This document shows, in pieces, positions 1 through 64,000 of a stretch of 64,000 nt of DNA (the first letter of the stretch is position 1; each line of letters starts with the position of its first letter). The stretch is from Podospora anserina (Eukaryota). The notes beneath the pieces are model-generated. The model worked only from the letters and a program-made list of their open reading frames with translations. It had not been told where the DNA came from and did not search any database. Position numbers and translations under genes: made by a program. The stretch is taken from NCBI GenBank assembly GCA_017654855.1, contig CM030337.1, forward strand, positions 4,154,001-4,218,000. Reading direction: 5' to 3'.

Positions 1-1536
1 AATGATCCCTCCATCCCACTTGACAGTATGAATTCAAAAGGGTAAGGTGGTAGTGAAAAGGGAATGGAGGCACGTGGCGAGGCAGAGAGCATGAGAAGTA
101 GCTGTAAATGTGCCGCCCTTCGGGGGGGTTGCAGAAACCGGAGCCGATGGCGATTATCCGTGCCGAATCTCAGGGACCAGCTTCAGATTAAGCATAGGAA
201 ACGCCACAAGTGCTACACTGATCATCAGTGAGCAAAGTCCACTGATAATGCGCCGATGATGGCTAACGGGATGTATCTTGTACGTTTCTCAACTCTCTAT
301 CTCATAAAGATGTGATTCCCACGATATCTGTGGTAGAACTGTTTTTCACAAGGGAAAATGAGACACAAGCATTGCTTTCAAACGCAACAAGCCTGCTTTT
401 AAGCCTGTCATTCGTTTGGTGATTGTTGGCGAAAATCATCTCATCGACTCACCTAAACCTCCATCAATAGGTAAAGTACTCAACAGTAGATACCTACAAG
501 CCAAGTCACTCACAAGTTATTAGAGAAAGATATGACGATGGCTATCTACTTGACTTTCGTCCACACTTATAGCTGGGTGACCTTCTGAGAGATAATGCGG
601 GTTAGGGTTACCCCTGAGCCCCTATTCCGCCCTTTTATTTCCTCAAGAACCCCCACCCACCACACCGTGGTCACACCGTCCCCACCCCGCCCCATCTCAC
701 CGAACCCAGCAAACGCCCATCTCATAATTTTCGAAGAATCCCATTCCCTTCTGACAAACATCCTTATCATCGTTGGTCGTAAACCCCCAAAATGCCGTCA
801 TCTGCCTTTACAACCTCGAGAAGTGTCCTGCACCCGTGATTGGCTGCTTCGCCATCGCTCCTAAAAGCACGCCATACCCCTGTCGGTCATCTCGCCTGGA
901 CGTCTGGGTCATCCCCACAGCTGTGGTGAAACCTGTCCCGTCTTGTGGACGGGAGTTTCGACGTCTGGGTTTTGGGTTTTGAGGGATGAAAGAACATTCG
1001 GAGCTTTGCCGTTGGATTCTCCCGTCCAAGGATTCATCAGTATCCAAGCCAAGCGGTAGGGGTGGGAATGATAACTGGCGTATAGACACGCACACACACA
1101 CCGATGTTGGTTGGGTCTCCTCTTGGGGCGTTATTCCATTGAATGGGCACACATACGCACACACACTTCACCACCCGGTGGCAGAGAGATAACCCCCGCG
1201 GCGCGCCGTATCGGTCCCGCGCCCGCCGCTTGTCTCAAATTACGCCTTGGGATGGTTCCGATGAGATCAGGATCGGGCACCGGCATTACACCAGTCGATG
1301 ATGCAGATGACTGGGCAGAAGACTGGCACCAGCCTGGCGGTGGTGGTGGTGCCAATGGTGGTGCCAATGGTGTCAGTGAGGAGGCAGGTGGTGCTATAAG
1401 GTATGTGTGTACTTTTGTATCCCGCCTTCCCTTCTCATGGTGTTATCTTTCTTTTTTTCTTTTGGCTAGTTTTAGTTTTTGTTTTCATCAACCCAGTGGG
1501 ATGACTGGAATGTGAGTTTGAGACTTAACACACACA

Positions 1537-3625
1537 ATGCCGTTGAAGCAACAGTCGCTATACGCCACCTTTGGCACTTCATCCACCGGAGGCCAGAATA
1601 ATGATAATAACCGAGTCGAGCTAACGGCCGGGGCAAGACTGCGAGACTGGACAGCAAGGTCAAACACGGACGAGGACGATGATGCCAGATCACAATATGG
1701 CTCCGAGATTAGCAAAGAGGACGCAGATGTCACCACGGCCTTGATATTCACCGAGGGCGGCCCCCTCGGCGAGCCAGAGCCAAAAAGGGGACGGTTTTGG
1801 TTTTCACCCCCTGGAGGCAAGGGGGAGGAAACGGATCTTGATGCCATCGCCACGCAACGAAGTGTTTTTGACGACCCTGACCTGGCGGGACAATATCAAC
1901 CACAACCAGACTGGTATGCTGTTTCTGCCCGCTTACATATCCTCGTTTTCGGGCTGGTCCTGACAGTAATCATAGGGAAAACATCCATCGCTTCGACCCG
2001 TCAGCAAGATGGACATGGCGCGAGGAGCGAGCACTGATCCGCAAAGTCGACTTCAAAATCATGCTCTGGACCTGCCTCATGTTCTGCGCCCTGGAGATGG
2101 ACAGAGCCAACATTCGACAGGCTGTCACGGACGACCTGCTGCCTGAGCTTGGACTGACCACCAACGACTACAACCTCGGCAATTCGCTCTTTGCCTTTTC
2201 GTTTCTGTGTGCCGAGGTTCCATCGCAGTTGATCAGCAAGTACCTGGGTTGTGATATCTGGATACCGCTGCAGATGGTGCTCTGGTCGCTGGTGGCGTCA
2301 AGTCAGTTTACGTTGAGCGGAAGGTTTGGGTATCTGGCGTCGAGGGTGTTGTTGGGGATGCTCCAGGGAGGGTTTATACCGACTGTGGTGCTTTACCTGT
2401 CGTATTTTTACAAGGCGAACGAGCTGACGATACGGATGGGGTTCTTTTGGACATCGATGGTGTTTGCGGATATTTTTGCGGCGCTGTCAGCTTTTGGGTT
2501 GTTGCATATGCGTGGTGTTGGGGGATATTCGGGGTGGAGGTGGCTCTTTTTGATCGAGGTGAGTGTTGAGTCATGTGGAATTCCCCTACAACTAATTACC
2601 CGTACTGACTCTCGGGTCCAGGGAATGGTGACACTTGTCTTTGGAATCCTGTCCTTTGGTCTCATGCCGGCTGGCCCGACGCAGACTGCTGGTTGGCTCA
2701 GGGGTGAAAAGGGGTGGTTTACACCGAGGTATGTTCTTCCAGTAGATAATGGTCTCGAGATAACCGCTAACAAAAAAAAAAAAAAAAGGGAGGAAGTTAT
2801 CCTCGTTAATCGTATTATCCGTGACGACCCTTCTAAGGGAGGCATGCACAACCGGGAACCAGTATCCCCAAGGCTCCTCCTGAAGAGTCTGCTTGATTTT
2901 GACTTGTGGCCGATATATCTGATTGGTCTCTTCAATCATGTACCCTATGCCACGCCAACCAGCTATCTGACGTTGTCGCTCAAAGGGATGGGGTTCTCGA
3001 CATTCCAAACGAATCTGCTGGTGATTCCGTCGCAGGTGCTCCATAGTAGGTCTAGAAGGACTTTGACGGTGATTGGAACATTGTGCTAACAGAGTTGACA
3101 GTCGTAAACATGATAATCCTGACCTATGTCAGTGAATTCACTGGTCAAATGTCACTGATTGCCATCATACCTCAGTTTTGGGCAATCCCCTTCCTGGTCT
3201 TTTTACGGTTCGTAGACACCACCACAGTGTCCAAATGGACGGTCTGGTTGGTCATGACCTTCTTCCTGGGATCACCATATTCGCACCCCATCCAGGTCGG
3301 ATGGATCTCTCGCAATTCCAACACAGTCCGCAGTCGTGCTGTGGGCAGTGCTGTGTACAACATGTGCGTCCAGGGCGGCAGTATTATCGGGGCTAATATC
3401 TACCGCGAAGACGATGCGCCACACTACACTCGCGGCAACACGGTACTGCTGTCGATACTGGCCTTCAATATCGTTCTCTATTTATCAACCAAGGCATACT
3501 ATGTATGGCGGAACCGAAGCCGAGAGGAGGTCTGGAATGCCATGTCAGAGAGTGAGCGGGAGAAGTACCTGGCAGAAAACTGGGATGCCGGAAACAAGCG
3601 GTTAGATTTCAGATTTGCATCTTAA
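1537..3625 (+). CDS. MFS transporter, allantoate/anion:cation symporter (Dal5-like) family; 5 exons
   Basis: ORFs 1537, 2061 and 3083 join through GT-AG introns at about 1914-1975, 2559-2621, 2729-2788 and 3046-3101. Family motifs: W(T)WREERALIRKVDFKI, DRANI, GWRWLFLIEG, IYREDDAPHYTRGN, GNKRLDFRF. Confidence 0.92.
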
Positions 3626-3946
3626 GCAGACACTGCCCATGGCTTTTTCATCAATCAACCAATTGAGGAACTGGAATGTGACAGAGATGCATGTGGGGGA
3701 CTCCCTGGAGTGTGTGTGAGCCTGGCCTGACGAGGCGGTGCCATGGCGGGGTATATTTACCGGACAACAAGAGGGGTGTGGCTCTATCACCTCGCTGTTC
3801 ATAAATACCTGTAAATTTCCCCACGTTTTTATTTGCCCCTTCTCTCTTTCTTTCTGTCATCAAACACACGCCCTGGGGAAACCCACCCATTAATCACTCC
3901 CACATCGCCGTCGGCCTCGCTCGAGAGGCCACCACATACTGCAAGA

Positions 3947-4021
3947 ATGGCAGCAGCAGCATCAGCAGCAGCTGCCAGTATCCGTCTCTCCGCCATTTAC
4001 TTCCAGCCCCAGTTCCAATGA
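3947..4021 (+). other. AUG-initiated upstream ORF (MAAAASAAAASIRLSAIYFQPQFQ*) overlapping the bZIP reading frame
   Basis: ATG at 3947 in strong context (agaATGg), 24 codons, TGA at 4019-4021. The bZIP ORF is in the +1 frame relative to it. Confidence 0.75.
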
Positions 4022-4697
4022 TCAAGGTCTCCTGCACTTTTTGGACCCGAGCCAAGACTTTGATCATCTGTTGTGGAACGGCTCTTTTGACACGACCTCG
4101 CAACAACTTGCTCTCGACTGTCCCCTTTTTGATATTCAATACCCACTTCCATTCCCTACCCTTCCAGTTCCCGACTTTGATATTGGAATACCCTCTTTCG
4201 GCCTGGGTGAATCAAGCGCTGCTCCCGTCACAACAACAGCGGCAACGGCAAACCTATCTCTGTTAACTCCGACGCCAACAATCATCACATCGTTCGAGTC
4301 TTGCCAGTCACCATCATCCTCTACCTCACCCACCTCCACAAGCACGCCTGTCTCTGCCTCGGGCAATTTGGTCCCCGGGTTGAAGCTCCCTTCCTCCATT
4401 TCTGTTACACTTACCGGCAAGCCGAAAGGAAAGTCAGGGCGGAAGCCAACCAAGAAACGTCCTCTGCCTGAAGAAGAGGATGATGAAGACGAAGAGGTGC
4501 TCGTGAAGAGGGCGAGGAACAATCTGGCTGCCAAGCGCTACAGGCAGAAAAAGGTTGACCGCATTGAGGAGTTGGAGGATGAGGTGAAGGAGGTGAAGAA
4601 GGAGAGGGATGACCTCCGCGTGGAATTGGCGAGGAGGGAGGCCGAGGTGAAGGCTCTAAGGGAGATGCTGGCAATGACAACGGGGAAGAAGGATTAG
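3972..4697 (+). CDS. idi-4: bZIP transcription factor, JlbA/IDI-4 (Gcn4/Jun-like) type; start codon uncertain (no in-frame AUG before the bZIP)
   Basis: C-terminal basic region and zipper KRARNNLAAKRYRQKKVDRIEELEDEVKEVKKERDDLRVEL. The frame is open from 3894 with only CTG (3939, 3972, 4032) or TTG (4041) as candidate starts. The symbol is from recalled similarity to Podospora IDI-4/Aspergillus JlbA and was not searched. Confidence 0.8.
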   Translation: MPVSVSPPFTSSPSSNDQGLLHFLDPSQDFDHLLWNGSFDTTSQQLALDCPLFDIQYPLPFPTLPVPDFDIGIPSFGLGESSAAPVTTTAATANLSLLTPTPTIITSFESCQSPSSSTSPTSTSTPVSASGNLVPGLKLPSSISVTLTGKPKGKSGRKPTKKRPLPEEEDDEDEEVLVKRARNNLAAKRYRQKKVDRIEELEDEVKEVKKERDDLRVELARREAEVKALREMLAMTTGKKD

Positions 4698-5701
4698 GTA
4701 GGATTGATAGCTAGTTGATAGAGAACAAAATGAAACCATACTTGTGATACATATCAGCATTCCGCACTGGTTTCAATGGCATTGTCATTTAGTTACACTG
4801 ATTGAATCGTGACCTCCATGATGCCGTCTTTTTGTCCTGATAAGAGTGATTGGTGGTGTGCTGGTGGTCCGAGTGTCTGTCTGACCAAAGATGCGAGGCC
4901 CCATGCTAAGTCAGCACACTCCCACCGTGAAAATAAACATGATTTCATTTTTGATCAGTCCTGTACTAGCCAATCAAATTGTTGGAATATTTAACGACGG
5001 TGGTCTTGGCAATGATTTTGACGGTGGAGCAGATCCATCTGCCGGGGAGCCTTTCTAGAAAATACCAAAGGCTACACCCGACGCCGTGGACAAAGATGAC
5101 GATTACAAATTGCGACGCTGAGTGGACGGGCGTATTGGGCACGGAGTCACTGCGCCGAGAGATACGAAGCCAAGGCAGAGACAAGTGCGACTAAAAGACA
5201 TGGAAGAGGCAGTGACAGCTTTGGAACGCGCGCACGAACATCCCTCCGCTTTTAAAAGAAGAATTGGGTCCTGCTGTGGTTGGATTTCTAAGCACGGAGC
5301 ATCCATACCTAGGGGCACAGCTCCAAGCACCCAACCGGTCCGGGCGGCAGCAGCAGGGTCTTTATGAGCAAATGAACGGGGAGAAAATGCAAGGGCGCGG
5401 GGGAGAACGGATTTATAATGGCCTGCTCTGTCCTCTTTGTCACTTGGCGGCCGCTAACTCCACGGCGTTTGCGGACAACAAGCGTACTCCATCGTACCCG
5501 TTATGCCGTTCAGACCGGAGTTTGCATTCAAAGGCGGTGGGAGTGGACCGTGTAGACGTGCAGATCGCTACCCAGACCATACCGTCCAGGCGGTTTTAAC
5601 GCTGCTTTAACGTGTTAAACCTTCTTTTGAGCAGCAAAGCATCTTACGAATCACTGGTCGGCGGTGACTGGGGCTGTTGACAAGGGGGGTGGTTGCTTCC
5701 G

Positions 5702-5710
5702 ATGATTCAT
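5702..5710. promoter_or_regulatory. ATGATTCAT pseudopalindrome (ATGANTCAT bZIP-type site) upstream of the ABC transporter
   Basis: Exact motif about 340 bp upstream of ATG 6048; single occurrence here, function inferred. Confidence 0.3.
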
Positions 5711-6047
5711 GCCCCGTCACTCTTATCTCCATTCTGGAGTCGGAATCTTTCATCAGGGTGCTGCTTACAATTCTGCTGTGTGGGGTGGCTGTTTGTATAT
5801 GAGGTCTGGTAGACGCGCGACTTTTCACCTCATGATTTTTGATAGAGCTGCGAATCAACCCTACCAGGCTCTTTCCAGTTTGCAAACCATATCCCCCGGC
5901 CGCTCCTGCCGCTTCTCGGCACCGGTGAGCTGCACCTTTGATTGAGTTGACCGCGACTTCCAACGTCACTCTCTCTCTCTCTGCCTGCTGCTCACAGTCC
6001 CACAACTTGAGAATCAAAACACTGCATTTTCACAAAAACCAACCAGA

Positions 6048-9000
6048 ATGTGGGGGCAACAAACGCCCGAGGAGGCTTTCCGCCGGGGAGCCTCTGAAGC
6101 CCTTCCCGACTCACTCCATCATCGAGATCCAACCCAGCCAATCAGCGAAGAAGAAGCTGACATCGACTCTGGCGACACCACCAAGATCCCACCAAGTCCT
6201 GAGGCCTTGTCCACAGCCGACGAAGGCCTTTGGGGAGAGCGAGATGTCGGCGGCCCAGTGAGCCAACGGATGGCCATGCAGGACTTTCAAGAGCTTCAAC
6301 GCGAGCTCACCAAGATGACCACGAGGCGGTCACGGTCCCAGTCCCGGTCCCGGGCGCGATCACAACCACGATCAAGGTCGGCCTCGAAAGCTTCCCGGAA
6401 ATCGGATAGCAGGCGCGATAATGTCTTTCGCCGCATCGCTTCCCGGGCCAGTGGAAAATCAAAGCGGCCGAAAGACGAACAAGATCCTGAACAGCAGGCC
6501 GCCGACGATGCTAGCAGCTCGGACGAGTCCTCGGATGACGGCAGCCAGTTTCAATTGGAGCAGTTTATGCGCGACGGCCACCTTGAGAAGCGCACGGATT
6601 CTGGCGAGTCGAGCAAGAAGGTCGGCGTGGTGTTCAAGAACGTCACCGTCAAGGGTGTCGGCGGCGGCACTGTGTTTGTCAAGACACTTCCCCAGGCTAT
6701 CCTCGGCACATTTGGTCCCGATCTGTACGGCATTCTCTGCAGATTTGTCCCAGCACTTCGTTTCGGACGTCAGCAAGGCGGGCTTCGTACCCTTCTCAAC
6801 GACTTCACTGGTGTCGTACGGCATGGAGAGATGATGCTGGTGCTGGGTCGGCCGGGGAGTGGCTGCAGCACTTTTCTCCGCGTCATTGCCAACAATAGGG
6901 GCGGGTATGCCGCCGTCGAGGGCGAGGTTTCCTACAGCGGCATCTCTGCCAAGGAAGTTGCAAAGCGCTATCGCGGTGAGGTGGTCTACAACGGTGAAGA
7001 CGACCAGCACATGCCTACCTTGACCGTGGGGCAGACACTCCAGTTTTCGCTGCTCAACAAGACCAAGAAGCACCTCAGGGACAATGTGGACTTTATAATC
7101 GACTCGTTGTTGCGCATGTTTGCTATCCAACACACAAAAAACACCATTGTTGGGAATGCCTATACACGTGGTGTTTCCGGGGGTGAGAGAAAACGAGTTT
7201 CCATCGCCGAGGCCCTGGCCACCAAGAGCACCATCGTCTGCTGGGACAATTCGACAAGAGGTCTCGATGCATCCACCGCTCTGGATTACGCCAAATCGCT
7301 GCGTGTCATGACCGATGTATCGGATCGAACAACCATCACCACCCTCTATCAGGCCGGAGAAGGCATTTATGAGTTGATGGACAAGGTCCTGGTCATCGAT
7401 GAAGGGCGCATGCTCTATCAGGGCCCTGCCAACGAGGCCAGGCAGTACTTCATCGACCTTGGTTTCCACGCACCACCACGCCAAACTACTGCCGACTTTC
7501 TCACCTCCATCTGTGACCCAGTCACCCGACAGTTCCGCCCCGGCTACGAAGACAAGTGCCCCAAAACTGCCGAGGAGCTTGAGACAGCATTCAGAAACAG
7601 CGAGGCATACAGGAAGGTCCTTGCTGATGTGGAGCAATTTGAGAGGCATCTGCAACAAACCAAGCATGCCGATACTCAGAGGTTCCAGGAAGCCGTCGAG
7701 GAGCAAAAGTCTCGCCGTGTTGCCTCGGACTCGAACTACACTGTCAGCTTCTGGAAGCAAGTCCTCGCCTGCTCCCGCCGCGAACTCTGGCTCTTGTGGG
7801 GCAACAAGACGGAAATGTACACCAAATATTTCACCATCATCAGCAACGGCTTCATTGTTGGCTCTCTCTTCTACGACACTCCGGACAACACGGCCGGCAC
7901 CTTCCTGCGTGCCGGTGCTGCCTTCTTCTCCATTGTCTTTCTCGGATGGCTTCAGCTCGCTGAGCTCATGAAAGCCGTCTCTGGTCGTGTTGTTGTGGCT
8001 CGGCACAAGGAATATGCCTTCTATCGTCCGTCTGCTGTCAACCTTGCCCGCGCTCTCGTCGATCTCCCGGTCTTGATCTTCCAGGTTGTCATCTTTGGTC
8101 TGATCATGTACTTCATGACTGGTTTGGACTTGACACCGGCCAAGTTCTTCATCAGTCTCTTATTCATCTATACGACCACCTTTTGCATCACGGCTCTGTA
8201 CCGCATGTTTGCGTCCCTGTCACCAACAATCGACGATGCCGTTCGTTTCAGCGGACTTGCGCTCAACTTGCTGGTCATCTTTACCGGTTACGTGATCTAC
8301 AAGCCTATCTTGGTGTCACAAAAGATCTGGTTCGGTTGGCTCTTTTACGTGAATCCGGTAAGCAGATCTCCCTCCTTCCTTCGACATCGTCCAACAGCTG
8401 CTAACAAGAGACAGCTTGCATATGCCTTTGAAGCCGCTCTGACCAATGAGTTTTCTGGCCGGATCATGGAATGTGCCCCTGCGCATCTTGTGCCTCAGGG
8501 GCCGGGTATTCTACCAGCGAACCAGGGATGTGCAATTCCAGGCTCGGTCGCAGGGAGTACTGATGTCTCCGGAACGGCATATCTCGACAGCCAGTTCAAC
8601 TACACCCGGGATCACCTGTGGCGCAACTTTGGTGTTCTCATAGCCTTCTCTGTGCTTTATCTCATGGTCACAGTGGCCGCCACGGAGCTCTTGACATTTG
8701 TCGGATCGGGCGGCGGCGCCCTCGTCTTCAAGCGTTCCAGCAAGGCAGCCAAGCGAGCCAAACTCGCTGCGAAGCCGACCGACATGGAGAAGGGCAATGC
8801 GACCGGAGCATCATCCACCACCGACGTTGGCTATCAGAATCGCTCGGAAAAGACAGAACTGACTGGTCTGACCGGAAGCGACAAGGTCTTTACCTGGGAG
8901 AATGTCTCGTACACTGTTCCGACCCCTCAAGGACCCAAGAAGCTTCTCAACGGAGTCAGCGGTTACGCGAAACCGGGAGTCATGGTTGCCCTCATGGGAG

Positions 9001-10917
9001 CCAGCGGTGCTGGCAAGACGACGCTGCTCAACACCTTGTCCCAACGCCAAACGGTCGGCGTGGTTTCTGGCGACATGCTGGTTGACGGTAAACCGCTGAC
9101 CGGAGATTTTCAACGCGGCACTGGCTTCGTCGAACAAATGGATCTTCACGACGAGACCGCCACCATTCGGGAGGCTCTTGAGTTCTCTGCGCTCCTTCGC
9201 CAGAGCCGTGACACGCCAAAGCACGAGAAGCTGGCCTATGTCGACACTGTTCTGGACTTGCTCGAGTTGACGGACGTTCAGGATGCCATTATTGCGTCTC
9301 TGGGCGTGGAGCAAAAGAAGAGACTGACTATTGGCGTGGAACTAGCGGCCCGGCCTTCGCTTCTGCTCTTTCTCGACGAACCGACCAGTGGTCTTGATGC
9401 CCAGTCCGCTTTCTCTATTGTGCGCTTTCTTCGCAAGCTCTGCGTTGCTGGACAGGCCATCGTGTGCACTATTCATCAGCCCTCGTCTGACCTGATCCAG
9501 GAGTTTGATGAGATCCTGGCCTTGAACCCCGGCGGCAACACCATTTACTTTGGTCCTGTTGGAGAGAACGGTAGCGCAGTGGTCAAGTACTTTGCCGACC
9601 GAGGCGTCCAGTGTCCTCCCGGCAGAAACGTCGCCGAGTTCCTCCTCGAGACGGCCATCAAGGGTGGAAGACGCCCCGACGGCAAGCGAATTCACTGGAC
9701 TCAGGAATGGCGCGAGTCCAAGGAGAACCGAGACTTGCTGGCCGAGATTCAGCGGCTCAAGGATGAGCGCAGCAAGGCCAACAAGGAATCGACTGTTGTC
9801 CAGCCGGCATTGCAATCGTTTGCTGCTCCCACCTGGACGCAAATCATCCTTCTGACCAAGCGCATGTTTGTTCACCAATGGCGTCAGCCATCTTACCTCT
9901 ACGGGCGGCTGTTCACTGCTGTTATTGTCGGCATCTTCAATGGCTTCACCTTTTGGAAGCTGGGCAACACGGTGGCTGACATGCAGAACCGCATGTTTAC
10001 GTGCTTCCTCATCATCATGATCCCTGCCACCGTCCTCAATGCCGTCTTGCCAAAGTTTTACACCAACCGCATGCTCTGGGAGGCACGCGAGCACCCATCG
10101 CGCATCTATGGCTGGGTTGCCTTTTGCACAGCCGAGGTCTTGTCCGAGATCCCAGGCAGTATTCTGGCGGCCGTGCTGTACTTTTTGCTGTGGTACTTCC
10201 CCACTGGTTTGCCGACTGAGGCGTCAGTTGCGGGTTACGTCTTCTTGATGACGCTGCTCTTCTTCCTGTTCATGGCCAGCTGGGGTCAGTGGATTTGCGC
10301 GTGGGCGCCCAACTTTACCGTCATCAGCAACATCCTGCCGTTCTTTTTGGTCACCTTTTCCATCTTCAACGGTGTTGTGGTTCCTTATGACCAGCTGAAT
10401 GTGTTTTGGAGATATTGGATCTACTATGTGAACCCATCGACGTGGTGGGTCAGAGGCGTTCTCGCGGCCACGTTGAATGGTCAGAGTGTGCAGTGTGCTC
10501 CCAATGAGGCCGCCTACTTTGATCCCCCATCAGGACAGACGTGTTTGGAGTTTGCGGGCGACTTTGCGAGGCAGGCTGGTCAGGGGTATCTGCTCAACCC
10601 CAACGACACGGCAGACTGCGGGTTTTGCCCGTACTCGAGCGGGAACCAGTACTTGAACACGTTGGGGATCACTCCGGATGAGAAGTGGAGGGACTTTGGC
10701 ATCTTTTTGGTGTTTTGCTTTACCAACTGGATGTAAGTTTTGGCCTCGGTTCTTGATTGCATGACACGGCTGCTAACATGTTTATTATCCACCCAGGCTG
10801 GTCTACTTCTTCATCTGGACCGTCCGAGTCAAGGGTATGACATTCGGCTTTGGGCCGCTGTTTGACGTACTCGGCAAAGGTGTCGGGGCGGTCAAGGGGC
10901 TCTTCAAGAGAAAATAG
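6048..10917 (+). CDS. Full-size PDR/ABCG multidrug ABC transporter (NBD-TMD)2
   Basis: NBD1 GRPGSGCST, VSGGERKRVSIAE, CWDNSTRGLD; NBD2 GASGAGKTT, LGVEQKKRLTIGVEL, LFLDEPTSGLD. Introns at 8358-8414 and 10733-10796; the last exon ends ...GLFKRK* at TAG 10915-10917. Confidence 0.97.
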
Positions 10918-11282
10918 AGGAAAGAGAATCTGGTTCGATGGGATAGAACTCGGTTGGGTTTAGATAAGACACACGGGGCATTTGATACCACGGGATTTCG
11001 GCTTGCTGTTTGTCACACATACGAGATATAATAATGGATGAAGGGATAGAATGAGTGCGAGGTAGATAGATATAGAAATAACAGTCTTTGATCGCTCAAT
11101 CCTGGAGGTTTGTTTTCTTTGGCGCGCGCATTCAGGGGTAACCAACCGTTGCCACCGCCATCATCTCCACCCTCCAGCCACAAAACCCTCATCCCCACCA
11201 CCACTTGCCCTATTACCCACTTCCCACCAGCCCACCCTCCATGAATCTTCCTTCCCAGCCGCTTTCTCAACAAAACAAAGCC

Positions 11283-11370
11283 GGGCGTGTGGTCTAGTGG
11301 TATGATTTCTGTTTCGCACCTTTGTCTGCGATCTTACAGAAGGTCCCGCGTTCAATTCGCGGTACGTCCA
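11283..11370 (+). tRNA. tRNA-Ala(CGC), intron-containing
   Basis: Acceptor GGGCGTG/TACGTCC with G3:U70, anticodon stem TCTGT/ACAGA, loop TT-CGC-A, intron about 11319-11334, T arm CCGCG-TTCAATT-CGCGG. Confidence 0.88.
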
Positions 11371-11444
11371 GGTCTCTCACACACCTCATCCTCCAACAAA
11401 CCTACGACAGGTGCACAAACATCTGTTGATAAATTGTTCGTTTA

Positions 11445-11524
11445 TCTTCCGTAGTATAGTGGTCAGTATGTGAGCTTGTCATTGGTCAACGCTCGAGACC
11501 CGGGTTCAATTCCCGGCGGGAGAG
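11445..11524 (+). tRNA. tRNA-Asp(GTC), short intron
   Basis: Acceptor TCTTCCG/CGGGAGA, D arm GTATAGTGGTCAGTAT, anticodon TT-GTC-A, T arm CCGGG-TTCAATT-CCCGG. Confidence 0.9.
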
Positions 11525-11649
11525 GCTCTACAGAAGAAGGGGGTTGTGTGGGTGCTCTTTTTTATTTCTTGGCTTTTTGTCTCCTGTTTTGGGAGGTTTT
11601 GTTTGGGTATTGAGTTGAGAAGGGTGACATAGAAGGGGGGAGAGAAAAA

Positions 11650-12225
11650 TCAGGCATGACTCCAAGGCAGCACCTCCGTCTTTTTATCCCCCCCTACATC
11701 AACCGCCTCGGCACCAACAAGAAAGAATACCACTCTCGCCCAGACGGTATCGCTCTTGTTTTCCCAAGCATGCATCGTCCCTCGTTGCACGACCACATCA
11801 CCCTTTTTGAGCCTTCTCTTCTCCCCGCCGTCCAGAGTCAGCTCCATCTCTCCTTCGATAACCACCCCAAAGTCGATTGTTTCTGTCCTGTGAAACTGGA
11901 TTGCCTGCCCTGGTCCCCAGTCGCAGTACCGCACGAGCGTTTCCCCTGGTGCTTTTGGGAACCAGAGCGTGCCTGGACTTGGCTGGAGGGGGTGAGCCTG
12001 GAGACGGTTAATGTCATCTTCAGTGGACATGTTGACGGGGGTGGTGAAGGTTTTGTAGAGGTCGTGGACAACCATGCCTACTGAGCCGTACGGGGTTGGG
12101 GAGGAGGGGAGGAGGGAGGGAGGGGCGAAGATGGAGAGGCCGGTGGTGGGGGAGTGCGTTGTCACATGGCGGGTAAGGGAGCCGAGGGGGTTGTAGATGG
12201 GTTGGTCTCTTTCTGAGGAGGACAT
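11650..12225 (-). CDS. Cupin-2 domain protein
   Basis: Likely start MSSSERDQ at 12225. Motifs LTRHVTTHSP and FHRTETIDFGVVIEGEMELTLDGGEKRRLKKGDVVVQRGTMHAWEN. Confidence 0.9.
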   Translation of the reverse strand: MSSSERDQPIYNPLGSLTRHVTTHSPTTGLSIFAPPSLLPSSPTPYGSVGMVVHDLYKTFTTPVNMSTEDDINRLQAHPLQPSPGTLWFPKAPGETLVRYCDWGPGQAIQFHRTETIDFGVVIEGEMELTLDGGEKRRLKKGDVVVQRGTMHAWENKSDTVWARVVFFLVGAEAVDVGGDKKTEVLPWSHA

Positions 12226-12598
12226 GGCGGTGGTGGTGATGGGGGTTGTTGACAAAGGAAGATGGGTTTGCTGTGGGGGAAAAGAAAGAGTGGCGACGTG
12301 GAACGGAGCGTCAAGAGTGTTTTGATGAGATGCAAACCCCTCTCGGAGGTAAAAGAAGAGTCCAGTCTTATCATATGAAAAGCACGGTGGGTGTATGCGG
12401 CCGGGTATTATCCAATGGTGGTCATATATATACATCGGACCTGTTGAGTTGTACAAAGAATGCGAGGGGCAATCTACCTTATGTCGGTTGATGTTGAACA
12501 CACAGCCAATGATGCTTCTTGCATCCCCTTTACCACCAAAAATAAGAATAAAAAAGAGGGAGAAATGCTAAAAGTAAACTCATCATGTGATGAATGCT

Positions 12599-12710
12599 TG
12601 GACGAGCTGGGAATCGAACCCAGGACCTTTCGCATACAATGGATCCTTGATCTTGAGGATACAAGGATGAGTATGCTAAGCGAACGCTCTACCAACTGAG
12701 CCACACGCCC
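12599..12710 (-). tRNA. tRNA-Ala(AGC), intron of about 40 nt
   Basis: Minus strand GGGCGTGTGGCTCAGTTGGTAGAGCGTTCGCTT-AGC-A...GCGAAAGGTCCTGGGTTCGATTCCCAGCTCGTCCA, with G3:U70. Confidence 0.93.
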
Positions 12711-13104
12711 TTTTCTTTTGCTTGATGAGTGGACACCGCCAGAGATTTAGCTCATGAGTTGAAAAGCAAGCCACGTAAAAGAGCCAGAAAGCCAAGAGTA
12801 CGAAAGCTAACAACAACACAGGCAAAAGATTATTGCAAAACCAAAACCAGGCAAAACAAGAGGCAGGGTATACCATTTCATCACCTTGCCAGGCACCAGC
12901 CGTAGCTTTCTCTTCTCAACGGTATCTAGTGCCAACAAGTCTATCTCCCAACCGAGAAAAAAATAAAGGGTGCTGCTGTGTGCGTGTGTGTTTCATCATT
13001 GCGCGCCAGATGCTCTCATGCCATAATACAAGAACAGGAAGATCGAGACTAACATCAAAAAGAGAAAATTCCAAAACTACACCACGACGTCCCGAGAACC
13101 ACGC

Positions 13105-15011
13105 TTAGCTGTAACCGCCGCCGCCACCGTTTCCACCATTCCAGTACCCCTGTTGAGGGCCGTTAGCCGGCCCTGGAGGGTTGCCGTACCCCGATGATTG
13201 TTGCTGCAGCTGCGGGGGGGTTCCGTATCCGCTCGTGGGTGTGGTGAAGCTCCTCTGAGGCTGGGGGTGAGCGAGAGGTGCTGGGCTGGTGGTGGCGCTT
13301 CGCTGCGGCGGCTGACCGATGCCAAAGTCAAACCCGTGCTGTTGCTGATTCGGTCCCGGTGACCCCATCCTCGACTGAAGGCTTTGGTTCGTCATGCTCC
13401 GTGTCGGTGGGTGTGGCAGGGGTTGGTGCGGGGGCGGCGACATGGACTGGTTGTACAAAGACCCTGTTGGTGAGCGCAAGCCTTCGTGTGGGTTGTAAGG
13501 AGACGGGGCGCCGGGGGACCGGGCGTTTTGAGTGCCGACATAGTTGGGCCCGAAGGGGTTCGTGGGGTCTACCGTACGTGGAGACTGCGCGCCTTCGCGA
13601 AGAAGAGGAGTGCTCGTGGGGCTCATGGGACCGTCGTTGCCATTGTTGGCGGCACGAGCAGCCCCGGCACCGGCACCGGCACCGGCGGCGGCCGCTGTGG
13701 CCATGGCGACAACGTTGCCGAACTTCTCGTTGGCGGGGGCGGGCGAGGGGGGAACACTGTAGCTGTCCTTGTCGGCATGCCCGTTTTGGGCCATGTCCTT
13801 GGCATTGTACTCGTGAGCGTTGCTTGTGAAAGCATCAGGGTTGATGCCCTCCTTTCTGAACCGCTCCATCTCCAGACGCTCGGCTTCGGCACGCGCCGCG
13901 GCCTCGGTGGCCTCCTTGGCCCCCTGCCTTCTCTGGCGGATGCAGTAGAATAGAGCAGCGAAGAGGATGGCAGCACCGACAGAGGAGCCACCGGCGTAGA
14001 TGGCAATTTTGGCGGCGTTGGGAAGTTCCTCCCATTTCTCGGCCATGGTCTTCTCGGGCACAGGGGGTGGCGCGTTCATGACCTCCTCGACGGTAGAATT
14101 ACCCCTTGATAAGAGTCAGTCACGAGGCCAATTTGGGGTCGACGGAAGGAGCTTCTTCAAACTTACTCGACAATCTGGATGCTCTCCCACGAACCAGACC
14201 GGTCTCCATACACATATTCCTTGCCGCTGCTGTAGTCGGTGACGTGGCAGTTCTTGACAAACATGGAAAAGGGGCCCTTGGTGTAGTCGGTAGTACCGCC
14301 AGCCCACTCGCGGGTGCCCTCGGGCAGGCTGGGGTCACCACCGGCCCAGATACCAATAGAAATGCGCATGGGTGTCTGGGGGTACAGATCCATGCCACCC
14401 TCGTCTTTCTTGCCGTCGCCTTTGCTAATGGCATCCTCTGGAGTCAGTCTGCGGAATTTGGCGCCGTCAATGTAGAAGTCAAGGTAGTCCTTGGTCCAGT
14501 CCAGGGTGTAGTTGTGGAAGTCGTCCTGGACGCTGGGGATCTGGTCGTACTGGGCGTTGGTGTAGTGCGGTTGGTTCTTGCCAAAGTAGTTGCTCTGAGC
14601 GACGGTGGAGTTGCCGCCAAAGAATTCCCAGTCGATCTCGTCCAGGTTGTCGCTCAACAACATGATGGAGCTGATGATGCCGCGACCGGGAGCTGCCTTG
14701 AGCCAGATTTCGGTACGACCCCAGAAGATGTAGAAGCGAGAGCGAATGGTGGGCGAGTCGCCCTGCTTGTTGATGGTGAACTCGGCACCAGTCTCGGGAG
14801 AGTACTTGACAGGGCCGACGGTGGTTTCCCAGGCTTCGAACTTGGGGGTGGCGTTGAAGACAAAGTTGTAGTCCATACCGAAGGCGGGGTTTGGCGGGCA
14901 CGTCTCGTTCATGGGAAAGCAGTGGGTGGTGACCTGGGCGGCGACATTGCTGATGAGCGATGTCCACGCCAGCAGCCCGAGGGCCGGGGCGAAAGATGGT
15001 GTTAATCTCAT
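13105..15011 (-). CDS. GH16 CRH-family chitin/glucan transglycosylase with single TM helix and Pro/Gln/Gly-rich cytoplasmic tail; 2 exons
   Basis: Signal peptide, C-x-P-x4-CPPNPA, catalytic DEIDWE, PQTPMRISIGIWAGG, EWAGG. Intron 14105-14166 (GTAAGT..CTGAC..AAG) fuses ORFs 14163-15011 and 13105-14079. TM segment IAIYAGGSSVGAAILFAALFYCI followed by RQRR. Confidence 0.93.
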
Positions 15012-15954
15012 TGTCGATTCAGCTGTCGTATGCTTGGGGTGTTGTATTGATGTATGTACAGATGTTGCTCGCTCAGACTGTTGATATGTACGTCTCGTGT
15101 CGCCGAGTGATCAGAGTAGTTGCATGTCGCTGTACTGCTCTTTGTATTCTCCAAGGATGTCGTCGTCCAAAAAGATCGTGTAAAAATCGGGGGATCAAGA
15201 TCAATTGATCGGCCGTGTCGGAAAAGAATCGAATGTTTGGAGGGATTGTGTGAGGCAATTGGGAGTGCCTCGTCTCGGTCAGGACAAGTTGAGTGCTTGC
15301 CGCGTGTGGTTGTAGCCGGAGCTGGTGGGTGAAGGAGTGTGGTGTGTGGTGCTGTCGAGGGATCTCAGCAGAAAAGGGAACGTCAACGACGGACGAAAAG
15401 AGATGGGACATGGAGATGAGAAAAAGAGATTGGGAGGCCCGAAAAGGGGCGTGTCGATAAGCAGACACGGCAGGATTCCTCGCGAACCGAAGCTTGGGCT
15501 CTCTCGGCAGGCCTTGGCGGTTAAGCCCTTTGCGGGATAGCCCGCTGGAGCACGCGCAGTGTCCGGGGAAGCCCCTGAAGGACTGCTTGTTTCATGTTAG
15601 CGCACCTGCTGTTGAACCAATCACAGGCTGTCATCCAGAGACTAGCGTTTTCTTGGGACTGCAGAAGCGGAGAAGCCATCTTGGATTTTCAGGCACAACG
15701 GCCACACGCAGATGAGTGTGACCTCACTGGTCCACCGTTGCGAAACTGTGAATTTTTTTGTTTTATTTATATTTTTACTGTTATTTCTATTCTTCTCATC
15801 AGCGAAAGAAGAAACCGAAACCTTCCATTTCTCATCTCCCGTCTACTGGGCTGCGGGTGCCGCGGGCCGCCCACCGTTGACATTTACCCGCTACCTATCT
15901 TAGTTGACAGCACCCGATCCAGCCGTTGATCAACACTAGCTACTTTGTACAACT

Positions 15955-17687
15955 CTAGATAGGCTTGCTCTCCTGGATTGCCGTGGCTCTCCTCATCACA
16001 CTCACCCACATATCACTGTGTAGCCACAGGCTGTAGTTGTGCGCTTTCCACGGCTCATAAGGGTACACAAGTTGGAAGTCAAAGTGCCGCAACAGCTACC
16101 ATTGGCAAACAAGTCCCGTGTATCAGTCTCGCATCCCGATGATCTGCAAGGAGGGGTAGCACAAAACAAACATACCTCGACGAAAATCTTGTTCAACTCA
16201 AGAAAGGCGACAGTCTTTCCAGGACACCCCCATCGTCCATACCCGAATACAAGTTCAGCCACTCTCTTCATCTCGACAAACTTCTTCTCGTTCTGAGCCG
16301 CGGCCTCGATCCACCTCTCGGGTCGAAAAAGGTCCGCATCCTCCCCGAAGGTGCCCTTGTGCCGTCCTGTTGACCAGAAGCTTGCTGCAATTCTCGTCCC
16401 ACCAGGCACAAATTTGCCGTCGATGGTATCACCTTCGGGGGGGACCACCTTCAACGGGATGCCGGTGAAGGGGGGGTAGAGACGAAGTCCTTCGTAGATG
16501 ACTCCCTGCAGGTATGGTAGTTTGGCACCTTCGGCGGCTGTGATTGGATTCGAGATCTTGCCGCTCTTGATGCCCTCATCAATCTCTCTCTGCAGAGCTC
16601 GATACACCCTCGGCGTTGTCATGACATATAGCATTGTCGCTCGAATGGCGGTAGCGGTTGTATCAGAGCCGGCCACGATCTGGATCAAGACCTCGGCTTC
16701 GCACTCTCGCTGAGAGAGACCATGTCGTACAAACGAGCCCTTCCAAGGAATTACCTGTCAGCGGTCGTCGTTACCGAGTCCTAGAGAAGAGGGGAAACCT
16801 ACCAACATGTCCTTCCTGTCCTCTGCCCCCTCTCCGAATCTCTCCCCCACCAACATCCGAGCCAGTCTCATCAGCAACCCCAAACCCGCCTTGTCCGTCG
16901 CTTTTGGCCCGATCAATTTCAGAGTAAGATCATTTGCAAACAACCCCCTCAACAAGGGAGCCGACGATATTGCAACCGACTTTGGAGCATGTCTCTCCAC
17001 TAATCCCAGATAATCAACCCCGTGCTTATCCGCTCCCTCGGTCAGTACCATCTCAAAGTCGGCCTCATGACCAAACGCAATCCGCGAAATACTATCCAAG
17101 GTGAAATGTGAGCTCAACCTGGCCAAATCGATCGTCTTTCCCTGCTCGACTTTGCGCTCAAGTACCTCTCTCACTTGTCGCAGTTTGAGGTCAATATCCC
17201 CTTCCAAATTCGGCACATCCTTCCCCGCGTACCCAGCCGAGAGCTTGGCCTTGAGCTCGTCGTGGTACTTGGTGTCCAAGGTCGTGAACATGGCGTCGGT
17301 GAGGGGATCGAGCCGGGACTGTTTATACCAGTCGGATCTGGAGTATTTGGACCGAGCCCCTGAGGTGCGTCTGATCACCTCCGGGTCCGACGTGATGAGG
17401 TCGTTGGGGCCAACTCGGATGGTGGACATGTGGCCGTACTTGGAGTTGGCAGCAGTGAAGTAGTCGGCCATGCGGCCCGGGCGGTGGACCTTGCAGAGCC
17501 AGAGATATGAGAAAGAAGTGGTAGGCGGGCCAGGGAAGCGCCGGAGTGGGGAGAAAAAATGGCAGTAGATGGCAGTAGAGAGGTAGTATGTCATGAACAG
17601 AAGCAGCAGAAAAGCAGGGACCGAGTAGGAGAGCGGAGGGTTGGGGATCTCGGGCAGAACGGCCATCATGTGCGACGGATAAGTCAT
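15955..17687 (-). CDS. Cytochrome P450 (pisatin-demethylase-like); 3 exons
   Basis: N-terminal TM plus PGP, I-helix AGSDTT, K-helix EGLR, PERW, heme motif FGYGRWGCPG. Introns at 16740-16802 and 16096-16175; ends ...ESKPI*. Confidence 0.95.
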
Positions 17688-18636
17688 GGCTTCGGTATCC
17701 TAGTGGGAGGTACAAAACAGAGAAATACTGACGAGAAGCTTAACAGGGAGTTGACACAAGAAGGAGCTGGAAAGAGGGGAAAGTCCATCATGTGGAAGGC
17801 GCATAGAGATATCCATTTCCCCCGCACAATGTAGGTTGCATGAGTGCCAACTTCACCAATCACTTGAACATTGATGCTGTGTTACACTCCTTCATCGTCT
17901 TGGTAAACAACAAGGCGGCACCTTACCATAGGTAGCCAATAAGCCACTGATAAGCCAAGGTACCTAGGTAGCGATCTTGATGAGCAGAGCAACTACCTTG
18001 AAAAGAAAGAAAAAAGAAAAAGAAATAGGAAATGGTGAATACCACCAAGAATCAAAACCTTCAGATTTACAATTATAGCAGGCCGAGGTTGGTCGCACCT
18101 ACTTAAGGCCGTGATCTTTTGCTTCAGAGTTTCCTTTGTACCTACCTATGAACCTACGTTAACTACTTCAGGAATGACTTCACACCTGGCCCGTGCCCAT
18201 TTCTGAAGCCTTTCGCGAGGACTCATCCATCGATTGATCTACTGGTTCAGAAAGGCTACCTATTCAGAAGACGTGATCTTCAGGTTGGTGGTGGCTGAAA
18301 TGTGAATAACGCCCTTACCTAAGCCAAGGTCTGGTTGCGCCGTGGCCTCGCTGCAAACCTTACTCAAATTCCTGTCGAAACCTCTCTTCCGGAAAGATAT
18401 GATTGTTCCCAAAAGAACCCTATGCTCATTCTTTTGTGGCACAGGCCAGGCTGCTTGCAAGCCCCATATTCACCTCCCGTTGCTAGGGCTGGTGGCTATT
18501 TGATTCTTACCTCACTTCACACTCTCACTTTTTTCTTCGCTCGGGACGCCCAAAAATCCTTCTTTTCCATATCGTAGTCTTCGACATAGGTAATAAATCA
18601 AGCAGTCTACCCGAGATACCCCTATCGAACATCAAC

Positions 18637-18938
18637 ATGAAAAAAAGCCTTTGGGCGAATGCCTTCTACTTCGACTTCCCGATGAGCTGTTGAGGATGAT
18701 AACGGAGGAGGTCTTTCATGTTGGCAAGCCATGGACGCGTCGAGATAACAGCTGGGGGGATGAAAACCCGACCGACATCAATCACAAGGTCCGCTTCTCT
18801 CACACACGCTTATTCGCATTTGCCCCCGTTTCTACACAGTCGGAATGCCCATTCTGTATTCGAGCCTGGAATTCCGTTCGGCCTCAGACTGCAGACAGCA
18901 ACACAAATCTATTTAGCTTAACACATGAACACCAGTGA
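18637..18938 (+). pseudogene. Probable F-box gene remnant
   Basis: LLLRLPDELLRMITEEV resembles an F-box. The ATG at 18637 (caacATG) is out of frame with it across an A7 run, and the frame ends after about 95 codons. Confidence 0.45.
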
Positions 18939-19135
18939 TGATGGATGATGAGTCAAGAGAAAAGAGAAACATAACGACCTTGCCCACTGTCCAGATGACC
19001 AAAGATCTTGACCACTATCAATGAACTGAGCGGAAAAGGGTGTGCCTAAAACCCGGTGACAGTGTCCTATTCTTATTCAACTACAATCCCTTTTTCCTCT
19101 GCCAGCCCTCACCAATTCAGATGATTGGCTGCCAT

Positions 19136-19223
19136 GCCCGGCTAGCTCAATCGGTAGAGCGTGAGACTCTTAAGGGGTACCTCCGTAATCTCAAGGTTGT
19201 GGGTTCGACCCCCACGTCGGGCT
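19136..19223 (+). tRNA. tRNA-Lys(CTT), intron-containing
   Basis: Acceptor GCCCGGC/GTCGGGC, GCTCAATCGGTAGAGC, TGAGA-CT-CTT-A..intron..A-TCTCA, GTGGG-TTCGACC-CCCAC. Confidence 0.95.
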
Positions 19224-22021
19224 CAATTCCCGTTGCTGATCTTCTACTTTTGCAAATATTTTGCATTGTCATTCTCTTTTCCATCTTGTGGCATTTTTTT
19301 TTGGCATGTTGCTTACATTTCGCGGGAGGACTCCGACAGCAATTAAGGTGTGGCGAATTTTCTGCAGGCACATGTTGTGATACCCCTGGATACGCAAAGC
19401 TTGTTGACGACACTCGCCACAGTGTGGCTGGTGAACAAGTGATCGACACTGCGGACGCTGGGGAGGCGCAACAAAGACGAGGTCGGATCAGATGATGTTT
19501 ATCTTTTGACACCATAAAACCGAGAAACAAAACAAGTGGCCAATTTGTGTCGGTCCGGAGCTGGTAAAAAGCAGCAGGTAGGACGTTGGAGGACGGGATT
19601 GGCCCCAACGTTCCTGGTTCCTGGCCTGCCGTGCCGAACCGGGGCGCGGGAACTTTGCTAGTGCCGGCGGCTCGGTACATAGGCGTGGACATAGGCCCCG
19701 AGAGAAAAGAAATTCATTCCCGGTCCCCTTACCCTCGTGTCGTTTCTTGCAGGGGGGGAAACGACAAAAAAGTTGCGACCCGTCCAGTGAAGAATATACC
19801 AGTACGCGGCGGCACTCATCGGTGGCAACTCATTGGGTGTCCATCATGGCGGTTTGTTGGGAAAGGACTACACTAGGAAAGCCATGAGGTTGACGCGCGC
19901 CCCATCTCTGTCGTACGCTTTAAACCATGGGAACTTTCGAAGCGAACAGTCAACTGTGGCGAGTATGAAAGTGGTGTTTTCTTGCAGTGGTCCACCTGTG
20001 GCTGACGATTCCCAGATACTGGTCGACGTTCGCAGACGCCAATGATCTAGACCGCCCATCGGGGAAAAAGCTAGAGCTTGATGAGTCGTCATATGAGCTG
20101 TTGAAAAGATCTGGTTGTTTTTGTGACCGATTCTGTGACGAGCGGATATCAATCCTCGGAGAAGCAGCCCAGGCCGGCTGCTCCTAGGTAGGTAGTCTAT
20201 GCATGGCTTGTATTTGCCAATTGGCGACAAGTTTCCGGGAGATGCACGTTGGTCCAGTCGGTTCATCTGAAATATATGCTTGGACGGGTCGGCAGTCGCT
20301 GTCATCTCAAAAAGCCATGCTTGCGGTGCAACGAGATCCAATCCTCCGTAACCAAGAGTTGGGTTGGAGGGGTGAGGGGCAGGAAAGGGTGGGGTTCAAC
20401 ATCCCACCTCCACCGCATGCCCCAATCAGCTGGGGATATTGGCTCGTTGGACGGCTCCAGAGACATGTGCACCTATCTCAAACTCTGGCAATACATTGAT
20501 GAATGTTGGAAGCTGCCTTGCCAGTCCAAAATACTGTAAGTGTCCCGTCATGACAAAAAGCAGACAATCACTTTGGAAGGTGAGAAGACATCACTAACCG
20601 CCCGAGTTTCAACCAACAAAGACTTTCCAACCCCAAACCCGACTCCACCTGCCCAACCCAAGAACCCAAGAGCTGGAGGCTGGTCTCGGTCAAAACCCTC
20701 CGGCAAGACCCAACGGTTTGTGCCGGGTTCCCAGCCCAAACTGTTCCTCCGGAAGCATGCTTTCTTGGTGTTGCCTTACGGTGGGCAGCACATGCTGACA
20801 TGTACGGGCACTACTGTGTAGGTGTCAAGAGTCTCAATTGTCAGTTGAGCCAAGAACGAGCTGAATAGCTGCCCGCAGCCCTCGTACGGTATGGTCCCTT
20901 CTAGAACTCGGTCTTTCTCACGTGCGGTGAGGGGAAAGAGGGAAGAAGCTTCCACGATTGTTCCACCTCCATCGATGAGGCTGTTGACAGAATACCGAGC
21001 GATCGGTAGAAAGCACGGAAACACCTGCATCCGGATGAAGATGGAAAGGGCTTTACAAGTATAAAAGCAGTGGGAACGTCCGCTGGTGAGGCTTGAGAAA
21101 GAGGGTCTCCTTCCCAGGGCTGCGCATGGCTTGTAAGCGCCGCCTGCCGCAGCCCCACATTTTCCGGAGCAATCTGTCCGGGCCTGTACGAAGGAGATGC
21201 TTGAAGACAGGTCCAGGTGGTGCAGCAGAAAAAAAAAAAAGACTTGCGGATTGCGGATGCACCGAATATATTCCGCCGTGCACTGGAAAATGACGGATTT
21301 GTCTTGCCGGGTGTGTGGCCCACAGTCTTCTTTCCCCTTTCAGGACCCTTTCGACGTGTCACCATGCTATGCCTTTGCCACAGCACGCCAGCCAGGTCCA
21401 AAGTCGAAGCCGTCGCCCCCAGACACTGACCCATCCCCTACGCTGCACCTTTCGTCTGCAGTGGGTGAGGTGGCGAGAACCAGCTGTCCGTCACTGCCTG
21501 TAGCTGGTTGGGAGCCCTGGCCGCAGTGAAGCCCAGTGCCAAGCCCATGGTTCCGTTGAGCTCTCAGGAGGTACCTATTGCTCCCTCCACCCCTGCCCGC
21601 TCGCTATCCCCCAATAACCTTACATACGACGCCAAACCACATACCAAAAGACGGAAGCCTCGAGAGGAGACAAGAACGAAATTCTCGGGTTTTCTTCAGG
21701 CTCCCCTAACCCGGGGCAGCCAGAGTCGATCATCTTTAGTCGCCGCCAAACCATCCCCTATATCATGAGCCACACCAAGACAACCACACCACAGACGAGA
21801 AAAGCAACACGAATTCATCGGCAACAGGGCATCTGCACGGGCATAGTCATCATCAACAGAATCCCATGAGTGCTCTTGCTCTTCCTACACACACCCTCGA
21901 GCTTCACCACCAGCATCACCAGCATCCGAACAGATCCGCCGTCCCTCCCCACCACCTCTTTGCTGTGCTTGTCATCTCTTCCAGGCCGTGAGGTACTAGC
22001 CCACTGAGCCCGCCTTCATTA

Positions 22022-22222
22022 ATGTGCACTGAGCACACGACCGGTAACTGCCCAGCCTGCGGGAAGGATTACCTGGTCTTCGTCGAGTTTTGCAAAGACT
22101 ACCACCCACCGTTGGTGACTTGTCCCAACGGCACCACCATCGTTCGTGTTGAAATGGAAGAGGGCGGCTGTCCGAGTCCTGTCTGCCCCAACAGTCGGAA
22201 CGGAGGTTGTGCCGTCATGTAG
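22022..22222 (+). CDS. Small Cys-rich protein (66 aa) with C-terminal CaaX (CAVM)
   Basis: ATG-to-TAG ORF with C-ending codon bias, 8 Cys (CPAC, CP, CPSPVCP), ending NGGCAVM*. Confidence 0.65.
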   Translation: MCTEHTTGNCPACGKDYLVFVEFCKDYHPPLVTCPNGTTIVRVEMEEGGCPSPVCPNSRNGGCAVM

Positions 22223-22247
22223 CAGCAGCAGAAACAAGAATAAGAAT

Positions 22248-22292
<45 letters not shown>
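22248..22292 (+). repeat. (AAC)15 microsatellite
   Basis: Perfect trinucleotide run between the convergent 3' ends of the CaaX microprotein gene and the epimerase gene. Confidence 0.97.
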
Positions 22293-22293
<1 letters not shown>

Positions 22294-22341
22294 GAGACGG
22301 AAACCACACCAAGACGCCTGTTTCGACCCCCCCGAACCACG

Positions 22342-23647
22342 TTAGAGCTTTTGACCGCTGGGTCCAACCTCGACAACTTGATCGAGCCCTTCGTACTCGG
22401 GAACGTCAAAGTCATATTTTGCTGCGATTGCGGGTGTGACGAAGCTTTTGTTGGGGGGGGGGGGAAGAGTCAGTTGGGTCCAGAAGACAAGTAGGATGGG
22501 GCGGTTTTGGGTACGCACCGTCCTCCAATGAAGTGACGGCCCTTGAAGTGTTTGACAAGGGGCTTTGGAGCTGTCAAGCTGATCAGGAAGTTAGGGTGAA
22601 AATTACTACCGACACCACTTTTGGGCGGGCCCTCCTCGATATCCCACGATGAGGGGGCATCCACGGAGGTCACCGGGACCTGGGTCTCCGCCATTGCGTT
22701 GATGACGGCTGGGAACGGCTCTCGAACTTCTCCAGAGAAACTGAAACCTACACCACCCGACATTGAGTCATCATGAGCCATGAGGTGGGAGAGAGGAGAG
22801 GAGAGGGGTGACAGAATACAGGTGGAAAAACGAACCAAAAATAGCATCGACAACGTGATCAGCCGAGCTCAACGCCTTGGGGAAATCGTCGACGAAGGGA
22901 ACATCCAGGTCTTCCAACTGTTTGGCGAGGCGCTAGATACACAAATAAGCGATCTGCCACGAGAGAAGGCGGCCAGCAGGGCTGGAGAAGGGATCGACCA
23001 GGCAAGCAGTGTAATAATATGCGCCCGCTGCTGTCTAGGTCAACCATGGGAGGGGAATGTTTTAGTCCGACTTGGACGTGAAGCGCGCATTGCATGTACC
23101 TTCGCTGTAGGTATAGAAGAAGTATTGGGCAAATGAACAACAAAGCGATATTGCCATACAAGAAGAGGAACATGACTTACCTGGTAAAGCTCGTTTTTGC
23201 TGCGTTTGGGGTAGTAAATGGTTGGTTGATAACCGTAATGGCGCAGATGTCGGGCTGCTACAAGACCGTCACCCCCTGAGCAACGGGTGAGCACAGGCCA
23301 CCCAGGTTGAAAGTCAATTAAGGGGTCTCAGTCACCATTGTTGCCAGGGCCGACAGCGACCAGAACCCTGCGGCCTTCGTTGATGGGATGGACGCGGTAC
23401 ACTTGGTTTATTGTCAACACAGGCCCGCCGGGTTCGAGAACTGACGACGGGATCAGGGCCAGAATTTAACTCACCAACCTGGGATACAGACAGTCCTGCG
23501 AGCTCCATGAGCTGGTCGATGGAGAAGGCGCCTGTGCTCATCAGCTCCCTGTCCAGGGCGGCTGCAGCCTTTGCACCGAGTGTCTACCAGTGACTGTCAG
23601 CTGCCATTCATTCACCATCAAGCAAAACAGCGTGCCTTGAATACCAT
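22342..23647 (-). CDS. NNR1: NAD(P)H-hydrate epimerase (YjeF_N/AIBP); multi-exon
   Basis: Spliced product [106 protein letters not shown]. Confidence 0.93.
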
Positions 23648-24119
23648 GGTCGAATTCAAGTTGTGGGGCGACCTCTTGCTGTGTATAGTCGAAGACCGAG
23701 TGGAGAGAGAGCAGTGGGAGGGGGAGGCAAATCCGGGGGGAGAAACAAAAAGAAGCAAGACAGGTGATTATATGGTCAATTAGCTCCAAACTCGGAACAA
23801 AATGACACGAAAGCCCACCAAGCTTTACTGACATCACCCAATGTCTTGATGTAAGGTAAACCACCCAGAAGAGCTCATGTTACAGCCGGAGGGTGGGGCA
23901 ATGCATGCGCCCACGCACCACCTCAGCACCTGCACCCATTTGGCGCACGGATCCCGACTGCCCAGCCAGAATTTTTGGAGCTTTCTCTGGTTCCACTCAC
24001 TCGAGCGAGAGAGCGCATCCCGCCAGAGAGGCCATCGCCAAAACCTTACGACGACCGCAGCAACCACCGACTCCGTACTCCGTGTCCCGGATCGCACCCG
24101 CCCAGCTCAACCCCGCAAC

Positions 24120-24593
24120 ATGGTTGTCAAAATCCGTCTCGCCCGCTTCGGGCGCACCAACTCGCCCTTTTACAACATTGTGGTAGCCCATGCCAGGTGC
24201 CTCTTCCCGAGCTCTTCGAAATGAAATTATGATGCTGACGGACAACAAACCAGGACGGCCCGCAACTCCCGGCCCCTCGAGGTGATCGGCACCTACGACC
24301 CCATCCCCAAGAAGGACACCTACGACGAGTCAGGGAGGCTGCACAAGGACATCAAGCTCGACATATCGAGGGCGCAATACTGGATTGGTGTGGGGGCACA
24401 GCCGACAGAGACAGCGACCAGATTGTTGAGCATGGTGAGAAGATAAACTCGAGATCGAGATGGGAGAGGGTGGTTTGTGGCTGACCAAGTTTTTCGACAT
24501 GACCAGGTGGGAATCGTGGACCCTAAATACCAGAAGACGCCACCAAGGAAGTCGACACCAAAAAAGGAAAAGGCGGCCCCGGCGGAGGCATGA
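24120..24593 (+). CDS. MRPS16: Mitochondrial ribosomal protein bS16m; 3 exons
   Basis: MVVKIRLARFGRTNSPFYNIVVAHAR|TARNSRPLEVIGTYDPIP..RAQYWIGVGAQPTET. Introns at about 24197-24253 and 24435-24507. Divergent from NNR1. Confidence 0.95.
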
Positions 24594-25286
24594 GTTATGG
24601 GAGGGTTTCCATGGGAATAGGAAGAGCGGCAATAGATGGGGATGGGACGGGCGTGTATTCTAAAGGGAGGATGCGTACTGATACCGCACACAACCCCTTG
24701 GCATATTTCTAAAAGGCGTTTTTGGGTCGACACTGTCTGGATTGTACGATACGGTAGGGGAATGGAAGCTCTGTCACTATTGTTTGGGAATTGTGGGAAA
24801 TCTTGCATCTCGAATGATGAAGTGGAGGGCTTGGGGGTTTTTCACGCCGACGAGTTCCCAACCAGGGCCAAGAACGTGTGACCTCCAAAAACCCAAGACG
24901 ATTCAAAGTAAGCAATTGTTGAGGGACCATAGCCAGCTGTCTGCCACATACAAACCCTAATCCTTGCCTATCCATGATGGCGACCAACAGCATCTACCTT
25001 AGCTTGTCTAGGTAGGTACTCAAATTTGACCGAGCTCAGAGGTCAAGCTGAGCCATAAGACATGATTCACATGTTTACTTCAAGCACTTGTATGAATGCC
25101 ACGTCCATCTCAGGACTACACATTCTCTTTCCTAGTATCATAGCCCAACCCCCATGCAAGCCGAGATCCCATAATGCGAAAACCCTATCATGCAGACTGT
25201 CTCCACGCACCCACACCACTCCACTCCACACCAAACCAAACATGTCTTATACCCCAAAGCCCACAATCTTTCCATCAAGCAAACAA

Positions 25287-25379
25287 GGTCCGCTGGCGTA
25301 ATGGCAGCGCGTCTGACTACGATCTTGACAAGAGATTCAAGTAATCAGGAGGTTCCAGGTTCGACCCCTGGGCGGATCG
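25287..25379 (+). tRNA. tRNA-Arg(ACG), intron-containing
   Basis: Acceptor GGTCCGC/GCGGATC, TCTGA-CT-ACG-A..intron..A-TCAGG, CCAGG-TTCGACC-CCTGG, followed by a T5 Pol III terminator. Confidence 0.93.
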
Positions 25380-25858
25380 TTTTTGTCCTCACAAACATCG
25401 AGGTTCTTCTTTTACCTTTTGTTCATCACTCCCATCTTCCCATCAGCAACATTCCTGCTTGGTGCCGCAGTAAAGACTGCTATGTCACAACCTCCAGGAG
25501 AAACTCTTCACAAGACCGAGCCATGTTGGAGAGGAAATATATTATCTCTTTTTATTCATCTTTTGGTATCCCTATCCAAGAAAAAAAAGGCAATGCATCC
25601 CGGCCGGCCTCCCTGTTCAACAGTCCCAGAAACGCCCATGATGTGAAATGTAGACGACTCCCCCTTCCCCCCGAAAATAAAAACCAACAGACATCACCCA
25701 GCCGCTTCCCATACGCTCCGCTTTGCTCCGGTTGACTCCCTCGTTTCCCGAAAAAATAATCGTGTTGACGTATGACATGTACCTGTACTGTGATCCCCCT
25801 TGCTCTTTTGTAACTTTCTCTACTATAACCGGTCTATAGTGGGCCCATCCAAAAGAGA

Positions 25859-27509
25859 TTAATGATGGGCGCTGAAGAGTGCATTCATCGCCAGGCAAAC
25901 AACCATGACGCAGGCACCGTAAATCGAAAGACCCAGAGCCATCTTGCGAATCAGCCCCGTCTCCAAGTGCTCCAAATCCCACCTCCACTTCTTAGATCTC
26001 CTCCTGCCACCGCGTCCGCTGATCACGCTCCCCAAGCTGGCAACACTGTCCAACAAACCAGATCCAATGACCGCAGCACTCTCTTCGTCGTCGTCGTTGT
26101 CATCGGCAGAATACTCGGCATCGTCGTCCTCCTTGGTCAAACGCTGGTGAAAGATACTATCCGGATCGCTAATCTTGTAGTAAAATAACCCCGGCAGGAT
26201 GAACGAGATGGCCGTCGAGCCTGTGCTACCGACATAGGCCAACACAGTGTCCAGCGTCTCGACGCTGAGCGCGGTGAAATAGCTAAGCACCAGAATGACG
26301 CTGGTAATGAGGGCAAAGCGAAGCTCCGACATGGCAACCACAGGTGCCCCGTGGCTATCCAGGGCGCCACCGCCGGCAGCTCCTCCTGAGGGAAGAAGGG
26401 GCTGGCTTCCGGTTCCGCCGCCCGATGGACGCGAACTTCCGGGACGCCAGCGCAGTACCGCGTCGATCGAGGCACGGCACGGGTGGATTTGGAGAGGAAT
26501 GCTGAAGGTGACGAGAATGACAATAGCGGCCTTGGCGATGGTGGAAGCAATCGAGGGTGGGTACATGCTGACGATGTTGCCCTTGACCTCGTTGCCAAAG
26601 GTAAGGTAGCCGGTAATGGCGACCAGGACGTAGATGGAGGCAGCAGATCCGATGCTGGATCCAATGACGCCAACGATACTGGCGGGGGAATTGTCCTTGA
26701 TCTCGTTCACGATAGAAAACATCTAGACAGCGTTAGACATGGAGTCGGGTAGCCGCATTCTAGTGGGAAGACATACATTCTGGTGGCAAGTGTAGGCAAA
26801 GATCATGACTGGTAGGCTCCTCAGCGCAGCTGTTGGGCCCTCCCAGGTGACCCAACGAATGTCCCGATTGTTTGGTACCTCATCAGCGCCAAAGTGGTAC
26901 ACGACCAGAATGACCAAGTACCCAATCGAAAGCAAGGCAACAATGCTGGTGTACTTGAGCGAGTCTAGCTTTTTGGGGAAGCTGAGCGGTATGATAAAAA
27001 CCAAGAAAAAGACAGTTATCCAGAACTTCCGGTCCGCGAGGAAGGGCAGCCCACTGTCGACACTCCCAAAGGCCTCGGCAACGCCGGGCATCAGGTCTCC
27101 GATGATGATCATGTACGAAACACCAACTCCAAAACACTTGATGGCGATGGCGGCATCAAACACCACGGCGGCGTTGGGATACGTGATCTGCGAGAGCGCA
27201 AAGAAGGACGAAGTTCCCCGATCGAGGTAACGTGCGCATCGTGACTGGAGGTACAAGCCAAACGCCGATGTCAAGCCGCACCACACAATTAACAGCGCTC
27301 CCCATAGTACACCAAAATGCGACATGGCGCCGGGCATGGCGAGTGTTCCGGCGCCCACAATGGTGTTCAGCAGGTTGATATTGCTGCTCATCATCGAGGC
27401 GTTGCCTCCACCCAACTTGGGGCTCCGTGTACGGCGATGTCTAGGACCGGAGAGTCAGCAATTCCCAATCCACAACCTGAGGAAGCTTGCGATATACTTA
27501 CTGCGTCAT
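25859..27509 (-). CDS. Vacuolar amino-acid transporter (AAAP family, Avt5/6/7-like); 3 exons
   Basis: MTQ|HRRTRSPKLGGGNASMMSSNINLLNTIVGAGTLAMP, AIKCFGVGVSY, FAYTCHQN|MFSI, GSTGSTAISFILPGLFY. Introns at about 27441-27501 and 26723-26776. Confidence 0.94.
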
Positions 27510-28321
27510 GGCAGCGGGAGAACCTCCAGGAACAAAACTATTCACTGTAGAATACCCAGTCATCGCAGGACAACTTGTATCCGAGTTGTCCAGACTTCTC
27601 AACAATAATCAACGATCGTATAGATGTAGCAGTGCTGTCGGGGGGTTGTGATGGCGGAATGGCAACGGATCTACGCTCGATTTTGCGGCCGTCGTCTTTC
27701 AATGGTTATCAGGGTCTTCGAAACCAGGCAGCCATCGCGGGAATCCCTTGGTTGGCAGTTGACCGCTGGAGTAGGCGTCGTCACGGAGCGTCTCTCGAGG
27801 AGTGACCTGAGCGTTCGGTGTGTCGACAAGAGATGGGGTAGTAATGATACTCGATTGCCTGACGCAGGCGGTCGCTGTTGTATGGTATCGCGGGAGGTTT
27901 TTCCTCGTCGTCGTTGTCGTATGCGCTGAGGTGAGGTGAGCAAAAGAGGAAGAAGGGGGCCAACAAAAGCCGGGGGCCTGGACAGGAACAGGGTGGTTGT
28001 CTCAGAAAGTCGGCCAATTACAATCGCCACAAAAAATAAAATTGGGGCTCCACGTCACGCGAGCCGTCAACCCGCTCGCTAACTATCAGCCTTACAATAG
28101 CGATAACGGGGACTGACCACCCATCACAAGCCACGCCCGTTGCATTGGTAAATACCACCAAGTAAATACAACCGGTAACCACGCCGTCGTTTGCCCCGTC
28201 TCTCTCTCCCTTCGCTGGTCAAGAGTCTCCAATTGGTCAACATCGCATCACGCACTGCACCAGGCGGACAACTGTCAATTCTACAGAAACATCACACCTC
28301 GGTTCGGCAACCCGCGACGTC

Positions 28322-29021
28322 ATGGACGACACGCTGGACAAGACAACGCTGTCGACGATTGAGCTGCTCGAAGTTCGTCTGTTGCGCATTGAGCACATTC
28401 TCTACGGCCCCACGACAGCTTCAGCCCAACCAGCATCCGAGTCAGCATCCACGTCTCTGGCTGAGCTCGAGCAGCGGTTTTCTCTCCTGCTTCGACACAT
28501 GCGTGTTTACGCCGAGATCCTCAAGATCTGTATGTTCCTGTCCCCACCATGCCCTCCTGATCCCTCTTCTCTTCACAAGGCTTACACGTCGTCTAGACAA
28601 ATACCAGCCCTCTTTCTTCCAACCACCACCGTTCAATCCCAATGCTCCTTCAGAAAACACACCACCGATCGATCTATCCCCGGAAGCGGTTCGAGCGACT
28701 GTGCTATCGTATGCGTCTCAGTTCCCGTCGACAGCGTCAGCCCTGACTGCAGTGACATCCGACACGCCCATCCCCGACGCGAAACTGAGTGCCGAGCTGG
28801 CCTCCTTACTGCCCAAGATGAAGGGTATTCAAGCAACACAGATGGTGCAGGAGGCTGAGATCGCTGAGCTGCGGGCAAGGAGCGAACGAGTAGTCAAGGC
28901 ATGGTATGAAGGGGGCGTTTTGAGGTACGGCCGCTTCGTGGCTGATCACGAGGGAAGATTGGAAAAGGTGGAAAGAGGTCTGCGGAGGATCGAGAAGGAA
29001 AGGGAGGAACCGCCGCTTTGA
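28322..29021 (+). CDS. ro-10: Nuclear distribution protein Ro10 / dynactin p24-like; 2 exons
   Basis: MDDTLDKTTLSTIELLEVRLLRIEHILYG...; intron 28530-28596 joins to YKYQPSFF..VLSYASQFPSTASALT..EIAELRARSERVVKAWYE. The assignment is from recognition. Confidence 0.8.
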
Positions 29022-32000
29022 ACTCGACGACATTATCATCAGGACTGGAACGAAACGGCGATCGATTCCGGCATGACTTTGAAGGGATGGGGAAACACCA
29101 TGGCGATGGGCGCTTGACCCGTTTGGCTATGTCCATGGTTTTCTGGCTAAGTGCTAGGGTACATTTGGCACAATGGACACAAGAATCGCGGGGGGCTAGT
29201 AACACCGCGGCCACAAGGCTGGGGTATATGGACATGGCAGCGGACCTGGATTGGATGAAGAGAGGCGCCGATGATATCTCACAGCAGCTGTAGTCGGAGC
29301 AAGAAGCCTACTTTTGGGGAAAAAAGATGTTGTGACAGGGCCCTGCTGTGTCACCCGACAAGTCTCAGTTCCCCAGCCGGCATTCGCACTCTCCGTGTTT
29401 CAAAGCCGCCATTTCAATCCGCGATCACGCATTTGCCGCGTTACACCTACACCGAAGATCAAGCAAGAGAGTGGCATAGCCAGCGCCTAAGAGGTAGACG
29501 CTTTTGTATTTACTTTTTATACCGTCACGAATTGGACGTCGGCCCGAGAGAGTTCTCCAGGCAGTTTTGCCGGGGTTGTCCTGTGGGGCACGCGCCGACG
29601 TTCTGGAAGGGCCATGGATATGGAAAAGGCGGCCGGGCAGTATGACCGACTCGCTGACTTGGCCAGCGTGGGGAAGGTCGTGATATCGAAAGCCGGTTGG
29701 TTACAATATCGACGCCGGTTGGCACCCTGGGCCGCAGGCCGGCAACCCTTCCGGGCCCGGCCATGCAAACTCCATCTGATGTTCAGCCTGGGCACCAAAA
29801 ACTTCAGCAGGGGAGGAGCTGGACGCGGTGTTGGGACCCTCCTGGACTCGTTTGTGCTTGCTGTGCGATTATGCCAATTGCAGCAAGCGGATGGCGGTGT
29901 AGGTCGAGACTTGCCATGCGGGCCACTAGTAATTAATCAATGGAAAGAATTGCCTGATCATGACTATCTAGGATTTGATGCTACACTTTGTGCTTGTTGA
30001 AAAGCCGGAATCTCCCAGGATTTGCTCATAAATGACCGCCGTTACGACATGACCTTGTATATGAAGAGCAAGGCCCACTCGATCAAATCGGCGCTAACGC
30101 AGGAACCGCGAAACGACTCCATTCCAGGAAGTTCGTGACGTCGATTGATTCGCAACTAGGAGGTAAAGGTCCACGTGGATGGTGGACAAAGATAATGGTG
30201 AGAAAACCGCTCAACGCCGTGCTGTTGTAACACACACAGTGCCCCCTCTCCGTCGGAGACATTCGTTTTCACCAGAGCCAACCGCTTCGCCACTTCTCGA
30301 AGGTCGTCAACCGTCAACAGTGTCACAACACCACCCGACCTGGTGGACTATGGGCGCAGTTATCAGTCAACCACGAAGGTTTGCCTCTGCATTCTTGAAA
30401 CCGCCATGTCTTTTTCCCCCTCTGCGTCTCTTGCTAATGGTCTGTCTGAAAAGCCGCTCGTCACCGTCGTGGTGCTCAGGCCGTGCGTTGGTCAGCCAAG
30501 AACAAGGGGTTCAGTCAGGGGGGCCGCGCGACACAGCCTGATTTAGAAAGCGACCACCACCAGCCTATCAGCTCGCGTCACCCTTCCTATTGTTCTGCAA
30601 CTAAACCTCCCCCCTCGGCTCCTTGAGGTGGTCAGAGCGTCTCCTTTAAGATCGATACGACGTAATGAATTGAATTGTTTTCTAGCGTGCCGGGGTGTCC
30701 ATTGTCTAGTCTTCGACGGGGACGTTGAGGCTAAAATAATTCCAGAAGACGCTTGTTTCCAGCTTTGATGAATCTGAATCAGCGACCACCCGAAGAGGGC
30801 ATGCGCCCACGATGCAGCTGGTCAATAGGGCGCCGCATTATGGCATCCATAGCTCGGGGCAGAGGTCCATCCCGCCGGCCTTTGGCCTTGTGCGGTCGAC
30901 TGTCAGCGGGGTGAGCTGGGCTGTTGAGGTACGGGAATTGAGTTGTCGACCGTTCAAGTTCAGCTGTTAGACTGCCTTTCAGTCTGTAGGTCGACAGCCC
31001 AGAGAGAACAGTTCCCCGCAGATGTCGCCAGTGATCACCAAAGGACTGGAAAGGATGGAAGGCCACAAGGCCTGGATAAAATGCTTGGCTCGGCAGGGCA
31101 CAGCATGGACCACCCATTTTCGCTGCATCCAGGCCCCATCCCGACCAAGCCGGCCAATCCCCGTCAGGCCTGCACCACACTGCATCCACATCCACTCGCT
31201 GGGCTCAGCCAGTGAGAGCAGGCCTCCGAAAAGGGCAGTCTGCAGTGCCCCTTCCCGCCATTGCCCTCCAACGCAACCATCATTTACCTACCGTACCCTT
31301 CCCCCCTCGTCCCTCTTTTTCCCGCCCCCTTCTCACCATTTTGACCGACCCCTTCGCTTCTTCACCACCACCCGACGGCCGACCATCGTCACCACCTCAC
31401 CCTCTGCCCGACCGACTTCCCTCAACAGTCCCCTACGACACACGATCGGAGCACGCCGGCCGGAACTGCGATTGCGACACGACAGGCTACCTACCTGAAG
31501 ATAGGACAGGACAGGACCACTGGACTGAAGGGGGAAAAAAGCGGAGGATTCTGAGACACCGAAGGGTTTTTTCGTTGTTGTTTATTATTCTTTTTTCTTC
31601 TCGGCTCTCGACATTCTGTCATGACAATTGGCGGTCCTGCAATTGCGACCACTATTACCTACCTACTAAGGTGCTACGACCCGACCTCCACTATTCCCGG
31701 TCCCCGAGCTTTGCTTTAAGTTTCAGCGCGCCGAGACGACGGGCCCCCCGAGCTCGATAGCCACATTACCTGCTACCACCTGAGGAACTAGACGCTTGCA
31801 TTTACCGAACTCAAAGGCTTCCCTTGCAGCAATCCCCCTCCCCCTCCCCCGAACTCCCCGACGCCGGGGCTCCCCCTTCTTCACGCGACGACGCTTGCGA
31901 CCTGCGGCTTGTGAATTCCATTCCAACCTAGGCACTGCCCTATCAGGACAGCTGTCTCATGCCCAATCGCGAGTCTTGCGTCAATTGAATCGCCACCGAA

Positions 32001-32065
32001 GCGCGGTTCGCCCTCCTATCACCCTCGACGTCTTTTAATCGCCAGCCCAAGGCCCGCTCGTCCTT

Positions 32066-33076
32066 ATGCCCAACTACGGCTCACTACACTCGCCATCGCT
32101 CAGGAAAATGGAACAGTCCAGAATTCAGTACGGGCGGAAGCGCCTAAGCCTTGGGAATATCATCGGTGACCCATTTGCCTTGGCAACCATCTCCATTGCT
32201 TTTGTAGGTACCCGACGCGCTTCCAAGAAACATATTAATTGCTGACTGTGTTCGACATAGCTTGCCTGGATCATTTCCTTCTTCGGTTCCTTGTTTGCCC
32301 ACATCAATCAGCCACCAAATACCCCCGGAGTCAACAACTCCTTTCCCCTGTATACGTGGTGGGCTGTTGTGTTCTACTTCTTCCTCGTCGTCGGCGTTTT
32401 CATCGTTGTCGCTTCGGACAGCGTTCAGACCTACCATGTCGCCATTGTCGGATACCTCGGTTGCGGGCTTGTGCTGTCCACATCAGCAGTCCATGGCTTG
32501 ATCTACTCCAACATTGGCTCTCGTGAGGCGGCTGCCGCCGGCATGATCCTGCTGGCCATGGTCACCATTGTCTGGATCTTCTACTTTGGTTCGGCCCCGT
32601 CGGCGGTGCCACGCGCTTACATTGACTCCTTTGCGCTCGCCAAGGAGTCATCCACCAACCGACAGACGATGAACACCGGTTACGGCATTGGCCGCCCCGA
32701 GACATCAACCTCGGTCCAGCCCCCGCAGATGTACACAGCTCAGCTTAACGGTCTCGAGAACCCATCGCCTGTAGGAGGCATGCAGTCGTCTGGCATGCGC
32801 AACTCTGCTGTCCCCCCGCCTTTCCAGTCAACACTTGGTCAAAAGTCCAACGGCTTGCCAGGAAGCTCCGATGGGGACATTGCTCCTCCCACCGAATACC
32901 CATACCGCGCCAAGGCCATCTACAGCTACGAGGCCAATCCCGAGGACGCCAATGAGATTTCATTCCAGAAGCATGAAATTCTCGAAGTCAGCGATGTCAG
33001 CGGCAGGTGGTGGCAAGCGAGGAAAGAGAATGGCGACACGGGTATTGCGCCAAGTAACTACCTCATTCTGTTATAG
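32066..33076 (+). CDS. SHO1: High-osmolarity sensor Sho1 (4 TM plus SH3); 2 exons
   Basis: [18 protein letters not shown] across intron 32204-32260, four TM segments, C-terminal SH3 [40 protein letters not shown]. Confidence 0.97.
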
Positions 33077-34909
33077 ACGACTGTCGATGGAATGAGAGGC
33101 TCAGGAGAGCTTGCAGTTCATCACAGCACACTACACTACAGCACACAGCCCAGCACAGCATGATTGGGAAAACAGTCGGCAATTACCGTGGGCGCGCGCA
33201 CGTACAACATTGTGGATGATTATTTTTTCTGGTTTTTTTTTTTTTTTTTTGGCTTGGTCGTCGGCAAATGACACGACACACTGGCCTTTTTATATACCCA
33301 GCAAGAGTTTCGGTGCGGGCGGCGGCGGTGGTTCGACGGTGGTCCGGAGTTTGGCGCAGAAAGGGTGACGCTCGACTGGGAACCGGACAACAAAACCAAT
33401 GATTCTCTGGGACGGACAGTTGAAACGGGCGCTCAAAATTGGCGCGCCCGCTGATGCTCAAAGATGCTGAGCTCATGGATAGATCACTCTGGTTGCCAGA
33501 TTGGAGACAGAAAGCATGTCCTTTGACTACGGATGATGCATTGTCTCTTGGTGTTGATATTCAGCGCCTTGGATCTGTTTGGATTAGGGGGAAAATCAAG
33601 GCGGGCGGAGCAAAGAGGATAGAGGGAGAAAAGAGAGCATAGGAAGGGGCTCTTTGGGTGGGGAAACACTTTGTCTCCCTCTCTCTTGGACCGGGTTCTG
33701 CGTGCCTGACTGCGCGTGTGTGTGTCTGTGTGCCAAGTGTGGGATTAGGCATTGCCAGCTCTCTTGTCTTTTTTTTAATGATATTTCTGGGCTGGGCGGG
33801 ACTTGGTATTTGTTCTTGTTAAAACACTTGGTTTTCCTTTTTTTTTTTTTCTTTTTCTTTTCTTCGTACCAAAACAGTACCCCCTTGGACGCTAAGCTTT
33901 ATCTACCACTCTTGAGTCGGACAACCGAACGGCAAAACAAAAGGATGAAGCCTTTTATAACACCACCTCACTTGCTTCAAAAGCTGGGAGTCTGTTGCTT
34001 TTTGTCCTTAATGATGTGGTTGGGTTTTGTGTTTCTCGGATAATTCTATGTCGCGATGCTTGACTGGTTTCGCTCTGTTTCTGTTTCGACGAGTATTCCA
34101 TGTACGATATTTTGGCTTGGGTTTGACTGGGTATCTTGGGGCATTTGGAACGCCGGGTAGTTCAGAGCTTGGTTGTTCTGGAATGGGACGAGGAAGAGCT
34201 GGCAAAAAGCAACAGGGGTGGAAGATAGGTGGTTAGAAGTCCAGAAGTATATAGGCACGTTTCAAAACATGTCTGCTTGAGCTTGTTTAAGTGATTCTCG
34301 ACACCAACTGCTCCGCTGTTGAGCATCATCTTCTTTCTAATCTAAACCGCAACTGAAGACGGAGCTTCATCATCTCCCTTGGCAATTGATCCACCATCCA
34401 TGGACTTGCAGTCTCTCTAGCTCTGCTCAATAATGCCATGCTTCTCTTGTCTCTGGCCAGACATCGTCCCCCTCGTTCAATATTTGCCGATAATATTGAC
34501 TGCTCAGCCAAACCAGTCACGGCAGCTAGCCGCCTGGTGTTTCCGCACCGAACTTAAGTCCAGAGAGTTGTCTCGTGTACGAGCCCCTCCGTATGAAAAC
34601 CTCCGAGGCACCACGTTTGTGGCTACCATTGTTCGAGGCGTCTTTCCTACCCGCGCTCCATTATGTTGCTCGTGACCAGGCTCTGAAATATCCTTACAAC
34701 ATTACCCCAAGTCGATGGCGTGTCCAGAACGACCGCGAACTGACATAGCTCTGATCTCGCTGGCCAACTCGGTAGCAGCATAGTCGACATACTTATGGAA
34801 GCCTGTCAAACGCTCTCTCTGTCTCTCAAGACAGAAGATTCGAGAGTCGGCCCCGTTGGGCAGTCCCTTGCTGCCTTTATTCCTCCCAATCACCAAAAAA
34901 AGATGACAA

Positions 34910-35476
34910 TCAATGTCTCTCAAGCCTCTTCCTCAGCTCCCTCTCCTTCTGCTGCACCTCCATTTCCAACCTCTCCACGCTGTACTTGAGCGCTTCCTTC
35001 CTCTGCGCCACCACCTTGGCCCTCAGCGCCGCTGACCCATCCAACCTGCGCGATCGTGCTGCCTTCAACTTCTTCTCCCGCTCTCTCTCCTGCTGACGCC
35101 TCTGTCTTTCCTGCTGGGCGGAGCTGGCACCCTCGGAAGTGTAGTGCGACAGCCTCCCGGCGTTTAGCTCGGCTCTGGCTTTGAGCGTTTCTATCCTTCT
35201 TGCTTGGCGGTCAATGTTCTTTTCGGCGCGGTCGAGAAGCAGCGAGATGAAGGGTCCGATCTCATCGCGGAGAGAGGCTTCCGCGGCGGCCAGGGTGGGC
35301 TGGGGGATGAGCTCGTAGTGGCGGACGGTCTTGAGGAGGGATGTTAGGCGGGGAAAGTCGGAGATGCCAGCGTCGAGGGTGGAGACGGAGGATTGAAGGT
35401 AGGAGAGGGAGGTTCGGAGTGAGGTAACGCACGAAGCGTAGGAGGGTTGTCGTTGCTGGTAGGATTGGTAAGCCAT
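34910..35476 (-). CDS. SPC19: DASH/Dam1 complex subunit Spc19
   Basis: CVTSLRTSLSYLQSSVSTLDAGISDFPRLTSLLKTVRHYELIP and C-terminal coiled coil KEALKYSVERLEMEV. Confidence 0.9.
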   Translation of the reverse strand: MAYQSYQQRQPSYASCVTSLRTSLSYLQSSVSTLDAGISDFPRLTSLLKTVRHYELIPQPTLAAAEASLRDEIGPFISLLLDRAEKNIDRQARRIETLKARAELNAGRLSHYTSEGASSAQQERQRRQQEREREKKLKAARSRRLDGSAALRAKVVAQRKEALKYSVERLEMEVQQKERELRKRLERH

Positions 35477-35870
35477 TTTTTGTTTTGTTTACTTGGTGAT
35501 GGTGTTGGGGAGAGTTGGGTGTTGTTAAGCAAAGCGTGGTGGAGGCTTTTGAGAGCGGAACCGCAACCTTCCCTTCTTGGCCATGCACAGACCACCACAC
35601 GCTTGGCTGGTAGCTTTCCTCCAAGTCCACACCTTGAACCGTTCCAGCTGTTTCAACCGTGACAATGGCGCCTTTGTCAGTCGAGTTTACTGGCGTTCAC
35701 AGCTCAGATGACAGCGCCACAGACAAGCCAGAGGAAGAATGGTTCAGGCAGCCAGCATGATAAATTCTCTGCATGAGCAACGTCCGTTTGGTGGTTGCTG
35801 TTCTCTCCCATCATCATCACCACCACCCTAGCAGTCCTCTGCTTTGATCAGCACAACACCACTTTCCAAG

Positions 35871-36408
35871 ATGGCACACAAAGACCCGTCACCAGAGAGA
35901 GCCGCGAAGCGGGCGACGAACAATAAGAAAGCCGTTGCAGAAATAGTCACTGAGATGGGCCGCCGCAAGCGAGCATCTCAAAAGACGCCAGAAACCGTGG
36001 AGAAGGCAGAGGAAGCGAAAAAGGCCAACGTTGCCGTTGTCGCAAAGACAACCCAAAGAATTGCTTCCAACACTGGATGTCGTTTCCTCTCTTCTCTTCT
36101 ACCCTTCGGATTCCCCAAAGACTTCCAAGTCGGAGCCGGCCAAGGACAAGGTAGACGCACCAGCCCCGTCGCAATCCTCACGACGGTCGAAGCTCGAGAG
36201 CGAAAAGTTAGCTTTGGCTCAGAAGCTATCCAAAGGGGAGATCACGCCGGCGGAATACGAGAGAGCGATGTGTCTGCTCTGGGACCGGCCCAAGCTGTCT
36301 GCGGACAGGGCATGGGCCATCATCGGTTCCGATGGGCCATCTGACGAGAACGAGAACACCGTCGACGACAGCAACCAGCAGAACGGCGGGCGCTGCGTGT
36401 TGATGTGA
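35871..36408 (+). other. Possible frameshifted small charged protein gene ending in CaaX (CVLM)
   Basis: Strong-context ATG 35871 opens a K/E/A-rich frame. A second protein-like frame (+1) runs to NGGRCVLM* at 36408. No frame-correcting intron was found. Confidence 0.4.
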
Positions 36409-37994
36409 TGGTCCCGTCTTCACATGGTTCAATTCTCGGACGTTTTTCATGGGTCCGGGGAGCTGAGCTTGAACTGGAGAAGACGAACGAGTCGGCAACC
36501 GGCAACAGCGGTGGGGGGGGAAGCTCGGACTTGGATAGCGCTTCTCTACCTACACTAGCTCTCGCTACCCCAGACTTGGCACAAACTTGCGAATGGAGTC
36601 AAGCATCCCCAGCGACCCAATGCGCTGGGAGGAAGTGCGCTAGCAGGGACCGGCCTCAACCCCGCAGCGTTTGTCAGTTGTTGTTCAGGCCCAGACAGGC
36701 ATCGAGGACGAACGAGGTGGATTTTTTTATCAATCAGCTGGGAAGAGGCGAGAACGGCATTTGATTTTGGCAAGGAGGGAGGGACAGCTTGGACGACTTG
36801 GACTGCTTGGGATTGTCGGAAATCTTCGGTATCATGCCACAGGTTTCTCGACATGTCAGTTCAGAGTTTTTGTCTTTTCTCATACGGAGTAATTCGTCTA
36901 AATCAAATAGATGCCTTATCGCTTCAACAAGATGGCTTGGAAAAGTGTAGGTACATCTGATGTGTGAATTCGGAGAAGATTACCCACTCTGCTTTCCTTG
37001 GTTGAGTCTAGACTCTTATCTCGTGCAGCAGTCCAGTCAACTACTAACACTAGAAGACGTGCCTTCTTGGGGTAGAATATTGCTTTTTTCTTTGGTTGTC
37101 TTTTCCACGACATGCCCAACTGAACGCCTGACTTGGCTGTTGTGTGCTTTCTGGTGCCGAGATATTCAACAGATGAAATCAATCTTTGATTATCTACGGG
37201 AGGTACCCTCTCAGATCTTCTGTCCAAGTATATTTCTGGCCCCGCATTCTCATCACGTCTAGCCTCCAATACCAATGTGGGTGAACAGGCTGAAATGGGG
37301 TTCCAAAGTCCCGACCACCAATGAAGGTTGACGTCGAAATAATGATACCCCAAGCACATGGCTTAATGACAGGGGTCTAGATGGATTGGACTTCTTTTGC
37401 ATACCGCCCCTCACGTCTTCTCCGCATTCGTTTTACTTACAGACTGACAGACGACTCCTCTTCCCCAGATTCTGCTGTCCAGCATCCAAGCTGGGGTACG
37501 AGGGCAAGGGTCATGGTTACAATTTAGTCCAGCCAAGTTGGCTCCGGTCCATTGGCCGCTCGTCTTGTGACCCCGACCGCTCTGCCATGACTGCAGTGGT
37601 TGGGGTCGGCACTTGGGATTCTGATGTTCACGGTAGGGGTATCAACGCCCATCCGGGGTTGCAGACAGAAATATATTAAATGGGACTCTTACCTTCCGAA
37701 CCTGCCACCCATCCCGCCAACAACTCTGCTATCATCTGCATCCTTAGCTCTGTTCTTTTTGCTTGCTGGCTGCAGTGAGGCAAAGACAGGGGTATCTGTA
37801 GAGATACACGGGGTCTTTCTTGGTTCAATCTCTTGTCTCTGCAAACGTGGCATAGATCAGCCTCCTTCCTTTTAGCCATTGCTACCGACTCTTTTATCTG
37901 AACGCCTCTCTCCGTCCTCTACTCCTTCAAGTCTTACTTGGCACCTTCTCGACATCTTCCTTTCTGACCTCGATTCGGTCACGAGAACAACAAG

Positions 37995-39741
37995 ATGCCG
38001 TCTCCAGGAGAAGAAACGTGGAAGGATCACTGGAAGTGCTTCGTGGCATGTGGTATCATTGTACTCTCGCCATTCCAGTATGGCGTGGACTTTGGTCTCA
38101 TCGGTGGTCTGCAGGCCATGGTTGGCTTCCTCAAGGTTTGTTTACTCACAATTCAGCTCATCCCCCCGCTTGTGAGACAACTCTGACAAGAGTGACACCA
38201 GATCTACGGTCATCCAGCCCCCGACACCGCCATCGGATGGAACCTCGATACGACAAGACAACAATTGATCTCGAGTCTCATGACCCTTGGCGCCTTCATC
38301 TCGTCCGGAACGGCAGGCATCGTGGCCACGTACGTGAGCAGAAGGCAGTGTCTCTGGGCTGCTTGCGCTCTGTGCTGCGTCAGCAACGTGATCATGATGG
38401 CTACTGAGGACATTGGCGCGCTCTATGCTGGCCGCTTCCTCATTGGGTTGGCCAATGGATATTTCATGACCTTCAGCCAGCTGTATATCCAGGAATCGAG
38501 TCCTGCCAGATACAGGGGTTGGTTCTTGACCGCCTTCCAGTTCTTCACTTCCTTTGTGAGCACCCTTGTTTCTTCTTCACACATCGCTATTGAAATAAAG
38601 GCTGACAGAAAGCTGAACAGGGTACTCTGATCGGCACCATCATCGACTGGGCCACCGCTAAGCGCCCCGACAAGTCCGCCTACTTGATTCCCCTCGGCAT
38701 GATCTACATCATCCCTGTCATCATGACCGTCGCCCTCTTCTTCATCCCGGAGTCCCCCCGCTGGCTCATCCTCCGAGGCGACTACGAGCAGGGTGTCAAG
38801 GCTCTCCGGTGGTTGCGTCCTGTTGGCGCCGATGTCGATGCCGAGGGTGCCGAAATCAAAGCCGCCATCGACAGGGAGAAGGAGCTCAGCAGCAGCATCA
38901 GCGTCATGGACATGTTCAAGAACCCCATCGACAGAAGACGCACTGGTCTCGCCGTTGGTGCTGTCCTCTTGCAAGCCGCCTCCGGTTCCATGTTCGTCAT
39001 CGCCTACAAGGCCTACTTCCTCGCCATGTCCAAGGTCTCGGACCCGTTTGCTATGAGCAACGTCCTCTCCGCCATGGGCATCCTCGCCATCTTCTTCAAC
39101 AGCTTGATCGTCGTCCGCTGGGGCAGACGCCGTGTCATCCTCACTGCCGGTCTGGCCATCTGCGGTATCCTCCAGCTGATCATCGCTGTTGTCTACCATA
39201 TCCTGGGCGCAACCAATACCACCGGAATCGTCCTGGTAGCCCTGACCTGCGTCTACATGATGACCTACAACGGCATGATCTCCACCTACGCCTGGCTCGC
39301 AGGTGGAGAGATCCCCTCTCAGCGTCTCAGAAGCTACACTTTCGGTCTCGCCGCCGCCGTTGGTTTCTTCGGCGCCTGGCTCACAACTTTTACAGCGCCA
39401 TATTTCATCAATCCTGCCTCTCTCGCGTGGGGTCCCAAGTATGGCTTCATCTGGTTCCCCAGCTGCATCATCGGTGTGCTCTGGGTTCTGTTCTTCTTGC
39501 CCGAGACCAAGGGCCGCACCCTCGAGGAGATTGACGAGATGTTTGAGGCCAAGCTGCCTGCGCGCAAGTTCAGACACCACATCTGTGTTGGCCATGTGAA
39601 TACTGCCGAGAAAATTGATGATCGCGCTTCGGAAAAAGTGAGCCCCCCCCCAACCCCTGAGCTTTGGATTAGCGTTAGGGTTATGATACTAACTTTTTGC
39701 AGACACCCACCGAGGTTCAACATGCCGAAGTGAAGGCTTAA
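37995..39741 (+). CDS. MFS sugar porter (maltose/alpha-glucoside permease-like); 4 exons
   Basis: QYGVDFGLIGGLQAM, GRFLIG, YIQESSPARYRG, PESPRWL, GRR, GEIPSQRLR, PETKGRTLEEIDEMF. Introns at about 38136-38201, 38556-38620 and 39638-39702. Confidence 0.95.
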
Positions 39742-40123
39742 ATCGTTTCCTTGTTTTGCCGTCTATAGAATTGAGGATCAATTGTCTTAGATACAGACAA
39801 GGCGTTTGGGAGGGTTGAATGCGATGAGTAATGCGGAGGAAAGTTGTGCCTAGATAAACATAGAGATGCAACTGGAAGCCAAGTCTCTATCGCATATTTT
39901 CATCTGCCGTGGCTTCTGCATTGGTATTGGTTCCATAAGGGGGCATTTTGCATGACAGATACTGGGCCAGCTTTATGACAGAGGATCGAACCAACGCAAT
40001 ATCAAATGCAACATTCTGTCCATGCTTATTGTCTGTGTTGAATCTCCACAGATCAGTATCACCTAGGTGTATGATATCATAGCCCATACCCCCAAATGCA
40101 AATCAATAGGCCTTTAAAGACAT

Positions 40124-40501
40124 TTCAAATGCCTATTAGCTATCTTTAAAGGCCTATTTCATATGTTAAAAGGCTTATTAATGATGTATAAAAGCCTATG
40201 AACTATCTTTAAACACTTATTACCTATCTTTAAACGCCTATTAGCTATATTTAAAGGCCTATTAGCTGTATTTAAAGGCATATTAATTTTGTTTAAAGGC
40301 AAGTGAACTAGCTTTGAAGGTATATGAACTATCTTTAAAGGCCTATTGTGTATGTTTCAAGGTATATGAACTATCTTTAGAGGCCTGTTGTCTATGTTTA
40401 AAGGCCTATTCGTTATATTTAAAGGTATATGAACTATCTTTCAAGGTCTATAAACTATCTTTGAATGCCTATCCATTGTGTTTAAAGGGCTTATACCATT
40501 T
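40124..40501 (+). repeat. 21-bp tandem array, 18 units, consensus about TTTAAAGGCCTATKARCTATC
   Basis: Unit starts at 40124, 40145, 40166 ... 40481 in exact 21-nt register with no indels. Confidence 0.95.
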
Positions 40502-40564
40502 CAATTGAATTTTTGTAATTGAAGCCCTCGCGGAAAGCCTGGCAGTTGAAGCCCTTGCAGAAGC

Positions 40565-40639
40565 CTGGCAGTTTAAGGTCTGGCAGTTGAAGGTCTGGCA
40601 GTTGAAGGTCTGGCAGTTGAAGGTCTGGCAATTAAAGCC
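40565..40639 (+). repeat. 15-bp tandem array (CTGGCAGTTGAAGGT) x5
   Basis: Units at 40565, 40580, 40595, 40610 and 40625, plus a variant at 40539. Confidence 0.95.
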
Positions 40640-42108
40640 TTGGATAAGGTGGTGTGAGGTTGAAGGCTTGCATCGGCGCGTGGCCATCGGGCATCAACAC
40701 CACGGCACTATTAACCACGACACTTTCACAAATATATACTGTAATTTGTAAGACAAAAAATGCATTGCAATGTTGGTGATAATGGAAATAAGTGGATGTC
40801 ATGGAAAATAGTTGGTGAGAATATTATAGTATGGGAGTAATGCCCCCCTAGAAAAAGGATAATGCGCCCTTAGAATTCCTTATGTATTATATTTAAAGGC
40901 CTATTAGCTGTGTTCAAAGGCCTATGAACTATCTTTAAACGCCTACGGACTCTCTTTAATAAACACTATAGGGTAAGATGGATGCCGACTTATCCCACCA
41001 TCTAACATTGTAACACCTTGCTAAGTACACTGTAGCAGGTATCCTGTAAATGATATCGAGAGTAACAGATTTGCAGTTTCTTTGATGGTATATCAGCGGT
41101 TTGACAAAATCATCAAGGTACATGACCCCCAGTGTTGGATGCACCCGCGACGGGACGATATCGCAGTGCTGCTGTAAAATCTTCGGTCAAACTGAAGCGA
41201 GCTTCATTCAGCCATAATAACAGCATCCTGACCGCTGAGACTCAGTCATCCACCACCGGCCCGAATGCTCTATCTCGATTAGACGTCGGTTTCTGGTGTC
41301 ATTGTCACCACACTACCGGCTTGGCAGTCCCCCGAGCCTGAACACGCAGTCTGGGACACCAGTCGACCATCGCCAATGAACTACCAGACAGTCAGATCTC
41401 CAATACGATACTCCATAGCTGTGTTGGGGGCTGGTTGCACTGGCTGATGCTGTGCGTCGTTCATATTTCCCAAGCCGGACCGATCTATCCTCGCCTTCCT
41501 TTCTTTCTGCTCTCGCATACTGTCATCAGTCGTTGGGAGTAGGTGAGCTTGCCGGTTTGGCCCCCGGCTGGTGACACGGCTCTCTTGAAATACTCATCAC
41601 ATCTTTGCCTGCCGGCCATCTTCTGTAGTCTTCCGCGATAAAGATAGCAACTTGGCGCCACCAAGACGTGAAGGCTGTCCGGGTATCGGCTAGTGGGCCA
41701 GGTATGAGGGGAATCAAGTCTGGGAAAGGCAAGTACAAACGATACACACACAGAGACTGCAGTTACCCCTGTGAAACGCCATCCATCGAGACCAGACAGT
41801 GGTCTATGGTCGTCATCAGTGCGGGTGCAACCTGTGACCCAAAGGAGTACAGATGATGATGATGATGAAGAAGAAGCAGAAGAGGGGAGCCGGGAAGGTG
41901 TGGGGAGGTCTGCCTGGAGAAGCTCCGGTCTGCTCCCCACCAGAGCCCTTTTAACTCGTGATTGTGCCACTGCAATCCGCTGTGTCAACAAACATAAAAC
42001 CTTAACTTGCAGCTTACCACGCTTGGGGATGGGCCCTGGCTCTAATACGAGCATCCGCAATCCAGAGCCAATTCCGATCCGGTGGGAACAGCCACAACGG
42101 CTTAACCG

Positions 42109-44122
42109 ATGTCATTCATACAGTTCCAACCCCCTTTTCCCTTTCCTCCCTCGTCCTACCAGCACAGCTATTCATACAGACACTCCCGTGACTGGCGGAG
42201 AGCGGGCATCGTGCGCTCGTCTCCCTTCCGGAATCATGGCAGGCACGGCTCTGCCTTCTTGCCTCCATGTCTAGGAGGGCGTTTTCACGCCGCTGCGGCC
42301 TCCATGGTTGCTAACGTCGGGACCCCTCGACCAAGCTCGATATATCCATCAACAATTCCAAGCTCCACGGCCATCCCATACCAAGAACCGTTCGCGGCTG
42401 CACCGCCGGAGAATTACATGATGCAAGGGAATCCAACAAATACAGGTGCTCCGCCGGAGAAACCGTTGGTCCCGAGCAGCACTGCAGATTGGGAAGCCAA
42501 AAAGGATGTCATCAGGCAGCTGTACATGGACGAAAATCGCATTTTGAACGAGGTCATCGATATTATGCACCGCGTTCACAGGTTCAAGGCAACGTAAGCT
42601 GGCTCTCTCTCTCCTCGGACCGAAGATAGTAGGCAGGCCGAGTTAACGTGTGAGACAATGACAATGCAGAGCGAGAATGTACAAAGGCCAGTTCCACAAG
42701 TGGGAGTGGTCAAAGTACAACACCAGAAAGGGACGAAGCCAGAACGCCTTGATGCCCGCTCAGTCCAGGGCAACAAAGAAGCGAGCACACGACGCCAACA
42801 ATACCGTCAGTAGTGAGACGGCCGCAGCTCACCTTGACTTTGATCTTCCAACTGTCCATTCAACTGGGAGCCAAGCTGTGATGGCAAGAGTTGGAAATGC
42901 GATGAACACGCCGCTCTTGCATCAAAACTCCGACTTTCGCAATGTTGAATTCTCTCTCGATGCGTACAAGGCGCTGATCAACATTTGGTCCCCCGGTGAC
43001 AAGCCGTGGAAGTCTTCGATTCCGTCACCTCCCACCGCGCCTGCTGGAACCATACTTCAACAAGTTCAGCAAGCGCTAGCTTTGTTTGACCGGGGGCAGA
43101 ATGCAGGAGGAATCCGAATCCTGGACTCGGTCAATGAAAGAATAGCCTCTGCTCTCACAATCACCGCATCCTCTTCTTCTTCGGCAGCCTGTGGTGACAA
43201 CAAGACCGGCACCGAGATCACCACCACCACCACTGCCACCACCGCCACCACTGCCAGCATCCCCATCGAAATCATATGGGACTGTTTTCTTGCCGTCCCC
43301 CAGCTGATCCTCACCGCCAACCGGCCCGAGCTACTAAGTCTCTTCATGGACTACCTCGCCCGCTACGCCAACATCACCCTGTCGTCGGGGCACCCCCTTA
43401 CCAAAATTTCATGCCATCTCGCCGCCTTGACCCGTGCGTTTTCCATCCACCGCCAGCAAAAGAACAATCACCCCCAAACCAGCCAAGAAGAAGCCCTCAA
43501 CATGCTCAAAATGTATGTCTCCGAGTCCTGGACCCTCTGGCTCGACCTCATCACCGAGACACGCGGGCCGAAAGACCATGTCACCATCCACCTCCGCCGC
43601 GGGTACGCAGTGCTCATGGAGGAAGATGGCGATTCCCCGGGACGAGGAAGCTCAAGGTTACTTACCGATTTTACGTCCAGTCTGGACGAGTCGATCCAGA
43701 TCCGCGGGGAGGAGGCCACCACTGCACGGGTGCTAGAGTTGGAGGAGTTACTGGCCAAGATGTACATGCCACTTTTTACGCCAAAGAAGCTGGCGCACGC
43801 GGAGAAGATGCTCAAAGATGTGATCACAAAGGTGGTGACGAGGCTGGGGAAAGGGGGGACGAGGGCGGACACAGAAATGGGGTACAATGACCGGTTTTTG
43901 CTCTTCATTGTCAAGCACTTCTTGGCAAGGATAGCAGATCATGAAGGGAATTTGGAAGCTGGGCGGAAGTGGAGGAGGGAGAGCTTGGAGACGGAGAAGA
44001 AGGATTTGTTTTGGAGGCAGACGTCGCAGATGGTGGAGGAGGGCTTGAGGGCGGATGGGAGGGAGGAGGAGGCGGAAGAGATTAAGCGGGAGATGGAGGA
44101 AGTGATGCCCAAAGAGGAGTAG
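42109..44122 (+). CDS. Clr5-domain protein; 2 exons (start may instead be ATG 42304)
   Basis: Clr5 signature DWEAKKDVIRQLYMDENRILNEVIDIMHRVHRFKAT|ARMYKGQFHKWEWSKYN across intron 42594-42669, followed by a helical C-terminal region. Confidence 0.88.
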
Positions 44123-45423
44123 GAGGAGGAGGAGGAGGAGGGACCCGAAAACTGCATGACAACTTGGATTGTTTTGTTTCAGTTTGGTGTGTTTACCTGC
44201 CATGGAGGCAGTACGAGGGGTTGCTGTGGCTGCGGAGAGGGTTGAGAGCCTTCAACGAGTGACAAAAAGAGATACCTATGATTTGGCTTTGGATTTCCCC
44301 TTCTTTGTATCCATACCTTACCTGATAGCTTTGGACGTAGCGAAATTTGAGACACGGGACCACACACCTATCTGATACACGGCAGTGACAAGCACCGACT
44401 CCGACTCCTTCACCATCGCTCCCACATTCTCTGTTCCTCAAAACCGGGGAGTTGCTTATCCTCGTGCAGTTTGACAGAGGGGGCCTGCACGGGTGTAACC
44501 TGCTCGCCTAGGAAGACTGCTTTACCAGTTAGCTGACACTGAAAGCTTGGCCCGAAAAAGCTGTGCTACGGCCGATACCCGAGTTCGGCTGATCAGAGGA
44601 GAAGGCTGCGGAGTGAAAGGGGGTTATCTATCGGAGGATACAGCAATAAGCTTGTATGCAAGCTGCCTCGCAGACGACGGGGGATGCTGTGCAAGTGCGA
44701 TGGTGGTGTCTGGTTCGCCATGTCCTCGAGAAATACTACGTTACCAGTGATGAGAATTAAGCCGACCTTCGCCCAGAAATATCTGAGCACAATTTCAACT
44801 GATGCACCAACTTTCTCAGTGGGGAGGATGGTATGGCACATGTCATGCAAACCTGAAAGTGCCTGGTGCTCGACGGTAGGGGGCAGCCCCTGACAGTTGC
44901 CCGGCCAACTTGGGCCAACCAACCCCTGAGTTTGCTACCCTAAGGGGTTCTGGCCCCATCCCATCGCCTCTCCTGAGCGTGATATGAGAAGTATCTCCAG
45001 GCAACCAGAAAGGCAGTAATTGTCGAGAGTAGCACGAGACTGAGTTTTCAATACTTCTATTTTGGCATGCCCGCTCACCTTGCTCATCGCTCCGCTCGGG
45101 ACCGTGGTATCACGGTGACATCAACCTTGCCACCCGCGACGGAAAGCCTATCCGGCACAATCAATCCACGACAGGGAGTCCCGCTCCTAGAGAGCGAGCA
45201 TTGAAGCTGGGGTAAGAAGATGTCAGCTCGGCGACCAGGATGGAGCTGTCATGGCCAAGAGCTGACCGAGTGACAACACAATGACGTCCACGACTGAGCT
45301 GTCACCAAACACAATGCCTCCCTATAACTGCGTTACCCCTTTTTCTTCTTGCCATGTAACAAAAACAACTCACCGGACACTTTTTCCCTCGGTCAAAAGA
45401 GGAAAAGCATCCAGCCAGCCGAA

Positions 45424-46144
45424 ATGTCCGAGCCCGACTTGTCCAAGATCGCCCGCGATGCCGAGCGGGACCTGAACACGTATCAGTCCAAGACCGGCTC
45501 CTCCAGACGAGGACTGGATGACTCTGGTGTCACTGACACGTCGGCTAACAAGATGTTTTCCGGCTCGACTGTCAAGACGGGGGACGACTTTGTCACCAGC
45601 AAGAGCTACAACCGTCGCATTCCGGGTGATGAAGGAGGTGATGTGGACGACAAGGGACAGTAAGCCATTGCTGCCCGAGAGGAGTACAAAATGAAAAGCA
45701 GGGGCTTACCAGATTCGCAGCTGGGTCCATGGCCGGGCGTATGAGGGTGAAGGTGGTCCAGAAGACAAGACAGCTCACATCTATCAGCACAATCCGGGCG
45801 GGATTGACGAGGCAACAGTGAGGAAGTGGGGCAAGGATCCGGTCGAGCTGGAAAGGGCTACACTCCGGAAGGACAGGCCTGATTTGCTCCCTTCCGAGGA
45901 AGCACTCGGCGGGAGAGCTAACGAGCCGGCTCACCAGGGCGACGTTTCCGAACAAGGTAGACTGGCGTCCAAGGCCAATTTGGGACGGGATGAGGAGGAC
46001 AAGAGAGAGCTGCCGAGCCAAGGGTCAGGTGGTTCCCGCTACAAGGCGGCCTACTATGAGACACCCGAGAGTGTGCCCGATCAAGGAGCTGATATTGGTG
46101 TGATTCCGCCCAAGTCCTCAACGGGAAGATCACGCAACATCTAG
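45424..46144 (+). CDS. Hydrophilic (hydrophilin/LEA-like) protein of unknown function; 2 exons
   Basis: MSEPDLSKIARDAERDLNTYQSKTG..NRRIPGDEGGDVDDKG; intron 45660-45720 restores the frame to YEGEGGPEDK and on into ORF 45818-46144. G/D/E/R-rich. Confidence 0.8.
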
Positions 46145-46265
46145 TCGGTCAATTGATACTGTCGAGTAGTGTAATATGGTGAATGTTCTGTTCTGTCTAT
46201 CATCTATTAGTGTATCCCGCGTAGTGCATAAAGGTGCAGATGTGATGTTGGAATGACCGACAATC

Positions 46266-47252
46266 TCACAGCTTCTCGTCCTCACGAGGGGCCTCCGTTA
46301 GAGACTGTAGCACAAATCCAGCCAGCGGCACCACCCACTCTTTGCTCACGGGCACATAATGCCCGCCCGGATGGACCACCTTGACTGCCCCCTCCGACCT
46401 TTCCACCAGCCCCTGACTCCTGCTCTCATCCACCACTGTATCCAGACCACCAAAATAGTGCAAGCTCGGCGTCTTCACCTTTGGCTGATAAAGCCACCCG
46501 CTCAGGTCCTGGTCCACAGCCCAGAACCCAGAGTACGACACCCAAAACTTGAGCGGCTGTCCGCCGTTTGCGGCCCGTATACTTCCCACCCACTCCTTGT
46601 GCTCCTCAGCCGGCTGCCTGAACCCTTCCAACGCGGCAGCAAGAATGGAAGCTACACAGCCCCCCTGACTGAACCCAATCACACCTTCGATACCGCCGCC
46701 GGTCTCTTCGATAGCGGAGGCGAGTTGTAACATTCCCTGCTGGACAAGACGATACGACCCAGTAGCTTCGTCTTTGCGGAACCAAGCCCAAGAGTCTATC
46801 TCCTCGTCCTCTCTGCCTTCGTTGTCGGATGACGGCTGATACCCCGGGATGTCGCGGGGGTACAGCCGGTTGGGGGCGGTGGGGTAGATGAGAGAAGGGA
46901 TGAGATTTCGGGGAGCCAGAGCCTTGACGAGGAGCTTTTCCACCGCGCGGGTTTTGGCGCGAAAGAGGGGACCAGATTGAGTGTAGCCTTTTTTTGCCAG
47001 TGTTAGTGAGCTGAGGTCAAACATGAGAGTAAGTAGTACGAGTGAGAGGTGCGGTGAGGGGTAACCGATACGACAAGTCGAGAGTAAAACCGCTCATATA
47101 TGAGTCCCTAGGTCCGCAAAAAAAGGCTTACCATGAAGCATCAATATTTTGACTTCCTTCTTTGGTGGCTTGTTGTTGACGGCCTTGCCCCTGGGAACTG
47201 GCGTGGAAGCCCCGGAGATGGGAGTCTGCGTGCCGCTTTGTGTCTCGGCCAT
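46266..47252 (-). CDS. FSH1/OVCA2-family serine hydrolase; 2 exons
   Basis: KILMLHG|YTQSG across intron 46988-47131, nucleophile motif GFSQGG, PSLHYFGGLDTVV, HPGGHYVP. Confidence 0.93.
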
Positions 47253-48176
47253 GGTGGTGCTGCAAAAGAGACTTCTCTGACTAGCGCTGAAGAAACGCAC
47301 AACTTGAAAGGAATGGATCCGAGATTGCGACCTGCTGGCGACAAATCTCCAGGTGTGAAATGACAGCATGTGAATAAAAGCTGTCAACTGCGGCGGCGGC
47401 GTCCATCCAGTCTTCTCGGAGGGCCAGCGGGATTGGCTCGGCATGACACATGCGGCCAGCGTTGGGGTTCGAACTTGGGCTTAAAAATCACGATAAGATA
47501 GGGCCCACTGGAGGCGAATCACCCAGGGGCATGGCTTGAACAGACATGATTTTTGATAAGATCAAGGGATGCCACATGGGCTTATTTATTTTTTTGGGGG
47601 TATCGTTCATCTACGAGCAGCAACAGAGACATGTAACCTCTACTGATTCCCAACGTATCCTAAAGCAGCAAAACGTGCTCTCAACGCGGGCGCCCAGCAA
47701 CGGGTAGAAATTCAATCTATGCCAGAGCGAAAACATCCATACCAACGGGAGAATGGTGATGAATGTCGATAACCCACTGCGAACAGTGAGTAGCTGGCAA
47801 ATGCTGTTGACCTGAGTCTTGAGCAACCCCCGATCCCTCTTGATAACCTGAAAAACTGGCTTCACAACTCCTGATGTCGACACCAGACTCTGAATTGAGC
47901 AGTCATACAGGTTGGTTCTCGGCAAAGCGACTGGAAAGCTGTAGATGCCATCCGTTTCACCCTTCCTCTCTGCAACCTCCCGCGCAAACAAGGGGAACAC
48001 ATCGAAACCGCCGACACGGCTCAATTGATGTTGGCTGCCTGCTATGATACATATACACTGGCGCAAATGACCTCGGGGCTCGCGTTCAGGGGGAATAAGA
48101 ATCGTGGGTCAAGGAAATTGCCGCATCGCTCTCGTCTCTTGTATTCCAACAACCGTCGTCAACAGCGTCGTCTACT

Positions 48177-48599
48177 TTAATGGGAAGCCTTGGCGTTGGG
48201 GTTGCGGGGGTCGTTCTTGAACTCGTCGCCTGTGGGGGAGTATTGTTAGTATTTGGGAACTCGGTGGATCGTGGGCGCAGGGAGTCGGCGAGGACAGGAG
48301 GGGCGGAGGGGCATACTGTTCATCATGGCAGTCTGGGCCGAGTTGACGCCATAGGCAATGACCACGGCTGGTAGGAGTCGAGGTTAGTTACTGAAGAGAG
48401 CAGCCCGGGGGAGGTGTCGTCGAGTTATAGTCGGGTTAGGTTAGTGACATACCGGCAGCGAAGAAGGGAGCCATGGGACGCACTGTGGTCATTCAATCGT
48501 CAGTCAGCGCACACGATGATGGGGGGGATTCAATTGGGACAGCAACATACACACGGGCGTCGGGAACTTCTTGAAGGGGGCAACTCCGAGCCAAGACAT
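48177..48599 (-). CDS. ATP18: Mitochondrial ATP synthase subunit j (i/j); 4 small exons, absent from ORF track
   Basis: Manual splicing over three GTATGY..CTRAC..CAG introns gives MSWLGVAPFKKFPTPVLRPMAPFFAAAVVIAYGVNSAQTAMMNSDEFKNDPRNPNAKASH*, with the family motifs KFPTP, PFF and EFxNDPRNP. Confidence 0.93.
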
Positions 48600-49757
48600 G
48601 GTGACGGTTATCTTCTGGGTTAGAAGATGGACTGGGTTCGGGTGACGTTGTTGATGGAGGTTGTCGGGGTGGTCGAAAACGAGCGTTTTTCACGGTTGCT
48701 TCTGGCTCCCGAAAGCTGCCAACCAGCGTTGCCGAGAGGCGGAAGAGGTGCCTGAATTATAAGGCTTTCAGCGGTTCAGTCCAAGCTGAGGTGACCCAAG
48801 CTTCACTTTAAATCCTTGGCATGGGCGGAATCCGTGGAAATGATTCTCCGGCTTCTCCACTCCAAAGTGAAGCTAGGCGAGTCCAGGCGCGTGACATCAT
48901 AACCCCCGCACCTCACCAACCCCAGACAAGCAAACGGGCATCAAGGCCCGGGCTTGCGCCGGACCCTGGACATACTACCAAAGTGGACAGCCAGCTGGGG
49001 TGCTGGGCTGATATTTGCTGCATGAAGATGGACTTCAGGCTCACTCACCTCAGGCAGGCGACCAGCTGACGTTGCTTTCCGGACTGGCTGTTGACTTGTA
49101 CTCATCTGTTCCCTGTTCCCAGCTCCCAACTCCCAGCTCCCAGCTCTCCAAGCTTCCCCCCTCCCTCCAGTTCACCTGAAAAGGAAAACACCTTACCTTA
49201 AAGCTCTCCTCGAACCCCTCCTCACCAACCAAATTATCACCAACTTTACCTACCTACTTTACGCTCTCAAGTGCGGGGGAAATAGCTGTGCGCACCGTAG
49301 CACCCGGCCGCCTCTCTGTCCAATTATCCTCCGTCTTCCCCCTCCTTTACTACCATCCTATTTGATTTGCCCTCCACTTCCCCTTCTCCTCGCTCTCAGA
49401 TTGTGCCGTGCCTGCCACTGCCACTTCCAGGTTGCTTCCTCTGCTGTGCTCTGTCTGCACCCACGCCACAAGCTTACCCGGCAGACCGTTGCCCGTCCGC
49501 CTTCTGCTGTTACATCTGCTTCGTTGCTGCTCTTGCGTTTCGAACTCTCCGAGACATCCCATTCGGCACCACATATCGAACCATTCCAACCACCGCACCG
49601 GCGCTCGATTTTCTTTGTTTGCTATTTCTAGCGCGCAATTGAAACTTGTCAAGGCTGACCGTTCCGGCGAGCGACACTTTCATCTGACTCGCTGCTTCGA
49701 GAGACAGTTTTCTTCAGTCTGGCCGATCGACAAGCAAAGTAAACAACCACCGAAATC

Positions 49758-50935
49758 ATGCTCTCTAGACAACTTGCTCGTCGCGCCGCGGCTGGCGCTG
49801 TCGTCCGGCCACCAACCACCAGAGCCTTTACCACCTCACTCGCCCTCTCGTCAAAACGCACCCCCTCCCTCGGGGACATCGAGCCAGAGCAGCAGGAAGT
49901 ATTCAACAAGAAGCAGAAGGAGTTCCGGTTAAAGCTTGCGGAGGCGCAGAAGCAGCGGGAAGCCAGTGCGTTTGCCTCGTCTTCTTCTTCTTCTTCTTCT
50001 TCTTCAACATCGACCTCCTCTTCCCCCTCCACCTCGGCCTTGGGCCTTGGAAAGCTAAGCACAGGGTCGAGCACCGCTACAGGAACCACTGCCAACGCGG
50101 CCGAGCACGAGCCCCCTCGCAAGGCGGGCCCCCTGACGAACCTGATTTACGGGACAAAGGAGGGCCGCGAGATGGACGCCCAGATCGAGGCCAGCTTCAG
50201 CCAGGTGCTGGCGCGCGGCAAGTATGTGCACTCGATTGTCTTCCACGAGGTCAAGCCCAAGGACGTGGACGAGTATGTCGAGCTGGTGGGCAAGTGGTAT
50301 CCCCGCATGGCCAGCATGCCGGAGAATAAGGTTCATCTGGTGGGCAGTTGGAGAACGGAGGTTGGCGACTGCGAGACATTTGGTATGTTTTCTTTTTGAT
50401 ACCTGTGTAGCTCCCGTCGTTTGGGTGACTAATCTGCTTTGTCTCAACAGTACACATCTGGGAATATCAGCGCTATCAAGGCTATCATGCCTCCTTGAAC
50501 GCCATCTCCCGCCACCCGGAATATCCAGCCTTTGAAAAGAAGCTCCGCGGCTTGATTCGCAGCAAAAAGTCCTCTCTCATGCAAGAGTTCTCGTTCTGGC
50601 CAACGACCCCTCCCCGACAGCTCGGCGGCATCTTTGAGCTGCGCTCCTACACGCTCCACCCCGGTAACCTTCTCGAGTGGGAGACGCACTGGAGGCGCGG
50701 ACTCAAGGCCAGGCGCGAGGTGATGGAAGGTGTGGGAGCCTGGTTTGTGCAGATTGGCGATCTCAACACGGTGCACCACCTCTGGCAGTTTGCTGATCTC
50801 GAGGAGCGCAAGATCCGCCGCGAGAAGAGCTGGAGCCAGGAGGGCTGGGCCGAAACAGTGCACAAGACGGTACCCCTGATCCAGGAAATGAAGAGCAGGA
50901 TTCTGGTGCCCATGCCTTGGTCTCCAGTGGCCTAA
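49758..50935 (+). CDS. NIPSNAP family mitochondrial protein; 2 exons
   Basis: Mitochondrial-type presequence, SQVLARGKYVHSI, intron 50383-50450, IFELRSYTLHPGNLLEWETHWRRG, GAWFVQIGDLNTVHHLW, SRILVPMPWSP. Confidence 0.95.
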
Positions 50936-51311
50936 CATCCATCCAGACATGTTTTTTTGTTTGACCGCACCTGTAGCTAGCCAGGCATGCTGAACTTGCT
51001 AATCATAAATCAATTCGAACCAAACCATGAACCTACCAATACTCCCCATGCTTTGCGCCATGTGTAATTCAAGTGTGAGAATGTCTGAAACAGCACATGA
51101 ACCCTTTCGAGTAGTACGTCCGATCCAACTCCAGCCAATGCGAACAACAACCACCCCTTGTCATCTGATCAACGTTCCCTATTCCTGCACTGCCATCAAG
51201 TGTCTCGTCAGCTTCCTCCCCTGTCCCATCTAGTCCCAGTGGTATGGCCGTGTACTAGTGGCCACCCCCAGTGACGCTCGACCCGCGATGACTACGAGGA
51301 TAAGACGATGC

Positions 51312-52506
51312 CTAATCCTCCATTTCCTCCCCCATGACAGCTGCCAGATTCCTCCTCGCCAAGCTCAGCGTATGCGTCAGAGCCGTGAGCTTGGCTGTCA
51401 AACTCATGAGACTGGGATCCGCACTCTCGACCCTGACCTTTTCCCTCACATACACCTCGACCTCTTTTCTTCGGGTGCCTGAGAGCACCGGCGCCAAGGG
51501 AATGTTTGGATCGTGGTTGCTATTGTGAATGTGCGGTAGCCCAGTCGAGTCGCCACCTGTGCAGCAGTACCCGAAAACCCGCTCGGCTTCGTCGTGTTCG
51601 AGACGGCGGGCGGTGCCAATGGCGAGGGCAAGCTTAGTGCTAAAGTGTACAGGGGCGTGGGCGGGTTCGAGGGTTCGGAGCCAGAGGACCAAACTTGAGT
51701 CCTGAATGGTGAGGTGGAAGGACAGGCAAGGATGGGAGGACTGGTTGTGCGAGCTGTTGGAGGGGATGGTCAAGGGCGGGATGAAGTGGGAGGGCGCTGC
51801 GGAGCGAGAGGTCCAAGAGGGATCCGAGTTGAGAAGAGGCGGCCCTTTGAGAATGGCGAGGGACTCTGTAAAGGACTGCGAGAGGAGGCGCAGCTGGGCC
51901 GACAGAAACTGGGGGGAGGATGTATTCTTGTCCAAGGTTGGCGAGGACTCGGTTGGGTACGAGTAACTGAGGGTCAAGTTGAGGAGGTCGATCGAGTGGG
52001 TAAGCAAGGTGTGGAGGGTAGTAAGCGGGCCGAGGTGTATTGGATGGTCGGGGTTGATGCTAATCGTTTGCTGAGGAAGGGTGCGCAGACGAAGGTGGAT
52101 GGTCTATTTCACAAACGTTAGGGAACATCAGCGACACAGGAGATCGGGAAACAACAAACCCCCTTGACAATGCGCGTTCCGACACGGGTGATGGTGCCCT
52201 TTACTATCTCATTTCGAGGGGTGCTCAACACCAGAGTAGATCCGGGATCGATGGGCGCAAGCAGCGCATAGCAATCTTCGAGGCCATGCTTGAGGTTGGT
52301 GAGGGTTTCGTGGAGCTCTTGAACAAGCCAGCCGAGTTCGCGTTCCTGTGTTTGCGGTGGTGTAAGTGGAGGTCTAACCACGACCCAAGATTCCAAAAGC
52401 GTCTCAGCCATTGTGCTCCTGCTCCAAATCAGCGACGTACTTCAGATTCCCTAATGGCGACCTTAAGTTCTTCTGGCGCAATTCGAGGCCAGATTTCGAC
52501 AGACAT
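51312..52506 (-). CDS. RAV2: RAVE complex subunit 2 / Rogdi family; 3 exons
   Basis: MSVEIWP..E|ERELGWL..STLVLSTPRNEIVKGTITRVGTRIVKG|TIHLRL..VYVREKVRVESADPSLMSLTAKLTAL. Introns at about 52346-52440 and 52103-52160. Confidence 0.85.
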
Positions 52507-53097
52507 GGTTTACGCGTCCCGGGCTATCGTGATGTTTGATTCGGGATGTAGGCATCCATATTACGATTGAGACTCTGTCGGTTGTATGGTGACTGTCAGC
52601 AACAATGATGGTGTGCCTGGATTATGGTTATCATATGCATGCAAAAGAGAACAAAACCGTTGGAAGCTGAAGTGGTATGACGCTGCTGTCTGAGACGCTG
52701 TCGCAATTGTTGGCGGGGAGCTCCATGTTAGCCAGCAAATACGGCAGGCGGTCAAAGCTCCAGTGGGGCTCTTCAGCCTTGGCCCCGCCCAGTTCTGGGG
52801 TTGACGGTCCGACTAATGGCTTTGAACTTTTGACACCATCCATCCATCAACTACGCCGACCTCTGACGACGGGACTCACTCTCTACACTTTGCATAGCCG
52901 GCACAAACTATACCGGCAGAGCCTCTGTGACAGTTCCAAGCCCTCATCATACAGAGATATTGTTGCTCCAACTCTTGCACCACAGGCCGCATCGCATATC
53001 CATCCAAGAAGCCATTCCCCCCATCTAGTCAACGGCGATCTCTCTTTTGCGGCTATCATACACCCGGCGACGCACCAGCTTCTCCAGTCGCAGTGCC

Positions 53098-53797
53098 ATG
53101 GCCTCTCCAACGACACAGCAGCCCGTGGGCGCACCAACTACGCTGCCAAACAAACCCGAAAACAAACTCCCACCCATTCCAGATGGTTCGTTACCCTCAC
53201 CTAGAGCGACCGCAAATCTGGCCCACTCTGCTAACACCTTTGGGGTATGCAGGCTCTCGAATCCGCAAACGCCCCCTTCCCCTCCCTCCTCACCGGCGCA
53301 CCTTGAAGTCGGCCGCATCCTCTGTCAATTTCCAAAACCAGACGACACCCGACATTGATGGCTACCTGCCCCCTCCTCGCGCGAATCGCACCCAGATCAT
53401 CAAGGTGGCCTCTTCGGCCTCCCACATGTCACTTGTAAAACGCGTACGAAAGGCACTGGAGAGCGCCCGAAATAACCAACAGGGAACAACAAAAGGTCTG
53501 CCCTTGGCAGCACGTGTTGCCGCTCTGGGTGCGAAGAATGGGGGATCAGACCAAACCGGGCCAATATCAGATGCGCTGGATGATGTCGTGCTTATTGCGA
53601 CGGGGAGGGCAATTCAGAAGGCGGTTGAGGTGGGGGCCTCGTTCACGAGAGAACGAGATTTGATTGTGATTGCGAGGACGAGGACGGTACAGGCAGTGGA
53701 CGACATCGAAATGATGGACGAGGATGCGGAGGAGGAGGACTCGGCGCGGGTCAGACATGTTAGTTGTGTCGAGGTTGGAGTGAGGTGGGCCAGTTGA
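53098..53797 (+). CDS. POP7: RNase P/MRP subunit Pop7/Rpp20; 2 exons
   Basis: KLPPIPD|GSRIRKRPL, IIKVASSASHMSLVKRVRKAL, VVLIATGRAIQKAV, RTRTVQAVDDI, RVRHVSCVEV. Intron about 53185-53252. Confidence 0.85.
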
Positions 53798-56052
53798 TTG
53801 TAGCAGAAGCCAGGAGAGATTCACTGGGAGATTCAACAGCATCATCACATTGGCGTTTTGGGCGGTTATTGGATATGCAAGGGAAATATGACATGGGCGT
53901 TGTTTGGGTTTTGGCTTGAAGTGGGCATAATTGGTGGGGGATATACCCAGAGGCCATATGTTATGCGTTTGGGGACACGATCATGATCTGTGGACTAGGG
54001 TTTTTTTTTTGTCAAATGATGTGGCGAGGGCCAGCTCTACTGCATTTTCTCGAGTCACGCGATGGTGCAAGACGCTTATTGCACATGGTACAACTGTCGA
54101 AGCATATATGGCATCGAATACTCTCCTGCCGCCACTAGGTTACAACATTTGCAAGTGACAGCAGTCTCAGTCGGGTTCAAGCCGGGCTTGGAGTGGTCGG
54201 GCAATGTCGACAGGCGTCCAAGAAATACCGATAGCAACACTTTCGGGGTTATGGTTTAGCTAGATCAGTCACCTACCCGGCCTACTTGGTACATCTCTCG
54301 GATACTTGAATCAAGACATCATAACCACCCTCACTGAGCAGCAGACATAGTCAGGTAGCGCAGTCGCTAAAGACCGGGGCTCGTGTACGCACAAGTCCGA
54401 GCCTTATGAGGGGGATATAATATACCGAGCACTGAGGTGGGCTTGAAGCTCCGCGCTGGAATGCTCTCCCGTTGCCTCGGAGAATGAGGGGCAGTGTTTG
54501 GTCTGCGCATCATGACCCAAATTGCGTCACTCGAATGTGTCGTCAACAATTCCAAGCCATGCAAGGCAGCCTGATGGTCGGATATCCACAGCATTAGGGT
54601 TTTTGGAAATGCCACATGGCACCAATAGTTAAAGTTTTCGGACGCCAGGTGTTGGGCCTCAACTGCTTTCAAAACAAGAAAAAAATGGCGCAGTTTTGGA
54701 ATTGGGTTAGTTTTACGCAGTAGTATCGGTGGATTGATCATCATCCCTCTGAAGGGGGAAACATCGTGAGACTGGCCCTTTGTAGTTTTGACTTTTTATT
54801 TTGTTTGTGACTCCCTGCGCATGGACCATCCATCCGTTGTTCTGCTTGGGATCGTTCGCAAAGCAGGGCCGAAAGATGGTGCGAAAAAAGAGCGATCCAT
54901 CTTTCCCCAGGAAAACGCACGGGCAGCTCTCGAACGGAAAGAAGCGTTGGTCTCGGCTCACCCCTTCCCGTTGGCACGTCATGTCAGGCACACCAATCAG
55001 AACACGCGCCGAGGTGGGGCGCTCTTCTCGAAAGCAAATTGCACAAATTTCACCAACGTCCATTATGCCGCCTCGAATTGGTCCAGACTTTGCCGCTGCC
55101 TCCTCGAGAAGATCCTGATTTCGGGAGCTGTTGGACGGGAATCAAGAAGATGGCAAAGACAGACAGATGAAGTGGAAACAGACTGCTGGCCACGTGTGGC
55201 TGTCGAGTCCAGGTGCCAGGATGATGCGATCCGATGCGTGGATGCCAAAAAGGAAGCGGCTTTGCTGGCACAGCATGCATGCCCTTTTGGGGATGGCGGC
55301 CAACGTGACAAAGTAGGGTTCGCAATGACAGAGCGAGATCGGGAGTTGGACCTGCAATTTCCTGCATGAAACAGCTCTTGCCCTTGAGCGCCGTGCGGCT
55401 GCTCATCATGGCCATGACGAGAGAAAGACGACTTTATCCGCCAGAGGGAGACGGGGTCGGCCGATGAAGGGGGCCTGGCAACGAGGGCCGGGACGGGAGC
55501 CAGCCAGCGGGCGGCAAAAGGTGAGAGACAGCTCTCAGCAGAGGGAGGCGGACGACCCAGCAGAGAGACAAGCAGGGATGCCTTGGATGTGGTGGACTTG
55601 CTGCAGGTACCGCTGCAACATCGTCCGTGGCGCCAATCCCCTTGCGGGGAAGCCCGCGGTACGTACCTTTGTTATTATCGGTCCCAATCACTTGGCAGGC
55701 CAGGCGCAATTTGCCGTCCCCCAGACATATCGTGGGCTCTCCCGCCGTTGTCCTTCGTCCTCGCCCTCTCTTCACCCTCTCACCAGCCTCACTCTTTCGC
55801 TGCACTGCACCGCACGCACGCTTCACCTCAGACTTCGTTGGCAAAGTCTATCTTTTGGAAGCTGCTCCTGCTCACTCGACGTGGTCTAAATTCATTCATT
55901 CTGCTATCTATCCATCTCCAACTCTGCCAACAGATTAGCCCAACCTACCATTGTACATTTGTACCGCACATACAAGCAAACATTGATACACAAAAGGACG
56001 ATTTTTGCCCGAGCCGGACGGATCACCACAAACATCTACAAACATCTTCACA

Positions 56053-56373
56053 ATGCAGCTCTCAGCGCTCTTCACTGCCCTCCTCCTGCCTCTCATGGCC
56101 GTTGCCGAGGGCGAGTCCACCACCACCAAGACAAAGACTCTGACTCTCACCGAGACCCTCACCCTCCAGCGTCTCCAAGCCGTTCACACGGGTTCGCACA
56201 ACTCCACCGCCGCCCTCCAAACCGGTGCCACCACCACCTTCAACCCTGCCGCCTCGACCACCACATCAGGACCGACACTCGACCCCACACCGGACAATGC
56301 TGCCGGTGCTCTCAATGCCGCCAACGTTGCCGCCGCCGCCATGGCCGGCATTGTCGTCGTTGCTTTCCTCTAA
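56053..56373 (+). CDS. Small secreted Thr-rich, probably GPI-anchored protein (106 aa)
   Basis: acaATG start, signal peptide MQLSALFTALLLPLMAVA, Thr-rich core, omega-like NAAG followed by a hydrophobic C-terminus. Confidence 0.85.
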   Translation: MQLSALFTALLLPLMAVAEGESTTTKTKTLTLTETLTLQRLQAVHTGSHNSTAALQTGATTTFNPAASTTTSGPTLDPTPDNAAGALNAANVAAAAMAGIVVVAFL

Positions 56374-58472
56374 GCAGGCAACAGCGGTAATTTCATTCTG
56401 ATGGTGATGGGGTCTGGGAGGAGCTATTTGGGCACTATCAATCCGATTCTACGATGCGAGCATCTTACCAATCATTTCTTTTGTCTCTGAGCGAGGCGCG
56501 ATATTCTTGGTTCGGCCCCTTCCCGGTCAGCTTCATCATCAACATCAGACAACCTTCTCATGAGCATACGACCATTTTTGACGACATCAAGAACAAATCA
56601 TTTTACAACAAAAAATCTCCCATCGCCAAAGCGGGCTTGGGAATCGCGACTACTCCACGGTTGTCAGCACCCTTCTTATTCTTCAAACCTTAATTCTTTT
56701 CTTTTGTCTGACAACCTCGACACTTGTTGCGAACAACAACAACACTTTACAACAATCTTCGATTCTCGAGTTCAGGCAGGCCGGGGCGCGTTCTCTTGTC
56801 ACTTGACGAGAAGCGCTTGACGATATTGGGCCTCGGGATACCCTCACAAACTTGGACCATGACCACTTTTTACCAACACTTTTATTCGTTCTTCCAGCAC
56901 TATTAGCCACCGCCGCCACCCGATACCGCAGCGCCATGATGCTCTTCCCAGTTCAAGGCCAAAACCCGCCTCTTTTAAGCCTTTTACGCAGCATACGACC
57001 AAACGTACTCTTTACGACCACGACTCAGATACCCAAATACCCCCTCCCACTTCACTTCTTGAGGGTCTCGGTCTTGGGTGAGATGCAACAACTGGCTGCT
57101 TTGTGTGATTCGGTGGTGATTGGTTACGTTTGCTGGCTGGACCTTTTATCCTTTTTTTTTAACCTTCAACCAACTTCTTCCACATCCAACAAAACTTGTG
57201 TGTGGTGAAGAGAAGTACATCGGATCTTTGACTTTGCATATATGGGGGACGGGAGGCAGGGAAAAGTTTCAAGGCCGGGGTCGGGATCTGTTGGCGTACG
57301 GCAAACCTTCTAACACACACATATTTTGACGATGCGAATGGATGGAGGAGAGACACCATGCGCGCATGATATGGGAGGAGAAACAAAGAGAGAGATGGAT
57401 TGGAGGAAACACAACACTTTTCTTCTTTTCTTGAACACACTTCTTTTTAGCCTTCTATACATGCACAAGTTATTGATACCCTTTTTTCCTTTTTTGAGCA
57501 TGACCAGCTTCGCCGCTTACCAGTGAGATCTTGTGTGCCCTACAACGTGGTATTGAGAGCTTGACTTTTGCCCTCACTTTTGCCCATTTCTCTCGCTCCT
57601 TGGTTTTGCCAGCGTGTCGCCGCATTTCATTCCCCATCAGCGATGTCACCTCTCGGCACATCAGAGATTTTCGCTCAACTCATCTCGGAAGACTTTTATG
57701 CACAACTGATAAGGTAAGATATTTGTCATTATTCAAGCTTTTTCTCACCCGTATAATGATCATCGCACCTAGAACGACCTCTTTTCGAGCTCATCTTGGT
57801 GTGCCTTCAAAGTGTTTGCATTCCAGTCTCCAAACCAAACCCAAATAAGTTCATCGGAATGTTTCGAACAAAGCCCCAAAACGCGACCCACACGTTCGTC
57901 TCATCTTGCTTCTTCTTCACACACTTGCCTTGCCGCGAAGGCCCTGGCTCGCCTTTTAAAACACAAGTCCAGAACCCGGGCCACGTTCCCCACCCCGCTC
58001 GTTGACTCCATCGCCAGTCCCATCTTCCCCCCCTGATGCTGGCCCGAGCTTCCCTTCCCCCGTGTGCAATTTCCGCTTCGGAGGAGATTTGTGGGGAATC
58101 CCCGTCACCTTCCGGATACTCCTGATCGGTCCGATCCGAGCGAGATTGTTCGGAGGCAGGGGTGTCACGGCCACGGCCGGGGGAGATGATCTGAGATCCA
58201 ATATCTGATAAGGATTGCTTTTCTGAGCAATGCGACACCGCAAGATCTTGACTGTTCTAAATCAAACCTCAGTGAAGAGAAGCCCATCGTGATAAGTGAT
58301 TACCAGGTAACTGGGTACTCTAACAACTAGCTAAGCCCGGGTGCACTATGTGCTTCCAAAAGCCCATCACTGAGATTCTTCATTCATCGTCCCAAGAAAT
58401 CCCTCCTCTGATCAACATGATACCTAAGACACCTCTTGTCAGTGTCAATGATAAGAACTACAAACAAACAAC

Positions 58473-61060
58473 TCAAGAAGTCGACGACACATTTGTGCCA
58501 TTGCCATCGTTCCTGAAGATCCCCATCGTACTGGCATATGTTGCAATGGTTTCGTTCCAAAACGCGACGTCCTCCCCTTTGTTGGTGAGCATGCTCACGC
58601 TCCCAATCGTGTTTAGGTTGTACATCTGCAAACCCGTCGTGGAGTTGACCACTTCTGTGCCGTTGGCATCCTGAATCGAAAAGATTCTCGCCTGGCAGTT
58701 TTCGCCCGCATGGTTGGTGCTGCAGTTGGTGCAGTAGTTGTTGAAGAAGCTGTAGAGGCCAGCACCAAACACCGTGATGTTCTTGGACCCAATGATGCGC
58801 ATAGCCCACGCCATGGCGCACGGCGGGTCACCTGGCAGCTGCTCAACCATGCTGGGGGACGAACCAGGGCAATCGGTCATGAAATCAGGGTCGTGCAGGG
58901 TGGTGTTAACCTGTGTAAAAGGGTAAGGGGCCTGTGGGTTGGGTTGGTAATATGGTGTCTCTGTTTGAATCTGACCCATCCACAGATTAGATGCGTTGAC
59001 CAGCTGATACTGGTAAAGAGTGTGGTGCTCAACTGCATTGCCCAGCATCCAGATATTGGACCCTTCGATCAAGAGCCCTCGGCCGGCAAAGACATCGATC
59101 CGAGTCTGGTTCCAGTCCTCAATATCGTGGTCAGCAACCCACATCCAGTTATTTTCCATGTACAAATTGCCAGCACTCGGCGTGATGTGCATGCTCATGT
59201 ACCCAGCAATGCAGGCAGGCTCAACGACATTGGTGATGTTGGGAGTGATGGGGCATTCTGCCACCTGGAGCTTGGAGCCTCCGAAACCGCCAATGCGAAC
59301 ATGGACATCCCAAAGTCCCGATGGAGGTGTATCGACGGTGATATTCCCGTCCAGTATTGGGGTGTTCAAGTTGTACTCGATGGCAATAGCGCCTGCTGTT
59401 GGGCCTTGTGTCGAGACAATGATATCGCTGATTTCGACGTAGCCAAGCTCACCAGGCTTTCCGATCTGAACCACTGGACGGGGATTGGTGACGTCGGAAA
59501 ACTTTTTGCCTGCGCCCATGATGACGGCGGCAAGACCTTCACCGACAACTCGAGCACCTGCTGGGATATACACGGTGTCAGTCACCCGGTAAAACCCCGC
59601 ATCCAGAAACCCAACCACTGTCGGCTCGGTCGCAACGTCAAAGAACGAGTTCAAAGCCACTGTGTCATCAGTCACACCGTCTCCAACAGCGTAGTGGTTG
59701 CGGGCCGACACGAATGCGCCGGCAGGGTAGCCCTCATATTGAGGCTTCGACCTCTCGTAGTACTGATCACCGAGTTTTAGGGCGGAAGGCTGGTCAAAGG
59801 CAATATCACGTCCCTCAAACGCAGATGGCCCTTCGGGAGCGTAAAGGTTTCCCTATATCTGAGGTCAACATAATGCGAGATTGATCACAGAATATCTGAG
59901 AGCTCTTACCTTGGCATAGCCACACTCAAAGAGGGCTCCTGAAGCATTGCCGGCGAGAACTTGGTTTCCGTCCAGATCCTTCATAACCGTGGGAACGTTG
60001 GTGTACTTGACATTTTGAATCAGCAGTGACCCAAGACCACTAGCGCTGCTATTGTGTCTGCCCACAATGATGGCAGTATCGACATTGGTAAACGAGCTGT
60101 CCAGCAGTGTGACGGAGCCTACGTCGGGAGAGGACATGTTGAGGCCAATCTCGCAGTCATTGATGTTGAGAGACTTGTACGTAAATCCCCAGTTCCAAAC
60201 TTGCAGGATGGCAGTTTGCGAGCCGTGAAAAGTGAGGTTGCGTACGGTATACTGTTGGCTACCAAACTGGGCTCCGTACTGTCCGCCGTAAAAGACAAGA
60301 TCAGTCAGCATGCCGCCGCTGCCCTCTTCCATATAAATTCCCGTATGTCCGTCCTCAAAGTTTGGTGACAGTCTGAAGACACAGTTGTGAATGACAGTAG
60401 CCTGGGCAGACGGCCAATGGACTGCCCAGGTCTGGTGCGATATGGCTGTGGTATCGAACACCAGGTTGCGGACCTGTCGGAAGAAGACGTTGGTAGAGAT
60501 GAAATTGAGCTCTACAAGACAAAACAAGGTTAACTTCAAGCCGGGCTGGAGCTGGCGTGGAGAGGCCACACATACTGCCATTGCTGAGATATGGATCGGC
60601 ATCAAGCAAGGCCTTCCCATCCTGAGTGAAGTTGGAACCGCCCTTTATGACGGGCATATCAGTGGGGTCGCCAATCATCTGAGTGTAGAAGAGGCCGACG
60701 ATTGGGCTGGAGATCAGGTAGGTTCCGGGCGGAAAGTAAACAATGGCCGGGTTGATGGTTGCTCCAATGCAGCCATAGCCACCGCAGCGATTGCCGTGAC
60801 TCATGGCGGCATTAATGGCAGCAGTATCGTCGGTAACTAAAGCATTGTTAACCTGAAGTTCCAGATCATGGATGGCATTGAACATCTTCTAGGCTCCTAC
60901 CTCCATCACCTTTGGCACCAAAGTCACGAACATTTCGAAAAACTTGATATCCTCTGTCGGGGTTGAAGGAGGCAATTCCCTGGTGGGACAGATCCTCCAT
61001 CCAGAAGGTAGCACGGACAAGTGAAGCTGCAAGCAGCCAGAGGCGATTTATGCTCTTCAT
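58473..61060 (-). CDS. GH55 exo-beta-1,3-glucanase (pectate-lyase-3-like beta-helix); 4 exons
   Basis: Signal peptide, YQVFRNVRDFGAKGDG|VTDDTAAIN, VYFPPGTYLIS, FFRQVRN, second repeat GDGVTDDT, WDVHVRIGG, WMWVADHD, EHHTLYQY, QTETPYYQP. Introns at about 60837-60900, 60511-60574 and 59853-59909. Confidence 0.96.
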
Positions 61061-62112
61061 TGTTGATGTGTCGTACGAATGAAGTGGTTAGAGAGACACC
61101 ACTCTAGGCAACGATGTCTGAGTGGAGCAGCGAAGAAGCAACCGGGGGAAACAACAAGTGCTATGCGGCCGAGAGTCTTGTCGTGTCTCTGTCTGCAGAG
61201 ATGAGGTGTTGGAACTGGAGGAGCACAAGCCTTTACTTTTCCTGATGCCTGACAGTGCTTGCACCGAGGAAGGAGCACACACTCCTGGGGGGCACTGTGC
61301 TGGTGACATGCCGTGCACCTTCCTCTTGGATTATGAATGGGGAGGGAAGCCATTTCATGAGACGTCATCTTTGATACAGAACTTTAGAATTCTGTTTCAC
61401 ACCTCAGTTCCGTATGTATCACAGGGTAATATCACGAGCACAGGACAATCCCTAACTGCAAGTTGAGCTCGGGGCTGTTGGAAAGGAAAGCCGGAAGACT
61501 CGAAATCAACAGACAGCCCGGCAGGTTCGAGGCACTGGAACTCCGGTTTGCCTTGTGATGATCAGCATGCTCAAAAGATTCCGCAAGGAGGCGGGCAACG
61601 GGTGAGGTTCAAAGTGGGCACCTGCCATCAGCCGGCTTAGATAAGCTTTGGTCTGAACCTCCGGTCGCACTAACAAGGCCAGCAGGGCATGGTATTCAAA
61701 TATGTTAGTATTGTCAGCCTGCATCGGAGCCGCTTAACATCAATGCTGGGAGCGCCTCGTCCCACCTGCCACCATTCTTTCTTCCCTGTAATAACCCCCG
61801 GAGTGGTCGTCAAGTCCAGGGGCCCGGAAATCTTCTCCATTTTTTCTTTTTTTTCCTTTGCTTAACATTATTGAGCTACACTTCGGCTTCCATCTTGCAA
61901 GAGCCGCATTTCTTTGTCGCCATCTCCCACTCGCATGGCATGTTTTGCTACGGAGCCCCACTCAAGATTAATGACCACATGGACAACAAAGAACATGGCC
62001 AACGTATATCGGACGCAAGAAGTACCCGGTCATTTTGGTCTCCTTGAAGATATACCAAAGGCAAGGCCCTTCAAACCACTCTCCAACACTCGACTTTTCC
62101 ATAGCAGTCAAC

Positions 62113-62301
62113 ATGCCCGAAGCAACCAAACGCACCCAACAGTCCGCTGCAACTGGGCCCTCAGGATTAACCATCCGCGGCTTCTTTACCAAAAGCTCTG
62201 CTGGCAGTTCGAGTAGCCAAACAGGTCCCCAGAGACCATCAGCAAAGCCCAGAAAAGATGAGGACGAAGACCACTTGGCTGACGGCTGTGTGGTTTCGTG
62301 A
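62113..62301 (+). CDS. Putative 62-aa hydrophilic microprotein with C-terminal CaaX (CVVS)
   Basis: caacATG strong context; MPEATKRTQQSAAT...DEDEDHLADGCVVS*. Confidence 0.45.
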   Translation: MPEATKRTQQSAATGPSGLTIRGFFTKSSAGSSSSQTGPQRPSAKPRKDEDEDHLADGCVVS

Positions 62302-62481
62302 CTGTTACAGGACGCCCATGAGGGACTTGGTCCAACAAGCTGATCTTTTCGAGGCCAGACACGTGGATATTGCTGCAGCATATAAGATCCTCTTAGTGGT
62401 CGTTGTCTGCCAGTCTCTCGAGTAGCCTCCGGGAACCATACCGATTTTCAAGTCCAGTTATCAACAGCAATAAGCTGTACA

Positions 62482-63027
62482 ATGCTCGCCGAACAAGTCC
62501 CTCAAACTTCACATGTTCTGCTGGCGTCATTCGCAGAGTTAAACCTCGCCGGTAGGAGCCCTGAAGATGCCATCGGCAGGCCTATTGTCCCTGGTCACGA
62601 TCAACTTCGTCATATCACCGCAGCCCAGCAGAGCCATCCCACTTCACCAGCCGGCGTCGAGGCTACGAATATTATGGTACCGAACGAGAAACGAGAGTGT
62701 CCTGGCTGTGACTGTCCTGCAATATGCGCAGCGTATTCTACTACAACTATTACATCCACCGCCAACCCTCCTTCTGGGGCTGCCCATCGCGAGATCTTGA
62801 TAACGGCCAACGGAGACAATATCCACAGCGCATCTGTTGGTATCCACCGGAAAGGCAGGGCGACAAGGAAAAATTCAGGCAACGATTGCCCCGACTGTGA
62901 CTTGGACAGCTGCGGGTGTGGGCGTGGCGCTAATGGTGCACGCTCTGCCGGAACGCCGGGACAGGCTGCTGGTATTGCAGCCGGAATGGGATGCGTGGCG
63001 GCGGTGGCAGCTGGATGGTTGTTTTAG
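62482..63027 (+). CDS. Cys-rich (CPxCD x2) protein with GPI-like C-terminus; N-terminus apparently frameshifted
   Basis: KR-ECPGCDCPAIC, a Thr-rich linker, DCPDCDLDSCGC and hydrophobic tail AAGIAAGMGCVAAVAAGWLF. A signal-peptide-like start at 62567 lies in a different frame. Confidence 0.55.
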   Translation: MLAEQVPQTSHVLLASFAELNLAGRSPEDAIGRPIVPGHDQLRHITAAQQSHPTSPAGVEATNIMVPNEKRECPGCDCPAICAAYSTTTITSTANPPSGAAHREILITANGDNIHSASVGIHRKGRATRKNSGNDCPDCDLDSCGCGRGANGARSAGTPGQAAGIAAGMGCVAAVAAGWLF

Positions 63028-64000
63028 GGACGTTTCCGAGGTTTGAGGAACGCTGGCGTCGTTCTGAGTCATGTCTTGATGTTAGGTTGGCTAAGAAATT
63101 TGCACGAGAATCAGGACTTTTTGGTCTTTTGCTGCAGTGTGCGATAAAGTAAGAAAGATACACGGGCCTTCGCCGTGGGCTGGCAACGATTAGGTATCTA
63201 TGTGTCGGTGTCTCGTCTCTGGAACCATCGCAGTACGGGAGATATACTTGTGCATATTTCATCATGAAACAACAACACCTCTTAAGAAGATGAAGCCTCG
63301 ACCAGGCTAGCACTGCCATATGTGTCAATCATTTTAGTACGTAGCATTGGTGCTAATGTTGACTGCAAAACACATCCCAGTTATGCAGAGTTCGCCCGTA
63401 ACTGGCCAGCTCACTGCAATATACCCGACCAGGTCCCTTCGTACTCGCATGACAGGAAACCGGGGCCAAACACCCTGCTTACCATCACGGTAGCTGTTCT
63501 TTCATGAATTTCCTTGTTACACATCATGTTTTAACTCCGGTAAGAATACAACTACTAGGTATTATCATGCTGGCTTTCATATCGCTAGTGTAAAATATTG
63601 GCACAATGTCCCTTCCAAAGTCCGAGCTCGGACTCTGGCTGCCCAATGGAGGGCTCAAATGCCTGTATCAAGCGTTTTGTATCAGCTCTAGCGTAGGCCT
63701 AGAAACATTTGGGTGGAACTTGTGCTAGCCGTGCCACCGTTAGGACAGAACGTTTGAGGATCAGTCCGACTACTGCACTGCACACTCAACGTGACCTGAC
63801 ATATCCCGGGGCACCACCTTCCCCAGATGCCGACATTGAAGCCAAGTCGGTCAGAGATTGGCGACGCCAGCCTGGGTCTTCCCTACACACAGTGTAGAGC
63901 CGATCTAGTGTGTCTGACAGGCGTTTAGGGAAGTTTTTAGCTGGATGGGGATTGCCAATTAGGATTTCATATGTCATGGTCAAAAGCCGGGGTTTTGGAG

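What the first reader, a model, noticed from the sequence alone, without database searches (positions are those of the whole stretch)
3894..4697. bZIP (IDI-4/JlbA-type) gene with no in-frame AUG, overlapped by a strong AUG uORF: candidate programmed +1 frameshift or CUG-initiation switch
Seen: the bZIP frame is open from 3894 (after TAA 3891) to 4697, but its only ATGs lie in the last ten codons, after the zipper. The only nearby ATG (3947, agaATGg, optimal context) opens a 24-codon ORF, MAAAASAAAASIRLSAIYFQPQFQ*, ending TTC-CAG-CCC-CAG-TTC-CAA-TGA. A +1 shift puts it into the bZIP frame, either at CCC-C (4007-4010, perfect tRNA-Pro re-pairing) or at the UGA stop as in antizyme. In-frame near-cognate starts are CTG 3939 (A at -3, upstream of the AUG), CTG 3972 (poor context, 241-codon product) and CTG 4032. 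Established: Gcn4/Cpc1/ATF4-class bZIPs are translationally controlled by uORFs. I recall Podospora IDI-4 being described as CUG-initiated but could not verify this. Inference: scanning ribosomes should mostly be captured by AUG 3947, so factor output may be set by recoding or by CUG/AUG competition. That would be a starvation-responsive translational switch.
Basis: partly seen in the sequence, partly recalled or inferred. Interest (0 to 1): 0.8.

Follow-up and report, generated by a model that had tools for sequence, protein, structure and literature searches.

The report
CUG-started idi-4 with overlapping AUG ORF
This is the cell-death bZIP gene idi-4, which most likely starts translation at a conserved non-AUG codon, while the first AUG, eight bases later in another frame, opens a short ORF with a conserved peptide that probably diverts ribosomes; a frameshift is unlikely.

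Summary
The bZIP frame is open from 3894 to 4697. Its only in-frame ATGs are 4665 and 4674. ATG 3947 opens a 24-codon ORF in another frame.

The frame-correcting explanations did not hold up. Transcript-like contigs from two studies are colinear with the genome across 3876/3886-4939, with no joint, indel or base difference.

The gene is the idi-4/zip-1 orthologue. Its CUG start has already been proposed in print.

Of 16 related metagenome loci, 14 keep their N-terminal region. These 14 and the window (15 sequences) share the following features:
- The start position is a non-AUG NTG: CTG in 8, GTG in 5, TTG in 2.
- C at -4 and A at -3 are invariant.
- An invariant CAAGAATGG places an out-of-frame ATG exactly 8 nt downstream.

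That ATG opens a 21-30-codon ORF with a conserved peptide core. Codon-position and synonymous-shuffle tests show peptide-level selection on this overlapping frame.

No shift site is conserved. The Pro codon is CCC or CCT, and the stop codon and its neighbours vary. A GC-rich leader hairpin (3913-3930) is also conserved.

Best reading: CUG/AUG start-site competition, with a conserved-peptide overlapping ORF acting as sink or regulator. The CUG start is known. I found no report of the conserved overlapping ORF or the hairpin.

The parts
3876..4939 (+). Approximate extent of the unspliced idi-4 mRNA. The ends are approximate because contigs cannot fix them.
   Evidence: Run X2 has one 1085-nt contig (depth 733) colinear with 3876-4939, with 0 differences and 0 gaps. 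Run X1 contigs (depth about 4400-4850) tile 3886-5100 colinearly. Upstream depth is 3.4 and the neighbouring gene has depth 42. No joints, indels or other letters appear in any of the 4 runs.
3891..3893 (+). In-frame TAA closing the bZIP frame upstream, inside the transcript
3913..3930 (+). Conserved GC-rich leader hairpin: GGCCUC, a 6-nt loop, then GAGGCC. It ends 8 nt before the CUG.
   Evidence: Both arms are present in 12 of 12 distinct sequences, and 72 of 72 cells pair. Five pairs are invariant and one is U-A in 9 and U-G in 3. Loop length (4-7 nt in the predicted folds) and sequence vary. Predicted energy is -9.9 to -12.8 kcal/mol. The spacer to the NTG is 8-11 nt. The hairpin appears in the minimum-energy fold of all 12.
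3935..3941 (+). Near-cognate start CUG 3939-3941 with its context, C at -4 and A at -3
   Evidence: The position is NTG in 15 of 15 sequences (CTG 8, GTG 5, TTG 2). C-4 and A-3 are invariant, while -2 and -1 vary. The database entry for the window's own protein starts here (P0002, LQEW...).
3939..4697 (+). IDI-4 coding sequence read from the CUG (252 codons plus TAG stop)
   Evidence: It is 100% identical to P0002 and 73% and 69% identical to proteins named 'b-ZIP transcription factor IDI-4, partial' of Triangularia setosa and T. verruculosa.
3947..4021 (+). Overlapping ORF from the first AUG of the mRNA, 24 codons plus TGA, in a different frame from the bZIP frame (a +1 shift from it enters the bZIP frame)
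   Evidence: The ATG is 8 nt after the NTG in 15 of 15 sequences, within an invariant CAAGAATGG. The ORF is 21-30 codons in all of them.
3977..4015 (+). Conserved peptide core of the overlapping ORF (codons 11-23, S-I-R-L-S-A-I-Y-F-Q-P-Q)
   Evidence: Arg13 is in 12 of 12 distinct sequences, encoded by CGA, CGT or CGC. Pro22 is in 11 of 12 (CCC 7, CCT 4). Gln23 is in 11 of 12. Position 11 is Ser or Cys using six different codons. Variability by codon position in this frame is .359/.304/.428.
4007..4010 (+).
   Evidence: the homologous Pro codon is CCT in 4 of 11 sequences, so re-pairing is not conserved.
3978..4026 (+). Candidate 49-nt frame-correcting intron (rejected for the dominant mRNA)
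   Evidence: One search lists it. One search shows high-depth contigs of two studies running through it uncut.
4488..4664 (+). Basic region and leucine zipper
   Evidence: bZIP_2 and bZIP_1 on residues 199-257 of the frame that begins at 3894.

Best explanation
The window holds the idi-4 (N. crassa zip-1) bZIP gene of a Podospora-like member of the Sordariales. Its mRNA is unspliced, and its short leader (about 55-63 nt) has no AUG.

Proposed mechanism:
1. Scanning 43S complexes pass a conserved small hairpin. They first meet CUG 3939 in a strong fungal start context (C at -4, A at -3). A minority initiates there and makes the 252-residue IDI-4.
2. Complexes that do not commit at the CUG reach AUG 3947 eight nucleotides later, also in a strong context. 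They translate a 24-codon overlapping ORF that ends inside the IDI-4 coding region.
3. These ribosomes are lost to IDI-4 synthesis, because no usable in-frame AUG lies downstream.
4. IDI-4 output is therefore set by how start selection is split between a weak codon and a strong codon so close together that one ribosome cannot occupy both.

The overlapping ORF is a conserved peptide under purifying selection. It therefore probably does more than act as a passive sink. It could be a nascent-peptide regulator of elongation or termination, act through mRNA stability, or be a small protein with its own role.

Shown here: the sequence anatomy, colinear transcript contigs, conservation of the NTG with its context, of the ATG spacing, of the peptide and of the hairpin, and the absence of a conserved shift site.

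Inferred: that both starts are used, the direction of regulation, and any action of the peptide.
For: (1) No splice and no assembly error. Contigs of runs X1 and X2, from two studies, cross 3886-4230 and 3876-4939 with 0 differences, 0 indels and 0 joints. Their depths are 733 and about 4800, against 3.4 just upstream, so they behave as RNA.

(2) Start codon. Of the 16 related loci, 14 retain the N-terminal region. In all 14 and the window, the position of CTG 3939 is CTG, GTG or TTG (8, 5, 2). Only the first base varies. C-4 and A-3 are invariant while -2 and -1 vary. The frame is closed by a stop upstream in all 15.

(3) L003 differs from P0014 only at residue 1 (259 of 260 identical, V against M). 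The 'MQEW' proteins from automatic callers can therefore be GTG starts.

(4) The NCBI-named models P0039 (MSQW...) and P0066 (MNQW...) align their first Met to this very position, and Trp4 is invariant in 15 of 15 proteins. This places the N-terminus here.

(5) The out-of-frame ATG is 8 nt downstream in 15 of 15, within an invariant TGCAAGAATGG. No ATG lies within 130 nt upstream of the NTG in any locus. In the five short contigs (79-195 nt of upstream sequence) there is none at all.

(6) Peptide-level selection on the overlapping frame:
- The overlap is the only segment in which main-frame codon position 2 is the most variable. The values for positions 1/2/3 are .371/.466/.430, against .53/.431/.575.383/.323/.592 and .243/.118/.429 elsewhere.
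- With the main-frame peptides held fixed and synonymous codons shuffled, overlapping-frame identity is .401 against a null of .206 (z 13.8; 0 of 2000 shuffles reach it). Six control tests give excesses of only .03-.08.
- Arg13 is invariant with three synonymous codons, which read D, V or A in the main frame.

(7) Literature:
- zip-1 has a 'poor CUG start codon', and its translation depends on eIF2-alpha phosphorylation rhythms (PMC10241597, passages).
- A. fumigatus jlbA/IDI-4 mRNA shows about 3-fold higher translational efficiency under ER stress (PMC3943501, table passage).
- A downstream AUG within about 10 nt of an upstream start increases leaky scanning (PMC3542737, section 8 passage).
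Against: - No direct evidence of translation was available: no ribosome profiling and no N-terminal peptide. The runs are labelled RNA only as a guess, and contigs drop rare isoforms.
- With the overlapping-ORF peptide held fixed, main-frame identity in the overlap (.286 against a null of .212, z 4.6) exceeds the null by no more than the controls do. The main frame therefore shows no selection of its own between Trp4 and the short ORF's stop. This fits a disordered N-terminus, but equally a frame that is not translated there.
- The invariant TG of the NTG sits inside an 11-nt invariant block, so part of its conservation could serve the AUG rather than a CUG start.
- The comparison set is 12 distinct sequences in about 7 lineages, all apparently Sordariales. 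One of them (L014-16) loses the peptide motif after Arg13.
- One relative known only as protein (P0046, VNDW...) cannot have the ATG at this place, because Asp codons end in T or C.
- The hairpin core shows no compensatory changes.
- The original 2004 paper could not be read.
Confidence: 0.7

Rival explanations
1. Programmed +1 ribosomal frameshift. Ribosomes start at AUG 3947, translate the conserved peptide as the true N-terminus of IDI-4, and shift +1 into the bZIP frame before or at UGA 4019, as in antizyme or Ty.
For: The geometry fits in every locus, since a +1 shift anywhere in the overlap enters the bZIP frame. The peptide made from the AUG is more conserved than the main frame in the overlap. 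The main frame there shows no selection beyond control level. CCC-C exists in the window. L001 and L004 end CTT-TGA-T, which from my recollection resembles the bacterial prfB shift site.
Against: - No conserved shift site. The Pro codon is CCC in 7 and CCT in 4 of 11. It is followed by the common CAG or CAA codon, which gives no obvious pause.
- The last sense codon is CAA, CTT, GCC, TGC, CGC, CTC or GCA. The stop is TGA in 3 and TAG in 9 of 12 distinct sequences. The stop lies 2-8 codons after QPQ.
- After QPQ the short-ORF frame loses its coding-like pattern (.487/.673/.52).
- This model leaves unexplained the invariant in-frame NTG with C-4/A-3, and the alignment of Met1 of P0039 and P0066 to that codon.
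Confidence: 0.05
2. A minor spliced isoform removes a frame-correcting intron (for example 3978-4026, 49 nt). IDI-4 is then made from AUG 3947.
For: Ten GT...AG combinations with length = 1 mod 3 give an open fusion. Contigs cannot exclude rare isoforms.
Against: High-depth contigs of two studies run uncut through the region, and no joint was reported in any of 4 runs. The donor GTATCC falls on short-ORF codons 11-12, which read TGC-GTT, AGC-GCT, TCT-GTC or TCC-ATC in other loci. The donor and the length class are therefore not conserved, while the short ORF varies from 21 to 30 codons. By my recollection of fungal intron signals, no good branch-point match is evident; I ran no test of this.
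Confidence: 0.02
3. IDI-4 starts at the CUG, but the overlapping ORF has no role as a peptide. Its apparent conservation reflects RNA-level constraints such as start-site context, structure or a protein-binding site, and the AUG is only a by-product of the Glu-Trp codons.
For: TGCAAGAATGG is conserved as nucleotides. Local hairpins can be drawn after the AUG in the window (3948-3977). The overall codon-position signal is modest (.381/.371/.435).
Against: - Glu could be GAG, yet it is GAA in 15 of 15.
- Synonymous variation occurs in the short-ORF frame at invariant Arg13, at Pro22 and at Ser/Cys11. These changes alter the main-frame residue.
- The core shows a coding-like pattern.359/.304/.428.
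- The shuffle test gives z 13.8, against 2.6-6.4 in the controls.
- The fold of 3876-4030 is unremarkable (z -0.92), and the downstream hairpins are not at homologous places.
Confidence: 0.1
4. Gcn4/Cpc1/ATF4-type control: delayed reinitiation after upstream ORFs sets IDI-4 synthesis.
For: IDI-4 is a bZIP factor, and relatives are translationally regulated through the eIF2-alpha kinase pathway.
Against: The leader has no upstream AUG. The only short ORF overlaps the main start instead of preceding it. No in-frame AUG exists for reinitiation before codon 243 of the 252-codon CDS.
Confidence: 0.02

Closest known systems
Podospora anserina IDI-4 / Neurospora crassa ZIP-1 (NCU08055) non-AUG start
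   Same: It is the same gene family, and very probably the same gene. The window's protein is filed starting LQEW at CTG 3939. The literature states that a CUG start is proposed for IDI-4 and conserved in N. crassa (PMC5487733, PMC10241597; passages read).
   Different: The passages I could read mention only the weak CUG. 'uORF' occurs 0 times in PMC10241597. The conserved-peptide overlapping ORF, the fixed 8-nt spacing, the CUG/GUG/UUG interchange and the leader hairpin are not mentioned there. Dementhon et al. 2004 was not available and may describe the out-of-frame AUG.
[quoted passage not shown]
   Same: Two start sites in different frames lie within about 10 nt. The downstream one captures ribosomes that would otherwise use the upstream one (PMC3542737, section 8 passage). 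The upstream near-cognate before a stronger AUG resembles the Sendai ACG/AUG arrangement, which I cite from recollection and did not check.
   Different: Those are viral mRNAs making two full-size proteins. Here a cellular transcription-factor mRNA pairs a near-cognate main start with a 24-codon conserved peptide ORF.
C/EBP alpha/beta bZIP mRNAs
   Same: They are bZIP factors whose isoform output is set by a short out-of-frame ORF started at an AUG in good context, next to the main starts, and is sensitive to eIF2-alpha phosphorylation (passage in PMC5487733).
   Different: C/EBP relies on reinitiation at downstream in-frame AUGs. idi-4 has none, and its short ORF overlaps the main coding region.
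Fungal arginine attenuator peptide (arg-2 / CPA1 uORF) and other conserved-peptide uORFs
   Same: A roughly 24-codon AUG-initiated ORF with a conserved internal peptide and a looser C-terminal tail on a fungal regulatory mRNA. The comparison is from my recollection. The family is cited only in the reference list seen.
   Different: The attenuator peptide lies wholly upstream of an AUG-initiated main ORF and stalls ribosomes in response to arginine. Here the ORF overlaps a CUG-initiated main ORF. No stalling, ligand or sequence similarity has been tested.
Antizyme-type programmed +1 frameshifting
   Same: A short AUG-initiated ORF1 is followed by a long ORF2 without its own AUG in the +1 frame. 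The window even reads ...UGA-U at the ORF1 stop.
   Different: The defining conserved shift site is absent. The stop identity and position vary. An in-frame conserved near-cognate start exists instead.

Membership tests
IDI-4 / JlbA / ZIP-1 bZIP transcription factors | C-terminal basic region and leucine zipper | tested here: met
   bZIP_2 at 34.9 bits (cut-off 22.3) and bZIP_1 at 32.6 bits (cut-off 27.6), on residues 199-257.
IDI-4 / JlbA / ZIP-1 bZIP transcription factors | Full-length similarity to proteins named IDI-4 | tested here: met
   73% identity over 93% of the query to T. setosa IDI-4 (E 1.5e-94), and 69% to T. verruculosa IDI-4. 84 proteins have E <= 0.001. Orthology to A. nidulans JlbA itself was not tested.
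Main ORFs initiated at a near-cognate (non-AUG) codon | No usable in-frame AUG, with an in-frame stop upstream inside the mRNA | tested here: met
   TAA is at 3891, the first in-frame ATG is 4665, and the transcript begins at about 3876-3886.
Main ORFs initiated at a near-cognate (non-AUG) codon | Near-cognate codon and strong context conserved across relatives | tested here: met
   NTG in 15 of 15 (CTG 8, GTG 5, TTG 2), with C-4 and A-3 invariant.
Main ORFs initiated at a near-cognate (non-AUG) codon | Protein N-terminus or initiating ribosomes mapped to that codon | not testable with these tools
   No ribosome profiling or proteomics was available. The literature says 'proposed'.
Conserved-peptide regulatory short ORFs (uORF/oORF) | AUG-initiated short ORF conserved in position and frame | tested here: met
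   ATG at +8 in 15 of 15, with ORFs of 21-30 codons.
Conserved-peptide regulatory short ORFs (uORF/oORF) | Selection on the amino-acid sequence rather than only on nucleotides | tested here: met
   (main-frame position 2 most variable only in the overlap). (identity .401 against a null of .206, 0 of 2000 shuffles reach it; control excesses .03-.08). (core .359/.304/.428; Arg13 in 12 of 12 with 3 codons).
Conserved-peptide regulatory short ORFs (uORF/oORF) | Peptide-dependent ribosome stalling or effect on main-ORF output | not testable with these tools
   This needs toeprinting or reporter assays.
Programmed +1 frameshift genes (antizyme, Ty, prfB type) | ORF2 in the +1 frame of a short AUG-initiated ORF1 and lacking its own AUG | tested here: met
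Programmed +1 frameshift genes (antizyme, Ty, prfB type) | Conserved shift heptamer or stop-codon site at a fixed place | tested here: not met
   The Pro codon is CCC 7 / CCT 4. There are seven different last sense codons. The stop is TGA in 3 and TAG in 9 of 12, and lies 2-8 codons after QPQ.
Programmed +1 frameshift genes (antizyme, Ty, prfB type) | Conserved 3' stimulatory structure | tested here: inconclusive
   One search gave no consensus structure, but its alignment misplaced even the leader hairpin. The region after the stop is poorly alignable.
Gcn4/Cpc1/ATF4-type reinitiation control | One or more uORFs wholly upstream, with reinitiation at a main-ORF AUG | tested here: not met
   the leader is AUG-free, the short ORF overlaps the main start, and there is no main-frame AUG.

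The most novel reading that the evidence does not exclude
The conserved 24-residue peptide is a cis-acting nascent-chain sensor comparable to the fungal arginine attenuator peptide. By pausing ribosomes in the overlapping ORF in response to a metabolite or stress signal, it would change the share of initiation at the CUG only 8 nt upstream, or expose the mRNA to decay. Together with the conserved hairpin at the ribosome's exit side, this would form a dedicated translational switch for a transcription factor that triggers autophagy and cell death. It would be conserved across the Sordariales with interchangeable CUG, GUG and UUG starts.
Probability: 0.25. Interest if true: 0.8.

Novelty: new variant of a known kind. 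Interest (0 to 1): 0.55.

Why it matters
IDI-4 drives autophagy and cell death in heterokaryon incompatibility. This is according to the title of Dementhon et al. 2004 and the passages in PMC10241597. [quoted passage not shown]

The comparison made here gives a concrete and compact module: a hairpin, a near-cognate start in strong context, an out-of-frame AUG exactly 8 nt later, and a conserved peptide ORF. Single synonymous mutations can test it.

It would be a clear cellular example of output set by competition between a weak and a strong start codon too close for two ribosomes. It would also be a new candidate regulatory peptide in fungi.

For annotation, it explains why these genes are filed as 'partial', or receive invented upstream exons in many genomes (P0007, P0009, P0011, P0019, P0053).

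Tried and rejected
- **RNA holders.** No listed run is on record as RNA. I treated X1 and X2 as RNA because of their depth contrasts. X3 covered only the neighbouring gene, which says nothing about idi-4.
- **Intron models.** Ten GT...AG candidates were listed. None is seen as a joint.
- **Consensus folding.** RNAalifold on a MAFFT alignment of 12 sequences gave 0 pairs. The 3' arm of the hairpin was misaligned, so the result is uninformative.
- **Single-strand fold.** The fold of 3876-4030 has z -0.92, with 36 of 200 shuffles folding as well. There is no unusual global structure.
- **Long-range pairing.** Pairing between the start region (CUG CAAGAA) and the UUC/UAC-CAG codons of the peptide appeared in some folds. 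It used non-homologous partners in different loci, so I dropped it.
- **Downstream hairpin.** The hairpin at 3948-3977 depends on the window's own CAG/GCA run and is not conserved.
- **Rfam.** The only hit was a chance match (Vax2os1_2, 11.4 bits against a gathering score of 55).
- **Ribosome queuing.** I considered queuing from a pause at QPQ. The NTG-to-Pro distance, derived from the peptides, is 68 nt in 7, 71 nt in 3 and 59 nt in 2 of the 12 sequences with the motif. That spacing would place queued ribosomes at the AUG or upstream of the hairpin rather than at the NTG, so I make no claim.
- **Own genome.** None is held, so paralogues could not be sought.
- **Earlier notes of this scan.** None were found.
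- **Dementhon et al. 2004.** Not held.
- **Neighbouring ORF 3056-3625.** Only sub-threshold Pfam hits.
- **Searches behind the claim that the overlapping ORF is not in print.** (11 papers; 5 papers; 2 papers) and 44, plus passages read. Supplements (for example Table S7 and Figure S4 of PMC10241597, which may show footprints on the zip-1 leader) could not be seen.
Full report
**Observation.**
- TAA 3891-3893 closes the bZIP frame upstream. The frame is then open from 3894 to 4697.
- Its only in-frame ATGs are 4665 and 4674, in the last ten codons.
- ATG 3947 (A at -3, G at +4) lies in another frame. It opens a 24-codon ORF (MAAAASAAAASIRLSAIYFQPQFQ) that stops at TGA 4019-4021.
- A +1 shift from that ORF enters the bZIP frame.
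- In-frame CTGs are at 3939, 3972 and 4032.
- Pfam finds bZIP_2 and bZIP_1 on residues 199-257 of the frame.

**Transcript.** One run search listed 23 holders. None is on record as RNA.
- Eighteen holders have contig totals of 4-27 Mb and hold 81-92% of the sampled words. Five have 31-36 Mb and hold all of them.
- I laid X1, X2 and X3 (guessed RNA, three studies) and X19 (genome-sized) on 3500-5100.
- X2 has a single 1085-nt contig, at depth 733, colinear with 3876-4939.
- X1 contigs at depth about 4400-4850 tile 3886-4007, 3978-4230 and 4201-4593, and one at depth 414 covers 4564-5100.
- Depth just upstream (3683-3833) is 3.4, and the neighbouring gene has depth 42. These contrasts are those of a transcriptome.
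- No run showed another letter, an indel or a joint.
- The dominant mRNA is therefore unspliced across the region, so the candidate introns, including 3978-4026, are not used.
- The frame problem is not a 1-nt assembly error.
- The mRNA begins near 3876-3886, so AUG 3947 is its first AUG and TAA 3891 lies inside it.
- Limits: contigs cannot fix ends and they drop rare isoforms, and X19 may be the window's own source.

**Identity.** The closest named proteins are 'b-ZIP transcription factor IDI-4, partial' of Triangularia setosa (73%) and T. verruculosa (69%). The database entry identical to the window's protein (P0002, 252 aa) starts LQEW, that is at CTG 3939. Two papers state that a CUG start is proposed for P. 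anserina IDI-4, that the CUG is conserved in the N. crassa homologue, and that N. crassa zip-1 has a 'poor CUG start codon'. These are PMC5487733 (discussion passage) and PMC10241597 (passages). The original paper, Dementhon, Saupe and Clave 2004, is not held.

**Comparative anatomy.** A scan of metagenome contigs with an alignment of 15 relatives returned 16 loci. Two (L008, L013) are cut before the N-terminus, which leaves 14. L003 and L005 are identical in this region, as are L014, L015 and L016. That gives 12 distinct sequences with the window, in about seven lineages. By best protein match these include Cladorrhinum-like, Chaetomium-like and Staphylotrichum-like groups and three loci (L011, L012, L014) with no close named relative.

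In all 14 loci and the window:
- The bZIP frame is closed upstream and has no ATG start.
- The codon homologous to CTG 3939 is CTG (8), GTG (5) or TTG (2). Only its first base varies.
- C at -4 and A at -3 are invariant, while -2 and -1 vary. As I recall the fungal start consensus, this is a strong context.
- The next nine bases, CAAGAATGG, are invariant. An ATG in the other frame therefore always lies exactly 8 nt after the NTG, with A at -3 and G at +4.
- That ATG opens an ORF of 21-30 codons.
- No ATG occurs within 130 nt upstream of the NTG.

L003 differs from P0014 ('MQEW...') only at residue 1. The Met in such automatically called proteins can therefore stand for GTG. The NCBI-named models P0039 (MSQW) and P0066 (MNQW) place their first Met at this same aligned position, and Trp4 is invariant in 15 of 15 aligned proteins. 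That supports this codon as the N-terminus. I could not see their DNA.

**Is the overlapping ORF selected as a peptide?** The peptides align as M, an Ala/Thr/Ser-rich stretch, [S/C]-[V/I]-R-[L/F/V], a few residues, then [F/Y]-[F/Y]-Q-P-Q and a variable tail of 2-8 residues. L014-16 diverge after the Arg.
- Arg13 is invariant in 12 of 12 but is written CGA, CGT or CGC. These changes turn the main-frame residue into D, V or A.
- Pro22 is CCC (7) or CCT (4).
- Position 11 is Ser or Cys, using six codons from both Ser codon families.
- Mean pairwise nucleotide difference by main-frame codon position (1/2/3) is .371/.466/.430 in the overlap. Elsewhere it is .53/.431/.575.383/.323/.592 and .243/.118/.429. 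Only in the overlap is main-frame position 2, which is the third position of the short ORF, the most variable.
- In the peptide core the short-ORF frame shows the coding order .359/.304/.428. After QPQ it does not (.487/.673/.52).
- Synonymous-codon shuffles used between-lineage pairs only. With the main-frame peptides held fixed, short-ORF identity is .401 against .206 expected (z 13.8; 0 of 2000 shuffles reach it). The same test on alternative frames of three control segments gives excesses of only .03-.08. In the overlap the alternative frame is even more conserved than the main frame (.401 against .374).
- In the reverse test, with the short ORF held fixed, main-frame identity is .286 against .212 (z 4.6). 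That is a control-sized excess. The main frame between Trp4 and the short ORF's stop therefore shows no detectable selection of its own.

**Frameshift test.** A programmed +1 shift needs a conserved site, and none was found.
- The CCC-C of the window is CCT-C in 4 of 11 sequences, and it is followed by a common Gln codon.
- The last sense codon before the stop is CAA, CTT, GCC, TGC, CGC, CTC or GCA.
- The stop is TGA in 3 and TAG in 9 of the 12 distinct sequences.
- The stop's distance from QPQ varies.
- A frameshift would also leave unexplained the in-frame NTG with its conserved context.

The lack of main-frame selection in the overlap keeps this rival alive at a low level. The N-terminal half of the protein is poorly conserved throughout (identity .355 for residues 28-150), so that result is not diagnostic.

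**Hairpin.** Eight to eleven nucleotides before the NTG, all 12 distinct sequences carry GGCCUC, a variable loop, then G(A/G)GGCC (window 3913-3930).
- All 72 cells pair. Five pairs are invariant, and one is U-A in 9 and U-G in 3.
- Loop length and sequence differ. The stem is lengthened by different extra pairs in some loci. It is part of the minimum-energy fold in all 12, at -9.9 to -12.8 kcal/mol.
- The G-U variants fit an RNA stem on the sense strand better than a DNA palindrome. There is no compensatory change in the core, so the structure is plausible rather than proven.
- Its position would put it at the mRNA exit side of a 40S subunit whose P site is on the NTG. Whether it acts there, for example by limiting backward movement, or binds a protein, is speculation.

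**Mechanism.** The best-supported reading is start-site competition. Scanning subunits meet a weak codon in strong context. Eight nucleotides later they meet a strong AUG in another frame. The two sites are too close for two ribosomes.

A review passage states that a downstream AUG within about 10 nt increases bypass of the upstream start (PMC3542737, section 8). Ribosomes that take the AUG make the short peptide, terminate inside the IDI-4 coding region and cannot make IDI-4. This would keep a factor tied to cell death scarce and make its synthesis sensitive to the stringency of start selection.

Translational control of relatives is documented. ZIP-1 depends on rhythmic eIF2-alpha phosphorylation. 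A. fumigatus jlbA/IDI-4 mRNA shows about 3-fold higher translational efficiency under DTT and tunicamycin (PMC3943501, table passage).

Conservation of the peptide points to an added layer: stalling by the nascent chain, coupling to mRNA decay after early termination, or a function of the micropeptide itself. None of this could be tested here.

**Novelty and limits.** The CUG start is known. In the searchable library I found no mention of the conserved overlapping ORF, the fixed 8-nt spacing, the CUG/GUG/UUG interchange or the hairpin (searches; passages). The 2004 paper and all supplements were out of reach.

The comparison rests on 12 distinct sequences, apparently all Sordariales. Some relatives seen only as proteins differ. 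P0046 (VNDW) cannot carry the ATG at this place. P0047 (MEW...), P0060 (MREW...) and P0032 (MYKW...) appear to have an in-frame Met nearby. No direct translation data were available.

Noticed in passing
window 3913-3930; L001-L016 at the homologous place: A conserved GGCCUC-loop-G(A/G)GGCC hairpin lies in the 5' leader, 8-11 nt before the near-cognate start. Both arms are invariant except for one U-A/U-G pair, and the loop varies in length and sequence.
   Followed up: partly
window 3948-3977: The GCA/CAG repeat right after AUG 3947 folds into a local hairpin (UGGCAGC...GCUGCCA) in the window. The equivalent stretch in other loci has a different sequence and no homologous stem.
   Followed up: partly
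window 3056-3625 (+): This is the last exon-like ORF of the upstream neighbour. It is hydrophobic and looks like a transporter by eye. It is expressed at moderate depth in the same runs (depth 35-42). It has only sub-threshold Pfam hits.
   Followed up: partly
proteins P0007, P0009, P0011, P0019, P0053: Gene models of several named species extend the N-terminus far upstream of the conserved LQEW through what look like invented exons. Others are filed as 'partial'. The missing AUG appears to mislead annotation pipelines across the family.
   Followed up: partly
protein P0005: This 376-residue metagenome protein contains the C-terminal two thirds of the IDI-4 homologue twice in tandem on a 1261-nt contig. 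It is probably an assembly artefact or a tandem duplication.
   Followed up: no
window 3752-3763 and 3801-3808: TATA-like motifs (TATATTTA and CATAAATA) lie about 115 nt and 70 nt upstream of the apparent transcript start.
   Followed up: no
proteins P0035 and P0039: Chaetomidium leptoderma has two family members. One is filed as partial (no Met) and one starts MSQW. A paralogue or lineage with an ordinary AUG start may therefore coexist with the non-AUG form.
   Followed up: no
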